From: Escherichia phage vB_EcoS_I14
Sequence record: PP892525.1
Reading direction: 5' to 3' (one strand)
Length of the DNA: 64,000 nucleotides
The notes under the pieces are model-generated. The model was not told the DNA's origin. It worked only from the letters and a program-made list of their open reading frames with translations, and did not search any database. The translations under genes were made by a program, and so were the position numbers. Shown here in pieces: positions 1-64,000 of the stretch; position 1 is the stretch's first letter; each line of letters starts with the position of its first letter.

Positions 1-573
1 CATCACACATAGCTTCACCGATCAGATCGACATCCGCAGCATATTGCTTAGATTCCGCACTGTTAGGATCTTGCAGCTTAATCTGGAACTGCATAGCAGC
101 AATCTGCTGTACATCATACTCAGTATCGAAACCTTTACCTTTTTTCTCGATAGAAATATCAATATCAAACGGAGTTGCCAGGCTCAGCTGCTTCATGATA
201 GACTGGATGCCTTTCAGAATAGTGGCCTTAACTTCCATTACTTTCAGTTTGTTATCAGAACGGTCAATAACAAAAGCGATATAGTTTTTCTTCGGTTTCA
301 GCGGAACACGATTACCATCTTTATCCAGCTCTTTCTCGAAGAAGCCCATCTCATGAACTGGATCAGCTTTACCACGAACAAAACTCTCTTTGTCACGGTT
401 AAAACGGAGACATTCGAAAGGAGCTACGTTACCCTCTTTATTAGTCAGCCAATAGACATAACGTGGAAGAACACCAGAAACGATACGAACACGAGTGATA
501 CCGTTGTTGAACTTCAGGAATTCGATTTTATCGTTAGAACCGCCAGTAGTTTCGCCCCAAGACTTAGCCATAT
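1..573 (-). CDS. hypothetical protein, 5' part of a gene that continues past the window start (N-terminus MAKSWGETTGG...)
   Basis: ATG at 573 on minus strand with upstream AGGAAATAAAAT; frame open to window edge; plus ORF 44..589 is its shadow. Confidence 0.55.
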
Positions 574-848
574 TTTATTTCCTCTTTAAAGATTAATTTT
601 GATTTGTTAATTGCGATTAGTGGGTTAGTGTCGATTACTAAACGTGGTATCCATACTGGAACATATTGCATGTCCAAACTAGGATCGTTTGTAAACTTGT
701 ATTCGGCATAATTTCGTAGACTTAAAATTCCTAGATATTCTGCCAGTTGTCTAATAGACAACTTATTTGGATTATCAACTATTGTTGATTCATTCAAAAT
801 GAATGAGGAACCGACCAATAATTGGTGAGCATCAGGCTCTGTAAGCAT
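564..848 (-). CDS. hypothetical protein (94 aa)
   Basis: ORF downstream of two tandem minus-strand promoters; weak RBS; no recognisable motif. Confidence 0.4.
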   Translation of the reverse strand: MLTEPDAHQLLVGSSFILNESTIVDNPNKLSIRQLAEYLGILSLRNYAEYKFTNDPSLDMQYVPVWIPRLVIDTNPLIAINKSKLIFKEEIKYG

Positions 849-955
849 TCTTTTGAAGAGCTTAATAATTAGGTCGGAATTTCCTCTAGCTAGTAAGTAT
901 AGCTTTTCATAATCGAAGAATTTAATTTTTGTTTTCTCCTCGAATTTATGTATAT

Positions 956-985
956 ATTATACTAGATTTCAAGAGAATTTAGCAA
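956..985 (-). promoter_or_regulatory. T5-type promoter (minus strand): -35 TTGCTA, -10 TATAAT
   Basis: plus strand shows ATTATA at 956-961 and TAGCAA at 980-985, 18 bp apart; followed by ATATACATAAATT start region. Confidence 0.6.
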
Positions 986-1056
986 CTAAAATTTTTATTT
1001 TTCTGCTTCGGACTTTCTTATCAATCCGAAACTTTCTCTCTCAAATTTATGTATAT

Positions 1057-1085
1057 ATTATACATCATTTATGAGCTGTTGCCAA
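1057..1085 (-). promoter_or_regulatory. T5-type promoter (minus strand) overlapping the 3' end of the helicase gene: -35 TTGGCA, -10 TATAAT
   Basis: ATTATA 1057-1062 and TGCCAA 1080-1085 on plus strand, 17 bp spacer; near-duplicate of promoter at 956. Confidence 0.55.
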
Positions 1086-2421
1086 ATGCAATTTTAGCTA
1101 ATTGAACTGCTTTCTCCGGAGTCATGGTAATAGTTTTCCACCCGTTGTTACGATATACTGACATACGTCCAGAAGCCTGTCTTAGTCCAGTGCCTCCTTT
1201 CATAATTAGATCTACAACAATAGGGTCGAGTTTACCTTCAACAATACGTTGAACACGACCTGCAAGCTGTTCAATGAGAGACTCATTATTAATAAGACTT
1301 CCCATTATTAAACAAGATAGCTCATTAAGGGAGATACCTTCAGAGAAGATACTCTGAGCTGCTGCAAGTACACAAGGTCCACCTTTTGCTATATCTTCCT
1401 GGATTTTTAATCGGTCATCTAAGTGGGTTGCCCCTATAATTTCATATGTTGTAACACCACGCTGTGCAAGAGCTTCTAGTACTGTCTGGATTAACTCTGT
1501 TCTATCGCTTACAATGAGTACTTTATGCCCCATATTCACGTATAAATGTGCTAGATTTATAATAGTCTCTCGATATTCAGGATGATTATATACATCGTTA
1601 GCACGTAATGCCCATGGTACGTTTTGGTTCCCTGATAACTCAACAGGTACGGAGTACCTATGGATTGTAGGTGCAACAGTATTATTAACCGGTGGGCTAA
1701 AGATCTTATATCCAAAGAAATCTTTGAACATAACTTGTAGACCATCTTTTCTTTTTAATGTACCAGATAGTCCAATCTTATAGCGAGCACATGATATTTC
1801 TAGGAAGTTAGTGAAAGTTGTAGCCACACAATGGTGAACTTCATCAACTATAACAGTACCGAATACTTTAGAAAGATTATTCGCATGTTTATTCACTGTT
1901 TGAATATTACTGACCACAATTGGTGGATCAATATTGTATTTTCCAGAACCTATGATACCTGGTTCAAACCCAAACCATCTACGAACTTCTGCCGCCCACA
2001 TTTCACGAATAGATGTATTAGTACAAATTACCAAAGTTTTCTGGCCAAATTTATATGCAAGTGCAAGGGCTAGGATAGTTTTACCAAATCCAGGCTTACC
2101 ATTAATAATACAGGTATCATCGCACTCTTCATATATTGGGAGTTGGTCTTCTTCACGCAGCGTGAACTTAGGTTTTGGTATATCTACCGGAGCTAATGTA
2201 CGTTTATCGACTAATTCGTATTTTACTCCTTTAGCATCTAGTAAATCCAGACGCGTGATAGGAATCCACTTAATCTCTTTGGCAACAACACCACTATTCT
2301 TATACATAATAGGGTATTTACTAGTCATTGTCTCTATGTGATAAGTGGTTTGCTTACTACAATAATCCCAAAGTTCATCATCGGGCTTGAAATAGGCTTT
2401 ATTAGATATAACAACCTTCAT
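1069..2421 (-). CDS. SF2 DNA helicase (T5 D10-like)
   Basis: Walker A GKPGFGKT, DEVHH motif II, C-terminal helicase domain; 450 aa. Confidence 0.8.
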   Translation of the reverse strand: MKVVISNKAYFKPDDELWDYCSKQTTYHIETMTSKYPIMYKNSGVVAKEIKWIPITRLDLLDAKGVKYELVDKRTLAPVDIPKPKFTLREEDQLPIYEECDDTCIINGKPGFGKTILALALAYKFGQKTLVICTNTSIREMWAAEVRRWFGFEPGIIGSGKYNIDPPIVVSNIQTVNKHANNLSKVFGTVIVDEVHHCVATTFTNFLEISCARYKIGLSGTLKRKDGLQVMFKDFFGYKIFSPPVNNTVAPTIHRYSVPVELSGNQNVPWALRANDVYNHPEYRETIINLAHLYVNMGHKVLIVSDRTELIQTVLEALAQRGVTTYEIIGATHLDDRLKIQEDIAKGGPCVLAAAQSIFSEGISLNELSCLIMGSLINNESLIEQLAGRVQRIVEGKLDPIVVDLIMKGGTGLRQASGRMSVYRNNGWKTITMTPEKAVQLAKIAFGNSS

Positions 2422-2915
2422 AATTTTATTCTAAGTCTAGGAATTTCAGGCTCCTCTTGATGGACTTGGTAAATAACAGGGCTATTATTTACCAGAATAT
2501 AGCTTATATAAGCTGGAACATAGGATAATACAAATGGATATGGAACTTTAGCTACATAGCATTGGTATTTTCCGTTATAAATTCTAGCTGAATGCAAAAC
2601 TTTAGAGGTGACAACATCATAGAACGTAGTTTTCTTCCAGTTAATAAGATTTCCATCAGAATCTATAAATTGGCTACGCTTTGACCCAACTAATTGAGAC
2701 AACATTGATATTCTGCCTCTAATAGGGTAGAGCTTGTATGGTAATTCTTTCCGTTTCTCAAATAGAATAAGCCTACGTTGAGAAAACGTGCCAGGCAACT
2801 TCCTGTTATCTAGCACATATTTATTATATCTTGTTGTAATTACGGAATAATCACCTTCTTGCTCAATTGATACAAACGCCCGTAAAGCATATACGGGCAA
2901 TTTGAAATCAAGCAC
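2418..2915 (-). CDS. hypothetical protein (165 aa)
   Basis: ORF start overlaps polymerase stop; no motif recognised. Confidence 0.5.
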   Translation of the reverse strand: MLDFKLPVYALRAFVSIEQEGDYSVITTRYNKYVLDNRKLPGTFSQRRLILFEKRKELPYKLYPIRGRISMLSQLVGSKRSQFIDSDGNLINWKKTTFYDVVTSKVLHSARIYNGKYQCYVAKVPYPFVLSYVPAYISYILVNNSPVIYQVHQEEPEIPRLRIKL

Positions 2916-5475
2916 CGAGAATCCTTCTCACGTTATCCAGATCTTTACATACAGCAATAAACTTATCATCCTTGTATTTGCTGTGATCTGGATGCTCTTT
3001 ATCCATTGCAGCTAGTTTCTTATACTCGAACTCTGCATCAAGTAATACACCCTTGACATAACGAGTATATTCATCATCATCAATACAAGCGATTGATGGG
3101 TGCTGCTTCTTCATCTTACCACAAGAGTAGTCACGAGAACCTCCAGCTTCAGAATCAGAATCAATACCAATCGGACAACCAGGAATACTGATACCACGGT
3201 CTTTCTGAATATTACGAATCAGGATTTCATTGTATTGGTCGATCAAATCCTCACGAACAATAGCAACTACGGAGTCGTGAACCAGCATAACAATCTTCAT
3301 CTCTTGTTCTAGGCCAAGAGAAATGATCTCATTATCTGCATCTACAGCACCTAAAAGGAGGCTATCAGAAGAAGCAGACTGAATGATTGCGTTAAATCCA
3401 GAACGGATTTCTTCACCTTGAACACCACGGTCTTCGGAGTGGATATTATGCAGACGACGTTTACGACCAAAGTGACTATAGATAAACCCATGATTCTTGA
3501 TCTGATCATGGCACTTATCAATCCAACGCTTAAGCTGCGGGAACTGACCGAAGTATGTCTCAATGTACTCTTTAGCATCTGCAACCGTACACTCTACAAA
3601 CGGTTCGCCTGTCTTAGCAGCCTGTTCCAGAAGAGCTTCGTTAACAGAATGAGCTACTTTAGCCGGGCCGGAACCATACAGAATACCAAAGGTGATTGCT
3701 TTAGCTGCTTGACGCAGAGCTGGGAATAACTTTTTAACATCACGAGGTTCGCATTGAAGCTTAAATACCATGTGTGCGATGTTAGAGTGGAAGTCAGGGT
3801 ATTTATCAGGCTCATTTCTCATGTTGATAAATACTTGTTGCATATTTCTATCACCAGATAGAACAGCAGCATAATAAACTTCCGCAGTTGTTAAGTCCCA
3901 TGCGATTACACGATACCCGGTAGGAGCTACTACACAACCCTTGATAATAGATTCATCACGAGGTAACTGTTGCAGGTTCAGTTTACCAGAAGAACTCAGA
4001 CGACCAGAAGTGGTCATGTGTTCGTGGAAGCCAGTACGAATGCAACCATCAGCATCAATACTCAGAAGAATCTTCTCAACATAAGTAGAGATCAGCTTAG
4101 TCAGCTTACGAATCTCTAGTAGAGTCTTAGCAATTGGATGCTGCGTAGACAATTCGTTCAGAGCCTCTGCATCTGTAGAGTCTGCTCCAGTATCCGTCAA
4201 TTTACCTGTTGGAGTTAACCCAACATAATCAAACAGAAGAACACGTAGCTGCTTAACAGAGTTTGGGTTAAACGCTTCGTTCTGGTCTTTCTCTAGCTGA
4301 ACGACTTCTGGATAAGTATACAGCTTCTCACGAGCTTTATTCAGATTATGAGTTAACTGGTACTGAGCTTCTTTTAAACGATCAATAGAAATAGGTACAC
4401 CACGATCCTCAACACGCTGGAGAAATACACAACCAGGCATTAGAACATCATAATACAGACTGCAAAGTTTTTCATTCTTCTCAATTTTTGGTAAGAAGAA
4501 GTTGTGCAAACGTATGGTGGCATCGGTATCTTTTGCAGCGTAAGGCCACATAATATCAAACGGAATTAAATCATAGGTGAAATCTTCTTTCTTGATTTTA
4601 TGTGCTTTGCAGTAATCCTCCTTGAACTTATCTAGCTCAAAGTCATAGTCACCCATATCGGTATACTTCATTGCTAGAGATTTCAAGCCATGAGTACCAC
4701 GACGCTCATCTAGAACATAATGCTGCAACATTGTATCATGGAGCCTGCGTTCTTTATGTGCTTTATCAAAAGTAAGTCCCAGATGGTACTTATAAAAGTG
4801 CATATCGAACTTCAAGTTGTGAAAAACAATAGTGTGGTTTTCACTATCCAGAATTTTCTGGAGATAATATACTGCAACCTCTGTGAGACAATCAGAATCG
4901 ATATATACACCCTGATACTCTTGGTGAGACATAGAAACACCAAGCAGATAACCATCTCGACAGTATAGTGCTGAGGTTTCGGAGTCGAATGCGACAGGTC
5001 CGATAACCATATTATACACCATCTTGATATATTCTTCCGCCTCGTCAGGGTCAGTAATAGGACGGTAATCACCAGCTTTTGCAATCTTCTCACGACCATT
5101 GATAATATCGTGGATATTCTCTACTGTTGCATCAAAAACTGGTTTCATTTCAGGCTTAAAGTGTAACTGGGCTGGGCTGATACTCGCAATCCAGTTAGCA
5201 TATCCATTATACTCTACACGTTTACCAGTATAATCCCCAATGCCTTTCTTTCCTGCAAAGTATAGGAAAGGTTCAGCACCTACCAGTATAACAAAATCAT
5301 AATCATTCGGGTCAAATGGGTTTTCTGGTGTTCCAATAGTAATATGCTTTTTAAGCAAACGACCAGATAACTTCTCGTTACACATATGGAATACATCAAC
5401 TTCCTCGCCGTATAGCTGGAAATGTTTATCATAACGAGTGTTATTTAGAGCTTTATCAACTACTGCGATTTTCAA
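2908..5475 (-). CDS. DNA polymerase, family A, with 3'-5' exonuclease domain
   Basis: 855 aa; exo motif VAFDSETSAL; PolA-type palm region with LVHDS; size matches T5-type polymerase. Confidence 0.9.
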   Translation of the reverse strand: MKIAVVDKALNNTRYDKHFQLYGEEVDVFHMCNEKLSGRLLKKHITIGTPENPFDPNDYDFVILVGAEPFLYFAGKKGIGDYTGKRVEYNGYANWIASISPAQLHFKPEMKPVFDATVENIHDIINGREKIAKAGDYRPITDPDEAEEYIKMVYNMVIGPVAFDSETSALYCRDGYLLGVSMSHQEYQGVYIDSDCLTEVAVYYLQKILDSENHTIVFHNLKFDMHFYKYHLGLTFDKAHKERRLHDTMLQHYVLDERRGTHGLKSLAMKYTDMGDYDFELDKFKEDYCKAHKIKKEDFTYDLIPFDIMWPYAAKDTDATIRLHNFFLPKIEKNEKLCSLYYDVLMPGCVFLQRVEDRGVPISIDRLKEAQYQLTHNLNKAREKLYTYPEVVQLEKDQNEAFNPNSVKQLRVLLFDYVGLTPTGKLTDTGADSTDAEALNELSTQHPIAKTLLEIRKLTKLISTYVEKILLSIDADGCIRTGFHEHMTTSGRLSSSGKLNLQQLPRDESIIKGCVVAPTGYRVIAWDLTTAEVYYAAVLSGDRNMQQVFINMRNEPDKYPDFHSNIAHMVFKLQCEPRDVKKLFPALRQAAKAITFGILYGSGPAKVAHSVNEALLEQAAKTGEPFVECTVADAKEYIETYFGQFPQLKRWIDKCHDQIKNHGFIYSHFGRKRRLHNIHSEDRGVQGEEIRSGFNAIIQSASSDSLLLGAVDADNEIISLGLEQEMKIVMLVHDSVVAIVREDLIDQYNEILIRNIQKDRGISIPGCPIGIDSDSEAGGSRDYSCGKMKKQHPSIACIDDDEYTRYVKGVLLDAEFEYKKLAAMDKEHPDHSKYKDDKFIAVCKDLDNVRRILGA

Positions 5476-5568
5476 ATTTAATCTCCTCTTGGTAAGTAAG
5501 TATAACTTCAGTGTTTCTTCTCTAACTTACCAATATATTATATCAAAATATTGGGATAATAGCAAATA

Positions 5569-5898
5569 CTATTTATAGGTGTGTAGTAATTTACGCATTT
5601 CATTGCGCTGCTTTTCTAGCACTCGAAATTCTTCATCTATACACAGAAAAGCATCTAGCACTTTCATAGATTGCTCAGTATTTTCTACAACAGCCCAATC
5701 ATATGTTAGGTACACCTCTTGACCTGTATCTTTTACTTTAAAGTAAATATAAGATGCAGGCAATTTAGGATCACCAAATAAATGGAAATTCTTTCGTTTA
5801 TTAATGGACTCCAGTGTTGTAAACCGCTCTAGTTTAACCTCTTTGTGTGTTATACTATCGTACACCGGAACATCCGCATAAATATATACATATTCCAT
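5569..5898 (-). CDS. hypothetical protein (109 aa)
   Basis: ORF between primase and polymerase genes. Confidence 0.5.
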   Translation of the reverse strand: MEYVYIYADVPVYDSITHKEVKLERFTTLESINKRKNFHLFGDPKLPASYIYFKVKDTGQEVYLTYDWAVVENTEQSMKVLDAFLCIDEEFRVLEKQRNEMRKLLHTYK

Positions 5899-5924
5899 AG
5901 TAGCTCCTCAGTTATTTAGGACTA

Positions 5925-6815
5925 TTATACCAAATCTTTAAGCGACTCAGCAACTAAAATTTCAATACGTTTTGCTAACATATCAATTTCATCTTTGTTT
6001 AAATCACCCGGATCTTTGCCTTCTGGCAGAAGAAAGTTAGCAACTACAGGTGTTAAACGCGTTTTTGTACGAATTAGCTTGGCCAACGCTTGTGCAGCTT
6101 TGTTACCAGAAGCATCATTATCTAGTAAGATAACAACAACTTTTACACCAGCAATAATATAAGGACTGAACTTATCTGCAATGTTATCCGAAGTAAACTG
6201 ATGTGTACCAAAGCAGCAAGAAGCATAGTCTATACCATTATCCTCTAGGTTAAGCATATCAAAGATACCTTCAACTAGAATAAGAACTGGAGTATTATAT
6301 CGTACAGGGAAAATCGGTGGTGAAACTTGTTTTGGTTTTACTAAGTATTTAGGAGGGGCAGAACTGTTTATAGAACGACCCAAAAATAGGATATTGCGTC
6401 CAACAGCATCTGTGATTGGGAATACAATTCTGCCTTCCCAGTCTGCTTGGTGTTGGAAAGCAAAATATTTCTTCAAGGTTTTAGAACTTATACCTCGGAA
6501 ATCACCTTCGAAAAGGTAAGCAGATTCAGGAATTGCAAGATTTGTAGATCCATTCCTAATCTCTGAAATCTTTTTACGTACCTGCGATAGTCTTGGAGAC
6601 TGTCGGTACTGAGTCTCGTTAAAATAATGGTAAATGCTCGGTATACCTTTACCGAAGCCACAACTCAAGCAGTGCATAATACCTGTTTCAGGATCAATAC
6701 GCAAACTTGGGTGTTTATCGTCATGATCTGGATTGAGACAACAGATGAGGATGTCCCCACCTGTGTCTTTATATTCAATGCCTTTCAGATCAAGTAGTTC
6801 TGTTATTCTACTCAT
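5925..6815 (-). CDS. DNA primase (zinc-binding plus Toprim)
   Basis: Cys/His cluster CCLNPDHDDKH...HCLSCGFGKG; Toprim acidic motifs LVEGIFD and VILLDNDASG. Confidence 0.85.
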   Translation of the reverse strand: MSRITELLDLKGIEYKDTGGDILICCLNPDHDDKHPSLRIDPETGIMHCLSCGFGKGIPSIYHYFNETQYRQSPRLSQVRKKISEIRNGSTNLAIPESAYLFEGDFRGISSKTLKKYFAFQHQADWEGRIVFPITDAVGRNILFLGRSINSSAPPKYLVKPKQVSPPIFPVRYNTPVLILVEGIFDMLNLEDNGIDYASCCFGTHQFTSDNIADKFSPYIIAGVKVVVILLDNDASGNKAAQALAKLIRTKTRLTPVVANFLLPEGKDPGDLNKDEIDMLAKRIEILVAESLKDLV

Positions 6816-8335
6816 ATATCGCTGGCCTGTTCACCTGTTGAATTTTCAGTTTTGTCTTTCTTAGCACGTTTAGGTTGAGCCGGCTTATCCTTCTCAATAG
6901 GGATAACGAACTCAGCTTCCATTTGAGATATATCTTCCATTGCTAGGTTGGTAGTGTTATCCATTCGCAGAGTTTCCCAATTCATTTTAGGCATAAACTT
7001 CACGCTATCAGAAGAACGAGTCTTAACGAAGTCAAACATAATAGCACCTTGACCATTATCAGCTTTAGCAGCATTAAGATTAGCAGCCATGTCTGCGGAA
7101 TCAAGAATCCCCTTTGACATACGTGTTCTACCATCTTGATCGATCTGGTAGGGAGCTACGCCAGCCACGTTATGTTTCTGGCAGATGGATTTGAAAGACG
7201 AGCTAACAACCATCTGTTCCTTCCAGTCATACATATCAATGGTTTTAGAATCTGGAAGTCGGGTTTGGTTAATATAGTCCAGTAAAGCTACTGTAACTTT
7301 ATCACCATATCTAGCAACTAATTTATTTAATTCTACGTCAACTGTTGTAATGGACAGTTCAGGGTCATAAACGATAATCATAGGAGTATGTAGTTCATAC
7401 CCTTCTATTAGCTTACTCTCCATATCGTAGAAATCACTCATCTTAGCCATTGTATACTGTTTAACGAAGTTATCGAAAAGCTCTTCACCCCCGTTGAACA
7501 TTCTAGCTCTAGTTCTGGCTAATCTCAATAGAGCTGCACCTTCTAGAGTATTATTACGCATTGCTAGTGCTGATACCCCGGCTAACATGGCTAGATTACG
7601 TCTAAATACTTCATGTTCTTTCATCTCAATTGAGAAGTATGGAGCAATATCTCCATTCAAATATTGCTGAACCTGTATGTTTGAACAGATAATGGATTTA
7701 CCAGTACCACGCCAACCACCAAGCAGTAACGTTTCTGTGCGAGCTAAACCAATTTGAGCGTCGAACTCATTACAAATACCAAGAGCGATTAAGTTCAGTT
7801 TGGTATCTTCTTCTCTCTGGAAAATACGCATGTTATCTGCGTTGAATACTTTTCCAGTATTCGTTACTTTCTCTTCTAATTTTAAGTGAAGGGAGGCAAC
7901 TCGGTTGAGAATTTCTCCCTGATCCAGCATTGTTAAATCTTGAAGCACGTCTGTTTCTAGAAGCTTCAGGAATAAATCCTGTGTATATTCAGCCTCTAGG
8001 ACTTCAAGTGCCTGTTCCATGCTCACTTCTGGAATTTGAGTGTTAGCTAAGACGACTAGAGCTTGAGAAAGGCGGGCGTTCCTATTAGCTTCAAGCATAA
8101 GTGCGTCAATGGACGGCATTGTGTTATATTTTTTATAATAATTCTGGACGGCTTGGTAAATTGAGGAGAAAGCGTCATTAAAATGATCTTTATGCAGTTT
8201 TGAGAATGTTTCCAATGCTATTTGCTTCTGTTCGGAAGCTAGAAGCATCTTTAACACTACAGCTTGCACGTTAAACAAGGTCATTCTCCTTTGCACGCTT
8301 TCGTGCCTTCTAAATGCAAAAAGGGGAAGGAGCAT
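6812..8335 (-). CDS. replicative DNA helicase (DnaB-like, RecA-fold)
   Basis: Walker A GGWRGTGKS, Walker B-like IIVYD; 507 aa; adjacent to primase. Confidence 0.75.
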   Translation of the reverse strand: MLLPLFAFRRHESVQRRMTLFNVQAVVLKMLLASEQKQIALETFSKLHKDHFNDAFSSIYQAVQNYYKKYNTMPSIDALMLEANRNARLSQALVVLANTQIPEVSMEQALEVLEAEYTQDLFLKLLETDVLQDLTMLDQGEILNRVASLHLKLEEKVTNTGKVFNADNMRIFQREEDTKLNLIALGICNEFDAQIGLARTETLLLGGWRGTGKSIICSNIQVQQYLNGDIAPYFSIEMKEHEVFRRNLAMLAGVSALAMRNNTLEGAALLRLARTRARMFNGGEELFDNFVKQYTMAKMSDFYDMESKLIEGYELHTPMIIVYDPELSITTVDVELNKLVARYGDKVTVALLDYINQTRLPDSKTIDMYDWKEQMVVSSSFKSICQKHNVAGVAPYQIDQDGRTRMSKGILDSADMAANLNAAKADNGQGAIMFDFVKTRSSDSVKFMPKMNWETLRMDNTTNLAMEDISQMEAEFVIPIEKDKPAQPKRAKKDKTENSTGEQASDI

Positions 8336-8366
8336 AGCCCCCTCCCCTTAGGTTTAATTTACCAGA

Positions 8367-9134
8367 TTATTCAGCAGCCGCAGCTTTTGCATCCAGTTTA
8401 GCACGCTTAGCGGCACCATCATAGTCCTTAGCAACCAGACCACGACGAGACAGCATAGATTTAACACCGCGCTCAGACTTACCAGTTTTCTCAGCGATCT
8501 CAGCAACAGTCATGTTAACCAGATCCAGACCTTCTAACAAATCTTCACGAGTTTTAGCACTTGAAGTTTCCTGTACCGGCATAGCAGCGATACGACCTTC
8601 ACGAAGCAGGCTCAGAGCTTTACCACGGATCTGCTTGATATTACGACCGAAGTGAGCAGCAATAGCTTCAATAGTAGCACCAGCAACAACCTGATTAACA
8701 AAATCAGTTTCTTCATCCGGAGTGAAGGAACGAACAGCGGCAGCTTTTTCAGTTGGTTTAACAGAAGCGGTCATTTCCAGACTCAGGATCTTACCCTGTA
8801 CCTGCTTAGCACCGAACTGACCACCAGCTACAGCAGCAGCGATTTCAGCATAGGTATACTGACCAGCATGAGCGTTCAGGAAATCAACCAGTTCAGCTTC
8901 CTGCTCGGGAGTCCACGGGGATTTCTGTACTTCGTTAGCTTTCTGTACTTCAAAACCTTCTTTACGCAGTTTAGAGCCAACAGAGCGAGCAGTAACATCT
9001 TTGCCAGTTTCAGCAGCCAGTTCAGCAGCGATAGCAGCTACTTGTTCTTGAGAGATTACAGCAACACCCAGAGCAGTGGCTTTTGCTTTCAGAGACTCGG
9101 TTACACCTTCTACGTTCCAGTTCAGTTTAGACAT
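8367..9134 (-). CDS. Ala-rich putative DNA-binding protein with four internal repeats (possibly T5 D5-like)
   Basis: 255 aa; repeated about 25 aa motif G-K-x-V/L-x-S-x-L-R-x-x-G. Confidence 0.55.
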   Translation of the reverse strand: MSKLNWNVEGVTESLKAKATALGVAVISQEQVAAIAAELAAETGKDVTARSVGSKLRKEGFEVQKANEVQKSPWTPEQEAELVDFLNAHAGQYTYAEIAAAVAGGQFGAKQVQGKILSLEMTASVKPTEKAAAVRSFTPDEETDFVNQVVAGATIEAIAAHFGRNIKQIRGKALSLLREGRIAAMPVQETSSAKTREDLLEGLDLVNMTVAEIAEKTGKSERGVKSMLSRRGLVAKDYDGAAKRAKLDAKAAAAE

Positions 9135-9909
9135 TATTATTTTTCTCCAATAGTTCTTTAATCGACAGGATTTCTATCCCATTCGTTTCGGCTTTCTTAT
9201 AAGATGAGGAAGAACGTTTTGATTCATCCTCACAGATTAGGTATTTGACGTCTTTAGTAACGGATTTCTTAACCGTATACCCTAGACTTTCTAAATAGTT
9301 TGTTGCATCCGTTCTATTTGCAAAATCTTGCAAAGATCCGGTAATACATACCGCGATTCCATTTGGCTGGGCAACTAATTCATCTGTAATGATGATATTA
9401 GCTTTAGTGCCCCTAATACCAGTTGAAAATTTCCACGGTAGTTCGATAACATCTTTGCCTTGTGGGGAATTTAGCCAGGCTTTATAATTTTCTCCAGCCT
9501 TGCCGTCAGCCTTCACATCGTGGAAGCTAGTGCAATTTTGGGATAATTTCTTTGCTGCAACCTCTCCAATTAGAGGGATTCCTAAAGAACCGAGAACTGA
9601 ACCAAAGTCAATGTCTCCGCGAACTTTAGTATTTAATTCGCTAATTAACTTAGCGGCAACCTTGCTACCCACGGCTCTAACCAAATCTTCTTCGGTTAGG
9701 TAAAATAGTTCTGAAATCTTCGTCAGCTCCAGCTTCTCAATAGTTTTTGGGCCAAAGCCCTTTAACTTCATTTTTGTACAGAAGTTCTCAATTAACTTAC
9801 TTGATTGTGCTGGACAGTTGGACTTATTACGACAGAATAATTGTCCGTTGACAAGATCTAGCTTAGAACCACAAGAGGGACATTGTGTTGGAATTTCGAT
9901 TTTCATCAA
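9127..9909 (-). CDS. lig: NAD-dependent DNA ligase, C-terminal half (Zn finger, HhH, BRCT)
   Basis: CPSCGSKL...CRNKSNCPAQ zinc motif, HhH GPKTIEKL, BRCT-like tail; separate ORF from the adenylation domain. Confidence 0.85.
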   Translation of the reverse strand: MMKIEIPTQCPSCGSKLDLVNGQLFCRNKSNCPAQSSKLIENFCTKMKLKGFGPKTIEKLELTKISELFYLTEEDLVRAVGSKVAAKLISELNTKVRGDIDFGSVLGSLGIPLIGEVAAKKLSQNCTSFHDVKADGKAGENYKAWLNSPQGKDVIELPWKFSTGIRGTKANIIITDELVAQPNGIAVCITGSLQDFANRTDATNYLESLGYTVKKSVTKDVKYLICEDESKRSSSSYKKAETNGIEILSIKELLEKNNNV

Positions 9910-9936
9910 ATTTCTTCCTTATCAATTTATATAAAT

Positions 9937-9965
9937 ATTATAGCAAGTATTTAAGCATTTAGCAA
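9937..9965 (-). promoter_or_regulatory. T5-type promoter (minus) in the gap between the two ligase ORFs: -35 TTGCTA, -10 TATAAT
   Basis: plus ATTATA 9937-9942, TAGCAA 9960-9965, 17 bp spacer; RBS AAGGAAG before ATG at 9909. Confidence 0.7.
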
Positions 9966-10108
9966 CTACAATTTTAACTAACTTTGCTTACCCTCGCCAT
10001 AACTTTCTATCCCTCAACTGAATGATAATAGTATATACCTAAGCGGCGAAAATGTCAATAACCACTTTATAATTCCGATATGGTAGATGGGTAGCAAAGG
10101 GTTATGTA

Positions 10109-11080
10109 TTAATCGTATACTCGCTCTACTATGCACGGGATTACACCACCAGCACGAATCACTCGAATCTGGCAACCGATCTCTAGATCAAGAGAGTTAA
10201 TATAATCAACGTTATTAAGAGTCGCTTTAACAATTGTAGCGTCATCAATAATTACCGGTTCGAAATAACCAACTGGAGTTACTTTACCAGAAGCCCCTAC
10301 CTGCCATTCAACTTTAGTAAGAGTTGTAATCTCGCCTTCTTCATCCTCTTTAATAGCGAATGCCCCACGAGGGAATTTATTAGTCCAGCCTTCACGGAAG
10401 AATTTGTTGTTGTCATTAATACGAACAACTTTACCGTCCGTCGGAATCCATTTAAAGAAGGAACGCACATTAACAACTGTTAAGAAATCTTCATTCTCTA
10501 GCCAGAGCATATCTTTTAAATATGATTCTGTAATACCTACAGATTCAGCAGAACACTGGATACCGTATGCAACAAAGATTAAACCACCTTCCCCGATACG
10601 TTGTACGAAATCATCGCTATCTTTGAGGTTAATAGCGCCAGAGGCAAAGTTACGTTTATTTTCTACTTCTTTTGTAATTAGAACTTCACCAGTAATTTGA
10701 GTAGGTACTTTTTGGGAAATCTTTTTAGGGATGTTCAGCAATCTTACGTTGCTTGTGACATCATTCCCTAGAATGCCATTACCGCGAGTTAGTGCTTGAA
10801 CAAATTCGCCATTAATATATAACAGAGAAATCGCACAACCATCTAACTTATCAGTTTCTACCTGACCTAATGGGTTAAACGGAGGTTTATCCCCACGATT
10901 ATAATAAACTTTCTGTAAAGAATACATACGATACAGATGTGGAATATCTCCCTTAGGCCCAATCTCTTCCTCTAGTGGGAATCTTTTAATCAGACGATCA
11001 TATTCTTCGTCAGAGATTAAAGACATTCCCTGGTAATACGCTTCTTGGCAACGTTTAATAAAGTCTTTTACATTAGTCAT
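10109..11080 (-). CDS. lig: NAD-dependent DNA ligase, N-terminal adenylation and OB domains
   Basis: KxDG adenylation motif in TDKLDGCAISLLY; 323 aa. Confidence 0.85.
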   Translation of the reverse strand: MTNVKDFIKRCQEAYYQGMSLISDEEYDRLIKRFPLEEEIGPKGDIPHLYRMYSLQKVYYNRGDKPPFNPLGQVETDKLDGCAISLLYINGEFVQALTRGNGILGNDVTSNVRLLNIPKKISQKVPTQITGEVLITKEVENKRNFASGAINLKDSDDFVQRIGEGGLIFVAYGIQCSAESVGITESYLKDMLWLENEDFLTVVNVRSFFKWIPTDGKVVRINDNNKFFREGWTNKFPRGAFAIKEDEEGEITTLTKVEWQVGASGKVTPVGYFEPVIIDDATIVKATLNNVDYINSLDLEIGCQIRVIRAGGVIPCIVERVYD

Positions 11081-11111
11081 TTATTTGTATCTCTCATTAA
11101 TTTATATAAAT

Positions 11112-11140
11112 ATTATATAACAAAACTGAGTTGAAAGCAA
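11112..11140 (-). promoter_or_regulatory. T5-type promoter (minus): -35 TTGCTT, -10 TATAAT
   Basis: plus ATTATA 11112-11117, AAGCAA 11135-11140, 17 bp spacer. Confidence 0.65.
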
Positions 11141-11149
11141 ATACATTTA

Positions 11150-11183
11150 TAAAGAAAAAGCCAAGAACTAGGCATTCTTGGCT
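11150..11183 (-). terminator. rho-independent terminator (minus strand)
   Basis: hairpin GCCAAGAA/TTCTTGGC followed on minus strand by CTTTTTCTTT. Confidence 0.65.
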
Positions 11184-11476
11184 TTGAGTTCTTCAGCTCG
11201 TTTCTGTACTTCATGTAAAACCTCAGATTCGCTAAGAATCTGGGTAAACGCATAGAAAAGCTGTGATGTTGTTTCTAGGGTGTAAGGAAAAGAGAAGCCA
11301 GATTTCGTTGGAAACCATTCATCATTAATATCAAGAAGCCAGTAACGAATACCCATGTATAGATTCCCACGAAATTCAGATACTGTTAATCTTACTTGTT
11401 CTCCCTCCTTCTCCCAGAGTATGATGGACTGGTCATCAACGTGTCCTTCATAGTTTTGATTTACCTGTTCGCTCAT
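11168..11476 (-). CDS. hypothetical protein (102 aa)
   Basis: ORF ending in the terminator hairpin. Confidence 0.5.
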   Translation of the reverse strand: MSEQVNQNYEGHVDDQSIILWEKEGEQVRLTVSEFRGNLYMGIRYWLLDINDEWFPTKSGFSFPYTLETTSQLFYAFTQILSESEVLHEVQKRAEELKAKNA

Positions 11477-11526
11477 TTACATATCCCAAATACACAAAAA
11501 GCCCCATATAGGGGCTAATTGGTTTC

Positions 11527-11823
11527 TTATCGGCCTACTGGAGAAGCACGATCTAACTCTGATTGGAGGCTAGTCACACGACGGACTTTCTCGACAGGAA
11601 TAAAACGGAAGCTATCATTAGTACGAGAGAAGACAAGGATCTCATCATCTTTCGCTTTACGAATACGTTCACGTTTAATACGCTCAGCCAGATATTTATC
11701 TTGGGCTGGATCAAATTCCATCGTACCCTGAAGGTACGTGGTTCCTTTCTGACGAAGTTTCTCGTAATGAAGATAAAACTCACCAAATTTTTCACATTGT
11801 GCGATAATTTCAGCTTTGGTCAT
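11527..11823 (-). CDS. hypothetical protein (98 aa)
   Basis: ORF; overlapping ORFs on both strands judged spurious. Confidence 0.5.
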   Translation of the reverse strand: MTKAEIIAQCEKFGEFYLHYEKLRQKGTTYLQGTMEFDPAQDKYLAERIKRERIRKAKDDEILVFSRTNDSFRFIPVEKVRRVTSLQSELDRASPVGR

Positions 11824-11859
11824 AACTGTGTTCCTTTTGTTGGTGGATTTATCTAAAAA

Positions 11860-12270
11860 TTACTTAGTGATAGCTCGGATTGCTTCTGCCAGATGAGCAG
11901 CCGCTTTACCGGTCAGTTTGTCGATAATTGCATCATCCAGAAAATCTGGTGCTAGGCCAGCATCAGAGAATGCTGAACGAAGGTCGGCATGAGCTTGGGC
12001 TTTGGAAGTACGAGAACCACCAGAAGCTTTTTCTCCAGTAGATGCGCTAGATTTAGAAGCAGAGCCAGCAGCTTTCTTGATATACAAACCTGCTTTAGTC
12101 AGCTTCATACGAAAACCGTTCGGAGTTACACCATTTTCCTGGGCAATTTCGCTAACAATTTCCATGCTAACACCTGGACGTTCATCCTCTGGGAATTGCT
12201 CCATACGAGCAACGTATTCGGAAGACATTTTTTCGAACAGTTCATCAGTCCACTGAGTTGGAGTAGTCAT
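11860..12270 (-). CDS. hypothetical protein with a motif shared with the 8367..9134 product
   Basis: 136 aa; segment NGFRMKLTKAGLYIKK resembles the repeat unit of the upstream gene. Confidence 0.5.
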   Translation of the reverse strand: MTTPTQWTDELFEKMSSEYVARMEQFPEDERPGVSMEIVSEIAQENGVTPNGFRMKLTKAGLYIKKAAGSASKSSASTGEKASGGSRTSKAQAHADLRSAFSDAGLAPDFLDDAIIDKLTGKAAAHLAEAIRAITK

Positions 12271-12376
12271 ATTTTATATTTCCTTAATTAAGAATTAAAC
12301 AGAATAGTTCTTTCAAACTATGAGAATATTATATCAAGAATTATAGGATTAAGCAACTGAAATTTTTCTGTAATTG

Positions 12377-12664
12377 CTACACATCTAGCTCAACGATCTC
12401 CCAATCATCCGCCAGAGCTTCTTCTAGGGTTAGGGAGGAGGTTTTCCATGTTGCGTCTTTTATATCGAACTTGGTATACCCATCTTCATTGGGCCACCAG
12501 GTAAACTCGACAATATCATTATTATCAACATCTACTTTTATAATAGTAGAGTAATAAGTACGAGAGTCCCAATTACCCCAGCTATCCCGCTGGAGATATT
12601 TTACATCTCCATCTTTGAGCAAATCTGTTAGCTTACTCACGGCGTTTTCCTTTTTCTTTATCAA
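12377..12664 (-). CDS. hypothetical protein (95 aa)
   Basis: ORF. Confidence 0.45.
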   Translation of the reverse strand: MIKKKENAVSKLTDLLKDGDVKYLQRDSWGNWDSRTYYSTIIKVDVDNNDIVEFTWWPNEDGYTKFDIKDATWKTSSLTLEEALADDWEIVELDV

Positions 12665-13337
12665 GCTTCAGGGCGGCCTTAACAGCTTCGTTAATCAACG
12701 TAATAATTTCTTCACGAGTCCACTTGTACCCTAGAGATTTTACGTCAACCCCTAGTTTTTCCAGATGTTTAACAGAAGCCAGCTCGTAATTCATATAATG
12801 AACGTTCTGTTGTTTGCCTTCCGATAGAAGCCATACACGGTAACAACCAACAGGATTATCCATTGCTTTTTTGATTTCACCGATACACTGGTATCCAGGA
12901 ACCCAAACAAGCTCACCAACTGCAAATTCTTCTGCTACAGCATCATCAGGAATAATCGGAGGATTCAATGGATCTACAATATCGTTCAAACGAAGTAGAG
13001 CACCATAGCGTTCCAGAACAGATTTAACCATTGCTACAGAGCGGTAATTACGATCGGCAATTTCTTCAAAAGAATCACCAGATAAATACTGCTCAATAAC
13101 GTTAGCTAACTCGATGCCTTCAATAAGTGTGCCACGTTTCTTTTTCTTCATTTCGGCAACTTGAATTTGGCGATCTTGCCACTCTTCAATCATCCTTTCC
13201 ATAGTTGGATTGGATGATACGCCGAGCATTTCACATGCTGCTTTCTTAGTACCACCGTTCTCCAGATGCTCTATAACCTTTTTAAAGACTTCATCAGGGA
13301 TTTCATGGATATGTTTCTTTCTACGAGAACCAGCCAT
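12633..13337 (-). CDS. putative HTH DNA-binding protein
   Basis: 234 aa; N-terminal segment TKKAACEMLGVSSNPTMERMIEEW looks like a helix-turn-helix. Confidence 0.5.
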   Translation of the reverse strand: MAGSRRKKHIHEIPDEVFKKVIEHLENGGTKKAACEMLGVSSNPTMERMIEEWQDRQIQVAEMKKKKRGTLIEGIELANVIEQYLSGDSFEEIADRNYRSVAMVKSVLERYGALLRLNDIVDPLNPPIIPDDAVAEEFAVGELVWVPGYQCIGEIKKAMDNPVGCYRVWLLSEGKQQNVHYMNYELASVKHLEKLGVDVKSLGYKWTREEIITLINEAVKAALKLDKEKGKRRE

Positions 13338-13405
13338 ATTTAAACTCCTCTCTCAAATTTATAAATCTATTATACAGAAATTTTTTGCACTATGCAAATA
13401 AATTT

Positions 13406-13648
13406 TTACGATTCCTTGAGCAAAGAAGCAAGTTCAGCATAGACTTTATCTAACTCAAAGCCGATGCGAAGAGACACGTTAGTTTTCCGTTGTTTAAGTA
13501 ACCACTCGGATATGTTAGGGATGCCAGCTAATCTATGTGGTACCACCCTACATAGCTTTTCCGAAGTGTCGTAAACAGGAACTTTACGTTCTTTTACTGG
13601 GAACTTCCTTGTTTCCCATTTTTTATTCTTCACTGTCATTTCTAGCAC
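13406..13648 (-). CDS. hypothetical protein (80 aa)
   Basis: ORF. Confidence 0.45.
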   Translation of the reverse strand: MLEMTVKNKKWETRKFPVKERKVPVYDTSEKLCRVVPHRLAGIPNISEWLLKQRKTNVSLRIGFELDKVYAELASLLKES

Positions 13649-16490
13649 CTAGCTCTGCCATTGCTTCATCATGCATATGTTTCTCCTCATCAGTCATAAA
13701 CTTATACGGGATTGGCATACATTCGATTTTACAATAGGTTCTGTACCAGTCTACAATATTCTCCGTGTTCATATCCTTACCAATACCCATCATACCAAGA
13801 TACATTCTGGCATATTTTGGGTTAGCACTCTGACCTGTTTTAAGGAAGAAATCTTTCTTCTTACCTTTCAGAGCTTCTATGAATGGTTTGATAGTGACAT
13901 TTGAGCACTTCTTAATATCTTCCCAGAACATCTCGTGCATTTTATGGAAGAATGCCGCTCGATCATTCGGTTTATCCTTGATATACTGCTCAACATGCTC
14001 AACTGTTACATCTTTAATAGACTCAAGATGATAATAGCGAACAAGAAGTAGTTTAGCTTCATACGCATCTGCATGACGTGGAGCACAATAATCAGGAGTT
14101 GAATACAAAATAGCTTTGATTCGCTCTTCCGTATATTCTTTTCCTGCACCTTCGATAGTTCCCCAGCTTTCACTGAAAATATCAATAGTTGCACCCTGAT
14201 CAAGCAAGTAATAACGTAAAGTACTAGTATAGTTCCTAGATTCCAGCTCCCTACGACGTGCGTATAATTGCTGTGCTAACTCCAGCCAACCTTCATCAAT
14301 GTTATACTGTTCAGAACCTGCGGAGAATCCACTCGTAGATTTATCAATAAAATAATAAATGTTCTGGGCACCACGGTCGCGCCTGATTGCTTGGAAACGC
14401 ATGTTTGGCGCTTGGTTGCTAGTTCTAGTAATAACGAATACGTTATCAAAATAGTTGAAGTCAACACCACTCGTTACGGATGGACTACATAATAAGCAAT
14501 CAATTTGTTGGTCAATTAACTCATTAGTTGTGTAATCCAGAATACGTCGAATATCTACATCAGACGTAGAGTTTGAGTGGATTTCCTTAACTAACGCACC
14601 CGTATTACGACGCAACGCCATGCCCTTCTCATTCAGTTCATCCGGCCCACAGTCAGATACTAGGATAGATTTCTCCCCCATCTCTAGAGATGTCTGAAGC
14701 GCAACCCAAATACTGGATTCATCAGGGAACTCATAAGCATGAGCTTTTGACAGCATTTTTCGGTGATGATTATAAAATGCAACCGGTTTATCAAACTCAA
14801 TCAAGGAACCATATGCTTCAATTGTTTCTGCACTAATATCACCATCAGATAATATAATGATTTTTGCAGTTGCAAGAATATCCCGAAGAACCTGAATGCA
14901 TTCACGACGTTGTTTAACAACCGGGGCGAATAGTAGGTCATTCATTACAGCATCACATTCATCGATAAAGATTGCATCAATTTGACCAATAAAACTCTTG
15001 AACTTATGCAAAGAGTGAATAGTTGTGGACATACGGTCAATAGCACCACGCTTAAAATTAAGCATATCTACAGACTTATCATATTGTCCTGCACTAAATT
15101 TCTTAGCATTTGAAGACACCAGTGCTCTAGTATTGGTAATTGCTAAGAAATTACCTTTAATAACTCCCGAATCTAACCAACGCACAACCGCCGTGGTTTT
15201 ACCTGTACCTAGACTTGCTTTTACAAAAGTCATATAACCTTCTGGTGGCACAGTATTTAATTTCAAGAAGTTATCAGTTTCTAGGGAGTTAGTTTCTAGC
15301 TTTTTAAGTGGAATACCTTTTAAAACATCAGGTATATCGCGTTTAGAATTATTAACAAACGCTTTCAGAGCCTGTTTACGACCGTTATTAAAGTAATCTT
15401 GAATATTACGACTATTATCTTTAGTTGCAATATATTCTGATAAGGCTGGGCGGATTTCTTTTTCTAGCCATGCAAAATCAACACCATCCTCTAAAGCCCT
15501 GTGATAGAGTTTAGGAATAATACGTAGATACACTCCATCCTCAGCTTCTTCTAGTTCGCTGATAGTTTCTTCTACTTTATCAGAGGCAGCTTTTTTACCC
15601 TTAATTTGGTCGAGTAAAGAGTAAAACTCCTCCTTAAACTCACCTCTAGTTGTTTCATAGTCAACCAGATTATTTGGTAAATTTACTTTAGAACCTTTAA
15701 CAAATACCAGACGTGAAGCACCCTCCGCCTTAAACGGATCTACTATACCATCGGTAAATAACGGATCTGCAAAATAATGGAGCTGTACGGAAGAGTAATA
15801 AGCTAAGTCGGCAATATCAAAGCCATACTTTTGTCTACTACTTTCGTTGATAGATGTAAATAAGAATTTGATTTGACCCTGAGTTACTTTAACATTAGAT
15901 TCTAGTATTAAGTGCATTCGGATACCTGGTTTTAGCCCAGCCGAAGATGATGCATGAGCGATAAACCCTGCATCAAGAGGAAACATATCCTCACTAATAC
16001 TATTTAACATTCTAATAATATGTCGAGCCATACCAACAAGATCAAACTTGTTACAACCACCTGTATCTACAATACCATCCACGTCCATTGCAATTATATG
16101 ACTTGGGTTAGATACATTAAAGTTGCCCTTCTTACGTCGCACATTATTTTTAGGTGCAAGACATCGACCTCGTACCGCAACGATATGAGGGTCAGACGTT
16201 AAACGCCTCATAAGAGGGAGCATTTCTACTAGGGTTTGAGGATCAACTTCATCAATTACATCAAACTTGAAGGGCATTGAAGCTGGTTTACCTTCAGGAT
16301 GCTTTGAGGAAAATCTTTTAGCAAAAAGATAGTCTTCTGCTTTAACTTCTCGCCAAATGCCTGTGGCTAAGTCGCGATGAAATCCTGCATGACCTTGTAG
16401 GATTGAGAACACAACAATACTCCTGTGTTGGAAATGAAATAAGTTTTCTTTAGGACTATTCAGAAAGAATAGAACAACTGTTACTGTCAA
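13623..16490 (-). CDS. large P-loop ATPase, helicase/origin-binding-like; start uncertain
   Basis: Walker A SLGTGKTT, Walker B IFIDECDAV; first codon of longest ORF is TTG at 16490, first ATG is at 16277. Confidence 0.65.
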   Translation of the reverse strand: MTVTVVLFFLNSPKENLFHFQHRSIVVFSILQGHAGFHRDLATGIWREVKAEDYLFAKRFSSKHPEGKPASMPFKFDVIDEVDPQTLVEMLPLMRRLTSDPHIVAVRGRCLAPKNNVRRKKGNFNVSNPSHIIAMDVDGIVDTGGCNKFDLVGMARHIIRMLNSISEDMFPLDAGFIAHASSSAGLKPGIRMHLILESNVKVTQGQIKFLFTSINESSRQKYGFDIADLAYYSSVQLHYFADPLFTDGIVDPFKAEGASRLVFVKGSKVNLPNNLVDYETTRGEFKEEFYSLLDQIKGKKAASDKVEETISELEEAEDGVYLRIIPKLYHRALEDGVDFAWLEKEIRPALSEYIATKDNSRNIQDYFNNGRKQALKAFVNNSKRDIPDVLKGIPLKKLETNSLETDNFLKLNTVPPEGYMTFVKASLGTGKTTAVVRWLDSGVIKGNFLAITNTRALVSSNAKKFSAGQYDKSVDMLNFKRGAIDRMSTTIHSLHKFKSFIGQIDAIFIDECDAVMNDLLFAPVVKQRRECIQVLRDILATAKIIILSDGDISAETIEAYGSLIEFDKPVAFYNHHRKMLSKAHAYEFPDESSIWVALQTSLEMGEKSILVSDCGPDELNEKGMALRRNTGALVKEIHSNSTSDVDIRRILDYTTNELIDQQIDCLLCSPSVTSGVDFNYFDNVFVITRTSNQAPNMRFQAIRRDRGAQNIYYFIDKSTSGFSAGSEQYNIDEGWLELAQQLYARRRELESRNYTSTLRYYLLDQGATIDIFSESWGTIEGAGKEYTEERIKAILYSTPDYCAPRHADAYEAKLLLVRYYHLESIKDVTVEHVEQYIKDKPNDRAAFFHKMHEMFWEDIKKCSNVTIKPFIEALKGKKKDFFLKTGQSANPKYARMYLGMMGIGKDMNTENIVDWYRTYCKIECMPIPYKFMTDEEKHMHDEAMAELGARNDSEE

Positions 16491-16911
16491 TTTCTCAACA
16501 AATTAATTGCAAATACTGAAGTGGGGTGGCAACTTCCACTTTCACGCTACACTGCCGCTTCACTATACCGCACAAATCCTTGAGGATGGCCGCTAAGCCA
16601 GATTTGCTCACCTAATGCTTCATGTACTAGCTCATACTAGATGTAGTATACCTTACGTCATCACTTCTCAGAGTTTTTCACTCTTCCCGTCTCACTTCAC
16701 AACCACCTCACACTAGGTTGCTTCGAGGCCTTACCAGGGTTCCTACGGGATGTAGATCGCTAAGTATTCTATTAATTATTTGTTTAAAAACTAACACGTA
16801 ACAGTTAAAACAACCCTTAATGGGGCAGCCTAACTGTTCCGTATCGCGGATTGTAAACAAGAAAAATTAGCAAAATCAATTTTTACTAATGTCTCTCAAT
16901 TCAATATAAAT

Positions 16912-16940
16912 ATTATATCAAGATTTTGGGCATCCTGCAA
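16912..16940 (-). promoter_or_regulatory. promoter (minus): -35 TTGCAG, -10 TATAAT, about 400 nt upstream of the ATPase gene
   Basis: plus ATTATA 16912-16917 and CTGCAA 16935-16940, 17 bp spacer. Confidence 0.5.
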
Positions 16941-17031
16941 GTAAAATTTTCCGGACGGTGCTATCATTGGTCTTGAGTACGGATAAAACCGAGCCAAAAT
17001 GACTCGGTAATCAGAGTTCAGCTAGTAAAAA

Positions 17032-17424
17032 TCATTCATCATTTAGGCCTGGAACATAGATCCCAACACGGTTTAATTGTTCTTTAGCTTCTTTGAGAAT
17101 ATCTGGAGTGTACTCCCAAATATCATCTTCCACCTGTAAAAGATGGGGCGAACAACCGTCATCCGGCACACGACATATGGCCAAACCACGTGGATGGAAC
17201 AAAGAGAAATTTAGGGCAACAATTAAACCCATAGCAGACAATTCATTCCAATCCAATTCCCATTCCCCCGCGTAGCCGGATAGGAAAACACCAACACAGG
17301 GATCATCTATTTGCTGCTCCGGAAAAGTGAGGGAGGCTTGTCTTACCCCCAACCAACGTTGTAGCAGCTTCTCCGCACGTTTCACCAAACTAGGGTCAAT
17401 CTGACGCCAATATACTTGTTCCAT
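17032..17424 (-). CDS. hypothetical protein, paralog of 17434..17862
   Basis: shared segments MGLIVALN, FHPRG, PGL. Confidence 0.55.
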   Translation of the reverse strand: MEQVYWRQIDPSLVKRAEKLLQRWLGVRQASLTFPEQQIDDPCVGVFLSGYAGEWELDWNELSAMGLIVALNFSLFHPRGLAICRVPDDGCSPHLLQVEDDIWEYTPDILKEAKEQLNRVGIYVPGLNDE

Positions 17425-17433
17425 TCTGCCTCC

Positions 17434-17862
17434 TTAAGCAGTTAAACCTGGGATCATATACCCGAAACGGCGAAGTTTTTGAATCCCCTCATTTACTTCT
17501 TCCGGTGAGTAAGACCAACCATAACGTTCATTAATCTGAAAACCAGGAGATTCACTAGTTTTATAGTTAACAACGAGGCGGTGCTTAGCAGGCATAAACA
17601 GCTTATAATTTAACGCAAAAACTAAGCCCATTTCGTCTAACTCTTTCCAGCCCACAATCTCTTCAAGACCATCCTCTACCTGAACAATTAAACCAATACA
17701 GGGAGCCTCATCAATATCATCTTTAAAAGCAAAGGAGATTTCGTTATTCTCACACCATATTTTCAAAGAGTTAATAGCCTCATTATACAGGCTAGCTGGG
17801 AGGGTACGCCAAAAGTTAACCAAAATTGGGTTAGCCTCTTTAGAGAAGACATTATTAAACAT
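17434..17862 (-). CDS. hypothetical protein, paralog of 17032..17424
   Basis: shared segments MGLVFALN, FMPAK, PGL; tandem arrangement. Confidence 0.55.
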   Translation of the reverse strand: MFNNVFSKEANPILVNFWRTLPASLYNEAINSLKIWCENNEISFAFKDDIDEAPCIGLIVQVEDGLEEIVGWKELDEMGLVFALNYKLFMPAKHRLVVNYKTSESPGFQINERYGWSYSPEEVNEGIQKLRRFGYMIPGLTA

Positions 17863-17864
17863 AT

Positions 17865-18371
17865 TTACACCTTAAATTGTTGTAGGGCTTTACACATTTC
17901 AAGATCTGGACTAAATTCTAACATATAGCTAACAGCTTTTAAATCTTGAAGATTTATTCCAGTCCTACCGTTGACTATAACCGTTGGATACTGATACATC
18001 ATAGCACCCGCATCATCAAGCACACACCAATGTTTGAGCTTATGCTTTTCAACGAAGCGAAGAACAGAATTGCCCCTAGATAATCCACCCCCAGTAAAAT
18101 CCGTTGTACCAAGAAAACGATCGATAAGGCCTAATCCGGTCATAATCTGAACGTTCTCCATCTCATTTCTGACAGAGAACCAAGATGATACTCCAACAAT
18201 CATTATCGGAGAAGGACGAATAAAGTCCTGAAAAGCCTTGAGAAGCGGTTTGAAAACCCAGTCACTTCCAAAGAAAATCTTTTCATTATCAGGTGCATGA
18301 TGGTGGGAGATGCTCGAATTGAGCACCCCATCAATATCTAGAAAAATAATTGGAGTATTACTTATTTCCAT
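17865..18371 (-). CDS. HAD-superfamily phosphatase (putative 5'-deoxynucleotidase)
   Basis: N-terminal motif FLDIDGVL (DxDG nucleophile). Confidence 0.65.
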   Translation of the reverse strand: MEISNTPIIFLDIDGVLNSSISHHHAPDNEKIFFGSDWVFKPLLKAFQDFIRPSPIMIVGVSSWFSVRNEMENVQIMTGLGLIDRFLGTTDFTGGGLSRGNSVLRFVEKHKLKHWCVLDDAGAMMYQYPTVIVNGRTGINLQDLKAVSYMLEFSPDLEMCKALQQFKV

Positions 18372-18567
18372 TTTTGTTCCTTTCTAAGAACGTATCATAC
18401 TCAACCGTATCAACATATATAACACCATAGTCATCGGATTTATAGTCCATTTCCCACAGCTCACAGCGATAGCACCAACTACCATCTGCCCATACAAATA
18501 TATCATCGGGATGTGTATAAACAGATTTAACTATGGACATATCTGTTTCCCTTGCTTCTCGACACAT
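18358..18567 (-). CDS. hypothetical protein (69 aa)
   Basis: ORF. Confidence 0.4.
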   Translation of the reverse strand: MCREARETDMSIVKSVYTHPDDIFVWADGSWCYRCELWEMDYKSDDYGVIYVDTVEYDTFLERNKNGNK

Positions 18568-19363
18568 AAGGTCTACCCTCTAAATGAGCTTCTACACGAG
18601 CAATAAAATCAGGGTCACTAAAAGCATCTACCGCACCTTTACTCCAGTAAGGGATACCGCGTTCTTCCAACTGGTACATCTCACTACGAGTCATACCTTG
18701 ATAGCCCGGTTCTGCTGCGAGGGCACTATCATAGTAGTTAACAACCATAAGTTTCGCAGCAGTCAAATTAAGAACAGGAAATAATTCCCAGTAGAAGTTA
18801 ATTACTTGGTTAGAGCAACCAACCACAATGATCATATCTTGACTGGTAATACCATCAAAAACATTATACATTTCTGCGTATGCAGGAGCATGTTCTCCAA
18901 AGAAGATTACATTAGGTTTAACCCATTTATAATCATCTGGATCAATAGAATTATACCCTACATCAATAATCCGTTTATTGCTACTATTGTAGCTATCAGC
19001 TACAACAACCTCTTTTAAATATCCGTGAATGTGCAGAATGTCACTATGTGGAACGCCAGCACGCTCAATAAGGTCATCAACGTTGGTAGTCAAGTTTACT
19101 ACTTGACCTGGATATTGTTTATACCATTCACCAATACGCAAATGTGCAAGATTGGGTTCAACAGTTTTTAGCTCTTCACGACGTTTGTTGTAAAACATAT
19201 GGGTTTTATGGTAAAAATTACCACGAAAGGCATGAATATTACATACTTCTTCTAGATCATAATCATCCCACAATGCTTTACCACTAGCAGTATCAGTACG
19301 AAAAGCTCGTACACCACTTTCAACACTCAAACCTGCACCGCTAATAATAATTACCCTACGCAT
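18527..19363 (-). CDS. Sir2-family NAD-dependent deacylase-like protein
   Basis: GAGLSVESGV..FR, TTNVDDLIERAG, HIHG, PNVIFFGE, IVVGCS match sirtuin motifs. Confidence 0.7.
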   Translation of the reverse strand: MRRVIIISGAGLSVESGVRAFRTDTASGKALWDDYDLEEVCNIHAFRGNFYHKTHMFYNKRREELKTVEPNLAHLRIGEWYKQYPGQVVNLTTNVDDLIERAGVPHSDILHIHGYLKEVVVADSYNSSNKRIIDVGYNSIDPDDYKWVKPNVIFFGEHAPAYAEMYNVFDGITSQDMIIVVGCSNQVINFYWELFPVLNLTAAKLMVVNYYDSALAAEPGYQGMTRSEMYQLEERGIPYWSKGAVDAFSDPDFIARVEAHLEGRPYVSRSKGNRYVHS

Positions 19364-19577
19364 TTTTCACCTGTTCTCTGAAGTTTTGCCCAATACTGTC
19401 TAATAGCTCAGCTAATTCTTTATTGCCTTTCTCCATTAAGGTATTAGCAATAACTTCTAGCATAGTAGCACAGGATTCAACACCATCCTTATAGCCAGTT
19501 TCCCAGTGCTGCATTAATGCGTTTTCCAAAGCGGAGTTTAAACCCTTATCTGGCAGCATCGGCTTCGAGAATGCCAT
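19356..19577 (-). CDS. hypothetical protein (73 aa)
   Basis: ORF. Confidence 0.4.
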   Translation of the reverse strand: MAFSKPMLPDKGLNSALENALMQHWETGYKDGVESCATMLEVIANTLMEKGNKELAELLDSIGQNFREQVKNA

Positions 19578-19749
19578 AAAGTTTCTCCTCTAGTTCCATA
19601 ACACGATTTTCATAAGAGGCACGCAACTTTTCAATTGCTAGCGCACGCACTGTAACCTCATTAGAATTAATAGCTAATTGGGCCAGATCTTCTGTTTCCA
19701 TACGTCCGTTGTAAATTAAGCGATATTTAAGATGTTTTACGTTTTTCAT
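19546..19749 (-). CDS. hypothetical protein (67 aa)
   Basis: ORF. Confidence 0.4.
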   Translation of the reverse strand: MKNVKHLKYRLIYNGRMETEDLAQLAINSNEVTVRALAIEKLRASYENRVMELEEKLYGILEADAAR

Positions 19750-19758
19750 TCTTGTTCC

Positions 19759-20040
19759 TTAGTTCTGTACTGTAAATTCATTCTTATCACAGTGAGCATA
19801 ATAATACCCGTACATACGATAAATTTTCACAGCCTTAGTAGACCCCTTCGATTCTTCATAATCGATCCAGAGCCACTTGTCTTTACCTACATAGTGTACC
19901 CGAAACTTCTTAACCTTCTTATCATTCCATGTTGCAACAACACGACGATAATCAAATCCACCCAACCAATCTAGAGCCTTACGTTCTTCACTAGGCTCTC
20001 CAAGATGGGAGACATCTACTTTAGGAAGCAACTCGCTCAT
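19759..20040 (-). CDS. hypothetical protein (93 aa)
   Basis: ORF directly downstream of the minus promoter at 20069. Confidence 0.45.
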   Translation of the reverse strand: MSELLPKVDVSHLGEPSEERKALDWLGGFDYRRVVATWNDKKVKKFRVHYVGKDKWLWIDYEESKGSTKAVKIYRMYGYYYAHCDKNEFTVQN

Positions 20041-20068
20041 AGCTTTCTCCTATCAAATTTATAAATCT

Positions 20069-20097
20069 ATTATATATAAATTTTTGGCTGAAAGCAA
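20069..20097 (-). promoter_or_regulatory. T5-type promoter (minus): -35 TTGCTT, -10 TATAAT
   Basis: plus ATTATA 20069-20074, AAGCAA 20092-20097, 17 bp spacer. Confidence 0.65.
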
Positions 20098-20132
20098 ATA
20101 AAATAAAAGCCAGGTCGACTAGCAACCCGGCT
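20098..20132 (-). terminator. rho-independent terminator (minus) after nrdD
   Basis: hairpin AGCCGGGTTGCTAGTCGACCTGGCT followed on minus strand by TTTATTTTATTT. Confidence 0.6.
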
Positions 20133-20139
20133 GATTAGC

Positions 20140-22014
20140 TTATTTAGCTCGAATATCCTGATGTTTCACCCTGCCCATAACCTCATGCTGTTTGCCTGGG
20201 TTAAATGGACGAGCACCTGGATTTCCAAGATACCCACAAACTCGACGAGTTACTTCAAGAGTTTCAGGGTCATGATTACCACAGATAGGGCACTTAAACC
20301 CATCTTCGGATGCTATTGTTTCACCTAAGAATCCACATTTACCACAAGAATCCACTGGAGTATTAATACCGAAGTAATGAACCTTACTAGCAGCATAATT
20401 AATAACCCATTCCAGTGCATCTGGGAATCGTTTCATATCCGGTAGTTCTACATAGGAAATACACCCACCAGAAGCAATCGGAGTAAAGTTAGATTCATAA
20501 TCAAATTTGACGTTAGGAGCAACTTTACGTTCCACATCAAGGTGGTGCGAGTTAGTGTAGTATCCTTTAGACAGAATATCTTCATGCTCTGGGAAATATT
20601 CACGGTCTAGACGACAAAAACGATCACATAGGGATTCTGATGGTGTAGCATACAGGCTATAACCTAACTTAGTTTCTTCCTTCTTCTGATCGACTCTATC
20701 CCGCATGTACTGCAATACACGCTGAACAAACTTGATGCAGGTCTCGGACATTGTGTCTACATCTTTGCCAAACATGAACTGTAGCATTTCATGGCAACCA
20801 ATATACCCTAGAGATACAGAAGCACGGTTATAGAAATGATCGAATACATATTCATCAGGCTCCAAGCGTAAACCAAAGGCTCCTGACATATAGAGGATAG
20901 GTGCAGCTTTAGCTTGGATGTATTTTAAGCGATCAACTCTCCACTCCAATGCTTTTAACGCTGTATCCACACGTAGCTCAAGCAAATCAAAGAATAGATC
21001 AATATTTCCTTCAGCTTCGATAGCAATTCTAGGCAAGTTTACAGAAACAACACCTAAGTTATTACGACCGGCAGTTTCACCATCTTCTGTAGCAGCTAAG
21101 AATGAACGACAGCCCATAGAAACTTTATAGTCTCCAGTAACTTCCACAACCTTATCATAGCTGATATAATCTGGATACATACGTTCAGCAGTACATTTCA
21201 TAGCTAACTTCTTGATGTCATAATTAACATCCCCTGGTTTCATATTTACGCCATCACGAAGTACAAATACCAGTTTCGGGAAGATAGCTGTACGTTTATT
21301 GATACCTAAACCATCCATGCGTACTTTGAGTATTGCTTTCTGTACTAGACGTGCTTCCCAAGAAGTTCCCAGACCAAAGCCAAAGGTAATAAATGGACTC
21401 TGACCATTAGAGTTGAACATGGTATTGATTTCATATTCTAGACCCTGACAGGCATCATAAACTTCTTTTTCAGTCATCTCCGTAGCCATTACTGATGCTT
21501 TGGCCTCATCCTTAGTCCAACGTTTTGCAAACGCATGATTTTTGTCATAGGATTTACGAACATAAGGAGCTAATACTTCATCAAGGCGATCCACGGAAGT
21601 ACCACCATACTGATGGGAACTAACCTGTGTGATAATCTGAGCTGTAATAGCCGCCGCAGTAGTGATAGAGTTTGGAGTGCTAATTTCAGCATTACCAACC
21701 TTCATACCATTCTTCAACATATCTTCCAGAGCTACCAGACAACAGTTAGTCATGCCTAATGCAGCATAATCAGCATCATGGAAATGAATATCCCCAATCA
21801 TATGAGCATTTCGAATCTGAATTGGCATTTCTTCTAGAATCAGATACTTACTCAATTCACCTGCAAGCATATCCCTTTGTGTAGGGAAACGTTCTGAGGG
21901 TTTATTGGCATTATTAAACAGCAGTTCTTCATCTGCTGACCCTTCGATAATCTCTTTGCAGTTTCTAATTAACGCCTGCATTCCTTTATACTTTAGTTCT
22001 TCATTGCGATTCAT
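20140..22014 (-). CDS. nrdD: anaerobic ribonucleoside-triphosphate reductase (class III)
   Basis: 624 aa; C-terminal glycyl-radical motif RVCGYLG; Cys cluster CGKCGF...CPICG; RBS AGGAGG. Confidence 0.9.
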   Translation of the reverse strand: MNRNEELKYKGMQALIRNCKEIIEGSADEELLFNNANKPSERFPTQRDMLAGELSKYLILEEMPIQIRNAHMIGDIHFHDADYAALGMTNCCLVALEDMLKNGMKVGNAEISTPNSITTAAAITAQIITQVSSHQYGGTSVDRLDEVLAPYVRKSYDKNHAFAKRWTKDEAKASVMATEMTEKEVYDACQGLEYEINTMFNSNGQSPFITFGFGLGTSWEARLVQKAILKVRMDGLGINKRTAIFPKLVFVLRDGVNMKPGDVNYDIKKLAMKCTAERMYPDYISYDKVVEVTGDYKVSMGCRSFLAATEDGETAGRNNLGVVSVNLPRIAIEAEGNIDLFFDLLELRVDTALKALEWRVDRLKYIQAKAAPILYMSGAFGLRLEPDEYVFDHFYNRASVSLGYIGCHEMLQFMFGKDVDTMSETCIKFVQRVLQYMRDRVDQKKEETKLGYSLYATPSESLCDRFCRLDREYFPEHEDILSKGYYTNSHHLDVERKVAPNVKFDYESNFTPIASGGCISYVELPDMKRFPDALEWVINYAASKVHYFGINTPVDSCGKCGFLGETIASEDGFKCPICGNHDPETLEVTRRVCGYLGNPGARPFNPGKQHEVMGRVKHQDIRAK

Positions 22015-22045
22015 TATACCCTCCTTCTCTAACTAAGACTACTAT

Positions 22046-22074
22046 TATAACTCATTCGAAGGCGGATGTCAACA
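22046..22074 (-). promoter_or_regulatory. consensus sigma70 promoter (minus) for nrdD: -35 TTGACA, -10 TATAAT
   Basis: plus ATTATA 22046-22051, TGTCAA 22069-22074, 17 bp spacer. Confidence 0.7.
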
Positions 22075-22123
22075 ATATTTTACTATAAAGTTCTATAACA
22101 TGATCTGAGTCAAAAAATTTTAT

Positions 22124-22152
22124 TTGCCAACCTCTACTAAAAATAGTATAAT
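22124..22152 (+). promoter_or_regulatory. T5-type promoter: -35 TTGCCA, -10 TATAAT
   Basis: 17 bp spacer; divergent from nrdD promoter. Confidence 0.6.
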
Positions 22153-22264
22153 CACGCACCCGTGTACGCGATATAAAATGATTATCTAGTACCATACATC
22201 TCCCAATAAAAGCAAGCAAATTTTTTATTTAAATGCAATATCATAGGCTTATTTAAAATTGTAG

Positions 22265-22293
22265 TTGCTTTCTCCCGTATATATTGGTATAAT
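22265..22293 (+). promoter_or_regulatory. T5-type promoter: -35 TTGCTT, -10 TATAAT
   Basis: 17 bp spacer; about 75 nt upstream of phoH. Confidence 0.65.
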
Positions 22294-22366
22294 ATATTTG
22301 TAAGTTGATAAACAAGATCTTTTTGTTGATCCTCTGTTAGCGAAGTACACTATAGGAGTGTTATTT

Positions 22367-23119
22367 ATGGGAAAAGCACGTCAAAAAAGAGAGAACCGCA
22401 ATGGTTCAAGAAAGCGTGGCAACAAGTACGAGAGTAACGTAATTCAAGCAGATTTCTCTGGTGATTACGCCAATCCAGTTGCTAAATCCCTAGTTGGTAA
22501 AAACCGTGAGCAAAAATCATATATCAATATGATCAAGAACAACACAGTGACTGTGGGTATCGGTGAACCAGGTACTGGTAAAACCTTTATCCCGTCCGTT
22601 CTTGCAGCTCAGGAACTCGTAGACATTCACTCAGATATTGAGCAAGTGATCCTCGTGCGTCCGAACGAACCTCTAGGTAAATCTCTTGGTATGCTCCCAG
22701 GTGATCTAGCAGAAAAGCTAGAGCCTTGGTTGGAACCAATAGCCGATGGCATGAAATGGGCAATCGGTGATCACGCCTATAAAGGATATGTCGAACGTCA
22801 GAAAATCAAATTCCTGGCTATCGAACATGCCCGTGGCCGAACTTTCAACAACTCCTATGTAATTGTCGATGAAGCTCAGAATATTTCCGTTGAGGCAATG
22901 ATTTGTCTTCTAACTCGTGTAGGGCAAGACTGCCGTTTAATTATCTGCGGAGATATAGCTCAGAAAGACATTAAAGGTGACTCAGGTCTAGCACTCCTTA
23001 TGGAAGTCTATGAGAAATACGAAAATGCCCCATTCTCAATGATCGAATTGATTGATAACGTTCGTTCTGTTGAGTCTAAAGCATTCTATGACATCTTTAA
23101 AGACATGGGGAAGGTGTAA
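22367..23119 (+). CDS. phoH: PhoH-like ATPase
   Basis: Walker A GEPGTGKTF, Walker B VIVDEAQN; ATG at 22367 with RBS AGGAG. Confidence 0.85.
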   Translation: MGKARQKRENRNGSRKRGNKYESNVIQADFSGDYANPVAKSLVGKNREQKSYINMIKNNTVTVGIGEPGTGKTFIPSVLAAQELVDIHSDIEQVILVRPNEPLGKSLGMLPGDLAEKLEPWLEPIADGMKWAIGDHAYKGYVERQKIKFLAIEHARGRTFNNSYVIVDEAQNISVEAMICLLTRVGQDCRLIICGDIAQKDIKGDSGLALLMEVYEKYENAPFSMIELIDNVRSVESKAFYDIFKDMGKV

Positions 23120-23120
23120 T

Positions 23121-23342
23121 ATGGGAAACGTCGTTCATCTGAGCCGTAAAACTAAAATACATCGTACTTCACTGAGTGCTGCTAATATAATTACACGTAA
23201 GGAAGGGGAAGAAAGTCCTAAGACAACCCTAGCGTGGAAAATTGTAACCTCAAATCCAAATAAACCATTCAATTATAATGAGCTGAGCACCTCCATAGAT
23301 ATTCTATTAAAAGAAGTGGCTAGAGCTAAAATAATTGAATAA
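23121..23342 (+). CDS. hypothetical protein (73 aa)
   Basis: ATG immediately after phoH stop. Confidence 0.45.
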   Translation: MGNVVHLSRKTKIHRTSLSAANIITRKEGEESPKTTLAWKIVTSNPNKPFNYNELSTSIDILLKEVARAKIIE

Positions 23343-23417
23343 ACTAAAAAGCTAGACTGGTAATATACAGGGCCTGGGTATGAAAATACTCGGGCCTTTT
23401 CTATCAGAAAATTTTAT

Positions 23418-23446
23418 TTGCCTAATGACCGATAATAAAGTAGAAT
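23418..23446 (+). promoter_or_regulatory. promoter: -35 TTGCCT, -10 TAGAAT
   Basis: 17 bp spacer; upstream of nrdA. Confidence 0.5.
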
Positions 23447-23475
23447 ATTCCTTAAATCCTGATAACTATAAAAAG

Positions 23476-25815
23476 GAAAGCCAAATGAGCCATCGCATTG
23501 AAAAAGTAATTAAACGTGACGGTACTGTAGAAGACTTTGCTCCTGAAAAAATCAATGGTTGGGCAGAGTATGGGTGCAAAACAGTTGATGTAAGTTGGTC
23601 AGCCATTACTATGGCTGCTCAAAAAACTCTGCCTAAAGGGGTTGTAGATTCCGACACTCTGATGGATGCATTAATTAAAGCTGCTGAAAGTCTTATTAAA
23701 GATAATCCAGCATATGATGTGCCAGCAAAGGAATTACGTCTTGCGCAAATGCGTAAACGCCTTTATGACTCTTTCGAACCACCTTCTCTACGCTTCTTCC
23801 ATGACCATATGGTTAGCGTAGGTGCATGGGAAGACATGAGTGCATGGATTACCGATGAGCAATTTGAAGCTCTGAATCAGGTTATCGACCATGACCGTGA
23901 CCGTCTTTTTACTAGTGGTGGGCTGAAGCAGTTCTTTGATAAGTATTCCCGTCGTAACATAGCCACTGGTGAAATTTACGAAACCCCGCAGTTTGCCTAC
24001 ATGGGTATGGCAATGGCGATGCTTTCTCAACCTAACTGGACAATTCTAGATGCAATCGACCTCTACAACGCAATGTCACTCCACAAAATCAACGTTCCTA
24101 CGCCGCCACTGGTTGGTCTGCGCTCTAGTGACCGTGGATTTGCTAGTTGCTGCCTCGTGGATTCCACTGACACGTTGGATTCAATCGACACCGCCGAGCA
24201 CATCGTCTTCAAAATGGTCGCAGCCAGAGCGGGAATCGGGTATCATCTTGAAAGCCGATCAATTGCTGATCCGGTGCGAAATGGGGCATTCCCGCATTCC
24301 GGAAAACTGCCATATTATCGACACATTGACCGCTCAGTAAAGGCCAATACTCAGCAAACTCGTGGTGGTTCTGCTACAGTGTCTTATCCGTACTTCGACC
24401 CTGAAATCATTCAATTGATGCAGGTTAAGCAACAACGTGCTACAGATGAGAATAAAATTGATAAGATGGATTATTCTCTAAGCTTTAACAATCTTTTGTT
24501 AAAACGTTATCTTAAAAACGAAGATATTACGCTAATGTCATACTTCTATGCTCCAGAAGTTCATGAAGCGTTTTATAGTGATGACGAGGCTAAATTTGAA
24601 GAAATCTACGTGGCAGCGGAGAAACGTGTGGCATCTCTTACAAAGATCGACCACGAAGGAAAAACAGTTCCAGCAGCTCCTAAAGTCTCTGCAAAAGAAA
24701 TCCTAGATACTTGGCTACGTATCCGAATGGAAACAGGACGTATGTATGCTCATCACATTGGGGAATCTAATCGTCACGGTAACTTCCTTGATCCGATCCG
24801 TATGACAAACCTTTGTGTTGAAATTACTCAGCCTACACGCCCGTTCCATCACATTACAGAGCTGTACAAGACAAAAGAGCAGCTTAATCAGATGAAGCCG
24901 GAGGATATTGGTGAAGTATCCCTGTGTAACTTAGGTGGTGTTGTACTTGGACGCATGGAATCTCTGGCTGAGTGGGAAAAAACTTGCTACATCCTTCTGA
25001 AGTTTGTTGATACAATTATTGAAATTCAGGATTACCCGTTCCCAACTATGGAATATACGGCTAAGAAACGTCGTAATGTTGGTATTGGCCTGATGAACGC
25101 AGCAGGTGCAATGGCAGCAGAAGGTCTGGCTTACGAAGGTATTGAAGCTCGTAACTGGATCCACCGTGAGGCTGAAAAACTGTCTTACTTCCTGCATAAA
25201 GCCTCTGTACGCCTGGCTAAGGAACAGGGTGCATGTGAGTGGTTTGATCGTACTAAACCATCTAAAGGAATTCTGGTAATCGACACGTACAAGAAAACTG
25301 TTGATGAGTTGGTATCCGTAGGTCTAGAAATGGACTGGGAGTCTCTGCGTGCAGATATTCTGAAATACGGTATGCGTAACTCTGTTCTGACTGCTCAGAT
25401 GCCAGGAGAAAGTTCTTCTGTTCTGTTAGGTGTTACTAACTCTATTGAACCGCCTCGTAAGATTGTATCTATCAAGGGTAGTGCAGTGAATAAAGTAATT
25501 GCAATTGCCCCGGGTGCAACCGATTGGGAAACGTTAATGAGCTATAAACTGGCTTATGATGTAGATCGTATAGAGTGGATCAAATGGGTAGCAACTATGC
25601 AGAAATTCTTCAGTCAGTCTATCAGTACGAATATGTACTATGACTACACCAAGTTTGAGAATGAAATCATTCCTGGCCCAGTAGTAGTTCGTGATTTCAT
25701 GACTGCTGTTAAATACGGGTGGAAAACTTGGTATTATGCTAACTTCAACACCGCAAATGGTGGTGGTGCTGGAGAAGAAGCAGCCGGTTGTGCATCAGGC
25801 GGTTGTACTATTTAA
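23476..25815 (+). CDS. nrdA: ribonucleoside-diphosphate reductase large subunit (class Ia)
   Basis: N-terminal ATP-cone KRDGTVEDF; about 780 aa; RBS AAAGGAAAG; ATG at 23380 lies upstream of the promoter and was not used. Confidence 0.9.
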   Translation, partial: ESQMSHRIEKVIKRDGTVEDFAPEKINGWAEYGCKTVDVSWSAITMAAQKTLPKGVVDSDTLMDALIKAAESLIKDNPAYDVPAKELRLAQMRKRLYDSFEPPSLRFFHDHMVSVGAWEDMSAWITDEQFEALNQVIDHDRDRLFTSGGLKQFFDKYSRRNIATGEIYETPQFAYMGMAMAMLSQPNWTILDAIDLYNAMSLHKINVPTPPLVGLRSSDRGFASCCLVDSTDTLDSIDTAEHIVFKMVAARAGIGYHLESRSIADPVRNGAFPHSGKLPYYRHIDRSVKANTQQTRGGSATVSYPYFDPEIIQLMQVKQQRATDENKIDKMDYSLSFNNLLLKRYLKNEDITLMSYFYAPEVHEAFYSDDEAKFEEIYVAAEKRVASLTKIDHEGKTVPAAPKVSAKEILDTWLRIRMETGRMYAHHIGESNRHGNFLDPIRMTNLCVEITQPTRPFHHITELYKTKEQLNQMKPEDIGEVSLCNLGGVVLGRMESLAEWEKTCYILLKFVDTIIEIQDYPFPTMEYTAKKRRNVGIGLMNAAGAMAAEGLAYEGIEARNWIHREAEKLSYFLHKASVRLAKEQGACEWFDRTKPSKGILVIDTYKKTVDELVSVGLEMDWESLRADILKYGMRNSVLTAQMPGESSSVLLGVTNSIEPPRKIVSIKGSAVNKVIAIAPGATDWETLMSYKLAYDVDRIEWIKWVATMQKFFSQSISTNMYYDYTKFENEIIPGPVVVRDFMTAVKYGWKTWYYANFNTANGGGAGEEAAGCASGGCTI

Positions 25816-25821
25816 TAAAAA

Positions 25822-25850
25822 CAAGGGGATCTTCGGGTCTCCTTTTTCTT
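25822..25850 (+). terminator. rho-independent terminator after nrdA
   Basis: hairpin around GGGGATCTTCGGGTCTCC followed by TTTTTCTTT. Confidence 0.55.
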
Positions 25851-25861
25851 TGAAATTTTAC

Positions 25862-25890
25862 TTGCTAATCGCTACCAGATTTGCTATAAT
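25862..25890 (+). promoter_or_regulatory. T5-type promoter: -35 TTGCTA, -10 TATAAT
   Basis: 17 bp spacer; RBS GAGAAAGAGGAAA before nrdB. Confidence 0.7.
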
Positions 25891-25921
25891 ATTCCTGAAA
25901 TAGTGAGAAAGAGGAAAATCA

Positions 25922-27067
25922 ATGACTACTTTACTAAACCTGAACTGGGATCATACTAACGCTGACCTTTTCCTGGGAGATTCTCTCGGTATCGCAGATT
26001 ATGTACGTGTAGCACATCCAGAACTAGAACGTCTGGCACTACTGCAACGCTCTCAATTTTGGACTGAAACTGAAATCAGTCTGGAAGCAGATAAGAAACA
26101 ATGGCCTAATCTCCCACGTGAAATTCAGGAAATTACACTCCTGAACTTAGCATGGCAAACCCAAACCGACTCCTTTATCAGTCGTGCCCCTGAAGCAGCT
26201 ATTATGCCGCTTGTAAGTCGTCCAGAATTGGAAGGTATGCTCAAGCAGTGGAGCTACTTCGAAGATCTGCATAGTCGTGCTTATAGTAATATTATTCGTA
26301 ATGTGCTGACTGATCCAGCAGAATTTATTGATTCTGTAACCAAAAATCAAGAAGCATTCGCACGAATCGCTGATTCTGTTGAGCTATTTGATGAGCTATA
26401 TCAGTTAGGCCAGTATTTCATCGCAGTACGCGATCATCGTGGTGACAATACATATCCAGAAACTGAGTTCCCTGAAGTTAAACGTGAAACTCAGGCTAAA
26501 CTATTAGACGCTTACTTTGCGATCTATGGTCTGGAAGCAATGCAGTTTTACGCATCCTTTGCATGTACTTTTGCATTAGCAGAGAATGATATTCTGCAAG
26601 GTATTGCTAAAAATCTGCAATTAATCGCTAAAGATGAAGCTCTGCACACTCAGATGTCCAAAGCAATCATCCAGATTATGTTCCAGCAGTTTGACAAAGA
26701 TCTGGTGGATGAAGCAGTGGCTAAAGCACCAGCACAGCTCCTGAAAACTCTGAAAACTGAAATTGAATGGGGTCATTTCATTTTCAAAGGTCGTAGTCTG
26801 ATTGGCTTGAATGCAGAACTTCTAGAAGAATATCTGTACTTTGTGGGGCGTAATGCATTTATGCACATCGGTGTAGAATGGCCTAGTCATTTACCAGTAA
26901 TCACCAAGAACCCCATTCCGTGGATCATGAACTGGCTGGATACCACTTCTTTACAGCCTGCTCCACAAGAAATCCAGATTGGTGCAGCATATCGTGTAGG
27001 TCAAGTCACCGAAACCTCTACTGATACTCTGAAAGATCTGGGTAATGAATTTGGAGATTTCTTATGA
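25922..27067 (+). CDS. nrdB: ribonucleoside-diphosphate reductase small subunit
   Basis: 381 aa; ferritin-like di-iron helices with E/H ligands; follows nrdA. Confidence 0.85.
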   Translation: MTTLLNLNWDHTNADLFLGDSLGIADYVRVAHPELERLALLQRSQFWTETEISLEADKKQWPNLPREIQEITLLNLAWQTQTDSFISRAPEAAIMPLVSRPELEGMLKQWSYFEDLHSRAYSNIIRNVLTDPAEFIDSVTKNQEAFARIADSVELFDELYQLGQYFIAVRDHRGDNTYPETEFPEVKRETQAKLLDAYFAIYGLEAMQFYASFACTFALAENDILQGIAKNLQLIAKDEALHTQMSKAIIQIMFQQFDKDLVDEAVAKAPAQLLKTLKTEIEWGHFIFKGRSLIGLNAELLEEYLYFVGRNAFMHIGVEWPSHLPVITKNPIPWIMNWLDTTSLQPAPQEIQIGAAYRVGQVTETSTDTLKDLGNEFGDFL

Positions 27068-27597
27068 TTACAGCAATGTATGCAGTTGGGCCGAATGGGG
27101 AGTTCGGCCTCCACGGTAAACTTCCGTGGGGTTCCTTCAAAGAAGAACTAGATGCTTTCTATTCTCAACTGGACGTGTTGAATCCAGATAACATCATCAT
27201 TGGTGCTGGTACTTATTTAGCTCTTCCATACGCCGTTAGGGAACGTATGATTGGAGCTTCTGATCTATTTATTCGTGCTGATCGTCCACTGCCAGACGAT
27301 ATTACACATGGTATTTACACCCCAATTTCTAAGATTGGGGATACATTGCCTACGTTCTTAAAAGATCAACAGACAGTGGTTTTAGGTGGCGCAACATTAC
27401 TGTACGAAATGTATATTCACGGTCATATTGAAAGTGCTTTCGTATCCACAATCTTTAGTGATCAAAAACTAGAGGCAGATGTACATCTGGATAATACGAT
27501 TCTAGATTACAACTATGAATCTACTCGTTTAGTTTACGCAACTGGCGCAAACAGTGATAACAGCCTGCGATTTGTACAGGAATTGGTTACTTATTAA
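27064..27597 (+). CDS. dihydrofolate reductase
   Basis: N-terminus AVGPNGEFGLHGKLPW matches the DHFR glycine-rich signature; start overlaps nrdB stop. Confidence 0.75.
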   Translation: MITAMYAVGPNGEFGLHGKLPWGSFKEELDAFYSQLDVLNPDNIIIGAGTYLALPYAVRERMIGASDLFIRADRPLPDDITHGIYTPISKIGDTLPTFLKDQQTVVLGGATLLYEMYIHGHIESAFVSTIFSDQKLEADVHLDNTILDYNYESTRLVYATGANSDNSLRFVQELVTY

Positions 27598-28436
27598 TGC
27601 AACAATATTTAAAAATTCTAACAGATGTAATTTTACTGGGTGAACCACGTAACGATCGTACAGGAACAGGCACAGTTTCAATTTTCGATTCCTATGCTAA
27701 GTTCGACCTACGTGAAGGATTCCCTGCCGTAACTACTAAACGTCTAGCTTGGAAATCGGTAGTTGGGGAACTCTTATGGTTCCTATCTGGATCTACAAAT
27801 CTCCATGATCTGCGTGTATTCACGTTTGGGCGTGACCAAGGACAGTGGACTATCTGGACCCCAAATTATGAAGACCAAGCTATAAGCATGGGTTATGACA
27901 ATGGTAATCTAGGACCAGTATACGGTAAACAATGGCGCAACTTTGGCGGACGAGATCAGATTTTAGAACTCATTGAGGGACTCAATAATAATCCACATAG
28001 TCGTAGACACCTAGTATCTGCATGGAACGTTGCTGAACTGGATAAGATGGCACTACCACCATGTCATTATGGTTTTCAGTGTTACGTAAGTAATGATGGA
28101 TACCTAGATCTTAAATGGACACAACGTTCTGTAGACTGTTTTCTAGGCCTACCTTTCAATATTGCTAGTTATGCTTTATTAACACATATACTAGCAAAAC
28201 TGACTGGACTAAAACCTCGTTATCTCATCTTTAGTGGTGGAGATACACATATTTACAGTGATCATATAGAGCAAGTAGAGGAGCAAATGAAACGTAAACC
28301 ACGTCCTCTGCCAACTCTAGTAATGCCAGAATTTGTAGATCTCTATGATTTATTAGAGAATAATACTGCGGCTTGGTCCTTCCAGCTTGAAGGATATGAT
28401 CCGCATCCAGCTCTTAAAGCTAAAATGTCTTCTTAA
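27597..28436 (+). CDS. thyA: thymidylate synthase
   Basis: active-site Cys in MALPPCHY; conserved RRHLVSAWN and DTHIY segments. Confidence 0.9.
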   Translation: MQQYLKILTDVILLGEPRNDRTGTGTVSIFDSYAKFDLREGFPAVTTKRLAWKSVVGELLWFLSGSTNLHDLRVFTFGRDQGQWTIWTPNYEDQAISMGYDNGNLGPVYGKQWRNFGGRDQILELIEGLNNNPHSRRHLVSAWNVAELDKMALPPCHYGFQCYVSNDGYLDLKWTQRSVDCFLGLPFNIASYALLTHILAKLTGLKPRYLIFSGGDTHIYSDHIEQVEEQMKRKPRPLPTLVMPEFVDLYDLLENNTAAWSFQLEGYDPHPALKAKMSS

Positions 28437-28440
28437 TTTA

Positions 28441-28470
28441 AATAGCCCTTCGGGGCTATTATATTTAAAT
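28441..28470 (+). terminator. rho-independent terminator after thyA
   Basis: hairpin TAGCCCTTCGGGGCTA followed by T-rich tract. Confidence 0.6.
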
Positions 28471-28475
28471 TTCAT

Positions 28476-28504
28476 TTGCTTATTTAGTGAAATTTAAATA
28501 TAAT
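28476..28504 (+). promoter_or_regulatory. T5-type promoter: -35 TTGCTT, -10 TATAAT
   Basis: 17 bp spacer. Confidence 0.7.
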
Positions 28505-28529
28505 ATATTTTATAAATTGGAGGTATATA

Positions 28530-28811
28530 ATGATTTCAGCCAAAGAAGCTCAAGAACTTGCAGGATTAACAGAAGTACCCGCATTTCTAAAGTTTATAGA
28601 AGAAAAGATTGTAGAAGCTGCTAAGTCTGGAAATACAGAAGTAATTATTCGAGATAATCCTTACGCTAGGTGGCTATATAATCCTAGAGAAATGCCAGGA
28701 GCCGCTAAATCGGTACTAAAAACCTTATCGGATAAGGGGTATCATCTCTCACAATACTACCGAGAAGCCGCCTTTGTAGACATGGGTCTTAAAATTAGTT
28801 GGGAGGTATAA
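28530..28811 (+). CDS. hypothetical protein (93 aa)
   Basis: RBS GGAGG before ATG. Confidence 0.5.
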   Translation: MISAKEAQELAGLTEVPAFLKFIEEKIVEAAKSGNTEVIIRDNPYARWLYNPREMPGAAKSVLKTLSDKGYHLSQYYREAAFVDMGLKISWEV

Positions 28812-29287
28812 TGTCGGTTTTCCACATTTACACAGATGGTGCTTGTAAGTCTAACCCAGGTCCGGGTGCTTGGGGTTTTATTGTCTATGATGGTAACGAC
28901 GATCGTTTAGGTTCTAAATCTGGTTATAATCCTAAAACCACAAATAATGAGATGGAACTCACAGCTATCGTAGAAGCCCTACGTTGGTCTGTTAAAAAAG
29001 ATAATAGACCAATTGCTATCTATACTGACTCTGCTTATTGCAAAAATGGCATGGAAAGTTGGATGTTTTCTTGGCAAAGGAAAGGCTGGAAGAAAGCAGA
29101 TGGTGAAGTCCCTCTTAATCTAGAACTTTGGCAGGAAGCATTTAAATTAACACAGCAGTATATCAACTTTCATAATACTAACCCTACCTTTATTAAGGTT
29201 AAAGGACATTCTGGTATTAGTGGTAATGAAGCTGTAGATGCATTGTGTAACACAGTTATTACTGAAGCTGAAATGGCTGAGATGTGA
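28811..29287 (+). CDS. rnh: ribonuclease H (RNase HI family)
   Basis: HIYTDGACKSNPGPGAWG and TNNEMEL motifs; ATG at 28811 with RBS GGGAGG. Confidence 0.8.
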   Translation: MSVFHIYTDGACKSNPGPGAWGFIVYDGNDDRLGSKSGYNPKTTNNEMELTAIVEALRWSVKKDNRPIAIYTDSAYCKNGMESWMFSWQRKGWKKADGEVPLNLELWQEAFKLTQQYINFHNTNPTFIKVKGHSGISGNEAVDALCNTVITEAEMAEM

Positions 29288-29307
29288 TAAATAAATTAAA
29301 AATTTTC

Positions 29308-29336
29308 TTGCTTAAAGCCCTCTAATTTAGTATAAT
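29308..29336 (+). promoter_or_regulatory. T5-type promoter: -35 TTGCTT, -10 TATAAT
   Basis: 17 bp spacer. Confidence 0.7.
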
Positions 29337-29363
29337 ATTCTTATTGAAAGTGAGGAGGGCTTT

Positions 29364-29642
29364 ATGCGAATTTATAACTCAAATTCACTAGGATTTAAAC
29401 CATTGAGAAAACGTGCACAATCACCTCGTCAAATAAGAAAGGCTAATATTGGTGAGCCAGAAACACGTCTTCCACCTCCTCCAGAGCAACGTTTAGTTTA
29501 TCTGGATGAAGAATTAGCTGAACGCGAAAGAAAAGCTCAGGAAGAGATTGAGCGTAAGAAAATGTGTACTGCTCCGGCGTATAATAAAGGAGCGTATCAA
29601 TATGTCTCAGATGCTGAACAAGCTAAGATGGTTGGTAGATAA
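29364..29642 (+). CDS. hypothetical protein (92 aa)
   Basis: RBS GAGGAGGG. Confidence 0.5.
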   Translation: MRIYNSNSLGFKPLRKRAQSPRQIRKANIGEPETRLPPPPEQRLVYLDEELAERERKAQEEIERKKMCTAPAYNKGAYQYVSDAEQAKMVGR

Positions 29643-29660
29643 TTTTTAAAAAAAATTCAT

Positions 29661-29689
29661 TTGCTAAACGCTTCAAATTCTCGTATAAT
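29661..29689 (+). promoter_or_regulatory. T5-type promoter: -35 TTGCTA, -10 TATAAT
   Basis: 17 bp spacer; downstream CATAAATTGATAAAC. Confidence 0.7.
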
Positions 29690-29727
29690 ATACTTCATAA
29701 ATTGATAAACAAAAAGGAAAATAAATA

Positions 29728-30243
29728 ATGGCTAAGCAGAAAAACGCAAAAACTCAAGCAGCTCCGGCAGTTAAAACTTTCCCACAGACCGAGGCTAATC
29801 GCAAAGCTCGTCTGGAACGCCACCTGCGTAAGCATCCTACCGATGCTCAGGCTGCGCAAGCACTGAATAGTCCGGCTCCGATTCGTCAGAAGCCTAAAGC
29901 TAAAAATGCCACCCGTAAATCCTACAAAATGGTTATGTATGTAGAAAATTACGGCCACAAATCTGTCTCAGTTTCCCTGAGCTTTAACGCTGGGGCTGAA
30001 TTGTTCTCTCGTAATGGTATGTCCATGAAAGACTATGAGAAAGCAGTTAACCAGAAGCGTAAACCAACAGCAGATGTATTACGTGATACTCGTGGACAGT
30101 TTGGTTCTGTTAAGCCAAATATCTTTGGCGTAGAGTATAGTAAAGATAATGTTCGTGCTCTGTGTTACGGTGTAGGCATTAAGTTCACTGGTGATTCTGC
30201 TCGTAAATCTGCTAAACCAGCTCGCAAGCGTAAAGCGAAGTAA
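29728..30243 (+). CDS. hypothetical basic (Lys/Arg-rich) protein
   Basis: 171 aa; RBS AAGGAAA. Confidence 0.5.
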   Translation: MAKQKNAKTQAAPAVKTFPQTEANRKARLERHLRKHPTDAQAAQALNSPAPIRQKPKAKNATRKSYKMVMYVENYGHKSVSVSLSFNAGAELFSRNGMSMKDYEKAVNQKRKPTADVLRDTRGQFGSVKPNIFGVEYSKDNVRALCYGVGIKFTGDSARKSAKPARKRKAK

Positions 30244-30307
30244 TAGATAAATAGGGGCAGAAGCCCCTACAATCTACTAATTCTCTAACTAATCAAGGAT
30301 ATTTTTT

Positions 30308-30523
30308 ATGTTCTCTAAGAAACCACGTTCTGTTACTGAAATCGTTGCTTCCTTTACCACTATCACTGATGAGCTTCAAGCTCGTATTGAGGCTGATCAA
30401 AAAATTGCTGCGGATATTCAGAAACAGCAGGAAGAACTCGCTTTAAAGTTGGCTGAAACCAACAAGAGTGAAAAATCTGCCCAAACTATTATGGAAAATA
30501 TCTTTAAACTGCTGGGCAAGTGA
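30308..30523 (+). CDS. hypothetical protein (71 aa)
   Basis: ORF flanked by two GNRA-type hairpins. Confidence 0.45.
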   Translation: MFSKKPRSVTEIVASFTTITDELQARIEADQKIAADIQKQQEELALKLAETNKSEKSAQTIMENIFKLLGK

Positions 30524-30564
30524 TTTAAATCAGGGGGCGAAAGCCCCTCTTATTTGGAGAAACT

Positions 30565-30801
30565 ATGCGTAATTTTGTAGCAAAGAATGATTTTAACCGT
30601 GCTAGCACTCATAAGTCCGCTAGAGATTATACACGACTTTCTAGTCATGAGGTAATGGATACCTGTTATGAAGAGCTGGAAGGTAGCTGGAATGAATGGC
30701 CCGGCCTCTCTATGGAAGAGAACTGGGATGTCAGTGAGGATATGCTTCCTGGTTTTAAAGACCCCAAGAAGTGGGAGTCTATTAAAGAGACAGCTCTTTA
30801 A
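30565..30801 (+). CDS. hypothetical protein (78 aa)
   Basis: ORF. Confidence 0.45.
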   Translation: MRNFVAKNDFNRASTHKSARDYTRLSSHEVMDTCYEELEGSWNEWPGLSMEENWDVSEDMLPGFKDPKKWESIKETAL

Positions 30802-30829
30802 TAGTTTTCTACACAATAAAGGATAAGTT

Positions 30830-31531
30830 ATGAAAGTAAAACCATTTGGTATGCTAGATATTGAATCTCTAGGAACTCCAGGAGATTGTGGTACTACTCA
30901 TATCGCAATGCCTTCTTTCGCTTTTGTGGCTATGCATGGAATTGATAAAGACCCTGATCTAGTATTTGTTACCTTAGATGTACAAGATCAACTTAATTCT
31001 GGTGCCAAAGTTACAGCATCTACTCTAGCATTCTGGATGGATCAGGCTAAACATAGCCCGTCTGCTATCCACATTATGGAAGCTATGAATGAGCGTAATC
31101 CAAAACTGATTGCCTTCCAAAATGGTAAACATCATTGCACTAATAAACTTGGCTCTAACCATGCTGCCTTCTCTATGGCTCAAAATATTATGGAGTTGGC
31201 TCTAGGTGAAAATGCTTTGTACTATGGCAATGGCCCAGAGTTTGATATGACTATCTACTCTGCAAACACTTTCCATGCTGGAACCAATGAAGAAATAGTT
31301 CCGTGGAAATTCTGGAACTTGGGTAATGTTAGATCTCTTCGTAATCTCTGGATGCAAACTGGCTATAGTTATAAAGCTCTAGAAACCGAAGGTATTAGCT
31401 GGGCAATAGCTAAAATGGAGAAGATGGACACCATTCGTTATGGGATCTATCCGGTTAAGCACGACCCAGCATTCGATGCCCTAGTTGAGAGCTATTGTGT
31501 TGCAGCTATGATCGAAAAAATGAAAATTTGA
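30830..31531 (+). CDS. putative DEDDh-type 3'-5' exonuclease (DnaQ-like fold)
   Basis: Exo I-like FGMLDIESLG; C-terminal H-x4-D in KHDPAFDALVE. Confidence 0.55.
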   Translation: MKVKPFGMLDIESLGTPGDCGTTHIAMPSFAFVAMHGIDKDPDLVFVTLDVQDQLNSGAKVTASTLAFWMDQAKHSPSAIHIMEAMNERNPKLIAFQNGKHHCTNKLGSNHAAFSMAQNIMELALGENALYYGNGPEFDMTIYSANTFHAGTNEEIVPWKFWNLGNVRSLRNLWMQTGYSYKALETEGISWAIAKMEKMDTIRYGIYPVKHDPAFDALVESYCVAAMIEKMKI

Positions 31532-31532
31532 T

Positions 31533-31561
31533 TTGCTTCCGGCTCCAAAATTCTGTATAAT
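31533..31561 (+). promoter_or_regulatory. T5-type promoter: -35 TTGCTT, -10 TATAAT
   Basis: 17 bp spacer. Confidence 0.7.
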
Positions 31562-31601
31562 ATATTCATAAATTTGAGAAAACAATAAAAGGAAAACAAA
31601 T

Positions 31602-31784
31602 ATGCCAGTATCTAAAAATGTTCGTAAAAATGGTAAGAAAGCTACTCGTAATCTGGGTATCCGTCGTATGGCTGAACGTCAATCAGGTATCCAGAAAATC
31701 TTTGATCTGCTAAATCGTGCTAATCCTAAAATTGATAACAGTAACGATACTGTTCTGCGCACCCTGCTGGCAATTGGTCTGTAA
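31602..31784 (+). CDS. hypothetical basic protein (60 aa)
   Basis: RBS AAAGGAAA. Confidence 0.45.
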   Translation: MPVSKNVRKNGKKATRNLGIRRMAERQSGIQKIFDLLNRANPKIDNSNDTVLRTLLAIGL

Positions 31785-31837
31785 TAGACCAAATTTAAAC
31801 AAATTCAAATCTCAAACTTCATATAAGGAAGCAAATA

Positions 31838-32476
31838 ATGACTACTCGTATCTCTAAAACTCGCGCTCTGGCAACTATCAAATCTCTGGAAGCTAAAATC
31901 CGTAAAGCTACTGAACAACAGCTTCTGATCGCTGTTGGTGAAGGTAAGGATAAAAACCAGGTTGTAGTTGGCGCTGCAATCGAAGTAGATGCCCTGTCTA
32001 CTCGTATTAAAACTGATTTCCAATCTCTGCTGGATATGATGTCTCAGCGTGATCGTATTAAATCTGCTCTGATTAAGAGCAATGCAGAAACAATCGTTGA
32101 GATTGGTTCTCGTAAGATGACTGTTGCGGAAGCAATTGAAGCTAAGCGTTCTATGGAGCTTAAAGCTCAGCTGCTGGCTAACATGCGTAAGCAGTTCCAT
32201 GCCGCTACGGTTAAGTTTAATACGCAGAAAGCACAGTTTGATGCTAAATATGAGCGTTTGCAGGATAGCATGGCTACCCGCGATAAGAAAACTTCCGAAG
32301 ATGAAGTTAAAATGCAGCTCAATCTGCTGGAACTCAAGAATACTCCATTCTTGATTGATCCGCTGGAACTGGAGAAGCTGATTAAGCAGCATGACGAGGA
32401 ATACCAGGACTTTGCAACAAATGTTGACTTTGTTCTATCCGAGTCTAACGCCTCTACCTTCATTGAAGTAGAGTAA
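31838..32476 (+). CDS. hypothetical protein (212 aa)
   Basis: RBS AAGGAAG; minus ORF 31805..32392 is its shadow. Confidence 0.55.
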   Translation: MTTRISKTRALATIKSLEAKIRKATEQQLLIAVGEGKDKNQVVVGAAIEVDALSTRIKTDFQSLLDMMSQRDRIKSALIKSNAETIVEIGSRKMTVAEAIEAKRSMELKAQLLANMRKQFHAATVKFNTQKAQFDAKYERLQDSMATRDKKTSEDEVKMQLNLLELKNTPFLIDPLELEKLIKQHDEEYQDFATNVDFVLSESNASTFIEVE

Positions 32477-32859
32477 TAATTTAAAAGCTAGTAAATCGGT
32501 AGACGAAAGCCCAAGCATCTTACCTCGCAGCAGCGGTTGAAATACGAGGTTAAATAAGACCGCTGACCATACTATAAAGTATAATCTATTGGAGATTATG
32601 TTTATTACACCAGCCTTTTAAGCTGACACGTAAGAACAAAGCGTCGTTGATATTACCGACACAACTTCAAAGATCAACATTTAAGTATGAAAGCTGAAAA
32701 GTTTAAAGAACTCAAACTTCTAAACTTCTAAAGCTAAAAGATGCAAAGTATTCGTTGATGATTCAAACCCTAGATCAAAGGTACATGGCTCATAAGATAT
32801 GGCCTGTGGCGCCTCTAGGCTGTTTATCGGTTTACTAGTTTCACAATTTAAAAATGTAT

Positions 32860-32888
32860 TTGCTAATTTACTAAGTTATCTGTATAAT
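32860..32888 (+). promoter_or_regulatory. T5-type promoter: -35 TTGCTA, -10 TATAAT
   Basis: 17 bp spacer. Confidence 0.7.
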
Positions 32889-32918
32889 ATATTTTTAAAT
32901 TGATGAAACGAGGCTATT

Positions 32919-33236
32919 ATGACTTTTCATATTTTGATTGATGATGTGCGTAATCTTCACGGAATGGACATTATCATTCGAACCCCAGAAGCCGCTGTAG
33001 AGTTTCTGAATAAAACTGATACCACCGGCCATTTCGTTTATATGGATAATGACTTGGCTGTAGATGGTATGGAAGGTTATCAAATTCTTCGTTTACTCTT
33101 AGAATTTGGGCAGAGACCAAAGAAAGTGGTACTAGTAACCTCGAACCCAGTAGCTAAGCAAAATATGCGTAATGATTTGCTTGACTTAGGGTATAAAGAA
33201 AATCCCAATCGTGTTGAATATGATTGGCAGGAGTAA
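32919..33236 (+). CDS. small protein resembling a CheY-like receiver (REC) domain
   Basis: ILIDDV acidic pair, FVYMDNDLAVDGMEGY candidate phospho-acceptor loop, VVLVTS, later Lys; 105 aa. Confidence 0.45.
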   Translation: MTFHILIDDVRNLHGMDIIIRTPEAAVEFLNKTDTTGHFVYMDNDLAVDGMEGYQILRLLLEFGQRPKKVVLVTSNPVAKQNMRNDLLDLGYKENPNRVEYDWQE

Positions 33237-33241
33237 AAAGA

Positions 33242-33691
33242 ATGAAGGCAGCTTTGCTTTTAGTAGCTGCCCTTACCTTCAGCTTTAGTAGTCAGGCATC
33301 GCACGATGCAAAAGAAATAGATTGCATTGCTAAAAATATCTATTTCGAGAGTCGTGGTGAGGGCATAAAGGGAATGACGGCAATTGCACATGTTACTAAA
33401 AACCGTGTAAACTCCGGTAAATTCCCAGATTCCTACTGTAAAGTAGTATATCAGTCTAACCAGTTCTCTTGGGTATCTAAGAGACCAAAAGTTGATAAAA
33501 CTGATGAGGCTTGGCAAACCGCTAAGAATTTAGCTAGAGTGATATACTACGTTGATTTACCACAAGATCCTACACATGGAGCACTATACTTCCATAGTGG
33601 TAAAGATAAACCTTACTGGACAAAGAAATTTAAGAAAACAACTAAGATTAAGGGACATACGTTTTATAAACCTGTTGTCACTAAAACTTAA
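33242..33691 (+). CDS. secreted SleB-like cell-wall hydrolase domain protein
   Basis: signal peptide MKAALLLVAALTFSFSSQA; NIYFESRGEG and ALYFHSG resemble the SleB/Hydrolase_2 family. Confidence 0.55.
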   Translation: MKAALLLVAALTFSFSSQASHDAKEIDCIAKNIYFESRGEGIKGMTAIAHVTKNRVNSGKFPDSYCKVVYQSNQFSWVSKRPKVDKTDEAWQTAKNLARVIYYVDLPQDPTHGALYFHSGKDKPYWTKKFKKTTKIKGHTFYKPVVTKT

Positions 33692-33699
33692 AAATTTAC

Positions 33700-33728
33700 T
33701 TGCTTAAATACTTAAATTTCTGTATAAT
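33700..33728 (+). promoter_or_regulatory. T5-type promoter: -35 TTGCTT, -10 TATAAT
   Basis: 17 bp spacer. Confidence 0.7.
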
Positions 33729-33759
33729 ACTTCCATAAATTAATGAGAGGAAGCGAAAT

Positions 33760-33930
33760 ATGAAATCAGTTGTAATTATTGGTGTTAACACTCGCGGTAT
33801 TCGTACTACGAAAACTGTTAAAACTTCTAACGTTGCTGAGATCACTACGAACCCTAAAAAGTTTGATTTCGCCAAAGTCTCAGCAGTTATGACAGAACAA
33901 TCTTTTAACCAAGCATTGGGGATGAAATAA
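33760..33930 (+). CDS. hypothetical small protein (56 aa), below the ORF-track length cutoff
   Basis: ATG at 33760 after RBS GAGAGGAAG; stop overlaps next start. Confidence 0.4.
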   Translation: MKSVVIIGVNTRGIRTTKTVKTSNVAEITTNPKKFDFAKVSAVMTEQSFNQALGMK

Positions 33931-34364
33931 TGGGTACGAATATGATTCGTGTGCTGCGAGAATTAATTGAAAAAGCTCGCAAACACGGTGATACTGTGTC
34001 AGTCAAGCACCTTAGTACGATTTTAGGTGACTTACAACGAATTGATAAAGATTGCGTATCTAGACTAGAGTTTACTAACTGGATTAAATCACAGTTCAAA
34101 GCAATTGAGAGTACAATGACTTCTGCTGCAAAAGCAAATATCGAGTATACTCCAGATGCTGAATATCTCGACTTGTTAGCAGGTCTAGAGTATGAATATG
34201 CTCTAGAGCAGTTAACTGAAGTTCAGATTCGTGAGTATTTTGCAGAACTGGTTAAATTAAACCCAGGTATTACCAAAGCTCTATTAATGAAAACTATTAA
34301 GGCAGAATTTCCTGGACGTTATGACGGTAAAACAACTGCTTTGATTGCTAGTGAATTTTTCTAA
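33930..34364 (+). CDS. hypothetical protein (144 aa)
   Basis: ORF. Confidence 0.5.
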   Translation: MGTNMIRVLRELIEKARKHGDTVSVKHLSTILGDLQRIDKDCVSRLEFTNWIKSQFKAIESTMTSAAKANIEYTPDAEYLDLLAGLEYEYALEQLTEVQIREYFAELVKLNPGITKALLMKTIKAEFPGRYDGKTTALIASEFF

Positions 34365-34372
34365 AAATTCAC

Positions 34373-34401
34373 TTGCTAAATGCTTATAAATTCTGTATAA
34401 T
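34373..34401 (+). promoter_or_regulatory. T5-type promoter at the head of the tRNA array: -35 TTGCTA, -10 TATAAT
   Basis: 17 bp spacer. Confidence 0.7.
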
Positions 34402-34477
34402 ATATTCATAAATTAGAGAGTAATTTCTATCTAATTTATAAATAGTGGGGTGTGGAAATCACTTATGTAGTAACACT

Positions 34478-34549
34478 GCCGTCCTAGTATAATTGGTATT
34501 ATCAAGCCGTAACTGGTGGAAGATGTAGGTTCGAATCCTACGGTCGGTA
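34478..34549 (+). tRNA. tRNA-like element (degenerate; anticodon arm does not fold)
   Basis: canonical T arm GTAGG-TTCGAAT-CCTAC and acceptor GCCGTCC/GGTCGGT with mismatches. Confidence 0.35.
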
Positions 34550-35052
34550 AGAACTGGATAACTGATGCTTTTAACGTAAAAGCTTCCGAGGTTAGTTGCG
34601 CACTGCCTAAACCACGCGGTAGTTGGTTCCAGACTAACCAACCAGTCTGCTGAATAGTTTTATTACGATTTAACTATGTCCAGGCTAAAGAAGAACTTTA
34701 GAAGGTATTTCTAGGATAGTGAAGTTCTTTCTCCATATCGGAGTAGTTTTTCAAGCTATCCACAAAGTGGGAAATGCTGACATGAGAGATGTCACTAATG
34801 GTGCACAATAGCACAGGTAATTCGCGATAACTCCTGTTGAGTAGCAGCAAAAGGCGGGAAGTCATGACCCCAAGCCTAACCGAGTCCTCAATATACCGCA
34901 GGACATAACCACTAAGTCACCCTGACTTAAACTGGAAAATAATAGACGTTACTGTATTTTGTCTTGAAATACTTAATGAGTGAGACTTATGATTCTCCCG
35001 GTATCGTCTGTATTTTTAAGAGTTTTTACGAGAGTTCTTAAAAATACTTAAA

Positions 35053-35127
35053 CGGGGTGTAGTCTAATGGAGAGGCAGGAGTCTTCTAAATTCCTTTATG
35101 CAGGTTCGAATCCTGTCACCTCGGCCA
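35053..35127 (+). tRNA. tRNA-Arg (anticodon TCT)
   Basis: acceptor CGGGGTG/CACCTCG, anticodon loop CTTCTAA, T loop TTCGAAT, encoded CCA. Confidence 0.8.
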
Positions 35128-35161
35128 ATTTTATTAACTGTAACTAAAACAAAGGAAACAT

Positions 35162-36109
35162 ATGTTTAATACTAAAAATATGAAAGAATTGACTTCTGAG
35201 CAGAAAGTAATTCGTACTATTAAACGTTGGGGTATTGGTGCTATAGTTGGTTTAGCAGGTTTAATCCTAGCTTTTAATTCGTATACCATTGTTTCTGATG
35301 GTACGGTTAAAACCCAAACATTCCTGGGTAAAGTAGACCCTAATCCAGTATTACCTGGTTTCCATCTTGTAAACCCGTTTGCATCTTTCGATACTTTTAG
35401 TACAAAAGATATTGCTGTAAAATTAGATAAACTTCAGGTTCCTAGCCAGGATAAGTTTAAATCCACTGTTGACCTGACTGTTATGTTGCAGTTTGATGGT
35501 TCTAAGGCACCAATTAACCGTATTAACGCAGGTACTCAGGATCAAGCGTTAGACAAGTATGTAACTGAAAAATTACTGTCTACTATTCGTGAGTTTGGTA
35601 AGTCTGTACCTAAAGCACAAGATTTGTTTGATGCTAAAATTCAGGCTCAATTGCAAACCGCAATTCAACAAGAAGTTGAAGAGTATGCACGCCCATATGG
35701 TTACACAGTTAAGCAGGTATTCCTTCAGGATATTACTCTACCACCAGTAATCATGGAACAGGTACAGAATACCAAAGTTCGTGAAGAGCAAGTTAATGCT
35801 GCGAAAGCTGAATTGGCTCGTGTTGAACAGGAAGCACAGCAAAAAGTTAAACAAGCAGAAGCAGATCGTGAAGCTCGCAACAACCAAGCTATTGCTAATG
35901 AACGTGACGCAGATGCTAAACTGTACGCAGCTAAGAAAGAAGCTGAAGCTAACGCCGCACTGCAACGTACCATTACTCCTGAGATGATTCGTTGGAAACA
36001 ACTGGAAGTTGAGATGATTCGTGCTCAGAAATATCAAGGTGGTGTACCGCAGACTGTGGTTGGCACTGGCTATGATGGCCAAATGATTATGGATATGCGT
36101 AATAAATAA
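35162..36109 (+). CDS. SPFH/band-7 (prohibitin/HflC-like) membrane protein
   Basis: N-terminal TM helix GIGAIVGLAGLILAF, SPFH-like core, Ala/Glu/Gln-rich coiled-coil tail; 315 aa. Confidence 0.65.
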   Translation: MFNTKNMKELTSEQKVIRTIKRWGIGAIVGLAGLILAFNSYTIVSDGTVKTQTFLGKVDPNPVLPGFHLVNPFASFDTFSTKDIAVKLDKLQVPSQDKFKSTVDLTVMLQFDGSKAPINRINAGTQDQALDKYVTEKLLSTIREFGKSVPKAQDLFDAKIQAQLQTAIQQEVEEYARPYGYTVKQVFLQDITLPPVIMEQVQNTKVREEQVNAAKAELARVEQEAQQKVKQAEADREARNNQAIANERDADAKLYAAKKEAEANAALQRTITPEMIRWKQLEVEMIRAQKYQGGVPQTVVGTGYDGQMIMDMRNK

Positions 36110-36134
36110 TACCCGCACGTAACATCTGAAGTGA

Positions 36135-36170
36135 GCCCTGCGTTCCCTGGAGAGCGCAGGGCTTTTCTAT
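36135..36170 (+). terminator. rho-independent terminator
   Basis: 8 bp stem GCCCTGCG/CGCAGGGC followed by TTTTCTAT. Confidence 0.75.
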
Positions 36171-36205
36171 ATAATGTATTTGTAAATCTAACTAGGAGAT
36201 CAAAT

Positions 36206-36724
36206 ATGAATGTTGATGAGCTAATACAGCACCTCTTATCTAGGGGATTTGATACAGATAAATATCATTGCTGGTTAAGTCCGGAAGGATGGCTAACAGT
36301 CCCGTTGTATGACTTCTCTGGGATGTTGAGAGGCTATCAGACTTATAATCCTTCTGCTCCCAAAAGGCAGGGTAAGTGCCCATTTGAAGCTAAATATTTT
36401 ACCCATTCTACTACACAGTGTGTATGGGGGCTAGAAACTCTCAATGGAGATGAAAAAGTAGTATTGATTGCTGAATCTGTATTTAAGGCAGTTGCGTTAC
36501 ATAACGCTGGTTATCCCGCCCTAGCAATGTTGGGTTCTTCTCCGGGAAAAGCATTATTAAAGCAACTGAAATTACTACCTTTTAAATTGATAGCTATTGG
36601 TGACAATGATCCCGATGGTGAAAAATTTGCTAGAAAATTAAACGGCTTTGTTTCTCCCGTAGATGTGGATGAGATGTCTACCGAAAACTTGAAAAATTTT
36701 CTTGCTATGAAGCTAAATTTCTAA
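36206..36724 (+). CDS. small Toprim-domain protein
   Basis: VVLIAESVFKA (conserved Glu) and IAIGDNDPDGEKF (DxD); ATG at 36206 with RBS AGGAG. Confidence 0.5.
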   Translation: MNVDELIQHLLSRGFDTDKYHCWLSPEGWLTVPLYDFSGMLRGYQTYNPSAPKRQGKCPFEAKYFTHSTTQCVWGLETLNGDEKVVLIAESVFKAVALHNAGYPALAMLGSSPGKALLKQLKLLPFKLIAIGDNDPDGEKFARKLNGFVSPVDVDEMSTENLKNFLAMKLNF

Positions 36725-36730
36725 TATAAT
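36702..36730 (+). promoter_or_regulatory. T5-type promoter overlapping the 3' end of the Toprim ORF
   Basis: -35 TTGCTA 36702-36707, -10 TATAAT 36725-36730; tRNA-Ser begins 16 nt downstream. Confidence 0.65.
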
Positions 36731-36745
36731 ATATCTTATAAATTC

Positions 36746-36834
36746 GGAAGAATAGCATAACGGTATTGCAGCAGATTGCTAATCTGTCGGTTTGAAATAT
36801 AGCCTTGTGGGTTCGATTCCCACTTCTTCCGCCA
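36746..36834 (+). tRNA. tRNA-Ser (anticodon GCT), long variable arm
   Basis: acceptor GGAAGAA/TTCTTCC, anticodon loop TTGCTAA, T loop TTCGATT, encoded CCA. Confidence 0.8.
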
Positions 36835-36840
36835 GATTTT

Positions 36841-36918
36841 GGTTCTCAAGCTCATATGGTATGAGCACCCGGCTCATAACCGGAAGGTACGTAGGTTCGA
36901 ATCCTCGGGGAGCCACCA
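36841..36918 (+). tRNA. tRNA with anticodon CAT (Met, fMet or Ile-lysidine)
   Basis: anticodon loop CTCATAA; acceptor GGTTCTC/GGGAGCC; T stem imperfect. Confidence 0.6.
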
Positions 36919-37134
36919 ATTAAATAGAGGTCACAAATGGATCTATATATATAGTTTATGTTGTGTTTATCCAAGATAGAGAATACCCGGATGAATATAA
37001 AAAAGGATATAGGTTAGCCAGAGCTACTTCTGAAGCCCAAGCTATGGATAAAGTGGCAGATTATATGATTACAGTAGAAAACGTACACTATATCGACTAC
37101 CTTGAAGCCTCAAAAGTAATTGACTAAACTACAT

Positions 37135-37211
37135 GGGGGTGTAATCGAATTGGCATAGGTACTGGACTTAAAATTCAGGTTTTGTGGGTTCGAATCCCAC
37201 CACCCCTACCA
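37135..37211 (+). tRNA. tRNA with anticodon TAA on a short-variable-loop scaffold
   Basis: acceptor GGGGGTG/CACCCCT, anticodon stem CTGGA/TTCAG with loop CTTAAAA, T arm GTGGG-TTCGAAT-CCCAC, CCA; D arm weak. Confidence 0.55.
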
Positions 37212-37226
37212 AATTAAGGAAATAAG

Positions 37227-37394
37227 ATGTATAGACATCCACCTCCGCCAACACGTCGTTCTAGAGAAGTTATCCTCATGGAATTAACTAAAAACTTCAA
37301 GGCAACTCTTGAAGATAGAGATCTAGGCACGGATGAAGACATTGATTTTATTTGTAGACTACTAAAGATGAAACTGGAGAAACAACATGGCTAA
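37227..37394 (+). CDS. hypothetical small protein (55 aa), below the ORF-track cutoff
   Basis: ATG at 37227 after RBS AAGGAAA; stop overlaps next start (ATGGCTAA). Confidence 0.4.
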   Translation: MYRHPPPPTRRSREVILMELTKNFKATLEDRDLGTDEDIDFICRLLKMKLEKQHG

Positions 37395-37593
37395 TCCTGA
37401 AATTACCGCACAACGTTTCATGCTTAAAGGCATGATTGCTGAAGCAGGTATGACTCAAGAGGTTGCAGACTTTCATAAGCAAATTCTTGATATTATAACT
37501 CTAGCTAAAGAGACTGGAGAAAAAGAGCACGCAGCAGCAATTATGGCTATATCTCTTATTAGTCTAGACTTGGCTGAAGAATCTGGAGTTTAG
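37387..37593 (+). CDS. hypothetical protein (68 aa)
   Basis: ORF. Confidence 0.45.
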   Translation: MANPEITAQRFMLKGMIAEAGMTQEVADFHKQILDIITLAKETGEKEHAAAIMAISLISLDLAEESGV

Positions 37594-37623
37594 CTCCTCC
37601 AAACAGAATTTTTAAAAATGTAC

Positions 37624-37653
37624 TTGCCTTTTGCTTTAAATTTCTGATATAAT
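37624..37653 (+). promoter_or_regulatory. T5-type promoter: -35 TTGCCT, -10 TATAAT
   Basis: 18 bp spacer; RBS AAGGAG before 37684. Confidence 0.6.
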
Positions 37654-37683
37654 AGTTATATAAATTGATGAAGGAGTTAACGA

Positions 37684-37959
37684 ATGCAAAATCGTGTTGT
37701 AGCAGCTGGTATTGAAAGTGCAATCTGTAAATCCTGGGAAGGCTGGGAAGGTGAGATTGAATGGCTTTATTTCTACGATGTAGAACTTCTTCCAGAAGTT
37801 AAAGCTAAATGTGTTGAAGCTGGCATGGCTCCAGATGCAAAAGCTGATATTGATATTTCAATGTCTGAACTTAAAGGTCGTGTAATTACTGTTGGTGATG
37901 AGGGCGAAGAAGTTTTCGAACTTCCGTTCTCCTTAACTGTCACTCCTAAGTTCGACTAA
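37684..37959 (+). CDS. hypothetical acidic protein (91 aa)
   Basis: ORF. Confidence 0.5.
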   Translation: MQNRVVAAGIESAICKSWEGWEGEIEWLYFYDVELLPEVKAKCVEAGMAPDAKADIDISMSELKGRVITVGDEGEEVFELPFSLTVTPKFD

Positions 37960-37995
37960 CTAATACAGCACTGAGCAAGTTCTTTAAAATTTGAC

Positions 37996-38024
37996 TTGCT
38001 CAGTGCCTTAAAACTTGGTATAAT
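37996..38024 (+). promoter_or_regulatory. T5-type promoter: -35 TTGCTC (overlapping TTGACT), -10 TATAAT
   Basis: 17 bp spacer; drives tRNA-Tyr. Confidence 0.6.
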
Positions 38025-38087
38025 AGTTATCTAATTTGGAAACATATTTAAAAGTGTTTAAACTAATATTTGAATACTTTTAAATAT

Positions 38088-38175
38088 GGGCGTTTATTCC
38101 GTAAGTGGTAGCGGAGGGGATTGTAAATCCCTGGTCATTGCGACTCGAGTGGTTCGACTCCATTAACGCCCACCA
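38088..38175 (+). tRNA. tRNA-Tyr (anticodon GTA), long variable arm
   Basis: acceptor GGGCGTT/AACGCCC, anticodon loop TTGTAAA, T loop TTCGACT, CCA. Confidence 0.8.
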
Positions 38176-38192
38176 AATTAAAGGTAAAGGAT

Positions 38193-38684
38193 ATGTATAT
38201 TGATAGGATAATTCAAGAAGCTGCAAATAGGGGTATTATACAGTTAGGTTCACCCGCTGATATAAACAAAGATCTAATATTAGAGAGCCTCACATTTGGT
38301 ACAGCTAACTTTGGTCGCGATAGTAATCGTCGGTATAGTTTGAAGTTATCTGCTCTATCTTTTATCAAGTATAACAAAAGTATTGGAGAAAAATCCAGCT
38401 GTGGTTTTATTTATGCAATAACTAACCCAGCTTGGGATAACTATGTAAAAATTGGTATGTCTTCTGATCCTAAAACAAGATTAGGAAATTACCAGACTTA
38501 CTCTCCTTTACGTGATTATAAGTTAATACATTGGTCATTTTGGTTTAATGCTAGAGAAGCTGAGAAAATGCTTCATAATAGCTTTCCCGAACGGCTTAAT
38601 GAATGGGTAGTATTAGATAGAAGTGTAGATGAAATACTTTCTGAGTTTAATAATCTATCCAATAAACAATTTAAGTCCTGTTAG
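38193..38684 (+). CDS. GIY-YIG motif protein (homing-endonuclease-like)
   Basis: CGFIYAITNPAWDNYVKIGMSS...R...Y matches the GIY-(10)-YIG pattern, unusually in the C-terminal half. Confidence 0.5.
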   Translation: MYIDRIIQEAANRGIIQLGSPADINKDLILESLTFGTANFGRDSNRRYSLKLSALSFIKYNKSIGEKSSCGFIYAITNPAWDNYVKIGMSSDPKTRLGNYQTYSPLRDYKLIHWSFWFNAREAEKMLHNSFPERLNEWVVLDRSVDEILSEFNNLSNKQFKSC

Positions 38685-38751
38685 ACAAACTGGTAAAGTC
38701 ACTACCCTTTCAAGGTAGGGTTTGTGGGTTCGATCCCCGCACAGGACGCCA
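38675..38751 (+). tRNA. tRNA-Glu (anticodon TTC)
   Basis: perfect acceptor GTCCTGT/ACAGGAC, anticodon stem CTACC/GGTAG with loop CTTTCAA, T loop TTCGATC, CCA. Confidence 0.85.
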
Positions 38752-38759
38752 ATTTCTGC

Positions 38760-38836
38760 ATTCCTAGAGTGTTACTGGACAGCATGTCGGTCTCCAAAAC
38801 CGTACGGTCTAGGTTCGAGTCCTAGTAGGTTTGCCA
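38760..38836 (+). tRNA. possible tRNA-Trp (anticodon CCA) with a mismatched acceptor stem
   Basis: anticodon loop CTCCAAA, T arm CTAGG-TTCGAGT-CCTAG, CCA; acceptor has two U-U oppositions. Confidence 0.45.
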
Positions 38837-38842
38837 AAATTT

Positions 38843-38917
38843 GCACCTTTAGCTGAGATGGATTAGCGCTTGCCTGAAGAGCTTGAGAGGTTCGTTCGAT
38901 ACGAACAGGGTGCACCA
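38843..38917 (+). tRNA. probable tRNA-Phe (anticodon GAA)
   Basis: acceptor GCACCTT/AGGGTGC, anticodon loop CTGAAGA, T arm GTTCG-TTCGATA-CGAAC, CCA; two mismatches in anticodon stem. Confidence 0.55.
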
Positions 38918-38919
38918 AA

Positions 38920-39207
38920 TTGAAGGAGCTGCTGATGCATCCTGAAAACTTCTTTATTTACTGCGCTGATAAGTCGCTAAAACGTAGAATTAACAAAGTC
39001 TATCATTATCGTGCTAGTCAACAGCCTTATGTATATGCTTTTGACGGTGATCACATTCCACTAGAACAATTATCTTGTGATTACATGATATTGAAGAACT
39101 TTGACGAGACGAAGATCTCAAGCGTTCACAATCGACAGAATCCATTAACGTGGAAATATAAGAAGAAAAAGAAAGGAATCAAATTCTTAAAAAATGTAGT
39201 TGCTTAG
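38920..39207 (+). CDS. hypothetical protein (95 aa)
   Basis: ORF. Confidence 0.45.
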   Translation: MKELLMHPENFFIYCADKSLKRRINKVYHYRASQQPYVYAFDGDHIPLEQLSCDYMILKNFDETKISSVHNRQNPLTWKYKKKKKGIKFLKNVVA

Positions 39208-39228
39208 TTTCCAAAAGTTCTGTATAAT
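39200..39228 (+). promoter_or_regulatory. T5-type promoter: -35 TTGCTT, -10 TATAAT
   Basis: 17 bp spacer. Confidence 0.65.
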
Positions 39229-39239
39229 AATTACATAAA

Positions 39240-39482
39240 TTGAACTGGAGAAGCAACATGACAGAACAAGAATTGAATGAACGTAAGCTGGTAATGCTTC
39301 GCTTACTAAATATTTTCTCTGGTATGGACGGTGGAATTGACTTTGTTCATCTACGTTCTTTCGTAGAAGAAGCCGAAGGCGAATCTATCACTAAAATCCT
39401 TAAACACATGGGATTACTTTTAGATGCTGCTAATGTGGCTACTGAATATAAACTAGAAGATCTACCGGAGCGTGTTAAATGA
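39240..39482 (+). CDS. hypothetical protein (80 aa)
   Basis: RBS GGAG. Confidence 0.5.
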   Translation: MNWRSNMTEQELNERKLVMLRLLNIFSGMDGGIDFVHLRSFVEEAEGESITKILKHMGLLLDAANVATEYKLEDLPERVK

Positions 39483-39670
39483 AACGATTAGTTAGATTTA
39501 AGTGTTGTGGTTCTGAACATATTTTCACACATCTTCGTGAATTTAAAATGTGTGATTGTGGTAAATCAGGCTATGACTCAGGAGATGGGTTCTACGCCCG
39601 TACTCTAGGGAACTTCAATGATCTAGAATTTGAAGATCTCGAAAAGCAAGATAAATCGACCGTTGGCTGA
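39479..39670 (+). CDS. hypothetical zinc-ribbon-like protein (63 aa)
   Basis: Cys pairs CCGSEH...CDCGKSG. Confidence 0.45.
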   Translation: MKRLVRFKCCGSEHIFTHLREFKMCDCGKSGYDSGDGFYARTLGNFNDLEFEDLEKQDKSTVG

Positions 39671-39732
39671 ATGGCTTAGGCGAAGGATTGCAAATCCTTT
39701 TTATGTGAGTTCAAATCTCATGCGGTCGTCCA
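39657..39732 (+). tRNA. tRNA-Cys (anticodon GCA)
   Basis: acceptor CGACCGT/GCGGTCG, anticodon stem AAGGA/TCCTT with loop TTGCAAA, T loop TTCAAAT, CCA. Confidence 0.8.
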
Positions 39733-39739
39733 AATTTTA

Positions 39740-39822
39740 GGGTCGTTAGCCAAGCGGTTTGGCGGCGGATTGTTAATCCGTGTCGAAAGACAACGTAGGT
39801 TCGAATCCTACACGGCCCGCCA
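39740..39822 (+). tRNA. tRNA with anticodon GTT on a long-variable-arm (type II) scaffold
   Basis: acceptor GGGTCGT/ACGGCCC, anticodon stem GCGGA/TCCGT with loop TTGTTAA, 13 nt variable arm GTCGAAAGACAAC, T arm GTAGG-TTCGAAT-CCTAC, CCA. Confidence 0.6.
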
Positions 39823-39924
39823 AATTCTGTGTAGAGTTAAGTAAACCGGTAGCCAACCAGCTATCATTGCTGACATCGAATTCAGCCACAGATACCATTT
39901 TCATTAATAACTGAGGAAACAAGC

Positions 39925-40110
39925 ATGTCCAAGAATGTAATTGCACAGTTAGAAGTTCATCGTGATAACACAGCTAATAACATTAAGTGCCGACAAAAAG
40001 ATATTGAAGCTCGAAAGGCTGATCTTTTAATGAGTATTCGAGAGCTTAATGTACGAAAAGAGTTTCTTAAAGAACTTAATGCAGCTATTGAAAAACTCAA
40101 AGCTGAGTAA
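39925..40110 (+). CDS. hypothetical protein (61 aa)
   Basis: RBS GAGGAAA. Confidence 0.45.
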   Translation: MSKNVIAQLEVHRDNTANNIKCRQKDIEARKADLLMSIRELNVRKEFLKELNAAIEKLKAE

Positions 40111-40119
40111 ATGAATTAT

Positions 40120-40196
40120 GCGACCGGGGCTGGCTTGGTAATGGTACTCCCCTGTCACGGGAGGGAATGTGGGTTCAAATCCCATCGGTCGCGCCA
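40120..40196 (+). tRNA. tRNA-Asp (anticodon GTC)
   Basis: perfect acceptor GCGACCG/CGGTCGC, anticodon stem CTCCC/GGGAG with loop CTGTCAC, T loop TTCAAAT, CCA. Confidence 0.85.
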
Positions 40197-40222
40197 AACT
40201 AAACTAGCACGAGAAATATGAT

Positions 40223-40570
40223 ATGGTTAATGCTAAAGAAGAATTGTTACTTGCCCTAAAGAATACTAATTCTGAAGTTAAGTGTATTAAGATAGAATTC
40301 GGTTATTATGGGGACAAAGAAGTTTGGGTATTACCCATAGGTTATACAGAAAAAGATATTGAAGATTTTCTAAATAATCTAGACTTTAAATATGATTCTG
40401 GTTTCGGTGGACAATTGCTTTATGGTAACGTATGGTTTACTGATGGAACTTGGTTAGAACGTGGTGAATACGACGGTTCTGAATGGTGGGAATATAAGGC
40501 TACACCAGCAATCCCAGAAGAATGCCGAACAATTAATGGTGAAGTAGATCGTACTTTACTATTAAATTAA
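40223..40570 (+). CDS. hypothetical protein (115 aa)
   Basis: ORF. Confidence 0.5.
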   Translation: MVNAKEELLLALKNTNSEVKCIKIEFGYYGDKEVWVLPIGYTEKDIEDFLNNLDFKYDSGFGGQLLYGNVWFTDGTWLERGEYDGSEWWEYKATPAIPEECRTINGEVDRTLLLN

Positions 40571-40692
40571 CAAAATTTCAGTGCAGAACACGGAGCTAGC
40601 AATTCGGAAGTGCTGACTCATGATAAGCTGCCTATGTACTTGCGAAGCGGTCGTGTCCAAGACTCGGACTCTTGCACTGAAAACAATCAAAC

Positions 40693-40813
40693 ATTCTAGC
40701 GTGGTTGATGGGGAAACCAGCTTGGCTAGGGCAGAAGCTCGTTCGATTCGAGTGAAAGAATGGTTCTCGTAAGTCCGCACAAGTGATAGCAGGTTCGAGT
40801 CCTGTCTAGAATG
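40693..40813 (+). ncRNA. candidate tRNA-like RNA of about 121 nt with an enlarged central region
   Basis: 7 bp acceptor-like helix ATTCTAG/CTAGAAT, D-arm-like TGGTT...AACCA, canonical T arm GCAGG-TTCGAGT-CCTGT, but about 68 nt where an anticodon arm should be. Confidence 0.35.
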
Positions 40814-40962
40814 ACACTATAAAGTTTACTTATTATGTAGGTTCCGATAGATCGGCGGGTCTATTCTGGCATTTAAGAGAAGTCTCGCAAACTTTTTTGT
40901 CAGCCGTGGGGTTGGTAGCCTCCAGGTGGCCTACACAATAAGTAAATTTATTAAAAATTCAT

Positions 40963-40991
40963 TTGCTATTCTGCTTTATTATCTGTATAAT
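40963..40991 (+). promoter_or_regulatory. T5-type promoter: -35 TTGCTA, -10 TATAAT
   Basis: 17 bp spacer. Confidence 0.7.
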
Positions 40992-41023
40992 ATATTTTAT
41001 AAAGTGAAGAGAAGGAAAGCAAA

Positions 41024-41182
41024 ATGAAACACAAGATAGCTCAAGTCTTTATGGCATTATGGTGTATGCCAATAGCTATAACAGCATTTAATCTAGATAC
41101 TTTTACTATAGAAGAAAAATATATCGGATTAGTTAGCGGCTTTAGTATGCTGGGCTTATCTTTGCTGTGGTTAAAGAAATAA
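41024..41182 (+). CDS. hypothetical small membrane protein (52 aa), below the ORF-track cutoff
   Basis: ATG at 41024 after RBS AAGGAAAG; hydrophobic. Confidence 0.4.
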   Translation: MKHKIAQVFMALWCMPIAITAFNLDTFTIEEKYIGLVSGFSMLGLSLLWLKK

Positions 41183-41186
41183 TATT

Positions 41187-41264
41187 CTCCGTGTAGCTCA
41201 GTTTGGCCAGAGCGTTTCGTCTGGAGCGATAGGGTCGGGGGTTCAAATCCTCCCACGGAGACCA
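41187..41264 (+). tRNA. possible tRNA-Pro (anticodon TGG), atypical anticodon loop
   Basis: acceptor CTCCGTG/CACGGAG, D stem GCTC/GAGC, loop TCTGGAG with C at position 33, T arm GGGGG-TTCAAAT-CCTCC, CCA. Confidence 0.5.
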
Positions 41265-41270
41265 AATAAT

Positions 41271-41348
41271 TGCGGGTTAGATCTCTGGTAGAGATCGCTA
41301 GTCTCATAAGCTAGAAAGAGGTAGGTTCGATTCCTGCACCCGCTTCCA
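41271..41348 (+). tRNA. tRNA with anticodon CAT (Met, fMet or Ile-lysidine)
   Basis: anticodon stem CTAGT/GCTAG with loop CTCATAA, D stem GATC/GATC, T loop TTCGATT, CCA; position 1-72 mispaired. Confidence 0.65.
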
Positions 41349-41368
41349 TTTTAATAGAGGATTTCGAA

Positions 41369-41536
41369 ATGAAAGTATTTCGATTAGTAGTAAGTGACAA
41401 ACGCTTAGGTAAGAATACATCAAAATCCTTACTTGCTCATTATGGTAGAAATTGGGATGAAGTAATGGCAGAGTTTAGTACTAATCACCCTTACTTGAAA
41501 GTTCACTCTATTAAAGAAGTATACAATGGTTACTAA
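41369..41536 (+). CDS. hypothetical small protein (55 aa), below the ORF-track cutoff
   Basis: ATG at 41369; ends 2 nt before tRNA-Lys. Confidence 0.4.
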   Translation: MKVFRLVVSDKRLGKNTSKSLLAHYGRNWDEVMAEFSTNHPYLKVHSIKEVYNGY

Positions 41537-41537
41537 T

Positions 41538-41616
41538 AGATCGCTAGCTCAATAGGTTTAGTAGCATCCGACTTTTAATCGGAAGGTTCTGGGTTCGAGT
41601 CCCAGGCGATCTACCA
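41538..41616 (+). tRNA. tRNA-Lys (anticodon TTT)
   Basis: perfect acceptor AGATCGC/GCGATCT, anticodon stem TCCGA/TCGGA with loop CTTTTAA, T arm CTGGG-TTCGAGT-CCCAG, CCA. Confidence 0.85.
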
Positions 41617-41620
41617 AATT

Positions 41621-41694
41621 GCTCGGTTAGTTTAATGGGAGAACCCCGTCTTTACACGGCGGTTGCGATAGTTCGATTCTATCACCGAGTACCA
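41621..41694 (+). tRNA. tRNA-Val (anticodon TAC)
   Basis: acceptor GCTCGGT/ACCGAGT, anticodon loop TTTACAC, T arm GATAG-TTCGATT-CTATC, CCA. Confidence 0.8.
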
Positions 41695-41713
41695 ATTAAC
41701 TCAAAATAAGGAA

Positions 41714-42073
41714 TTGCAAATGCAATTATCAAGCAAGGTTCAAGGCTATTTCGGTCATGTAACAATGGAGTTCGCTATCTCTAAAGGTTGGGACTTCGAA
41801 CAAGATTTAGCTGAGTTCTACAAAGATATTGATCTGAACGTACCATATATGGGACTTTCTACTGGTCAGGAGATCACAGAAGCCGATGTATTCAAGGCAA
41901 GTCAAGGTGAGGTAACACCTAGTTTTGCCGAGTTCTGGTTAGGCATTACGTTAAAAGAAGATGCACCAGATAGTGGTGTACTAATGTCTAGTTTGCACTC
42001 TGGAAGTTCCGATTACCTTTTCATTAGCGATGTTAAGGAAATACAAGAAGTCTGCAAAAATGTACTTGCTTGA
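41714..42073 (+). CDS. hypothetical protein (119 aa)
   Basis: RBS AAGGAA; 3' end overlaps next promoter. Confidence 0.5.
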   Translation: MQMQLSSKVQGYFGHVTMEFAISKGWDFEQDLAEFYKDIDLNVPYMGLSTGQEITEADVFKASQGEVTPSFAEFWLGITLKEDAPDSGVLMSSLHSGSSDYLFISDVKEIQEVCKNVLA

Positions 42074-42094
42074 TGCTTAATTTCTTGTTATAAT
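42066..42094 (+). promoter_or_regulatory. T5-type promoter: -35 TTGCTT, -10 TATAAT, driving a non-coding transcript
   Basis: 17 bp spacer; no ORF follows, only a structured region and then tRNA-Ala. Confidence 0.65.
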
Positions 42095-42120
42095 ATTTAT
42101 ATAAATTGATGAGGATTTCT

Positions 42121-42310
42121 CCTCATCATAGTTCACTAAGGTATTAGCTCGACCTAGGACTGGCTGCCAAAAAGCACGATCCCTACGATTCGGGAGAAGT
42201 TCTAGATTAGTCCACTAGATTCAGCGGCAACTGAATAGTGTATTGGGTTTGCGAGATGACGCGGTTCCTTCCGCTCGAAGCGAAGGTGCTGTAGTTACGC
42301 CGAGCTAATA
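42121..42310 (+). ncRNA. candidate structured small RNA of about 190 nt
   Basis: terminal clamp ATTAGCTCG (42143-42151) pairing with CGAGCTAAT (42301-42309); internal hairpins GCGGTTCCTTCCGC and CTTCGC/GCGAAG; no ORF. Confidence 0.4.
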
Positions 42311-42332
42311 GCCTTAGTAAACTAAAGAATTT

Positions 42333-42406
42333 GGGGATATAGTTTAATGGTAGAACATCTGCTTTGCACGCAGAAGACGAGGGTTCAACTCCCTCTTTCT
42401 CCACCA
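42333..42406 (+). tRNA. tRNA-Ala (anticodon TGC)
   Basis: anticodon stem TCTGC/GCAGA with loop TTTGCAC, T arm GAGGG-TTCAACT-CCCTC, CCA; one U-U in acceptor. Confidence 0.7.
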
Positions 42407-42412
42407 AAATTC

Positions 42413-42497
42413 GGGGCTATGCTGGAACTGGTAGACAATACGGCCTTAGATTCCGTAGCTTAAATGCGTGGGAGTTCGAGTCTCCCTAGCCCCACCA
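42413..42497 (+). tRNA. tRNA-Leu (anticodon TAG), long variable arm
   Basis: perfect acceptor GGGGCTA/TAGCCCC, anticodon loop CTTAGAT, T arm GGGAG-TTCGAGT-CTCCC, CCA. Confidence 0.75.
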
Positions 42498-42513
42498 ACT
42501 TATAGGGTAATGT

Positions 42514-43098
42514 ATGCAGTTTGTACCAATAAAAGATGCACCAGGGTATTTAGTAAATGAAACAGGGGATGTGTTATCTACATTTACTAATAAAATTTTA
42601 TCAAGATATATAGTTGATGGATACCCTGCTGTAAAATTACAGATAAATGGTAAGCAAACTTCGGTACTTATACACCGAATTATTTCTCATGTATTTGGGG
42701 ACTTATATAATCTATTTGACCCTGAATTAGAAGTAGATCACAAGGATAGAGATAGGCTGAATCTATCTAAAGATAATCTTCAAGTTTTATCAAAAATAGA
42801 ACATCAGAAGAAAACTAATAAAGATAATGGATGGTCTGATAGTAGAGTACCTTGCCCCTTATGTGGAAATCTAATGCTTCAGAGATCAGTAACATGTACA
42901 AATTGTAAGCCAAAACCTACAGGAAAGTTAATAAAACCAGAGTTGTCCTTAGAAGACATAACTGAAAAGGTTTTATTAATGGGGTGGGTTAAGGCAGCTA
43001 AAGATCTAGAAGTATCAGAGTCCACTTTACGTAGACGATATACTAAACTAACCGGATTAAGCCCAAAAGTATTAACAGAACAACGGAAAAGCAAATAG
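42514..43098 (+). CDS. HNH homing endonuclease-like protein
   Basis: HNH motif in VDHKDRDRLNLSKDNLQVLSKIEHQ plus C-terminal Cys cluster; embedded in tRNA array. Confidence 0.7.
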   Translation: MQFVPIKDAPGYLVNETGDVLSTFTNKILSRYIVDGYPAVKLQINGKQTSVLIHRIISHVFGDLYNLFDPELEVDHKDRDRLNLSKDNLQVLSKIEHQKKTNKDNGWSDSRVPCPLCGNLMLQRSVTCTNCKPKPTGKLIKPELSLEDITEKVLLMGWVKAAKDLEVSESTLRRRYTKLTGLSPKVLTEQRKSK

Positions 43099-43178
43099 AC
43101 TGGTGACTAAACCCGATTGGAAATCGGTTGAGTGGTAGCAATACCGCCTTATGGGTTCAACTCCCATCTTTTCCGCCA
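43085..43178 (+). tRNA. tRNA-Ser (anticodon GGA), long variable arm
   Basis: perfect acceptor GGAAAAG/CTTTTCC, anticodon loop TTGGAAA, T arm ATGGG-TTCAACT-CCCAT, CCA. Confidence 0.8.
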
Positions 43179-43190
43179 AACAATTTATAT

Positions 43191-43285
43191 GGTAGGTCAA
43201 TCCAACGGCTGGCGCTGGACTCCGACTTGAAATCGGTTGATCGTAGTGATACGGTGTAAGGGTTCGATCCCCTTACCTACCTCCA
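43191..43285 (+). tRNA. tRNA-Ser (anticodon TGA), long variable arm
   Basis: perfect acceptor GGTAGGT/ACCTACC, anticodon loop CTTGAAA, T arm AAGGG-TTCGATC-CCCTT, CCA. Confidence 0.8.
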
Positions 43286-43651
43286 AATCTTGAAGTATGC
43301 CGGAATCGGTAGACGGGGCTGCCTAAAAGGTTTATAGGGAACATCCACTCCCTGCAACATACCTCATAAAGCGGCTGAGATAAATGGTCTATCTCGTGAA
43401 GGTTCAAGTCCTTCTGCTTCTTGATACATCTATGGCTCAAAGTGTAACGGTGCTATTTGATGCTCTTGGTAAGACTTCCCCGACATGCGTTCGGGAGTAA
43501 GCTGCTAAGGCTAGGGTAGAAGAGTTTCTGAGAGCCGCCACAATTGAAAATTCGTACTCGTCTTGAGCTGCGTGCAATAGGAGATAACTTGATTAGTATT
43601 CTAGAACATGCTAATTGAGGAAGGTTTCGCTAACCCTGCGAGTTTTCAATT

Positions 43652-43728
43652 GTGGCTATATCATAATTGGTTAATGATCCTGATTGTGAATCAGGCCTAT
43701 GTGGATTCGAATTCCACTAGCCACCCCA
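43652..43728 (+). tRNA. tRNA-His (anticodon GTG)
   Basis: perfect acceptor GTGGCTA/TAGCCAC, anticodon stem CCTGA/TCAGG with loop TTGTGAA, T arm GTGGA-TTCGAAT-TCCAC, CCA. Confidence 0.85.
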
Positions 43729-43752
43729 AATTAACTTAAATAGGAAATAAAT

Positions 43753-43947
43753 ATGGCTGATTTCTGCAAACAATGCTCCATTGATATGTGGGGCAGAGAT
43801 ACTGGTGATCTTTCTGGTTTGATTACAGAAGCTGAAGTTAAAGAAGGCTACGGTGCTGTTGTGGTTTGCGAAGGATGCGGAGTTATTCGAGTAGATCATG
43901 AAGGCAAACGTTTGGAAGAATCTGAGCCAACAACGATTTTTCCGTAG
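43753..43947 (+). CDS. hypothetical zinc-ribbon protein (64 aa)
   Basis: CKQC...CEGCG Cys pairs; RBS TAGGAAA. Confidence 0.5.
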   Translation: MADFCKQCSIDMWGRDTGDLSGLITEAEVKEGYGAVVVCEGCGVIRVDHEGKRLEESEPTTIFP

Positions 43948-43963
43948 AATAAGATGAAATTAT

Positions 43964-44039
43964 TGGGATGTAGATCAATTGGCAGATCGTCGGTTTCTGA
44001 CATCGAAGGTTCCACGTTCGATCCGTGGCATCCCAGCCA
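43964..44039 (+). tRNA. tRNA-Gln (anticodon CTG)
   Basis: perfect acceptor TGGGATG/CATCCCA (U1-A72), anticodon loop TTCTGAC, T arm CCACG-TTCGATC-CGTGG, CCA. Confidence 0.8.
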
Positions 44040-44045
44040 AACAAT

Positions 44046-44120
44046 TGGAAAGTAGTGTAATGGTTAGCACTGGAGATTTTGAATCTCTTAGTTAGGGTTC
44101 GAATCCCTACTTTCCTGCCA
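44046..44120 (+). tRNA. tRNA-Gln (anticodon TTG)
   Basis: anticodon stem GGAGA/TCTCT with loop TTTTGAA, T arm TAGGG-TTCGAAT-CCCTA, CCA; position 1-72 is U-U. Confidence 0.7.
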
Positions 44121-44126
44121 ATTTAC

Positions 44127-44201
44127 GCGTGATTAGTTCAGTGGCTAGAATAACTGGCTTCCAACCAGTAGACACGAGTTCGACTCTCGTATCCCGCACC
44201 A
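44127..44201 (+). tRNA. tRNA-Gly (anticodon TCC)
   Basis: anticodon stem ACTGG/CCAGT with loop CTTCCAA, T arm ACGAG-TTCGACT-CTCGT, CCA. Confidence 0.75.
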
Positions 44202-44218
44202 ATTTTTAAGGAAACGTT

Positions 44219-44440
44219 ATGCACGTTTTTGAATTTCGTAATAAAAGTACCGATAAACGAGTTATTGTTATTGGAGAAACATACCGAGCATACGAACAAA
44301 CTGACGGCTCTGTTATCTTGAATGACGAGAAAGGAGGTTTTAGCTTTTATCCCAAAGAAACTTACGAAGAATTTCGTACAAAGTTTCTTCTACCAGACTG
44401 GCTAGAAGTAGCGCAGCAACGAGAACCCGAAGATGGCTGA
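44219..44440 (+). CDS. hypothetical protein (73 aa)
   Basis: RBS AAGGAAA. Confidence 0.5.
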   Translation: MHVFEFRNKSTDKRVIVIGETYRAYEQTDGSVILNDEKGGFSFYPKETYEEFRTKFLLPDWLEVAQQREPEDG

Positions 44441-44597
44441 TAACCTAAAAGTCAAGATCGATAAACAAAAGAAACGTGTAGAAGTAGAGATTGGTGAAGA
44501 ACGTGTAGCCTTCACCTTTGAATTTCTACAACAAATGGCAATGACAGTTATGACTGATAAGTCTCCTGTTATTGAAAAAGAAATCCCGTTAAAATAA
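44433..44597 (+). CDS. hypothetical small protein (54 aa), below the ORF-track cutoff
   Basis: ATG at 44433 overlapping previous stop; stop codon sits inside palindrome ATCCCGTT-AAAA-TAACGGGAT. Confidence 0.4.
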   Translation: MADNLKVKIDKQKKRVEVEIGEERVAFTFEFLQQMAMTVMTDKSPVIEKEIPLK

Positions 44598-44605
44598 CGG
44601 GATCT

Positions 44606-44692
44606 GCTGGGTTGGCAGAATGGTTGAATGCACCTGATTTGTAATCAGGAGGAGTAATCCCGTTGCAGGTTCGAATCCTGTGCCCAGCACCA
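44606..44692 (+). tRNA. tRNA-Thr (anticodon TGT) with a 15 nt variable region
   Basis: acceptor GCTGGGT/GCCCAGC, anticodon stem CCTGA/TCAGG with loop TTTGTAA, T loop TTCGAAT, CCA; variable region AGGAG plus TAATCCCGTT. Confidence 0.6.
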
Positions 44693-44706
44693 ACTTAAGG
44701 ACTAGT

Positions 44707-44874
44707 ATGTTTAAACTGTTAGTAGTTATCTGGTATAGTCAATCAAATAGAGCGAATACCTCCCACGTTATAGACTTTAATACTAAAAATGAAGCTGAAA
44801 AAGCATACGCTAATTTAATAGAACGTAATAAAGAATCTCGTAGTATAGTTTATGAAGTGACTAAACTTTATTAA
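44707..44874 (+). CDS. hypothetical small protein (55 aa)
   Basis: ATG at 44707 after RBS AAGGA; the longer ORF-track start 44680 would overlap the tRNA. Confidence 0.4.
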   Translation: MFKLLVVIWYSQSNRANTSHVIDFNTKNEAEKAYANLIERNKESRSIVYEVTKLY

Positions 44875-44882
44875 AAATTCAT

Positions 44883-44911
44883 TTGCCTTCTCTCTTATTT
44901 CTTGTTATAAT
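44883..44911 (+). promoter_or_regulatory. T5-type promoter: -35 TTGCCT, -10 TATAAT
   Basis: 17 bp spacer. Confidence 0.65.
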
Positions 44912-44941
44912 ATTTATATAAATTAATGAGAGGGAAACCAA

Positions 44942-45235
44942 ATGAAACGTTATATTTCTGTTATGTTCCAAACTGGTGGTCAACGCTATACATATGAATT
45001 TCCATCTTCTTGGAAAATCAAAGAAGGTGATCAAGTAGTTGTACTAACACCTCGTGATGGGTACAAGGTAGTAACGGTTAAGCAAGTCTTCCCAAAAGAT
45101 TATACGCCATCTAAGTCTATTAATTATAAAATGATTCATGGTGTAGTTCGTCAAGTACCACGAGCGGAAGTCGAAATCAAAGTAGATAAAGATGGTAAAC
45201 TTAAATATACCTCTTGCTTAGAAGAGTTGCTATAA
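44942..45235 (+). CDS. hypothetical protein (97 aa)
   Basis: RBS GAGAGGGAAA. Confidence 0.5.
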   Translation: MKRYISVMFQTGGQRYTYEFPSSWKIKEGDQVVVLTPRDGYKVVTVKQVFPKDYTPSKSINYKMIHGVVRQVPRAEVEIKVDKDGKLKYTSCLEELL

Positions 45236-45441
45236 TGAGGATTACTTTTACAGAAAAGATCATGAGTAATGGTGTTATGATCATTACTGCATGGGATGGT
45301 AATCAGTGGTGTAGTGTCTCAGGTATTAAGCCTGAAGAACAAACACTAGATAATATCTCAAAGATTAAGCGAAGAATGACAGAACGTGCACGACTTCCAG
45401 GTGCACCTAGAAATGGCAAACGTTCTGCTGCAAAATGTTAA
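45235..45441 (+). CDS. hypothetical protein (68 aa)
   Basis: ATG at 45235 overlapping previous stop. Confidence 0.45.
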   Translation: MRITFTEKIMSNGVMIITAWDGNQWCSVSGIKPEEQTLDNISKIKRRMTERARLPGAPRNGKRSAAKC

Positions 45442-45442
45442 T

Positions 45443-45519
45443 GCTTCGGTAGCTTAGCGATCTAAAGCACTCGGCTGATAACCGAGAGATCGGGGGTTTA
45501 AATCCCTCCCGGAGTACCA
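45443..45519 (+). tRNA. tRNA-Ile (anticodon GAT), non-canonical T loop
   Basis: anticodon stem CTCGG/CCGAG with loop CTGATAA, D stem GCTT/AAGC, T arm GGGGG-TTTAAAT-CCCTC, CCA. Confidence 0.75.
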
Positions 45520-45615
45520 AATTTAGGAATTAAGACTATGCGTCCAGGAAAGTTTAAAAAAGCTAATTGGTCTAAAGAGTATAAAGAATACTTACTTAGT
45601 CTAGTAAAACATAAT

Positions 45616-45691
45616 AGTTAGTTGGCAGAGTGGTTATGCACCTCCTTCATACGGAGCGACTACAGTGGTTCAAATCCACTACTAACTACCA
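45616..45691 (+). tRNA. tRNA with anticodon CAT (Met, fMet or Ile-lysidine)
   Basis: perfect acceptor AGTTAGT/ACTAACT, anticodon loop TTCATAC, T arm AGTGG-TTCAAAT-CCACT, CCA. Confidence 0.7.
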
Positions 45692-45728
45692 TTAAAAGAG
45701 CTAGAGATAGCTAACTTTAGGAGCAGCT

Positions 45729-45923
45729 ATGTTAACAATTAAAATAATGTCAGCCAAGAATGGGGAACAGATTCATACAGGCAAAAGTGTAAGCTTTAAT
45801 CCTAGAAATAAAAGACTGGCTATAGTTGGAGTAGACCAAGCCATCTTTTTAAAAGAAGATGAAGTAGCATATGTCATGAACCAAACTGGTAAGACAGTTT
45901 CCGTATACTATGGAAAAGTATAA
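45729..45923 (+). CDS. hypothetical protein (64 aa)
   Basis: RBS TAGGAG. Confidence 0.5.
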   Translation: MLTIKIMSAKNGEQIHTGKSVSFNPRNKRLAIVGVDQAIFLKEDEVAYVMNQTGKTVSVYYGKV

Positions 45924-45965
45924 AGAATAAATAGCTGAGCCAAATTCTAACATCGGGGAGATCTA

Positions 45966-46334
45966 ATGAAAGCATATCAAAACCTTAAATCTGGCGTAAT
46001 TAATATTGTTCATAATAATCAGATCATTCAGCTATACTCCGACAACGGTGAACTTAAACAGAAAGTTCTAGTTGAAGATCTAGAAGGTATCACACCACAA
46101 TTCGATCCTGAAGCCTTCCGTGAAGTTAAGGTGGAAGTCGCCCCTCAAATCGAAGGTGGTCAGCACCTAAATGTCAATGTGTTAAGCCGTGATCAGCTTT
46201 TGGATGCGCAGAAACACCCTGAAAAATATCCTCAGTTGACCATCCGTGTCTCTGGCTACGCTGTTCGATTTAATGCACTGACTCGTGAACAACAGAACGA
46301 CGTTATTAGTCGTACATTTACTCAGGCGATGTAA
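45966..46334 (+). CDS. grcA: GrcA/YfiD-like autonomous glycyl radical cofactor
   Basis: [11 protein letters not shown] and [21 protein letters not shown] match the glycyl-radical C-terminal module of GrcA/PflB as recalled. Confidence 0.8.
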
Positions 46335-46415
46335 TGGGGTTTGGATACGATTTCTCCCAGCTACGCAAGGTAGTCGAGCAAACTCCGTTTATCTCCCAAG
46401 TTTTAGGAGAAATGT

Positions 46416-46721
46416 GTGGATCGAGCATTAAGACGTCATCACAGGCAACGTGTAAAGAACAACCGCAAGAAGTACTGGACAGTCTTTCCACATGAAGAAA
46501 GCCCTAAGCGGTTAGGTATTATCACTACTACTCCTTGCATCTGTTCTTGTTGGATGTGTGGGAACCCTCGCAAGTACTATAAGAATAGTAAAGCAGGCAT
46601 GAAAACCTCGGAGATCAGGAAAATGGAAGCGATGATTGCGGGCATCACCTATACTGGTGGTATTTCAAATGATGAATTTGATGGCTTTGTGTCGTTCGAA
46701 GATGAACGCCCCGATCTGTAA
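46416..46721 (+). CDS. hypothetical Cys-rich basic protein (101 aa)
   Basis: CICSCWMCG cluster. Confidence 0.45.
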   Translation: MDRALRRHHRQRVKNNRKKYWTVFPHEESPKRLGIITTTPCICSCWMCGNPRKYYKNSKAGMKTSEIRKMEAMIAGITYTGGISNDEFDGFVSFEDERPDL

Positions 46722-46730
46722 TTAATAACA

Positions 46731-46768
46731 AACCCCAGCTATTGAATAAGTAGTCTGGGGTTTTTCTG
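46731..46768 (+). terminator. rho-independent terminator
   Basis: stem AACCCCAG/CTGGGGTT followed by TTTCTG. Confidence 0.7.
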
Positions 46769-46842
46769 TATAAAGGTACATAATATATGTATAATAAAAT
46801 TCATCCACATTAGGTTAATTTAAAAGACTTAATGGAGGTAAT

Positions 46843-47190
46843 ATGAGCCGTACTTATCGTAAACAATCTGGTGATCAGTGGTGGAAGTCTAAAGAACACT
46901 TCTCTCAAGAATATTCTTTCTTCAAAGAAAATGGCTACTGGATTCGTGTTATTTATCCCAAATCCTGGGACGACATCAAAAAAGAAATGAAGGAAGCAAC
47001 CATTCGTAATGAGAAAAAGGATGGTTATAACTGGAATTCCATTAGTAAGAATGTTAAGTGGCACTCTAATAAAATGGTTCGTCAAGGGAATCGTCAAGAA
47101 CTTCACCGCGTGATGAAAGATCCAGAAAATTACGACTATAATCGCGATCATGACATGCGTAAGCGTGGGTTATGGTGGTGCTATGACTAA
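46843..47190 (+). CDS. hypothetical protein (115 aa)
   Basis: RBS GGAGG. Confidence 0.5.
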   Translation: MSRTYRKQSGDQWWKSKEHFSQEYSFFKENGYWIRVIYPKSWDDIKKEMKEATIRNEKKDGYNWNSISKNVKWHSNKMVRQGNRQELHRVMKDPENYDYNRDHDMRKRGLWWCYD

Positions 47191-47207
47191 ATTCTGAAAT
47201 AATTCAT

Positions 47208-47236
47208 TTGCTAAACCTCTCTTTTCTTGCTATAAT
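47208..47236 (+). promoter_or_regulatory. T5-type promoter: -35 TTGCTA, -10 TATAAT
   Basis: 17 bp spacer. Confidence 0.7.
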
Positions 47237-47266
47237 ATGTTTATAAATTGATGAGAGAGGTTTGAA

Positions 47267-47548
47267 ATGAAAACTCGTCTAGACTGTGCTGTTCATGTTC
47301 TTGAGCATGATGTTGCTGGAACCTGTATGTCTTACCACGAAGCAGGTCGTTTAATTAAAGAACGTGTGGCAGATGTGTGTGGATTGAAGATTACTGCTGA
47401 GGAAGCTGATGATCTTTTAGGTCAAGCACTGGAGAAAACTGAAATGTTCCTCTGCGATTCTTGTTCTTGGTGGGGTGAAGCTCACGAACGTTCTTTCAAC
47501 GATTATGATGTATGTCGTGATTGTAGTGGGGAGGATGAAGATGAATAA
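47267..47548 (+). CDS. hypothetical Cys/His-rich protein (93 aa)
   Basis: CAVHVLEHD...C...CDSCSWW...CRDCSG. Confidence 0.5.
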   Translation: MKTRLDCAVHVLEHDVAGTCMSYHEAGRLIKERVADVCGLKITAEEADDLLGQALEKTEMFLCDSCSWWGEAHERSFNDYDVCRDCSGEDEDE

Positions 47549-47840
47549 GTTTATTATTGCACTGATGATCTCCGCAGTTAGTTTCGGTTCTCTGGCGTCT
47601 ACCAAAGTTTCTATGAAAAATGGTAATGTTAAAGTTCAACAGAACGGCATTATTACCGAGTATGGTAAAGTTCGTGATGTTAAGGAACGTAATGGTAAAG
47701 TAGAAATATATACTAATAAAAACTTCTCTACTCCAGCCGTTACTATTAGCAAACGCGGTGAAATAACCACTCAACGTACTAATAGCTCCAGTTCTTTTAC
47801 TTGTCGTTATGATTGCGACTTTGAAGGTGAAGATGAATAA
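47541..47840 (+). CDS. hypothetical secreted protein (99 aa)
   Basis: ATG at 47541 with RBS GGGAGGATG; signal peptide MNKFIIALMISAVSFGSLAS. Confidence 0.5.
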   Translation: MNKFIIALMISAVSFGSLASTKVSMKNGNVKVQQNGIITEYGKVRDVKERNGKVEIYTNKNFSTPAVTISKRGEITTQRTNSSSSFTCRYDCDFEGEDE

Positions 47841-48228
47841 TTTAGACCCTAGAATTAAATTTGCAATTACAGAAATCCAAGATCAAATTGATGAGGACTT
47901 CACCGTTTGGTCAAGGTCTGGTAATGGAGAATATTGCCAGCTTTATAGCATGAAAATGGGTATCTCAATTGAGCTTAATATCAACTCTGAAGGTAGAGTA
48001 GAAGCCCAACCCATGTTCAGTGTTCCAGGCTTCTCTGGATTTGTTGCAGGTATAAAATTGTGTCTACCAAATAACCATCTTCATCGAGTTATTTGTCAGC
48101 TAGAGACTATTAAGCATTTCTTGCCAGAAGATAACATTAATGACTACTACCACGAAGTTGTAGCAGCTCATATGATGAAAGAATCTAAACGTCGGAGAGA
48201 AGAACGTGAAAAGACTAAACATCAATAG
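47833..48228 (+). CDS. hypothetical protein (131 aa)
   Basis: ATG at 47833 with RBS GAAGGTGAAG. Confidence 0.45.
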   Translation: MNNLDPRIKFAITEIQDQIDEDFTVWSRSGNGEYCQLYSMKMGISIELNINSEGRVEAQPMFSVPGFSGFVAGIKLCLPNNHLHRVICQLETIKHFLPEDNINDYYHEVVAAHMMKESKRRREEREKTKHQ

Positions 48229-48502
48229 CACGGTGCAGATTCCAGCAACTAAGGATGTTTTAACATTCCTACGAAGTGAAAACGCTCAGTTTTGGCATGA
48301 TCATGTTGTAAAGAACGGTAGTACTCCAGATGTAGTTGCCTTTGCCAAAAAACGTATCGAGGAGTATAAAGATCCAGAGATTAAAGATGGTACGATAACT
48401 ATGCAGTTATGGGTAGCCATGCAAACCTTTGGCCCCACAATGCGTTTAGGAAATATCCCATTATTTACAAATATTTTAATTAATGAAAAGGATCTGAAAT
48501 GA
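48206..48502 (+). CDS. hypothetical protein (98 aa)
   Basis: ORF. Confidence 0.45.
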   Translation: MKRLNINSTVQIPATKDVLTFLRSENAQFWHDHVVKNGSTPDVVAFAKKRIEEYKDPEIKDGTITMQLWVAMQTFGPTMRLGNIPLFTNILINEKDLK

Positions 48503-48783
48503 TTATCTCTCCATTTGCTCTTTGGTTCGTCATTGGATCTATAGTAGCTATTTACAGCTTGGTTGATGATCTGTATATTTCTAAGAATAAAGATGTAATA
48601 TTATACGTTATACATAAAACTCGACCGTTAGATCTGCCTCCTCTTGATGATAAAACATTACTCAGATGTGCTAGATCTATGATATTTATTGTAGATATTC
48701 TTCTAGGCCCAACATCTGTGTTTTTCTTTTATAGAAAGACTCGTAATATGAAAAAATTTAAAGCTGAAATGCAGAATACCTAA
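48499..48783 (+). CDS. hypothetical membrane protein (94 aa)
   Basis: N-terminal hydrophobic helix. Confidence 0.45.
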   Translation: MIISPFALWFVIGSIVAIYSLVDDLYISKNKDVILYVIHKTRPLDLPPLDDKTLLRCARSMIFIVDILLGPTSVFFFYRKTRNMKKFKAEMQNT

Positions 48784-48893
48784 AGAACTCGCGTAGGACC
48801 GAGTTGCGTCACCTGCAACTGTTACGGATAAGGGAGTCGTGCCCCTTAGTGCGGTAAGTGGTGAGGTGGCTGCTAGCCCTAACTGGAGATAAT

Positions 48894-49238
48894 ATGACTA
48901 CATTACTAATTCTTGTTACAACTTGGTTTTTAATCGGTGCTGGATATGCGATAGCTATTATTAGACATCTGGACGAATATTCTGCTGAATGGTTTGTTAA
49001 GTATCTACGTATTGATGATCAAGAACAGAAGTTTAAAGATGAAAAGCAGAAAAAAGCAGTAAATAATATGACAGCCAAAGAATGCTTGTTCTACATGCGT
49101 ATTGTAGGGTTCTTTGGACTATTAGTTGCTGGCCCAATTGGTTCTACCATTGCCCCATATAAAGAAACAGTTGCTGACATCAAATTGTGGAGAAATGCAG
49201 GGGTACTACGCAAAGCTAGAGAAACTAATATTACATAA
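48894..49238 (+). CDS. hypothetical membrane protein (114 aa)
   Basis: ATG at 48894 with RBS GGAG; two hydrophobic helices. Confidence 0.45.
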   Translation: MTTLLILVTTWFLIGAGYAIAIIRHLDEYSAEWFVKYLRIDDQEQKFKDEKQKKAVNNMTAKECLFYMRIVGFFGLLVAGPIGSTIAPYKETVADIKLWRNAGVLRKARETNIT

Positions 49239-49282
49239 GATTGATACTAAATCAACTTACTAGCAAAAGCAAATAATGACAA

Positions 49283-49318
49283 AGCCCAGCCTGCACTTTT
49301 GCGACTGGGCTATTTTTA
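49283..49318 (+). terminator. rho-independent terminator
   Basis: stem AGCCCAG/CTGGGCT followed by ATTTTTAT. Confidence 0.65.
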
Positions 49319-49333
49319 TAATAAAATTTTAGT

Positions 49334-49361
49334 TGCTTAGATGCCCAAATTTTTGTATAAT
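49334..49361 (+). promoter_or_regulatory. T5-type promoter: -35 TTGCTT, -10 TATAAT
   Basis: 16 bp spacer. Confidence 0.6.
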
Positions 49362-49392
49362 ATGTTTATAGATTGAGGCAAGAGGATTAAAT

Positions 49393-50091
49393 ATGAGGAT
49401 CATTTCTAAATTCGCCGATGTATATGATTTGCAGAACAGTTTATTTGATGCAGATCGTGTTTGGGAGCGTAAAACTGAAGAGCTACTGGTTAAAGTAACC
49501 GATGATGCAGAAAAGAACATTGTGCATACTCGCCAGGTATTTCGTGATGGCTCACTATCCTTTCGTGGTGATTTCGAATATTTTGTAAACCCACTATTTG
49601 TTGCAGGTGAAGTTTACTGGTTGCACGAGCTGTACTGCTGGCATCCAGCATTTAGCTTCAAAACGTTTAATCTCGACACTATGTTCGATAAAATGGAAGA
49701 GATGGGATTACATGCTCGCTCTTACTTAATGGATAAGAGTCGCGGAGATGTTCGTGAAACAATGCGTGATTTGCTCGCTGAAGCAAAACCTAAAGCAGAA
49801 CGTATCTTATCCGAACTGCGTGTACCGATTGCATATGTGAAAGGTATTAAGAAGAACGATAACGATGATGTTCGTAACTTCGTGATTCAGACTAATATTC
49901 GTTTCCATCAGTCAGGTATTCCGTGGCAGGAAATTGAAAGTAACTTATACCGTTTACACCAAGTTCTCGAACAGTATATCTTCGGTGTACTAGGAACTGG
50001 TGAGCCTGATATGATTAAAGTATCAGATAAAGACAGGTTAGCAGCGCATGGATTTGATACAAAAACTTCTTTCAGGAATATGGCACGGTAA
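49393..50091 (+). CDS. hypothetical protein (232 aa)
   Basis: RBS AAGAGGA. Confidence 0.55.
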   Translation: MRIISKFADVYDLQNSLFDADRVWERKTEELLVKVTDDAEKNIVHTRQVFRDGSLSFRGDFEYFVNPLFVAGEVYWLHELYCWHPAFSFKTFNLDTMFDKMEEMGLHARSYLMDKSRGDVRETMRDLLAEAKPKAERILSELRVPIAYVKGIKKNDNDDVRNFVIQTNIRFHQSGIPWQEIESNLYRLHQVLEQYIFGVLGTGEPDMIKVSDKDRLAAHGFDTKTSFRNMAR

Positions 50092-50497
50092 GTGGTATAT
50101 CCTGGGAGCAGGTCTAGCGATAGGCATCGGGTTCGGTGCGTATCACTTAGTAAATAAAGTGGAGACTTTAGCGGGAGATCTTGCGGTAGCTACTAAAAAG
50201 ATTTCCTCTCTAGAGACTTCCCTTAATAAGGTGAAAGCTGAAAGTGAACTTCGTGAGACTAGAATGAATCAGTATTTCACAGTGAATAATATTTCGCAAG
50301 CAGATCTAGACAAAAAGATTAAGCAGTTAGATAAAGCTCTTAGTCGACAAGATATTATAGCTGCAAAGCCTGGATTGGTAACATTAATTGCTAAAAAGCA
50401 GAGTAAAGAGTTCGAGGAAAGATTAGCGTGTTTAACTGGAAACTTGGAATACTGCTCGCAGCCGCAATCACAATCACAGGCTGTGCAGAAGAAATAA
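50048..50497 (+). CDS. type II membrane protein with coiled coil (i-spanin-like candidate)
   Basis: N-terminal TM WYILGAGLAIGIGFGAYHLV followed by heptad-rich periplasmic segment; overlaps both neighbours. Confidence 0.4.
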   Translation: MDLIQKLLSGIWHGKWYILGAGLAIGIGFGAYHLVNKVETLAGDLAVATKKISSLETSLNKVKAESELRETRMNQYFTVNNISQADLDKKIKQLDKALSRQDIIAAKPGLVTLIAKKQSKEFEERLACLTGNLEYCSQPQSQSQAVQKK

Positions 50498-50781
50498 AAC
50501 CAGAGCCATCTCATGAGTTAAAGCAAGCTCATGTAGACTGGCCTAAAGGACTTCAACCTTGTAGCTTTGACTTTAAGTTTGAAAAGAAATTAGCTACAAA
50601 TGGAGAAGATGGCGTAGTAGTTGTTGTACCATACAAAGATTGGAATGCAAAAGCAAAATGTGAGGAAGCAGTTTACTCTTACATTTCACGACTGACTGGT
50701 ATGGTTTGCTTCTATCGCCAAGATTTACAAGAAAAACGTTGCTTAGTTTACTATCCACCAATTAACAATAGGAAAGATTAA
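50428..50781 (+). CDS. lipoprotein (o-spanin-like candidate), GTG start
   Basis: signal peptide with lipobox ITGC; starts inside the previous ORF in another frame. Confidence 0.45.
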   Translation: MFNWKLGILLAAAITITGCAEEIKPEPSHELKQAHVDWPKGLQPCSFDFKFEKKLATNGEDGVVVVVPYKDWNAKAKCEEAVYSYISRLTGMVCFYRQDLQEKRCLVYYPPINNRKD

Positions 50782-51533
50782 TGTCAGTATTAGTCGGTTT
50801 ACATGGTGAAGCTGGTTCGGGAAAAGATACCGTTGCAAAATTAATTATCGATTGGTGTAATGACACGTATCCAACATGTTTATCACGTCGTTATAGTTTT
50901 GCTAAGCCCGTTTATGAACTTGCATCCGTAATCCTCGGTGTAACTCCGGAGTTTCTAGGAGAGCGCAGGGGAAAAGAGATTGACCAATGGTTTACTGTCA
51001 CACAATCTCAATTGGAGCGAGCCAGAGATGTGTGGTTTAAGTACGGTATCGATAAGTTTGAAGACTTCTCGTACATTTGGCCTATTTTTGAGGAAAAGTA
51101 TCTTAATCCTCAACAACTTATCTCAGAGAATAAAGAAGACGGACTTTATAGTTTATTTATTTCTCCGAGAAAAATGTTACAGCTCGTAGGGACAGAGCTA
51201 GGAAGGCAGCTGGTGCATGAACGCATTTGGCTCATAATTCTGGAGCAATCCATCGCTAAAGACGACCCAGATGTCGCCGTAATAACAGATGTTAGATTCC
51301 CCAATGAAGGAGAGTTACTCAGAGAAACAAACCATTTAGATATGGATTCTTTGATAGTAAATGTAGTACCCGCTGAGCAGAAGTTCACTATTAAATCAGA
51401 TCATCCATCTGAAAGTGGTATTCCTGCAAAATATATTACGCACGAATTAGTTAATAAATTCGATGGTATCAATAACCTTAAACTAGAAGTTTATAACTTC
51501 TGTGACTTAGAGCTAGAACCACTAGTTGGATAA
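50781..51533 (+). CDS. deoxynucleoside monophosphate kinase-like P-loop protein
   Basis: GLHGEAGSGKDT P-loop near N-terminus. Confidence 0.6.
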   Translation: MSVLVGLHGEAGSGKDTVAKLIIDWCNDTYPTCLSRRYSFAKPVYELASVILGVTPEFLGERRGKEIDQWFTVTQSQLERARDVWFKYGIDKFEDFSYIWPIFEEKYLNPQQLISENKEDGLYSLFISPRKMLQLVGTELGRQLVHERIWLIILEQSIAKDDPDVAVITDVRFPNEGELLRETNHLDMDSLIVNVVPAEQKFTIKSDHPSESGIPAKYITHELVNKFDGINNLKLEVYNFCDLELEPLVG

Positions 51534-51545
51534 TCAAGGATCGCT

Positions 51546-52145
51546 ATGACTAATAAAAAAGAAGAAAAGACTAACCTGTTTCACTCCATTCGCCAATCTA
51601 ATGAGTATACCTTTTTCTTTGATGAAGAATTAGGTCCACCTGATGAATACCGTGATTTATCAATGGTACTTATGCAGGCAAATGAGGACGACGAAATTAA
51701 TCTGATGATTAATGGCCCGGGTGGTTATGTTGATACTGCTGCACAGTTATCTAACTTAATTGCTAATTGCCGTGGAACAGTTATAGGACATCTGGTTGGT
51801 CCTAGTGCTTCTGCTTACTGCACAATTTTTCTATCCTGTCATGGATGGGTAGTACACCCACATGCTACGCTAATGGGCCACACGTTCTCTGGTGGGTTCT
51901 GTGAGAAAGGTCAGGAAATCAAGAAAGCCTATGAATCTTACAACAAGTTTGTAGAAGATATGATGCTAGATGTCTACTATCCCTTTTTCTCAATAGATGA
52001 AATCGACGAGATGGTAAAAGACAACAAAAATATCTATCTAGATAGCAAGGAAATCCATAAGCGTATTGAAATCTTGGCGAAATATCGATCTGAGCAATAT
52101 AATAAAGCCCAGTTACCTCAATCCGAGGAGCACAACGAAGAGTAA
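51546..52145 (+). CDS. ClpP-like serine protease fold protein
   Basis: LMINGPGGYVDTA resembles the ClpP INSPGG segment. Confidence 0.45.
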   Translation: MTNKKEEKTNLFHSIRQSNEYTFFFDEELGPPDEYRDLSMVLMQANEDDEINLMINGPGGYVDTAAQLSNLIANCRGTVIGHLVGPSASAYCTIFLSCHGWVVHPHATLMGHTFSGGFCEKGQEIKKAYESYNKFVEDMMLDVYYPFFSIDEIDEMVKDNKNIYLDSKEIHKRIEILAKYRSEQYNKAQLPQSEEHNEE

Positions 52146-52153
52146 GTAATTTT

Positions 52154-52186
52154 AAGCCAGGGTTTAACGACCCTGGCTTTTCTTTT
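52154..52186 (+). terminator. rho-independent terminator
   Basis: stem GCCAGGG/CCCTGGC followed by TTTTCTTTTAT. Confidence 0.7.
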
Positions 52187-52247
52187 ATCTAAAATTCTTC
52201 TTGACAACGACAAAATTTTGTGCTCCAAAGAAAATCTTTAAAAACAC

Positions 52248-52276
52248 ATTGTAATTTTCCTCCAAAATTAGTATAA
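52248..52276 (+). promoter_or_regulatory. promoter: -35 TTGTAA, -10 TATAAT (also TTGACA at 52200)
   Basis: 17 bp spacer; RBS GAGGAGG before 52302. Confidence 0.5.
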
Positions 52277-52301
52277 TGGTACTGGTTAGAGGAGGTTACA
52301 A

Positions 52302-52958
52302 TTGGAAAAGTTCTTACAATTATTAACGGTACTGCTCCAAGAAGCGAAAGATCCAGCATCGCTTCTTAAACGTCTGCTAACTATCTTAGTTGCTGTCATT
52401 ATTTTCTTATTTGTTAGTAATACTAGCGAGGTGATGTCATTCTTAAAGACTTTCTCCACGTCTGCGGTTCTACAGGATGTTCAAACTCAAAGGATAGATA
52501 ACTTTCCTAATGTAGCTAGAGAAAAGAGCATGGTACTCTTTTCTCAAACGGGTGCGGATGCTGTTTTTGTAGTCAAGTATAAACCCGATGCCATTAATGA
52601 TTATTCTAACATTATTGCATGGGAAAGCAATGCGCAATTAGATAGGGCTGACTTGGCCGATAAAGCAGTAAATAAAACGTCTGAGCTATACAGACGTCAC
52701 TTAGAGGGCTTTAACTACGCATCGGATTTAAGTGTAAGAGTAAATAAATATACGGGGTTAAATATACCTGCGTTTAAGAACGTTACTTTTAATTACATAT
52801 ACACTTGTCCATATTTCAATCTAAACAATATCTATGCTGGATATATTGGTATTGCTTGGAAAGATAATCCTGTAGATGCAGCCGATTCTGAGAAATTTAA
52901 GGAATATTTAACAAAGCTCTGTTCTCCACAACAGAGATCTTTAGGTAGATCAATATGA
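52302..52958 (+). CDS. membrane protein upstream of the endolysin (putative holin)
   Basis: single N-terminal TM LLTILVAVIIFLFV; start overlaps endolysin by 4 nt. Confidence 0.45.
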   Translation: MEKFLQLLTVLLQEAKDPASLLKRLLTILVAVIIFLFVSNTSEVMSFLKTFSTSAVLQDVQTQRIDNFPNVAREKSMVLFSQTGADAVFVVKYKPDAINDYSNIIAWESNAQLDRADLADKAVNKTSELYRRHLEGFNYASDLSVRVNKYTGLNIPAFKNVTFNYIYTCPYFNLNNIYAGYIGIAWKDNPVDAADSEKFKEYLTKLCSPQQRSLGRSI

Positions 52959-53368
52959 GTTTTAAATTTGGTAAAAATAGCGAAAAACAATTAGCTACCG
53001 TTAAGCCAGAGCTACAAAAAGTAGCTCGTAGAGCTTTAGAATTATCTCCATATGATTTCACGATCGTACAGGGTATTCGTACAGTAGCACAAAGTGCCCA
53101 GAATATTGCTAATGGTACTTCATTTTTAAAAGATCCTAGTAAAAGCAAGCATATTACTGGGGATGCTCTTGATTTTGCTCCATACATTAATGGCAAGATT
53201 GATTGGAATGACTTAGAAGCATTTTGGGCAGTTAAAAAGGCTTTTGAACAAGCAGGTAAAGAACTAGGCATTAAACTTCGTTTTGGTGCTGATTGGAATG
53301 CTTCGGGAGATTATCACGATGAAATAAAACGTGGTACCTATGATGGCGGTCATGTCGAACTAGTTTAA
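52955..53368 (+). CDS. endolysin, L-alanyl-D-glutamate peptidase (zinc peptidase M15-like)
   Basis: 137 aa; metal-ligand pattern KHITGDALDF ... GGHVEL. Confidence 0.75.
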   Translation: MSFKFGKNSEKQLATVKPELQKVARRALELSPYDFTIVQGIRTVAQSAQNIANGTSFLKDPSKSKHITGDALDFAPYINGKIDWNDLEAFWAVKKAFEQAGKELGIKLRFGADWNASGDYHDEIKRGTYDGGHVELV

Positions 53369-53378
53369 TTAATAACTG

Positions 53379-53404
53379 AGGCGGGAATATTCCCGCCTTT
53401 TTAG
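53379..53404 (+). terminator. rho-independent terminator after the endolysin
   Basis: stem GGCGGGAA/TTCCCGCC followed by TTTTTT. Confidence 0.75.
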
Positions 53405-53445
53405 GCAAAGGGGGCTTTAATAATTTTTGAAGATAGGAGAAAGCC

Positions 53446-53862
53446 ATGTTTGCAGAACTATTCACTATGATGCTGCTAGGTATCTGGAAAATAAGTCTAG
53501 TAGTATTCGTTTTAATGATAGTCTTTACTATCCTTGCATTAACTACCCGAAATAGCTTGTTAATAAAGGTTATTCACGGACTAGAGTATATAATTATGGG
53601 TTCATTCGGCGTTTGTAAATGCAATTGCCATAGAGATACGAAATATTGTTGGTTATGGATGGAACTAGAGAATCCTATATCCATAGCTTTGGCTGTTTCA
53701 TTCGGCATGATTCTTATGGCCCTTACTCTAGCATTAATACCTTTGATGTTAGCTGGGGGAGTTACAGCGTATTTCACCCTTTTCTCCCCGATACTTATGT
53801 ACTCAATTTACCCAATAACTATGTATCTAGTTAGGAAAAGATTTATACACGCAGAAGATTAA
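53446..53862 (+). CDS. polytopic membrane protein (138 aa)
   Basis: about four hydrophobic helices plus CKCNCH cluster; RBS TAGGAGAAAG. Confidence 0.5.
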   Translation: MFAELFTMMLLGIWKISLVVFVLMIVFTILALTTRNSLLIKVIHGLEYIIMGSFGVCKCNCHRDTKYCWLWMELENPISIALAVSFGMILMALTLALIPLMLAGGVTAYFTLFSPILMYSIYPITMYLVRKRFIHAED

Positions 53863-53874
53863 GATAAAAAAGTA

Positions 53875-53903
53875 TTTGACTTTTAGCCCTAGTTATTATA
53901 TAA
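53875..53903 (+). promoter_or_regulatory. promoter: -35 TTGACT, -10 TATAAT
   Basis: 17 bp spacer. Confidence 0.6.
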
Positions 53904-53937
53904 TATATACATAAATTAGTTAAGAGAGGTATATATT

Positions 53938-54369
53938 ATGTCTGATCGTTTCTATACTCAAATGGCGGAACATTTTCGTATACCACATTACGAGCTAAAC
54001 ATTGCACTCCGTGATCATGACTCTCCTGAGTACAAAAAGCTCGAAAAGAAAGCGGAAAAATCTATTGATACAAAGGTAGGTGCATCTATGTCTAAGGGCA
54101 AAAAGTTAACTCGTCTTGATCTTAATAAAATTTTAACTGAACTTTTGGGTACTGATATTGAAGGTGCTAAATTACCACTTCTTGTACTAGAGACTATGAT
54201 TAAAAAGGTCAAAAATAAAGAGTATAAAAAGGTAGAAGTCCCAGAAGGCAGATTAAAGGCTCCTTATCAGGAAGCATTAACCGAGTGTTTGGGTGTAAAT
54301 CTTGATCTGAGCACCGCAACCGTAAAAACTATGAAAAACTTCTTAGAGGCCATTAATAACTATGAGTAA
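53938..54369 (+). CDS. hypothetical protein (143 aa)
   Basis: RBS AGAGAGG. Confidence 0.5.
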   Translation: MSDRFYTQMAEHFRIPHYELNIALRDHDSPEYKKLEKKAEKSIDTKVGASMSKGKKLTRLDLNKILTELLGTDIEGAKLPLLVLETMIKKVKNKEYKKVEVPEGRLKAPYQEALTECLGVNLDLSTATVKTMKNFLEAINNYE

Positions 54370-54652
54370 ATTAGTATATTTATTAAAAGGTTCCACTTGC
54401 AATCCTTGCAAACTTTTCGAGCCAGTGTTTGATAAAGTAGTCAGTGACTATAATTTGGAAATCCATAAAGAGACTGATAATACAGAATTAATGCAGAAAT
54501 TTGGTGTGCGCCAAGTTCCTGTAGTAGTTCTGGCGGATCGTTTACCTAATGGTCGAGTAGAAGCTAATCATATTTTGATTGGACGTCAGCTTCGTAAAGA
54601 AACTATGCACGAAGCTATTAAAAATTTCCTGGAGGATAATCCAGAGGACTAA
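54362..54652 (+). CDS. thioredoxin-fold CxxC protein
   Basis: CNPC redox motif near N-terminus; 96 aa. Confidence 0.5.
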   Translation: MSKLVYLLKGSTCNPCKLFEPVFDKVVSDYNLEIHKETDNTELMQKFGVRQVPVVVLADRLPNGRVEANHILIGRQLRKETMHEAIKNFLEDNPED

Positions 54653-54658
54653 TAAACA

Positions 54659-54692
54659 AAGCCTGATCTTAGCTGATCAGGCTTTTATTTTA
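54659..54692 (+). terminator. rho-independent terminator
   Basis: stem AGCCTGATC/GATCAGGCT followed by TTTATTTTA. Confidence 0.75.
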
Positions 54693-54693
54693 C

Positions 54694-54722
54694 TTGCTTT
54701 TTGCTAAAAATCTTGGTATAAT
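54694..54722 (+). promoter_or_regulatory. T5-type promoter: -35 TTGCTT, -10 TATAAT
   Basis: 17 bp spacer. Confidence 0.7.
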
Positions 54723-54750
54723 ACTTATATAAATTGATAGGAGTATTACG

Positions 54751-55128
54751 ATGAACTATGCATATCTAATTATTAATAACAATGTAGTTTGTGGTACTCG
54801 CGCCGTTGAGATGGGTATTACAGAAGAAAAGTATAAGTCACTCCCAGGAAAGGAACAACAATATTATGTTGAAGAAGCTGCTTGGGAATATGCTGATGTT
54901 TATCCCGAACAACGTGAAGATCGCGTTACTATTGTTGTTTCTTTGGGGCTGGTTGGCTGTGATACCGAAATTGATACAGACCTAGAGACTTTAGAAGAGT
55001 GGGAAGAATTAGACATTTCAGCTAAAAACTCTTTAATCCGTGAGGCTTTTTGGGAAGCAGTTGACTGCCATGTTGTCTTTGAACCTAACGATGAGGAAGC
55101 TGAGAAGCATACTAACCAATGGAGATAA
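54751..55128 (+). CDS. hypothetical acidic protein (125 aa)
   Basis: RBS TAGGAG. Confidence 0.5.
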   Translation: MNYAYLIINNNVVCGTRAVEMGITEEKYKSLPGKEQQYYVEEAAWEYADVYPEQREDRVTIVVSLGLVGCDTEIDTDLETLEEWEELDISAKNSLIREAFWEAVDCHVVFEPNDEEAEKHTNQWR

Positions 55129-55132
55129 TTAA

Positions 55133-55378
55133 ATGTTAGCGGAACAAGCAAAACGTTTAGCCAGGATAAATAGAGCTGTACTCCTTAAGAGCAAGAAGAA
55201 AACGTATAAGTATGTTAAAAAGAGAATAGTTTCTTCCGTAGGTATTGGAGGTTCTTTTGTACAGTTTAATCGTGATGAAATTAGTTATGAAGCTATAAAA
55301 GCCCTCTATAAAGAGGGGTATACTCTCCAACTATCTAATGATTATGGCACAACTATTTTAACTGTTATTTGGGAATAA
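55133..55378 (+). CDS. hypothetical protein (81 aa)
   Basis: ORF. Confidence 0.45.
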   Translation: MLAEQAKRLARINRAVLLKSKKKTYKYVKKRIVSSVGIGGSFVQFNRDEISYEAIKALYKEGYTLQLSNDYGTTILTVIWE

Positions 55379-55380
55379 TT

Positions 55381-56244
55381 ATGAAAAAAGAATTTAATGT
55401 ACATAAAACTCTAGTAGTGCCGGATGATGCCAACTTGTTTTTCGTTGGTGATATTCATGGATGCAATGATTTGCTAGAAGATGCGTTGAAATTAGCTGGG
55501 TATAATAGCAAAAAAGATTGCGTAGTATGTGTTGGTGACTTAATTGACCGAGGCACACAAAACTTACAAGTTTTAGCCAAATTCTTGTATAATCCACGTT
55601 TTATCAGTGTCCGTGGTAATCATGACCAATTTATGATTGCAGGAGATTGGGCTAATTGGATGTATAATGGTGGTATGTGGGCTATGAATGAGCTGGATGC
55701 AGATACAATTAAAAATATTGCCGAAGATATGGCTGAAAAAATGCCAGTATTCCTAACTGTCAGACATCGTGGTAATAAATTTGGTGTTGTTCACGGTGGT
55801 GTACCTTTTACGTACAAAGAATGTGGTAATGAGGTAGAAACCCCAGTATGGAATAATCTTATTGCACAAGTAGAAGCAGCTAAAGAAGACCCGCATGACC
55901 ATCCTGAATACCATATTGAGCCATATTTATGGGACCGAGATGTAATCCAAGAAATAGGCTTCCACTTGTCCAAAAAGGGTGAGGAACACCCATATTTCCA
56001 GCGTTATGCAGGATTTAAGGAAAAATACATGGTAGAAGTGCCAGAGGTTAAAGGGGTAGATTTCGTATTTCACGGACATACTGGGGTTCCTTACCCACTT
56101 CTTTATAAAAACCGTGTTTATCTTGATACTGGCGGTGTTTTCAACGGGCAGTTGACGGTTGCGCAAGTTAACGATGAAACAGGTAAAATCACCACATTTA
56201 CCACAGACAAAAATAATAGCTGCGGTGTACAGAGGGTTCTTTAA
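55381..56244 (+). CDS. serine/threonine protein phosphatase (calcineurin-like metallophosphatase)
   Basis: GDIHGC, GDLIDRG, GNHD motifs; ATG at 55381. Confidence 0.8.
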   Translation: MKKEFNVHKTLVVPDDANLFFVGDIHGCNDLLEDALKLAGYNSKKDCVVCVGDLIDRGTQNLQVLAKFLYNPRFISVRGNHDQFMIAGDWANWMYNGGMWAMNELDADTIKNIAEDMAEKMPVFLTVRHRGNKFGVVHGGVPFTYKECGNEVETPVWNNLIAQVEAAKEDPHDHPEYHIEPYLWDRDVIQEIGFHLSKKGEEHPYFQRYAGFKEKYMVEVPEVKGVDFVFHGHTGVPYPLLYKNRVYLDTGGVFNGQLTVAQVNDETGKITTFTTDKNNSCGVQRVL

Positions 56245-56543
56245 TGAATGATAGCACAAAAGATACACAAGAACAGCTAGAATCAATGCATATTGATGCC
56301 CTTCGTTGGAGGGCATTAGTTAATGCTTTCGTCAAAGGAGATACCGGAGTAATATATTCTGGAATAGCAGTCAATTTTTGTTTTAATTCTCCTGCTGAAA
56401 TAGAGATAGAAACAAGGCTTACTACCTACCTTAATGAGGTAGATCTTAAGGAAGGAGAGACTCCCGAGGAGTTTAAAACCAAAGTGTTAACCTCTTGGGC
56501 TAATAGTTTAATACGGAATAAGGAAAAGAATAATGAAAGTTAA
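56244..56543 (+). CDS. hypothetical protein (99 aa)
   Basis: ORF. Confidence 0.45.
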   Translation: MNDSTKDTQEQLESMHIDALRWRALVNAFVKGDTGVIYSGIAVNFCFNSPAEIEIETRLTTYLNEVDLKEGETPEEFKTKVLTSWANSLIRNKEKNNES

Positions 56544-57123
56544 ATTCTGGTCAGACTTGCACCTAGACCACCCTGGAGCGTTACGTTTCCGTCCGTGGTT
56601 TAAGAACATGAAAGAGCACGATGAGTATATTCTAGATACTTTGTCCAAGCATATTGGTAAACGAACAAAACTTATTTTGCTAGGAGATATTGCAGTAGGT
56701 CGTGAAGGTCTAGCTAAATTAAAGTCGGTTATCCACAATGTTCCTAATCAACTGATTATGGGTAATCATGATGCGGAGCGTCAAGGACTGAGTATTAGGG
56801 ACTTAGCGGAAGTTTATGATGATATTCAGGCTCTAGGTAAACAGACTGGAGGTGGCAAAAAGTTTTGGTTATCTCACTGCCCTTTGCACCCCAATGAACT
56901 TCGTGGCAAACTAAATATTCATGGACACGTACATACTACTTCTCTACGTGATCCACGTTATATCAATGTTTCATTTGAAATGAGTAAAACTCCAATTTCA
57001 TTAGAGGATATTGTGTCTGGTAAGTTTACTAGTTACGATAGAATAGTTAACTGTACTACCGGCGAGGTATTACAAATAGGGGAAGACGTAGCTGCTGTAT
57101 TGCGTGGTGATATAAATGTATAA
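56533..57123 (+). CDS. metallophosphoesterase (second calcineurin-like fold)
   Basis: DLHLD, GDIAVG, GNHD, HGHVH motifs. Confidence 0.7.
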   Translation: MKVKFWSDLHLDHPGALRFRPWFKNMKEHDEYILDTLSKHIGKRTKLILLGDIAVGREGLAKLKSVIHNVPNQLIMGNHDAERQGLSIRDLAEVYDDIQALGKQTGGGKKFWLSHCPLHPNELRGKLNIHGHVHTTSLRDPRYINVSFEMSKTPISLEDIVSGKFTSYDRIVNCTTGEVLQIGEDVAAVLRGDINV

Positions 57124-57231
57124 GTATATAGCTGAGGCTATTATTAAACGAATCATACAAGCGATAGCAATACTTATAATCATTTGTATTGCTATTGGCA
57201 CAGGACTAGGCATTTTAATTAAAAGTTTTAT

Positions 57232-57260
57232 TTGCTAAAATGCTTAAGTTTCTGTATAAT
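57232..57260 (+). promoter_or_regulatory. T5-type promoter: -35 TTGCTA, -10 TATAAT
   Basis: 17 bp spacer. Confidence 0.7.
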
Positions 57261-57290
57261 TACTTTATAAATTGATGAGAAGGAATCAAA

Positions 57291-57722
57291 ATGAACAAAG
57301 TTGATAAAGCTCTAGTTTTCGCAGCAGCAGATAAGTTTGAACAAGTTAAGGCAACTTTCCGAACCTTGTTCCAGTCTTACGTTCAGGATAAGTCTAATCC
57401 TATCTCTGAACGTTTGATGGTCTGGGAATGTCATGCTTGCAATGCCCTATTAATTGCGGATTATCGTAGCGATATGGATAAAGATCTGTGCGAAATTCTT
57501 ATCGCTGAGGAGGCAGAACGTTATCAGTTAATCTCTTTCCAAGATTTGGCGGAGCATATCATTCCTGATGATCTTTGGGATAAATACTACGGTGATCCTG
57601 AAGATGAGGGAATGACTCCAGAAGCCTGTATTGAGCTGATCTGCAAAGATCATCCTGAAATTGCAGAGAAATTTGAAAAAGTTTTTGCTTCTGAGTTCTC
57701 CGGCGTTGTTAACGATTGGTAA
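57291..57722 (+). CDS. hypothetical acidic protein (143 aa)
   Basis: RBS GAGAAGGAA. Confidence 0.5.
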   Translation: MNKVDKALVFAAADKFEQVKATFRTLFQSYVQDKSNPISERLMVWECHACNALLIADYRSDMDKDLCEILIAEEAERYQLISFQDLAEHIIPDDLWDKYYGDPEDEGMTPEACIELICKDHPEIAEKFEKVFASEFSGVVNDW

Positions 57723-57739
57723 GTAATTAAAAAATTCAG

Positions 57740-57768
57740 TTGCTTTAAGCCTTAAAATTCTGTATAAT
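57740..57768 (+). promoter_or_regulatory. T5-type promoter: -35 TTGCTT, -10 TATAAT
   Basis: 17 bp spacer. Confidence 0.7.
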
Positions 57769-57800
57769 AAGTTTATAAATTAATGAGAGAGGAAATTCTA

Positions 57801-58052
57801 ATGGAAAACATGACTAAAAATGAAATGGCTAACGTTCTGGCAATTCTCCTCGACATGCAGGGTTTTGAAGGCCAGCTCATGAAGATGTCTATTCCGGCAA
57901 TGAAAAAGATGTATGATTCCCTGAATAAGAATGCTATGGCGTTCAACCTTGCAAAACAGGAAGCACGTTTTGCGAAAGAACATCAGGCAACTGCCGAACG
58001 TCGTGCAGCATCTTTTGAGCGTGAAGTTAAGCAACTGAAAGGTAAGAAATAA
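57801..58052 (+). CDS. hypothetical protein (83 aa)
   Basis: ATG at 57801 after RBS GAGAGAGGAAA. Confidence 0.5.
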   Translation: MENMTKNEMANVLAILLDMQGFEGQLMKMSIPAMKKMYDSLNKNAMAFNLAKQEARFAKEHQATAERRAASFEREVKQLKGKK

Positions 58053-58213
58053 TGGAGAATAAACTAGCATTAGTAGCAATAATGGTAGTTTTCCAAGCGA
58101 TATTTTTGGGACTTATCCACAATAAAGTTTCTAAACTAGAAAACTCAGCAAAAGAACTGAAAGTAGAAATGTGTAAATTAGTCCCGGATAACGAAAAATG
58201 TAGGGGTATTTAA
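58052..58213 (+). CDS. hypothetical small membrane protein (53 aa), below the ORF-track cutoff
   Basis: ATG at 58052 after RBS AAGGTAAGAAA; hydrophobic. Confidence 0.4.
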   Translation: MENKLALVAIMVVFQAIFLGLIHNKVSKLENSAKELKVEMCKLVPDNEKCRGI

Positions 58214-58494
58214 TGTTAATTGAAATTCTCATTGGATTGCTAGTGCTTATGACACTAGTAGCTATAGGTGGGATTATTGGTATTGTAAGCATGCGAAAAA
58301 ATATAGAGAGTATGCTTACTACTAATAGTGGACTTCACTGCCGCTTAATAGAACAAGAACAAGATATTGAACTAGCACAGAGACGCTCAGATATTCTAAA
58401 AGAAAAACTAAACAATATTGAAACAATTGCTGGGAATACAAAACTACCTAATAAAGTAATGCGTGCTCAGATAATTACGGAGATTAAAAAATGA
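58213..58494 (+). CDS. hypothetical membrane protein (93 aa)
   Basis: N-terminal TM helix. Confidence 0.45.
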   Translation: MLIEILIGLLVLMTLVAIGGIIGIVSMRKNIESMLTTNSGLHCRLIEQEQDIELAQRRSDILKEKLNNIETIAGNTKLPNKVMRAQIITEIKK

Positions 58495-58736
58495 TGATGT
58501 TTATTCTAGCGTTTTATCTAATTGTGGTTGGTGTACTGGTTACTAAGTATCACACATGGACACCAAAGAATGTAGCTAAGGTAGCTTTATTTGTTATTCC
58601 AGTCCCACTTATTATCTTTTCTATGCTAATGGTGATGTTAGTTGGTAAAGTAACAAAAACAGATATTAAACGAATTGCGGAGGAATTGCAACAGTCTTGC
58701 GATATGGTAGAGGATATTCTTAAAGATGAAGCTTAA
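58491..58736 (+). CDS. hypothetical membrane protein (81 aa)
   Basis: two hydrophobic helices. Confidence 0.45.
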   Translation: MMMFILAFYLIVVGVLVTKYHTWTPKNVAKVALFVIPVPLIIFSMLMVMLVGKVTKTDIKRIAEELQQSCDMVEDILKDEA

Positions 58737-59052
58737 TTTTAATGAATTAAATACCTTACATGAGATATTACAGTTTGTGAATAACAATATTAGTATTCCA
58801 GATGATACACTAGAAGTTCTCATGTTAATAGAGAAAAAGGTAGGAATTGAAATTGAGGACTCTTGGAAACCACTTTCTGTATTAACACCACTTAATATGA
58901 AAGTGATAGTTAAAAATATTGATACTGGTGAAGAGTGTGAAATGATTCGTAAAGAACTAGCTGATAGCTATTCACCAAAGTCTGTAGTAATGTACCATGA
59001 TGATACCGCTAAGACTCTACAGACAGCTAATTACGTATGGCGTCTCCCATGA
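58726..59052 (+). CDS. hypothetical protein (108 aa)
   Basis: ORF. Confidence 0.45.
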   Translation: MKLNFNELNTLHEILQFVNNNISIPDDTLEVLMLIEKKVGIEIEDSWKPLSVLTPLNMKVIVKNIDTGEECEMIRKELADSYSPKSVVMYHDDTAKTLQTANYVWRLP

Positions 59053-59151
59053 TTGATTTAGTACCAATTACTGCGGGGCTAATAGCGCTATTAGTGCTTG
59101 CAGTTTTTATTATTGTGGAGCAGGCCAAAGTAATAAGGAGACTTAAAAACA

Positions 59152-59352
59152 ATGATAAAACGTCTTGTTTATCAGGCACCAAAGATTGTAACTGAGTATT
59201 TTGTATTACTGCCTCAGATTGTATTTCTAACAGCATTATTTAATATACTTTTTCGACATCTAGGAATAACGGAAAATATCTTCTACACTTCTGAACTACT
59301 TCCTTTTATGTACGAAGGCATCATCGTGGCAATTAATGGAGTTCGTAAATGA
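59152..59352 (+). CDS. hypothetical membrane protein (66 aa)
   Basis: ORF. Confidence 0.4.
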   Translation: MIKRLVYQAPKIVTEYFVLLPQIVFLTALFNILFRHLGITENIFYTSELLPFMYEGIIVAINGVRK

Positions 59353-59810
59353 CAGCACTACAACAACTACAGAATTACTGGTTTGATAACCAATTTAACG
59401 ATCTCTTCATCCAGTTGTTTGTCGAAACGAACGGACGCTTCAACTACCGATTCTTTAATAAGTTTCACGAAACAAAATTCTCTCATACAGAAATTAATGC
59501 AGCGATCCAAGACCTAACCGGTTCTAAAGTAATTCAGTATCGTGAAGTAGACTTTACACCTGATTGTTTTGGGTTTGAGCTGTTTAAGAAAGCGTATAAA
59601 TTTGGTAAGTTTGAGGATGCTCGTCAATGGGTTCATGATTTCTGGTACAACACTGATATTGTTCCTAGTCGTGTACTGATTCTTAACTGGATTGCTAAAC
59701 AACATCCACCTAAAGCTCAATCGTCCTTCTTACCAACTGACACAGGAAACCTTTACCATGACAGAAAAGAAAAATCCATTGCTGGAGCAGATGAAGGAAT
59801 GGGAGAGTAA
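59349..59810 (+). CDS. hypothetical protein (153 aa)
   Basis: ORF. Confidence 0.5.
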   Translation: MTALQQLQNYWFDNQFNDLFIQLFVETNGRFNYRFFNKFHETKFSHTEINAAIQDLTGSKVIQYREVDFTPDCFGFELFKKAYKFGKFEDARQWVHDFWYNTDIVPSRVLILNWIAKQHPPKAQSSFLPTDTGNLYHDRKEKSIAGADEGMGE

Positions 59811-60129
59811 TATTGAATCTGGTCTAGTAGACGGAGAAGATATTGTTAACTCTATGCTAGAAGTAACAATAGATAATATTAACCCTATTTTGGCCAGTGA
59901 AACCTCAGATCTTATAGGACTTTCTAGTACTTTCGATTCTTTAGCTAAATTAGCTTTAGATAATGAAGAGATAACCAAAGAAGATCTCGCCTCAGCTATG
60001 AATATGGCTATTAACGCTTACATTGGCAAACGTACCGATGAACTCGACAAACAAATCAAAAAGCGGGATACAACGTTAAATCTTATGGAAACGGCCACTA
60101 TTTTAAGAAGTGGTAAACAACTTCATTAA
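59758..60129 (+). CDS. hypothetical acidic protein (123 aa)
   Basis: ATG at 59758 with RBS AGGAAA. Confidence 0.45.
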   Translation: MTEKKNPLLEQMKEWESNIESGLVDGEDIVNSMLEVTIDNINPILASETSDLIGLSSTFDSLAKLALDNEEITKEDLASAMNMAINAYIGKRTDELDKQIKKRDTTLNLMETATILRSGKQLH

Positions 60130-60132
60130 TTC

Positions 60133-60169
60133 TAGAGGCCAGGACTTAATTGTTCTGGCCTTTTGTGTT
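60133..60169 (+). terminator. rho-independent terminator
   Basis: stem GGCCAG/CTGGCC followed by TTTTGTGTTT. Confidence 0.65.
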
Positions 60170-60381
60170 TCAAGGAACTTAGTATGAAAACATTAGATAA
60201 CTACCTAAAGGCTAGATATAGCCCTACGGAAGATCAATCTGCTGTAACCTGTGAAATAAGCAAAAATAAAACAGTACGATTAGCTCAAAAAGGTGGAGGA
60301 ACATCCCCCAATATTATTTGGCTATCCGAAGAACAAGCAAAAGACTTATACTGTAAACTAAATAAGTTATTTAATAAGTAA
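60163..60381 (+). CDS. hypothetical protein (72 aa)
   Basis: ORF. Confidence 0.45.
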   Translation: MCFKELSMKTLDNYLKARYSPTEDQSAVTCEISKNKTVRLAQKGGGTSPNIIWLSEEQAKDLYCKLNKLFNK

Positions 60382-60382
60382 C

Positions 60383-60829
60383 ATGCGTGATAAAATAAAT
60401 GAATTATTAATCGAGGAAGCGAACAACTTCCCAATAAATAGGTTTACCAAATCAGATGGGTCTATTAATAGAACTAAGATTAAGCAGCTACATCCCGACT
60501 TTCAACAGGAAGCGCTAAACCTTATCTTTATCAAGAAAGCTGTTGCAGTTCATGGAGCTTTCTTTGGATATGAACGTGTAAATTATAAAACAATGCAACA
60601 GCAAGTCGAGATCTATTGTCCAGATCATGATGGTTATTACTGGCAAACTGCTAGATCTCATTTAGAAGGGCATGGTTGTAGACTGTGTGCACACAAGGTT
60701 GTGCAGCGTGTCACGGATTATGGAACTTATACCGTACCAGCATGTTATCATAAATTTGTAGTTGACGATAATCATATAGTTTGGTATAATAAGTTTTCAA
60801 AGTTAAGAATGGAGATAAATAGTGAGTAG
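60383..60829 (+). CDS. hypothetical Cys/His-rich protein (148 aa)
   Basis: CPDHDGYYW...HLEGHGCRLCAH cluster. Confidence 0.5.
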   Translation: MRDKINELLIEEANNFPINRFTKSDGSINRTKIKQLHPDFQQEALNLIFIKKAVAVHGAFFGYERVNYKTMQQQVEIYCPDHDGYYWQTARSHLEGHGCRLCAHKVVQRVTDYGTYTVPACYHKFVVDDNHIVWYNKFSKLRMEINSE

Positions 60830-61112
60830 CTATATTATATGGTCAAATCCATTAGCAGCACTTAGTAACAAACTATTTAAAACAACGTGGGGCTATAATG
60901 AAATAGACTTAAGCAGTCGCCCAATATCAAATACATGCTCTCTAGTCCCAGATCTGTATAAAGTAGTAATAAATAACGTAGAATATTTGGTTGACGAATT
61001 TGACAGAAAGTATATACTAGAGTGCGTTTATGATAACAACACATCAATGAATGAACTGATAGATCATGCCCAAATGTGTGATAAAAGCTGGATGTTAATA
61101 TGGAAATCATAG
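60822..61112 (+). CDS. hypothetical protein (96 aa)
   Basis: ORF. Confidence 0.45.
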   Translation: MSSYIIWSNPLAALSNKLFKTTWGYNEIDLSSRPISNTCSLVPDLYKVVINNVEYLVDEFDRKYILECVYDNNTSMNELIDHAQMCDKSWMLIWKS

Positions 61113-61333
61113 CAATTATTTTAGTAGTTATGTTATTCATCGTAGTACTTGTATCTTTTGCTATTATGCGTAGAGCTAGAGAACTAGCAGAAGATCTGGT
61201 AAAATTACGGGGTGAGTTGGCTGCTCTTAAGTTACAACGTGAAGCTCTCAAGCTATTCGTAGCTCAAGGTAGCGTAGAGCATACAGCAGAAGACTTCATC
61301 GTATATCTTAAACGTTACATGGGAATCAAATAA
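61100..61333 (+). CDS. hypothetical membrane protein (77 aa)
   Basis: N-terminal TM helix. Confidence 0.45.
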   Translation: MEIIAIILVVMLFIVVLVSFAIMRRARELAEDLVKLRGELAALKLQREALKLFVAQGSVEHTAEDFIVYLKRYMGIK

Positions 61334-61518
61334 TGGAAACTCTTTTTCTTTTAATGCTCGTAGGTTCTCTGTTACTAATACTAGCACTTCTACTAATCTG
61401 CAACATTCTTAATAATAAGAATTTAGAGTTAAAGTGTGAGAACCAAATCCTTAATCGTGAACTTAAACAATATAACCTAGCAGCCCATAAACTGTTAGAC
61501 AAACTGGAGAATAAATAA
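61333..61518 (+). CDS. hypothetical membrane protein (61 aa)
   Basis: N-terminal TM helix. Confidence 0.45.
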   Translation: METLFLLMLVGSLLLILALLLICNILNNKNLELKCENQILNRELKQYNLAAHKLLDKLENK

Positions 61519-62138
61519 TGACATTTAATGCACAACAACCTATTCAAGTAGTACCAGACCATGAACTGAATACGTGGGATTATAGCTTTAAAGATTTAAC
61601 TGCTACTGTACAATTCAAATCTATGAAGCTAACATTTGCACACAATGACCTTAGAGCATGTAAAGATCTTGAGGGTAAGCTCGAAGATGCTCGTAAGATT
61701 TTTGGTAAGGCTCGCATCCCAGCTGATAATCTAATTAACGCATTAATCGATGCATGGTATAAACTTGTGAAGACTGAGGTAAATCGGCCCAGTACTCCAG
61801 TGACTATTAGAGATCCGTGGCAGTTAGGGACAATCTCAATGCTGAATAACTCCGATAAAAGATTAATGTCGGATATGCACAATGTTCCTTGTGGGGGTGT
61901 GGGAAGTAGTACGCAGTCATATAAGTTAGGAGAAGATTACGGCCCTTCTGTACAGTTGAAACATACTCAAGAAGCTTTTGAATCTGATATGCGAAGCGTA
62001 GCACCTGCGGATGCTGGAGTTTCTAGGAGTTCTGTTTGTACTATTCATTTTAATAATCCTAGTAAACATGGAAGCTTAGAAGATGCTATTATGGGGGCGC
62101 TGGGAGCCTCTATTAATGAAGATAAAAGAGGTAATTAA
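61518..62138 (+). CDS. hypothetical protein (206 aa)
   Basis: ORF. Confidence 0.5.
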   Translation: MTFNAQQPIQVVPDHELNTWDYSFKDLTATVQFKSMKLTFAHNDLRACKDLEGKLEDARKIFGKARIPADNLINALIDAWYKLVKTEVNRPSTPVTIRDPWQLGTISMLNNSDKRLMSDMHNVPCGGVGSSTQSYKLGEDYGPSVQLKHTQEAFESDMRSVAPADAGVSRSSVCTIHFNNPSKHGSLEDAIMGALGASINEDKRGN

Positions 62139-62626
62139 TGAAAGAAGCACTTAAGTTTGCTAATATACTATTTGAACCGACGGAGGACTCGTCGGTTTAC
62201 TTTCTACAAATAACTGATGGTGCAAATGTACGACGTTATCTAACTGTATTAACTTTTGAAGCTATTACGCTTATTGAAGCTATTAGAAAAGTCTCTTATG
62301 ACTCAGAAGATGTCCAAACTATTGGATTCCTGAATTTCTTGAAGGAACAGAAATGTGCAGTGATTCCTATGAAAGAACATATTCCTGTTGATAGTACGGG
62401 AATACTAGAGTCTTTCCCACTTACTAAATATACTCAATTACATTTGAAAGAGTATACTATATGTCTGGGAGAGGAAGAGTTTGAGGTTCCTAATCCTAGA
62501 GTCTTATTTGACCTAATAAAGAGAACAGCCAAAAATAAATCTGATGCAAAAGATATTATTAATGGTATCTTGAAACGTGAAAGAAGATTAGCAGCAACAG
62601 CTAGTGGACAGGCGGATGATATATGA
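62138..62626 (+). CDS. hypothetical protein (162 aa)
   Basis: ORF. Confidence 0.5.
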   Translation: MKEALKFANILFEPTEDSSVYFLQITDGANVRRYLTVLTFEAITLIEAIRKVSYDSEDVQTIGFLNFLKEQKCAVIPMKEHIPVDSTGILESFPLTKYTQLHLKEYTICLGEEEFEVPNPRVLFDLIKRTAKNKSDAKDIINGILKRERRLAATASGQADDI

Positions 62627-63348
62627 GTATTAAAAAGAATTTAGCAGAGATTATTAAATTAGCTAGAGCTTGTAATGGAAAATGTGTTTCTCAGCTTAAT
62701 GAACTAGAGGCACATGCAGTAGCATTTTGTGCAGAGTTTTATCCTGCATATATTAATGCTAGTGGACAACCTAAGTATAATAAAAATGCGGAAGAAGTTA
62801 CTTTAGCTCCTTCATATATTAGCTTGCGTCGCCTAATCCAAACTGTTGATCCTACTATTAAAGGATTTTCAGCAGACTCATTCCACGTCTTTGCAGATAA
62901 AGAACTCCCACATTTTAAAGAAGGAAATGCAAAGTCATGTCTAGAATGTTATCCAAATATTCTGATGATTCCTCAAAAGCAATGTAAATACGATCATCTC
63001 CCTAGACTTACAAAGAAAGTAGAACCACCTTATTCTTCTCTATCTGAGTTAAAGCTAGGAATTGTATCTACACTTGCGCAGGTTCATCTAAGTATAGTTG
63101 ACGAATCAACAACATCTAACCCTATTCTAGATGCTGCTCACTTTGAAATTTTACGTGATCCTGAACAAGCTAGAAAAGTTGCAAAGTCTGTTAAGTTTGA
63201 TATATCAACAATTCTTGACACTAAACAAGAAACTAGACCTAGAGGAAGTGTAGATTATTCTGCGCTAAATTCCGAGTCATCTTACTTAGCAACATTCCTT
63301 TTCATGGCATCGAAGGGAATCATACTCAAAGTCAATCACGATATATAA
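62623..63348 (+). CDS. hypothetical protein (241 aa)
   Basis: ORF. Confidence 0.5.
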   Translation: MSIKKNLAEIIKLARACNGKCVSQLNELEAHAVAFCAEFYPAYINASGQPKYNKNAEEVTLAPSYISLRRLIQTVDPTIKGFSADSFHVFADKELPHFKEGNAKSCLECYPNILMIPQKQCKYDHLPRLTKKVEPPYSSLSELKLGIVSTLAQVHLSIVDESTTSNPILDAAHFEILRDPEQARKVAKSVKFDISTILDTKQETRPRGSVDYSALNSESSYLATFLFMASKGIILKVNHDI

Positions 63349-63365
63349 ACGTTAACGAAAAATTC

Positions 63366-63394
63366 TTGACATTATTTGAGCTGTATGTTATAAT
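63366..63394 (+). promoter_or_regulatory. consensus sigma70 promoter: -35 TTGACA, -10 TATAAT, reading into the repeat region
   Basis: TTGACA 63366-63371, 17 bp spacer, TATAAT 63389-63394; no ORF follows. Confidence 0.65.
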
Positions 63395-63687
63395 AATCTC
63401 ATAGATTAAAAACATCAACTTGTTTTTACCTCTAGGCCGTAGATTTACATCATTCCTCGTAGGAAAACACTTGATGACGGTTCTGGTACAGGTTCTCGTC
63501 AATTGTTCTTCCACACCGAGACTTAGGAGGATGTATCAAATCGCACGCGCCTAGAGGGGCTAACTCTCATGAAATGGGGGTATATTTACTTTTAAATAAC
63601 TAAAAATATTTAAAGGCAATATCTGTGTTCAAGATGATACACCTGTTGCCGCTCATCTGCTAGGATGGTACAACACTTTCTTCTAGA

Positions 63688-63935
63688 CTCCTAAGTTTCT
63701 AGGAATACTCACCCTTTCTAGGGCGGTTCTCCTAAGTTTCTAGGAACATATACTAGGCGGTTTAATACAGGGCGGTTTAATACAGGGCGGTTTAATACAG
63801 GGCGGTTATTGGGAGGGCGGTTATTTCTAGAAGACATTTTTCTAAAACACATTTCCAGAAATTACTGTCGGATTTGCACACTGACATAAGTTTAAAAACT
63901 GGTCGGATTTGCACAATCGCCTAAGTTTTTAGGAA
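63688..63935. repeat. three copies of an 18 bp repeat (C-T/G-CCTAAGTTT-C/T-TAGGAA, centred on a short palindrome) and two copies of GTCGGATTTGCACA
   Basis: copies at 63688, 63729 and 63918; GTCGGATTTGCACA at 63867 and 63902. Confidence 0.7.
63721..63825. repeat. iteron-like direct repeat array (GGCGGTTTAATACAG x3 plus degenerate GGGCGGTT units)
   Basis: tandem 15 bp units from 63757 to 63800 with flanking GGGCGGTTCT, GGCGGTTATT and GGGCGGTTAT. Confidence 0.75.
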
Positions 63936-64000
63936 CATATAATCTCCTGAAAATGGCAGCATTATTTCGGGCCGAAGGCCCATGATTGCCTGAGTTTTTA

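What the first reader, a model, noticed from the sequence alone, without database searches (positions are those of the whole stretch)
39740..39822. Type II (Ser/Leu/Tyr-like) tRNA scaffold carrying an Asn anticodon (GTT)
This gene has a perfect acceptor helix, a 3 bp D stem, a 13 nt variable arm with its own stem (GTC/GAC) and a canonical T arm, which is the architecture of bacterial tRNA-Ser/Leu/Tyr. Its 7 nt anticodon loop reads TTGTTAA, anticodon GTT, which decodes AAC/AAU. Seryl-tRNA synthetase recognises the long variable arm rather than the anticodon, so such a tRNA could in principle be charged with Ser and misread Asn codons. It may alternatively be a genuine tRNA-Asn with an unusual body.
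Basis: partly seen in the sequence, partly recalled or inferred. Interest (0 to 1): 0.7.

Follow-up and report, generated by a model that had tools for sequence, protein, structure and literature searches.

The report
Phage asparagine tRNA with extra arm
This is a real T5-like phage tRNA that almost certainly carries asparagine but has an extra hairpin arm normally seen only in serine, leucine and tyrosine tRNAs; the same design recurs in many unrelated phages, is rare in bacteria, and has no description I could find.

Summary
Window 39740-39822(+) is an 83-nt tRNA gene with anticodon GUU, G73, an encoded CCA and a 13-nt variable arm that forms a GUC/GAC stem with a GAAA loop. ARAGORN, Rfam (58.4 bits) and free-energy folding all agree. 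The Ser-mischarging interpretation is not supported. Across 101 distinct long-armed GUU tRNAs from at least five phage groups plus IMG/VR, the Asn identity set is what stays conserved (G73 in 99/101). The tRNA-Ser acceptor pair G2-C71 is present in only 41/101. The arm has Tyr-type geometry (3-4 bp stem, 3-4-nt 3' tail), not Ser-type. With the anticodon arm and variable arm masked, 58/103 bodies classify as ordinary tRNA-Asn. The arm helix covaries as strongly as the T stem. Roughly 19% of viral tRNA-Asn genes sharing this anticodon arm carry the extra arm, against 1.4% of other class I isotypes. Only 18 pattern hits, about a dozen of them real, occur in about 100,000 cellular genomes. In T5-like phages the gene is allelic to T5's short tRNA-Asn, which has been shown experimentally to help neutralise the PARIS tRNA nuclease. 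The window's allele keeps the host anticodon stem unchanged. Best reading: a genuine tRNA-Asn whose arm may shield it from host tRNA nucleases. The shielding role is inferred and untested.

The parts
39740..39822 (+). tRNA-Asn(GUU) gene, 83 nt including the encoded CCA, with a class-II-like long variable arm
   Evidence: ARAGORN; Rfam RF00005 58.4 bits; RNAfold cloverleaf, z=-3.12; annotated tRNA-Asn in relatives
39740..39746 (+). Acceptor stem 5' strand GGGUCGU. It pairs with 39812-39818 (ACGGCCC): G1-C72, G2-C71, G3-C70, U4-G69, C5-G68, G6-C67, U7-A66
39749..39763 (+). D arm GCCA-AGCGGUU-UGGC. It forms a 4-bp stem in this copy and includes C11-G24. D-loop position 16 is C where host tRNA-Asn has U
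39765..39781 (+). Anticodon arm GCGGA-UUGUUAA-UCCGU, with anticodon GUU at 39772-39774. It is identical to E. coli asnT/U/V/W except C32->U32, so it retains U36AAUC|C41, the site where AriB cuts host tRNA-Asn
   Evidence: PMC12409363
39782..39794 (+). Variable arm GUCGAAAGACAAC. The hairpin GUC-GAAA-GAC lies at 39782-39791 and the 3-nt tail AAC at 39792-39794
   Evidence: family covariation; geometry statistics
39795..39811 (+). T arm GUAGG-UUCGAAU-CCUAC
39819..39822 (+). Discriminator G73 (an Asn identity element and an antideterminant for LeuRS and TyrRS), followed by the encoded CCA
   Evidence: PMC9976931
39657..39732 (+). tRNA-Cys(GCA), 7 nt upstream and probably co-transcribed. This flank is 100% identical to T5, whereas the Asn gene itself is replaced
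44606..44692 (+). Parallel case: tRNA-Thr(UGU), 87 nt, also with a long hairpin variable arm. It has Thr identity pairs G1-C72 and C2-G71 and keeps the host-like U36AAUCA41. T5 proper has a 75-nt short allele with U39->G

Best explanation
It is a functional, phage-encoded tRNA-Asn. The host AsnRS most likely charges it with asparagine through the minimal Asn identity set (G34, U35, U36 and G73), and it reads AAC/AAU like the host tRNA-Asn, whose anticodon arm it copies almost exactly.

Its unusual feature is a short, stable hairpin inserted in the variable region: a 3-bp stem, a GAAA loop and a 3-nt tail. This makes it look like a class II tRNA. The hairpin is a selected structural element shared by a large and probably polyphyletic population of phage tRNA-Asn genes.

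[quoted passage not shown] Host tRNA-targeting defence nucleases that read the tRNA body, with PARIS AriB as the prime candidate, would then bind it poorly. The anticodon arm can meanwhile stay host-optimal for AsnRS, modification enzymes and decoding. T5 itself uses the alternative solution: a short tRNA-Asn whose anticodon stem is mutated at the cleavage site.

Shown here: the gene, the fold, the conservation, the covariation, the enrichment in viruses and in Asn, and the allelic relationship to T5. Shown in the literature: T5's own (short) tRNA-Asn helps neutralise PARIS. Inferred: charging with Asn, and the shielding role of the arm.
For: Gene and fold.

Family: the gene is in 637 phage records. 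These include Demerecviridae, Straboviridae (Jiaodavirus), Marfavirus, Phapecoctavirus and phiKZ-like phages.

Identity: G73 in 99/101, GUU in all (required by the search pattern), G2-C71 in only 41/101. The E. coli Asn identity set is the anticodon plus G73 (PMC9976931). U1-A72 occurs in Pseudomonas phage copies, matching the GatCAB requirement. The body-only classifier gives 58/103 as Asn, with a calibration accuracy of 0.81 for ordinary Asn. It is the sole Asn decoder in a set covering all 20 amino acids.

The arm is selected: all 4 arm pairs show double changes and the inner 3 are 97-100% paired. For the three helices together the covariation score is 0.599, against 0.141 for shuffles (0/500) and at most 0.10 for slid controls. 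Arm MFE is -3.19 against -0.48 shuffled, and 70/101 loops are GNRA.

Enrichment: 23/120 viral tRNA-Asn with this anticodon arm are long, against 5/346 other class I tRNAs. Only 18 hits occur in 100,044 cellular species, mostly inside tRNA arrays.

Defence link: AriB cleaves host tRNA-Lys(UUU), Thr(UGU) and Asn(GUU) at 40|41, with a second contact modelled at D-loop U16-U17 and distal determinants still unexplained. T5 tRNA-Lys, Thr and Asn together rescue cells (PMC12409363). In the window, the two class I tRNAs with long arms are exactly Thr(UGU) and Asn(GUU), and both keep the host cleavage-site sequence. T5's short alleles both carry U39->G.

Precedent: the enlarged variable loop of the T5-like phage SP15 tRNA-Tyr is required to neutralise Retron-Eco7 (PMC12673091).
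Against: No aminoacylation or cleavage data exist for this long-armed allele. The PARIS experiments used T5's short allele.

Belukhina et al. report that the T5 relative Bas34 encodes a tRNA-Asn yet still needed plasmid-borne T5 tRNA-Asn for rescue. I could not determine which allele Bas34 carries. If it is the long one, the shield idea is weakened.

Long-armed tRNA-Asn also occurs in phages of very diverse and unknown hosts where PARIS may be absent, so any nuclease pressure would have to be broader than PARIS.

Class IIb synthetases approach tRNA from the variable-loop side (recalled knowledge), so the arm must somehow be tolerated by AsnRS. That is untested.

This particular copy also carries G1-C72, G2-C71, C11-G24 and G73, which overlap the Ser identity set.

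The 19% figure comes from the first 120 rows of a capped scan that is rich in redundant isolate genomes, and it applies only to genes with the GGACUGUUAAUCC anticodon arm.
Confidence: 0.72

Rival explanations
1. Deliberate mistranslator or dual-identity tRNA. SerRS recognises the long arm together with G1-C72, G2-C71, C11-G24 and G73, and charges it with serine, so Asn codons are partly read as Ser during infection.
For: This copy has G1-C72, G2-C71, G3-C70, C11-G24, G73 and a long arm. Serine identity is anticodon-independent and relies mainly on the variable arm (PMC9976931). The body-only classifier labelled 14/103 family members as Ser.
Against: Family-wide, the Ser acceptor determinants are not conserved: G2-C71 is in 41/101, the antideterminant C2-G71 in 40/101, and U1-A72 in 66/101. 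The arm is 3-4 bp with a 3-4-nt tail, whereas Ser arms in the same loci are mostly 5-7 bp with a 1-nt tail. From memory of Himeno et al. 1990, a Tyr-type arm had to be lengthened by three nucleotides, with A73->G73, before SerRS accepted it. The gene is the only Asn decoder of the phage set and is fixed in hundreds of genomes. All Asn determinants are present, so AsnRS would compete.
Confidence: 0.05
2. The arm is a neutral or merely stabilising insertion in a genuine tRNA-Asn. It is tolerated because Asn identity needs only the anticodon and G73, and it has no role in evading defence. It may arise easily, for example by small duplications, and then hitch-hike in phage tRNA clusters.
For: An Azoarcus tRNA-Asn copy (L158) acquired a long arm through an 11-nt tandem duplication, which shows how easily such arms arise. 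GNRA-capped mini-hairpins are generic stabilisers. Other phage tRNAs also break the class I/II rule, for example 20/47 short tRNA-Leu.
Against: Neutral insertions should not show sustained compensatory covariation. Nor should they be about 14-fold enriched in Asn over other class I isotypes, or enriched in viruses over cells. In this window the arm-bearing class I tRNAs are precisely two of the three AriB targets.
Confidence: 0.25
3. Remoulded class II tRNA. The gene descends from a phage tRNA-Tyr by anticodon shift GUA->GUU plus A73->G73, so the arm is ancestral rather than inserted.
For: The arm geometry is Tyr-type. The window's stem GUC/GAC is the same as in E. coli and phage tRNA-Tyr arms. 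tRNA-Tyr recurs among the best whole-body matches for the isolate-phage copies. In Phapecoctavirus UP17, tRNA-Tyr lies 7 nt upstream of the long tRNA-Asn. A single anticodon base separates GUA from GUU.
Against: The body-only classifier gives Tyr for only 3/103, against Asn for 58/103. Many copies have UCC... acceptor stems and U1-A72, like bacterial tRNA-Asn. Similarities of 0.65-0.73 are not discriminating. The window copy is nearest to no class II isotype.
Confidence: 0.12
4. Non-translational decoy. The molecule is tRNA-shaped but acts mainly as a competitive inhibitor or sponge for a host nuclease, or for another tRNA-binding defence protein, rather than as a decoder.
For: Belukhina et al. 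raise the possibility that over-expressed viral tRNAs inhibit AriB by competition (PMC12409363). The anticodon arm exactly mimics the host target.
Against: The full set of translation features is conserved: 7/5 acceptor/T helices, a T loop with the canonical UUCGAAU sequence, G18G19, encoded CCA and the Asn identity set. The gene also occupies the Asn slot of a complete 20-amino-acid tRNA set.
Confidence: 0.08

Closest known systems
Bacterial tRNA-Asn(GUU), e.g. E. coli asnT/U/V/W
   Same: The anticodon GUU and G73 are the same. The anticodon arm G26-GCGGA-(C/U)UGUUAA-UCCGU matches at 14/14 compared positions. It has the 7/5 acceptor/T architecture, and in most family members U1-A72 and UCC... 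acceptor stems.
   Different: The host gene is 76 nt with a 5-nt variable loop (AUGUC) and a 4-bp D stem GUUC/GAAC. The window gene has a 13-nt hairpin arm, G1-C72, different acceptor, D and T sequences, and U32. No full-length homolog exists in 5,426 E. coli genomes.
T5 tRNA-Asn(GUU), T5t17: the allele shown to contribute to anti-PARIS rescue (Belukhina et al. 2025, PMC12409363)
   Same: It occupies the same syntenic slot between tRNA-Cys and tRNA-Asp with homologous flanks (100% and 89% identity). It has the same anticodon, G73 and encoded CCA.
   Different: T5's gene is 78 nt and class I, with a substituted and partly mismatched anticodon stem (U36AAGUU41). The window's gene is 83 nt with a long arm and the unaltered host stem (U36AAUCC41). 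Only the T5 allele has been tested experimentally.
Bacterial class II tRNAs (Ser, Leu, Tyr)
   Same: A long variable arm forms its own helix. Relatives have a 3-bp D stem with a large D loop. The arm geometry matches the Tyr type.
   Different: The anticodon and discriminator specify Asn. G73 is an antideterminant for LeuRS and TyrRS. The arm is much shorter than Ser arms. Body sequences mostly classify as Asn.
SP15/T5 phage tRNA-Tyr with an enlarged variable loop that evades Retron-Eco7 PtuAB (PMC12673091; PMC11555353)
   Same: It is a T5-like phage tRNA whose remodelled variable arm is the feature that distinguishes it from the host tRNA. For that tRNA the arm has been shown to be necessary for neutralising a tRNA-targeting defence.
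   Different: That case enlarges an arm that already exists in a class II tRNA, and the nuclease cuts within the arm. Here an arm is added to a class I isotype, and any protective effect is hypothetical.
Class-II-shaped tRNAs with non-Ser/Leu/Tyr anticodons: nematode nev-tRNAs (recalled from memory, Hamashima et al. 2012) and bacterial/phage allo-tRNAs (Mukai et al. 2017, PMC5389517)
   Same: A long variable arm is combined with an anticodon of a class I amino acid.
   Different: Those tRNAs keep Leu or Ser identity and are candidate mistranslators or suppressors. Allo-tRNAs have 8/4 or 9/3 acceptor/T helices. Here the helices are 7/5 and the conserved identity elements match the anticodon.

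Membership tests
tRNA (Rfam RF00005) | Cloverleaf scoring above the gathering threshold (29 bits), with the anticodon loop in register | tested here: met
   58.4 bits, E=1.2e-12, full model 1-71, anticodon loop aligned as UUGUUAA; ARAGORN call
tRNA-Asn (E. coli-type identity for AsnRS) | G34, U35, U36 and discriminator G73 | tested here: met
   All four are present. G73 is in 99/101 family members. Identity set taken from PMC9976931
tRNA-Asn (E. coli-type identity for AsnRS) | Actual aminoacylation with Asn | not testable with these tools
   Needs an in vitro charging assay or analysis of charged tRNA
tRNA-Asn (body resemblance) | Acceptor, D arm, T arm and N73 resemble ordinary tRNA-Asn when the anticodon arm and variable arm are masked | tested here: inconclusive
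   For the family, 58/103 classify as Asn. The window copy has mixed neighbours: Lys 4, Arg 2, Ser 1, Cys 1, Asn 1, Met 1
Class II (type II) tRNA architecture | Variable region longer than 10 nt that forms its own helix | tested here: met
   13 nt, GUC/GAC stem with GAAA loop; the helix covaries in the family
Class II (type II) tRNA architecture | 3-bp D stem with an enlarged D loop | tested here: inconclusive
   The window copy can form 4 bp (A13-U22) with a 7-nt loop. Most relatives have 3 bp with a 9-11-nt loop
tRNA-Ser (E. coli SerRS identity) | G1-C72, G2-C71, C11-G24 and G73 | tested here: met
   All are present in the window copy, but they are not conserved in the family: G2-C71 in 41/101, G1-C72 in 33/101
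tRNA-Ser (E. coli SerRS identity) | Ser-type long arm: 15 nt or more, stem of about 5-7 bp, one unpaired nucleotide 3' of the stem | tested here: not met
   The window arm is 13 nt with 3 bp and a 3-nt tail. Ser arms in the same viral loci are 15-23 nt, mostly 5-7 bp, with (1,1) geometry
tRNA-Tyr (bacterial) | A73 and anticodon GUA (U35, A36) | tested here: not met
   G73 and GUU are present. Only the arm geometry is Tyr-like
tRNA-Leu (bacterial) | A73 discriminator | tested here: not met
   G73 is present. A73 is crucial for Leu identity
allo-tRNA (Mukai et al. 2017) | 8/4 or 9/3 acceptor/T-stem configuration | tested here: not met
   The configuration is the canonical 7/5; definition from PMC5389517
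Phage anti-defence tRNA (counter to PARIS AriB) | Resistance to AriB cleavage and rescue of infection or growth under PARIS | not testable with these tools
   Demonstrated only for the T5 alleles (PMC12409363). The window allele keeps the cleavage-site sequence U36AAUC|C41 and differs in the arm and at D-loop position 16 (U->C)

The most novel reading that the evidence does not exclude
Adding a hairpin arm to the variable region is a recurrent, convergently evolved phage counter-defence. Under this reading, the arm lets phage tRNA-Asn keep a host-identical anticodon arm while sterically escaping host tRNA nucleases that read the tRNA body. The same would apply, in this phage, to tRNA-Thr(UGU). 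PARIS AriB is the prime candidate nuclease, because it spans the anticodon stem at 40|41 and the D loop at 16-17. This route would be an alternative to the cleavage-site mutations seen in T5 itself. It would also mean that the textbook class I/class II tRNA division is routinely breached in viruses for immune-evasion reasons.
Probability: 0.3. Interest if true: 0.8.

Novelty: new variant of a known kind. Interest (0 to 1): 0.6.

Why it matters
Textbooks restrict long variable arms in bacteria to tRNA-Ser, Leu, Tyr and Sec. Known exceptions, such as nev-tRNAs and allo-tRNAs, keep Ser or Leu identity and are discussed as mistranslators.

Here a large, virus-enriched population of tRNA-Asn genes carries a covarying extra arm while conserving Asn identity. 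I found no description of this in the searchable literature, including the papers that studied T5 tRNA-Asn.

Three things would follow if this is confirmed.

1. It gives a natural test of how a class IIb synthetase (AsnRS), ND-AspRS/GatCAB, EF-Tu and the ribosome tolerate an extra arm.

2. It offers a concrete, cheap experiment on an open question in the PARIS field: which distal tRNA features AriB reads. The two natural solutions to compare are a mutated stem and an added arm, in allelic phage genes.

3. It warns annotators and isotype-mismatch screens that 'class II shape plus class I anticodon' in phages usually does not signal recoding.

Tried and rejected
1. Host homolog. blastn of the gene against 5,426 complete E. 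coli genomes found only T-arm fragments. The gene is not a captured host tRNA.

2. Direct link to the PARIS experiments. I first assumed that the T5 tRNA-Asn and tRNA-Thr used by Belukhina et al. were the long-armed genes. Fetching T5 showed that they are short class I alleles, so the experimental rescue data do not apply directly to the window's allele.

3. Bas34/Bas33 allele. I tried to locate these BASEL genomes by guessing accessions and taxids and failed, so I abandoned this.

4. Origin from tRNA-Tyr. Region-wise identities and arm geometry suggested it, but the calibrated body-only classifier did not. I kept it as a low-probability rival that concerns origin only.

5. Neighbouring 'tRNA amidotransferase' (33930-34364). 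I checked whether it could bear on Asn-tRNA formation. It matches PHROG 1460 by name only, with no Pfam hit, no PDB sequence hit and a low-confidence AF2 model. I dropped it.

6. Literature. Nine full-text searches and eleven papers read or searched in full text turned up no description of long-armed tRNA-Asn. The word 'variable' is absent from both PARIS tRNA papers and from van den Berg et al. 2023.

7. Promoter/terminator scan around the gene. The number of matches was at shuffle expectation and so uninformative.

Full report
**What is there.**
The window is part of a T5-like phage (Demerecviridae). A 2-kb query around the finding matches 450 phage records, the best being Salmonella phage HMD-P4 at 97.6%. 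ARAGORN finds 24 tRNA genes between 35.0 and 45.7 kb that cover all 20 amino acids, and Rfam adds two weaker hits. The target at 39740-39822(+) is called tRNA-Asn(GUU), 83 nt with an encoded CCA. Rfam's tRNA model scores it 58.4 bits with the anticodon loop in the expected register and a 10-nt insertion in the variable region. Unconstrained folding yields a five-armed cloverleaf at -33.9 kcal/mol (z=-3.12).

The acceptor helix has one U4-G69 wobble. The D stem of this copy can form 4 bp.

**It is not a one-off.**
The same gene at 95% identity or more is in 269 phage records. Recognisable homologs of 80-87 nt occur in several other groups:
- other Demerecviridae (Proteus PM135, Providencia PR1, SuperGirl);
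- T4-like Klebsiella/Enterobacter phages (Jiaodavirus);
- Marfavirus;
- Phapecoctavirus;
- phiKZ-like Pseudomonas jumbo phages.

Together with the isolate phages it gives 101 distinct long-armed tRNA-Asn(GUU) sequences, with variable regions of 9-24 nt.

The same long-only pattern found 18 stretches in one genome for each of 100,044 bacterial and archaeal species. About a dozen of these are real. Most sit inside large tRNA arrays or on small MAG contigs. One (Azoarcus, L158) is an evident 11-nt tandem duplication in an ordinary tRNA-Asn.

In a scan that accepts both short and long gaps, 23 of the first 120 viral hits were long. In the background loci of that scan, only 5 of 346 distinct class I tRNAs of other isotypes have a long hairpin arm. 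The extra arm is thus enriched both in viruses and in Asn. These figures are rough. The scans are row-capped and rich in redundant isolate genomes, and they apply only to genes with the GGACUGUUAAUCC arm.

**The arm is a selected structure.**
I used a gap-free alignment of 38 distinct sequences with 15-nt variable regions. All four arm pairs show changes on both sides, and the inner three pairs are 97-100% paired with 3-5 pair types each. This matches the T stem. For the three helices together the covariation score is 0.599, against 0.141 for shuffles (0/500) and at most 0.10 for slid registers. Arm hairpins are far more stable than shuffled controls (-3.19 against -0.48 kcal/mol), and 70 of 101 are capped by GNRA tetraloops, mostly GAAA.

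**Which amino acid?**
The published E. coli Asn identity set is the three anticodon bases plus G73, and G73 is an antideterminant for LeuRS and TyrRS (PMC9976931). Several lines point to Asn.

- The window gene has all four determinants, and G73 is present in 99/101 family members.
- G2-C71, absolutely conserved in bacterial tRNA-Ser, is found in only 41/101. C2-G71, listed as a SerRS antideterminant, is in 40/101, and 66/101 have U1-A72.
- Arm geometry separates the isotypes cleanly in the same viral loci. Ser arms are 15-23 nt, mostly 5-7 bp, with one unpaired base on each side. Leu arms have a 2-nt 3' tail. Tyr arms have 3-4 bp and a 3-nt tail. The Asn arms have 3-4 bp and 3-4-nt tails, which is Tyr-type and not Ser-type.
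- A nearest-neighbour isotype classifier used only the acceptor stem, D arm, T arm and N73. Its leave-one-out accuracy is 0.81 for Asn, 0.92 for Ser, 0.94 for Leu and 0.73 for Tyr. It labels 58/103 long-armed genes as ordinary Asn, 14 as Ser, 5 as Leu and 3 as Tyr. The window copy has no clear neighbour class.
- The first base pair follows the host's route to Asn-tRNA. phiKZ-type copies have U1-A72, the determinant for bacterial GatCAB, and P. aeruginosa uses ND-AspRS plus GatCAB (PMC2330236; PMC9976931). The copies in phages of Enterobacterales, which have AsnRS, carry G1-C72.

Taken together, the gene is best read as a true tRNA-Asn with an added arm. The Ser-misreading idea is unlikely, but for this particular copy it is not excluded, because the copy does have G1-C72, G2-C71, C11-G24 and G73.

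**Relationship to T5 and to anti-phage tRNases.**
T5 proper carries a different allele in the same slot. It is a 78-nt class I tRNA-Asn whose anticodon stem is substituted (U36AAGUU41). The flanks are homologous to the window, at 100% on the tRNA-Cys side and 89% downstream. About 134 records carry the T5-type allele and 269 the window-type.

Belukhina et al. 2025 (PMC12409363) report the following:
- A second AriB subunit is modelled on D-loop U16-U17.
- Unidentified distal features also matter.
- Co-expressed T5 tRNA-Lys, Thr and Asn rescue cells and phages.

Neither that paper, nor Burman et al. 2024, nor van den Berg et al. 2023 mentions the variable region.

In the window, the only class I tRNAs with long arms are Asn(GUU) and Thr(UGU). 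Both keep the host sequence at the AriB site, UAAUCC and UAAUCA respectively. The short T5 alleles of both carry U39->G. The long Thr allele is in about 100 T5-like phages and in Aeromonas T4-like phages, and it assorts independently of the Asn allele.

There is a precedent. The enlarged variable loop of the T5-like phage SP15 tRNA-Tyr is required to neutralise Retron-Eco7, whose nuclease cuts the host tRNA-Tyr variable loop (PMC12673091; also Septu, PMC13096335).

From these facts I infer, but cannot show, that the arm is an alternative way of escaping body-reading tRNases while leaving the anticodon arm host-optimal. Three points count against this:
- The long allele has never been tested.
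- Bas34 encodes some tRNA-Asn yet needed T5's allele for rescue.
- The family extends to phages of many unknown hosts.

**Origin.**
Whole-body comparisons of the isolate-phage copies put tRNA-Tyr, tRNA-Cys and the long tRNA-Thr at the top, but at non-discriminating identities of 0.65-0.73. Host tRNA-Asn matches only in the anticodon arm, at 14/14 positions. The classifier and the many UCC.../U1-A72 acceptor stems instead favour Asn bodies with an inserted hairpin. D-arm types and arm geometries are diverse, which suggests several independent origins. The Azoarcus duplication shows one easy route.

**Verdict.**
The gene belongs to a widespread and apparently undescribed class-II-shaped variant of tRNA-Asn that is characteristic of phages. 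Its function as an Asn decoder is well supported by sequence logic. The purpose of the arm is an open and readily testable question, with defence evasion as the leading hypothesis.

Noticed in passing
window 44606-44692 (+): tRNA-Thr(UGU) of 87 nt also has a long hairpin variable arm (AGGAGUAAUCCCGUU). It has Thr identity pairs G1-C72 and C2-G71, A73, and a host-like U36AAUCA41. T5 proper has a 75-nt class I allele instead. The long allele is in about 100 T5-like phages and, at 77% identity, in Aeromonas T4-like phages (PX29, Ah1).
   Followed up: partly
window 37135-37211 (+): tRNA-Leu(UAA) is type I, with a 5-nt variable loop, 77 nt and A73. This is the reverse breach of the class rule. T5 proper has no Leu(UAA) gene. 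In the background viral loci 20 of 47 distinct tRNA-Leu are short.
   Followed up: partly
window 34478-34549 and 36841-36915 (+): Two Rfam tRNA hits (35.5 and 40.3 bits) are not called by ARAGORN. The second corresponds in position to T5's tRNA-Ile2(CAU). The first lies in the region T5 annotates as stable 'RNAX', where ARAGORN calls an odd tRNA-Ser(ACU)-like structure in T5.
   Followed up: partly
window 33930-34364 (+): A 144-aa ORF, homologous to T5.081, matches PHROG 1460, which is named 'tRNA amidotransferase'. It has no Pfam hit and no PDB sequence hit, and only a low-confidence all-helical AF2 model (pLDDT 59.6). The functional label is unsupported.
   Followed up: partly
window 39823-39895 (+): The sequence immediately downstream of tRNA-Asn is conserved with T5, which annotates it as 'rna3, putative tRNA-like RNA'. 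Neither ARAGORN nor Rfam recognises a tRNA there.
   Followed up: no
window 39925-40110 (+): A small 61-aa ORF between tRNA-Asn and tRNA-Asp is a full-length DUF7337 / PHROG 5473 protein of unknown function, conserved in the tRNA cluster of T5-like phages.
   Followed up: no
window tRNA cluster, e.g. 39770, 38121, 43684: Several phage tRNAs (Asn, Tyr, His, Thr, both Ser) have U32 where the E. coli counterparts examined (Asn, Tyr, Thr, Ser) have C32. In tRNA-Asn this is the only difference from the host anticodon arm.
   Followed up: no
window 38760-38836 (+): tRNA-Trp(CCA) has two U-U mismatches in the acceptor stem (positions 2-71 and 3-70), a mismatched pair in the anticodon stem, and a low Rfam score (36.3 bits).
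   Followed up: no
L158 2092-2334 (Azoarcus sp. L1K30 chromosome): Two adjacent tRNA-Asn genes are identical except for an 11-nt tandem duplication (AUCCGUAGGUC) that turns the second into an 87-nt 'long-armed' gene. This is a natural example of how such arms can arise.
   Followed up: partly
L072, L083, L100, L101, L103, L113, L121, L131 and others (IMG/VR jumbo-phage contigs); L147, L149, L154 (cellular tRNA arrays): Many large phage contigs and tRNA arrays carry both a short and a long tRNA-Asn(GUU) side by side. This would fit a division of labour or redundancy against a tRNA-targeting nuclease.
   Followed up: no
phage records H130-H132 (Erwinia phages IT22, pEa_SNUABM_55, Hena1): Genes annotated tRNA-Trp match nucleotides 10-76 of the window's long tRNA-Thr, including the variable arm. 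This suggests further long-armed class I isotypes.
   Followed up: no
phage records MG065642.1 and MG065692.1 ('Campylobacter phage' A148, C13): Records labelled as Campylobacter phages carry T5-like tRNA-Asn and tRNA-Thr genes at 96% identity. They are probably mislabelled or contaminated T5-like genomes.
   Followed up: no

What the first reader, a model, noticed from the sequence alone, without database searches (positions are those of the whole stretch)
40578..40960. Three stem-enclosed RNAs in a 390 bp ORF-free gap, one a 121 nt tRNA-like molecule
The gap contains (i) a domain closed by TCAGTGCAG (40578-40586) pairing with CTGCACTGA (about 40672-40680); (ii) a 121 nt element at 40693-40813 with a perfect 7 bp acceptor-like helix, a D-arm-like hairpin and a canonical T arm but about 68 nt where the anticodon arm should be; (iii) a third domain closed by TGTAGG (about 40846) pairing with CCTACA (about 40930). 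There is no promoter or RBS inside the gap; the next promoter is at 40963. An oversized tRNA-like RNA co-transcribed with tRNAs could be an RNase P substrate with a new function.
Basis: seen in the sequence. Interest (0 to 1): 0.75.

Follow-up and report, generated by a model that had tools for sequence, protein, structure and literature searches.

The report
Phage T5 stable RNAs, tRNA mimic
The gap holds stable RNA genes that were annotated long ago in phages T5 and BF23 (a tRNA-shaped "RNA2" and "RNAIV") plus one unannotated stem-closed element; the new point is that RNA2 belongs to a widespread phage-only family in which a near-invariant 55-nt module replaces the anticodon loop.

Summary
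The window is a T5-like phage, and the gap lies inside its tRNA cluster. All three stem-closed domains are real. Domains (ii) and (iii) are orthologues (about 98% identity) of features annotated in the T5 and BF23 GenBank records. RNA2 ("tRNA-like RNA with unknown functions") maps to 40692-40816. RNAIV ("stable RNA with unknown functions") maps to 40835-40937. Domain (i), 40575-40683, is not annotated in either record. Only its 10-bp terminal helix and its extreme conservation are supported.

RNA2 is a full tRNA body: acceptor stem, D arm, 5-bp anticodon stem, variable loop and T arm. Its 7-nt anticodon loop is replaced by a 55-nt module holding a second T-arm hairpin and invariant AUGG and CGUAA motifs.

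I found 39 distinct homologues in Demerecviridae, T4-like Acinetobacter phages and jumbo-phage and metagenomic contigs. None turned up in about 100,000 bacterial and archaeal genomes. Covariation supports all six helices, and the module is the most conserved part. RNA2 has no anticodon, no conserved CCA and no conserved acceptor identity, and Rfam has no family for it.

It is therefore a tRNA-scaffolded effector or mimic RNA, not a decoder. Its function is still unknown. The existence of these RNAs is already known; the family-level picture is new.

The parts
40223..40570 (+). Upstream ORF (115 aa), homologue of T5p065 / BF23 ORF trn 2.10. Context only; its stop codon opens the gap.
40575..40683 (+). 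Domain (i): an unannotated, stem-closed element of about 109 nt. The terminal helix is 40576-40585 with 40673-40682 (10 bp perfect). The internal fold is not established.
   Evidence: helix rare in shuffles, MFE z = -0.44; 219 phage records, all at least 94% identical, no distant homologues; no compensatory changes; not annotated in T5 or BF23.
40692..40816 (+). RNA2 (extent as annotated in T5/BF23): a tRNA-scaffold RNA.
   Evidence: orthology. CM R1 scores 75 bits at 40692-40814; covariation.
40693..40699 (+). RNA2 acceptor stem, 5' strand ATTCTAG. It pairs with 40806-40812. The discriminator is G40813 and the tail is ACA (40814-40816), not CCA.
40702..40719 (+). RNA2 D arm: TGGTT-GATGGGGA-AACCA.
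   Evidence: 4 of 5 pairs show double-sided changes.
40720..40724 (+). RNA2 anticodon-stem equivalent (Pa), 5' strand GCTTG. It pairs with CAAGT at 40780-40784.
   Evidence: 6 of 6 columns covary; aligns to the tRNA anticodon stem in homologues.
40725..40779 (+). The conserved 55-nt module that replaces the 7-nt anticodon loop. Its parts are J1 GCTA; Pb GGGC (40729-40732) with GTCC (40773-40776); J2 AGAA; the inner T-arm hairpin; a single-stranded stretch GAAAGAAUGGUUCUCGUAA; and J4 GCA.
   Evidence: invariant GGG, GTTCGATTC, ATGG(T), CGTAA, TCCGCA; 55-nt insert versus the tRNA model.
40737..40753 (+). Inner T-arm-like hairpin (Pc): GCTCG-TTCGATT-CGAGT.
   Evidence: the stem covaries, while the loop and the closing G-C pair are invariant.
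40760..40772 (+). Invariant AUGG (40760-40763) and CGUAA (40768-40772), separated by a variable spacer.
   Evidence: a possible extra 3-4 bp helix with J2 or with the 5' part of the same strand; unresolved.
40789..40805 (+). RNA2 canonical T arm: GCAGG-TTCGAGT-CCTGT.
40822..40834 (+). Outer 13-bp A/U-rich stem flanking RNAIV, 5' strand AAGTTTACTTATT. It pairs with 40937-40949. It is a candidate double-strand processing stem (inference).
   Evidence: invariant in 19 sequences
40835..40937 (+). RNAIV (extent as annotated in T5/BF23): a four-way junction. The inner stem is 40837-40845 with 40925-40934. The hairpins are 40846-40865, 40866-40903 (invariant 7-nt loop CUCGCAA at 40884-40890) and 40908-40922.
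   Evidence: annotation; 98.9% of cells paired; 11 pairs with compensatory change versus 2.6 in shuffles.
40963..40991 (+). Sigma-70 promoter TTGCTA-17-TATAAT, equal to T5 promoter P13a. It starts the next unit (small ORF, tRNA-Pro, tRNA-fMet).

Best explanation
The gap is the 3' end of a T5-type tRNA/ORF transcription unit and encodes stable RNAs. These are an unannotated stem-closed element (domain i), RNA2 and RNAIV.

Shown: RNA2 is a complete tRNA body in which the anticodon loop is replaced by a 55-nt, nearly invariant module. The module contains a second T-arm hairpin plus AUGG and CGUAA motifs. This design is conserved, with compensatory changes in all six helices, across very different phages and is absent from cellular genomes.

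Inferred: the tRNA body serves as a processing and stability scaffold. RNase P would cut at the 5' end, exonucleases would trim the 3' end, and the RNA would fold into an L-shape, as in engineered 'tRNA scaffold' RNAs. Because RNA2 has no anticodon, no conserved CCA and no conserved acceptor identity, it cannot decode. The module is the working part. It probably folds into a compact second 'elbow', with the GG docking into the inner T-loop. That would present a tRNA-like decoy or binding surface to a conserved tRNA-recognising factor, such as a host tRNA-targeting nuclease, a tRNA-processing or -modifying enzyme, or the ribosome.

RNAIV is a separate four-way-junction RNA. It is probably released from a roughly 24-bp stem by a double-strand-specific cut followed by trimming. 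Domain (i) is probably a third processed RNA or a processing element. The confidence given is for identity and architecture. The decoy/binding function on its own deserves about 0.3.
For: Identity: the window is 98-99% identical to T5-like phages and 97.9% identical to T5 across the gap. The T5 and BF23 records annotate rna2 and rnaIV at the corresponding positions.

Architecture: a manual structural alignment of 24 sequences gives 94.8% paired cells versus 64% in shuffles. 26 of 33 pairs show double-sided changes, and the covariation score is 0.695 versus 0.05-0.09 for slid controls. A CM-based alignment of 39 distinct sequences gives 90.8% versus 59.5%, and 0.596 versus at most 0.097.

tRNA body: the Rfam tRNA model aligns homologues L053 and L050 over positions 1-71 at 44.8 and 40.9 bits, with 55 nt in place of the 7-nt loop.

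Module conservation: the invariant columns are concentrated in the module.

Distribution: T5-likes, Sugarlandvirus, Serratia and Yersinia phages, Acinetobacter phages 133 and Acj9, and contigs of 204-364 kb. All 19 pattern hits in about 100,000 species genomes are chance matches.

Non-decoding: ARAGORN calls none of them. CCA follows the discriminator in only 3 of 39, although neighbouring true tRNAs encode it.

Context: the RNA always sits in tRNA clusters, and no shared neighbouring protein family was found in 33 diverse loci. There is no terminator or strong promoter in the gap.

RNAIV structure.
Against: No transcript data were available here, so RNA ends, stability and processing enzymes are inferred or taken from GenBank annotation. 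The manual and CM alignments were fitted to the proposed structure, which inflates the paired percentages, although the slid and shuffled controls are far lower. The GG/T-loop docking cannot be tested because both partners are invariant. No binding partner was identified, and the module has no sequence similarity to any E. coli RNA. The Acinetobacter-phage copies and the L025 copy have degenerate acceptor stems, so the full tRNA scaffold is not universally required. The internal fold of domain (i) has no support.
Confidence: 0.8

Rival explanations
1. RNA2 is an intron-containing tRNA gene. The 55-nt insert would be removed to yield a functional tRNA.
For: The Rfam tRNA model aligns homologues with one insertion exactly at the anticodon loop. 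Bacterial and phage tRNA introns are known to sit in anticodon loops (background knowledge).
Against: The residues flanking the insert (J1 + J4) total 6-8 nt, have no U33 and give no consistent anticodon. The insert is the most conserved part, the opposite of what is expected of an intron. At 55 nt it is far too small for a group I intron, and no Rfam intron family hits it. No splicing mechanism of this kind is known in bacteria.
Confidence: 0.03
2. RNA2 is a charged tRNA mimic that acts on the ribosome, like tmRNA. CCA would be added post-transcriptionally and the module would substitute for the anticodon arm or mRNA.
For: It has a full acceptor/T-arm minihelix and a D-loop GG. T4 tRNAs lacking encoded CCA are repaired by the host CCA-adding enzyme (background knowledge). 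The Kamaji copy has G3.U70 and A73.
Against: The acceptor sequence and discriminator are not conserved, so there is no common synthetase identity. CCA is encoded in only 3 of 39 copies, although sibling tRNAs encode it. ARAGORN calls no tmRNA. The AUG...UAA spacing varies between 12 and 13 nt, so there is no conserved mini-ORF. Some members lack a paired acceptor.
Confidence: 0.1
3. RNA2 is a decaying pseudo-tRNA with no function. Domain (i) and RNAIV would be just spacer hairpins.
For: No function is known after decades (GenBank notes). The window copy fails the Rfam and ARAGORN tRNA tests.
Against: There are near-invariant 55-nt module positions and compensatory changes in six helices across phages of different families. 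RNAIV also shows compensatory changes. Domain (i) is 94-100% identical in 219 genomes, even where the flanks are 79-91% identical.
Confidence: 0.03
4. Domain (i) is not a functional RNA. It would be a DNA-level palindromic or mobile (MITE-like) element, or merely a processing/insulator hairpin between the ORF or a tRNA and RNA2.
For: It has 10-bp perfect terminal inverted repeats. It is patchily present (219 of about 480 RNA2-bearing records) at very high identity. The MFE is not unusual. There is no covariation, and the enrichment of variable sites in loops disappears with a structure predicted independently of the variation (p = 0.12).
Against: There is one copy per genome and no paralogue in the window. 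No clean target-site duplication was seen, and in PRF-SP12 it arrives together with an extra tRNA-like gene, which points to recombination rather than transposition. It always lies on the transcribed strand directly after a tRNA 3' end or an ORF stop.
Confidence: 0.25
5. The gap encodes small proteins, for example the 72-aa minus-strand ORF that some submitters annotate as a hypothetical protein.
For: ORFs of 29, 50 and 72 aa exist. Several GenBank records annotate hypothetical proteins here.
Against: The 72-aa ORF has an internal stop in T5 and is frameshifted in KookSpook, PRF-SP12 and TrudiGerster. The substitution pattern is that of RNA helices.
Confidence: 0.02

Closest known systems
Phage T5 / BF23 RNA2 and RNAIV (misc_RNA features in GenBank AY692264, AY543070, NC_042564/AJ604530)
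   Same: Same genes: about 98% identity, same order (ORF trn 2.10 - RNA2 - RNAIV - promoter P13a - tRNA-Pro), same extents.
   Different: Nothing of substance. BF23 and many Epseptimaviruses carry a tRNA-Gly between RNA2 and RNAIV, which this window lacks. Domain (i) is not annotated in those records.
Engineered 'tRNA scaffold' RNAs (the Ponchon and Dardel approach; cited from PMC3753655 and background knowledge)
   Same: Same architecture. The acceptor, D and T arms and the anticodon stem are kept, and the anticodon loop is replaced by a functional RNA. The chimera is processed and stabilised like a tRNA in E. coli.
   Different: This is a natural, phage-encoded version with a conserved cargo whose function is unknown.
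tmRNA (SsrA)
   Same: tRNA-like ends (acceptor plus T arm) enclose a large functional insert. The RNA is stable and processed by RNase P.
   Different: RNA2 keeps a D stem and an anticodon stem. It has no tag ORF, no pseudoknots and no conserved G3.U70, and ARAGORN does not detect it as tmRNA.
Phage T4 species 1 and 2 RNAs (rnaC, rnaD)
   Same: Small stable RNAs of unknown role encoded in a phage tRNA cluster. The 3' 94 nt of rnaC has an acceptor-like stem and a canonical T arm and ends in ...ACA.
   Different: rnaC lacks the module and scores only 21 bits with the RNA2 model, within the range of ordinary tRNAs (12-28 bits). rnaD does not match.
Bacterial Y RNA YrlA (Rfam RF02553) and other tRNA mimics (viral TLS, mascRNA)
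   Same: Non-coding RNAs that imitate part of the tRNA fold (T-loop/D-loop elbow).
   Different: There is no Rfam hit in the gap at E <= 10. There is no Ro-binding stem. In RNA2 the tRNA mimicry is the whole body rather than an internal module.

Membership tests
T5/BF23 RNA2 | Orthologous sequence at the syntenic position of the annotated misc_RNA | tested here: met
   97.9% identity to T5 across the gap. The feature maps to 40692-40816.
T5/BF23 RNA2 | Accumulates as a stable RNA of about 125 nt in infected cells | not testable with these tools
   Rests only on the GenBank annotation.
T5/BF23 RNAIV | Orthologous sequence directly upstream of promoter P13a | tested here: met
   Maps to 40835-40937. 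The promoter is at 40963-40991.
Canonical tRNA (Rfam RF00005) | Cloverleaf helices: acceptor, D, anticodon stem, T | tested here: met
   All are present and covary.
Canonical tRNA (Rfam RF00005) | 7-nt anticodon loop with U33 and an anticodon | tested here: not met
   The loop is replaced by 55 nt. The flanking J1/J4 residues cannot form such a loop.
Canonical tRNA (Rfam RF00005) | Score at or above the gathering threshold; detected by ARAGORN | tested here: not met
   The window copy has no Rfam hit even at E <= 10 and no ARAGORN call. Homologues L053 and L050 reach 44.8 and 40.9 bits only by skipping the insert.
Canonical tRNA (Rfam RF00005) | 3' CCA end (encoded, as in the sibling T5 tRNAs) | tested here: not met
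   The tail is ACA. CCA is present in 3 of 39 family members. Post-transcriptional addition is not testable.
tmRNA | tRNA-Ala-like acceptor (G3.U70), tag reading frame, detection by ARAGORN | tested here: not met
   No tmRNA call. G3.U70 occurs only in Kamaji. The AUG-UAA spacing is not in a conserved frame.
Intron-containing tRNA | Removing the insert restores a functional anticodon loop; the insert is less conserved than the exons | tested here: not met
   No group I intron hit.
T4 rnaC (species 1 RNA) | Homology detectable by sequence/structure model | tested here: not met
   21.3 bits over the 3' 94 nt only, with no module. No blastn link.
YrlA / Y RNA | Match to RF02553 | tested here: not met
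   No hit in 40400-41100 at E <= 10.
MITE-like element (domain i) | Terminal inverted repeats | tested here: met
   10 bp perfect.
MITE-like element (domain i) | Multiple dispersed copies and a target-site duplication | tested here: not met
   Single copy in the window. No clean duplication at the junctions.

The most novel reading that the evidence does not exclude
RNA2 would be the founding member of an uncatalogued, phage-specific class of tRNA-scaffolded effector RNAs. In this reading the invariant 55-nt T-loop/GG module binds and neutralises or redirects a universally conserved tRNA-recognising factor. Candidates are a tRNA-targeting defence nuclease or a tRNA-processing enzyme. That would make it an RNA-based counter-defence or host-takeover device. 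Domain (i) would be a further, so far unannotated T5 stable RNA.
Probability: 0.2. Interest if true: 0.85.

Novelty: already known. Interest (0 to 1): 0.45.

Why it matters
T5 and T4 have carried "stable RNAs of unknown function" in their tRNA clusters for about 40 years.

This analysis shows that RNA2 is not a T5 oddity. It is a strongly constrained design: a tRNA body with an invariant module in place of the anticodon loop. That design is shared by siphoviruses, T4-like Acinetobacter phages and jumbo-phage contigs, and it is absent from cellular genomes.

The old question therefore becomes a testable one. The module gives a defined mutational target. The tRNA body predicts the processing pathway. 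The current interest in phage tRNAs as counter-measures to tRNA-cleaving defences (PMC10644984, PMC11555353) suggests concrete assays.

It would also be a natural precedent for the tRNA-scaffold trick used in RNA engineering.

Tried and rejected
**Rfam**
- Rfam at gathering and at E <= 10 over the gap gave only two spurious hits (pan, SNORD65).

**Links to T4 and host RNAs**
- The T4 link was rejected. blastn from the Acinetobacter copy finds no T4 hit, and the CM gives rnaC a tRNA-level score. The local similarity I saw by eye (TCGATTCGAG...CGTAAG) in the 5' part of rnaC is unsupported.
- Resemblances by eye to the 23S L11-binding domain, tmRNA PK1 and RNase P CR-I were not pursued. The module has no blastn similarity to any E. 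coli genome.

**Searches beyond phages**
- The 19 bacterial pattern hits are all chance matches.
- No conserved neighbouring protein was found across 33 diverse loci.

**Literature**
- Searches for T5 RNA2/RNAIV, for the motif as a text string and for tRNA-like anti-defence RNAs found nothing relevant.

**Domain (i)**
- No distant homologue and no paralogue.
- RNAalifold placed the variable sites in loops, but this did not hold against an independently predicted structure.

**Extra helix in the module**
- An extra helix in the module (J2 or J3a with the spacer before CGUAA) gave only a weak signal: own-sequence mean 3.3 bp versus cross-sequence mean 2.4 bp. It is left unresolved.

**Alternative readings**
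- The intron, mini-ORF and coding readings were rejected.

Full report
**What the window is**

The window is a T5-like phage. A 1-kb query around the gap matches 436 phage records, the best at 98.8% (Salmonella phage vB_Si_CECAV_FGS009). T5 itself is 97.9% identical across the gap. ARAGORN and Rfam each find 24 tRNA genes on the + strand between about 34.4 and 45.7 kb. The gap 40571-40965 lies between a 115-aa ORF (40223-40570) and a small ORF (41024-41182) followed by tRNA-Pro.

**Observation check**

All three stem-closed domains are present.

- Domain (i) is closed by a perfect 10-bp helix, 40576-40585 with 40673-40682. A stem this long occurs in 0.7% of dinucleotide shuffles.
- Domain (ii) is exactly as described. 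It has a 7-bp acceptor (40693-40699 with 40806-40812), a D arm and a canonical T arm, with 65 nt in between.
- Domain (iii) is closed by TGTAGG at 40836-40841 (not about 40846) pairing with CCTACA at 40930-40935. The helix continues outward, after a 2x2 internal loop, as a 13-bp A/U-rich stem, 40822-40834 with 40937-40949.
- The promoter at 40963-40991 (TTGCTA-17-TATAAT) is real and there is no terminator-like site in the gap.
- The only sizeable ORF, 72 aa on the minus strand, has an internal stop in T5 and is frameshifted in three other relatives.

**What is already known**

The GenBank records of T5 (AY692264, AY543070) and BF23 (NC_042564) annotate two features here. They are rna2/RNA2, "tRNA-like RNA with unknown functions", and rnaIV/RNAIV, "stable RNA with unknown functions". 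Promoter P13a follows them.

In window coordinates RNA2 is 40692-40816 and RNAIV is 40835-40937. The BF23 record lists eight such RNAs in the tRNA region: RNAX, RNA3, RNA2, RNAIV, RNA2H, RNA1, RNAI and RNAIII. Elements (ii) and (iii) are therefore known genes of unknown function.

Domain (i) is not annotated in either record. The searchable literature holds nothing on these RNAs. The analogous T4 RNAs, RNAC and RNAD, are also still described as having unknown function.

**RNA2 anatomy**

The order of elements is:

| Element | Sequence |
|---|---|
| Acceptor 5' strand | ATTCTAG |
| Linker | CG |
| D arm | TGGTT-GATGGGGA-AACCA |
| Pa 5' strand | GCTTG |
| J1 | GCTA |
| Pb 5' strand | GGGC |
| J2 | AGAA |
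| Pc hairpin | GCTCG-TTCGATT-CGAGT |
| Single strand | GAAAGAATGGTTCTCGTAA |
| Pb 3' strand | GTCC |
| J4 | GCA |
| Pa 3' strand | CAAGT |
| Variable loop | GATA |
| T arm | GCAGG-TTCGAGT-CCTGT |
| Acceptor 3' strand | CTAGAAT |
| Discriminator and tail | G, then ACA |

Pa occupies the place of the anticodon stem. Everything between its strands (40725-40779, 55 nt) replaces the 7-nt anticodon loop. That insert contains a second hairpin with a canonical T-loop sequence.

**The RNA2 family**

A degenerate pattern of the module recovered relatives from IMG/VR and from metagenomes. blastn added Klebsiella (Sugarlandvirus), Serratia, Yersinia and Acinetobacter phages.

A covariance model built on my structural alignment separates family members (39.9-77 bits, 52 matches, 39 distinct) from ordinary tRNAs (12-28 bits). 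Members occur in Demerecviridae, in the T4-like Acinetobacter phages 133 and Acj9, and in contigs of 204, 311 and 364 kb.

A scan of one genome for each of about 100,000 bacterial and archaeal species gave 19 pattern matches. None is a real copy. The family always sits among tRNA genes, and no neighbouring protein family recurs across 33 diverse loci.

**Structure support for RNA2**

| Measure | Hand alignment (24 seqs) | CM alignment (39 distinct seqs) |
|---|---|---|
| Cells forming standard pairs | 94.8% | 90.8% |
| Same, shuffled | 64% | 59.5% |
| Pairs with double-sided changes | 26 of 33 | 28 of 33 |
| Covariation score | 0.695 | 0.596 |
| Same, partners slid 1-3 columns | 0.05-0.09 | at most 0.097 |

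Both alignments are fitted to the structure, so the absolute percentages lean towards it. The gap to both controls is still large, and all six helices contribute.

The invariant positions are GGG of Pb, G-TTCGATT-C of the inner hairpin, ATGG(T), CGTAA, TCC-GCA, and the GGTTC/TCC of the outer T arm. The tRNA body varies freely through compensation, while the module barely changes.

Independently, the Rfam tRNA model aligns two metagenomic members over all 71 model positions, with 55 nt in place of the loop, at 44.8 and 40.9 bits. The window copy deviates more from the canonical body (for example C8) and gets no Rfam or ARAGORN call.

**What RNA2 is not**

- *Not an intron-bearing tRNA.* The residues flanking the insert total 6-8 nt, lack U33 and give no consistent anticodon. 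The insert is also the conserved part.
- *Not tmRNA-like.* ARAGORN makes no tmRNA call, G3.U70 is not conserved, and the AUG-to-UAA spacing changes frame between members.
- *Not a detectable homologue of T4 rnaC or rnaD*.
- *Not a sequence mimic of an E. coli RNA*.
- *Probably not selected for aminoacylation.* The acceptor sequence and discriminator vary. Only 3 of 39 members encode CCA. The T5-like copies carry ACA or ACT although their sibling tRNAs encode CCA.

**Most likely mechanism**

Shown: RNA2 is a tRNA body with a conserved module in place of the anticodon loop, found only in phages and embedded in tRNA operons.

Inferred from the established biology of tRNA maturation and of engineered tRNA scaffolds: the body directs 5' cleavage by RNase P, 3' trimming and folding into a nuclease-resistant L-shape. 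The module is the functional cargo.

The module pairs a T-loop hairpin with an invariant single-stranded AUGG. By analogy with the G18-G19/T-loop contact of tRNA, this probably forms a second elbow-like knob at the position of the anticodon.

Such an RNA cannot decode, but it can occupy or sequester proteins or ribosomal sites that recognise the tRNA shape. The module is conserved across phages of very different hosts and no partner gene is linked to it. The target is therefore more likely a conserved host factor, or a defence nuclease class, than a phage protein.

I put about 0.3 on a decoy or binding role of this kind, about 0.1 on a charged ribosome-acting mimic, and the rest on functions not yet imagined.

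**RNAIV**

RNAalifold on 19 sequences gives a four-way junction. It consists of an inner closing stem and three hairpins, the middle one with an invariant CUCGCAA loop, all nested in the invariant 13-bp outer stem. Of the cells, 98.9% pair. 11 pairs show compensatory changes versus 2.6 in shuffles and 1-4 in slid controls.

The annotated mature ends fall at the internal loop between the outer and inner stems. This fits a double-strand-specific cut (RNase III type) followed by trimming, which is an inference. RNAIV was found only in T5-like phages and has no Rfam match.

**Domain (i)**

It occurs in 219 phage records, all at least 94% identical and 164 at least 99% identical. It is 97.5% identical in PRF-SP12, where RNA2 is 91% and RNAIV 79% identical.

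In KookSpook, SP01, PRF-SP12 and TrudiGerster it starts right after a tRNA or tRNA-like 3' end rather than after an ORF. So it behaves as an independent unit within tRNA transcripts.

Its internal fold is unproven. The MFE z-score is -0.44 and there are no compensatory changes. Variable sites are not significantly enriched in unpaired positions of an independently predicted structure (6 of 13 in paired positions, p = 0.12).

It may be another processed RNA, a processing or insulator hairpin, or a DNA-level palindromic element. It is single-copy and has no clear target duplication.

**Verdict**

This analysis adds a covariation-backed model of RNA2, the recognition of its conserved module, and its wide, phage-restricted distribution outside Rfam.

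Noticed in passing
window 43289-43433: This is the orthologue of BF23 RNA1, a second annotated 'tRNA-like RNA with unknown functions' (about 145 nt). It folds with an acceptor-like closing stem, a D-like hairpin, a T arm GAAGG-TTCAAGT-CCTTC and a long, different insert. T5-like phages may therefore use the tRNA-scaffold design more than once.
   Followed up: partly
window 34430-35052, 39825-39897, 42142-42313, 43434-43540, 43545-43650: These are orthologues of the other stable RNAs annotated in BF23: RNAX, RNA3, RNA2H, RNAI and RNAIII. RNA3 (73 nt) ends in ...ACCA but lacks a D stem. RNAIII folds well below shuffled sequences (z = -2.9).
   Followed up: partly
L005 1487-1610 (Klebsiella phage vB_Kpn_3, MZ079855): Its RNA2 is a chimera. 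The acceptor and outer T-stem ends are Sugarlandvirus-type, but the central 98 nt are 100% identical to the T5-type core, which breaks one T-stem pair. This is either recombination within the RNA gene or an assembly artefact.
   Followed up: no
L040 712-800 (Salmonella phage PRF-SP12) and the equivalent in L056 (TrudiGerster): There is an unannotated tRNA-like gene, not called by ARAGORN, between tRNA-Lys and domain (i). It reads GGGGTCT...AGACTCC-A-CCA, with a D arm and an atypical long interior.
   Followed up: no
L003 1464-1572 (Acinetobacter phage 133), L036 596-709 (Acj9), L025: These family members keep the module, Pa and the T arm but have a degenerate or missing acceptor and D stem. 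In phage 133 the 3' side runs straight into tRNA-Cys. The module may therefore work without a complete tRNA body.
   Followed up: partly
L043 1409-1547, minus strand (T4 rnaC): The 3' 94 nt of T4 species 1 RNA form an internal acceptor-like stem (ACGGAAC with GTTTCGT) plus a canonical T arm and end in ...ACA, the same tail as T5 RNA2. The 5' 45 nt show short matches to the RNA2 module (TCGATTCGAG, CGTAAG) that did not reach significance.
   Followed up: partly
window 36841-36915 and 34478-34549; 38088-38175 and 43085-43178: The two tRNA finders disagree on four genes. Rfam reports tRNAs at 36841-36915 and 34478-34549 that ARAGORN omits. ARAGORN reports tRNA-Tyr and tRNA-Ser(gga) that are absent from the Rfam gathering list.
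   Followed up: no
window 40937-40949 versus 40944-41018: The 3' strand of the invariant outer stem of RNAIV overlaps the upstream A/T-rich part of the annotated P13a promoter region. Its invariance could therefore reflect promoter (UP-element) constraint as well as RNA pairing.
   Followed up: no
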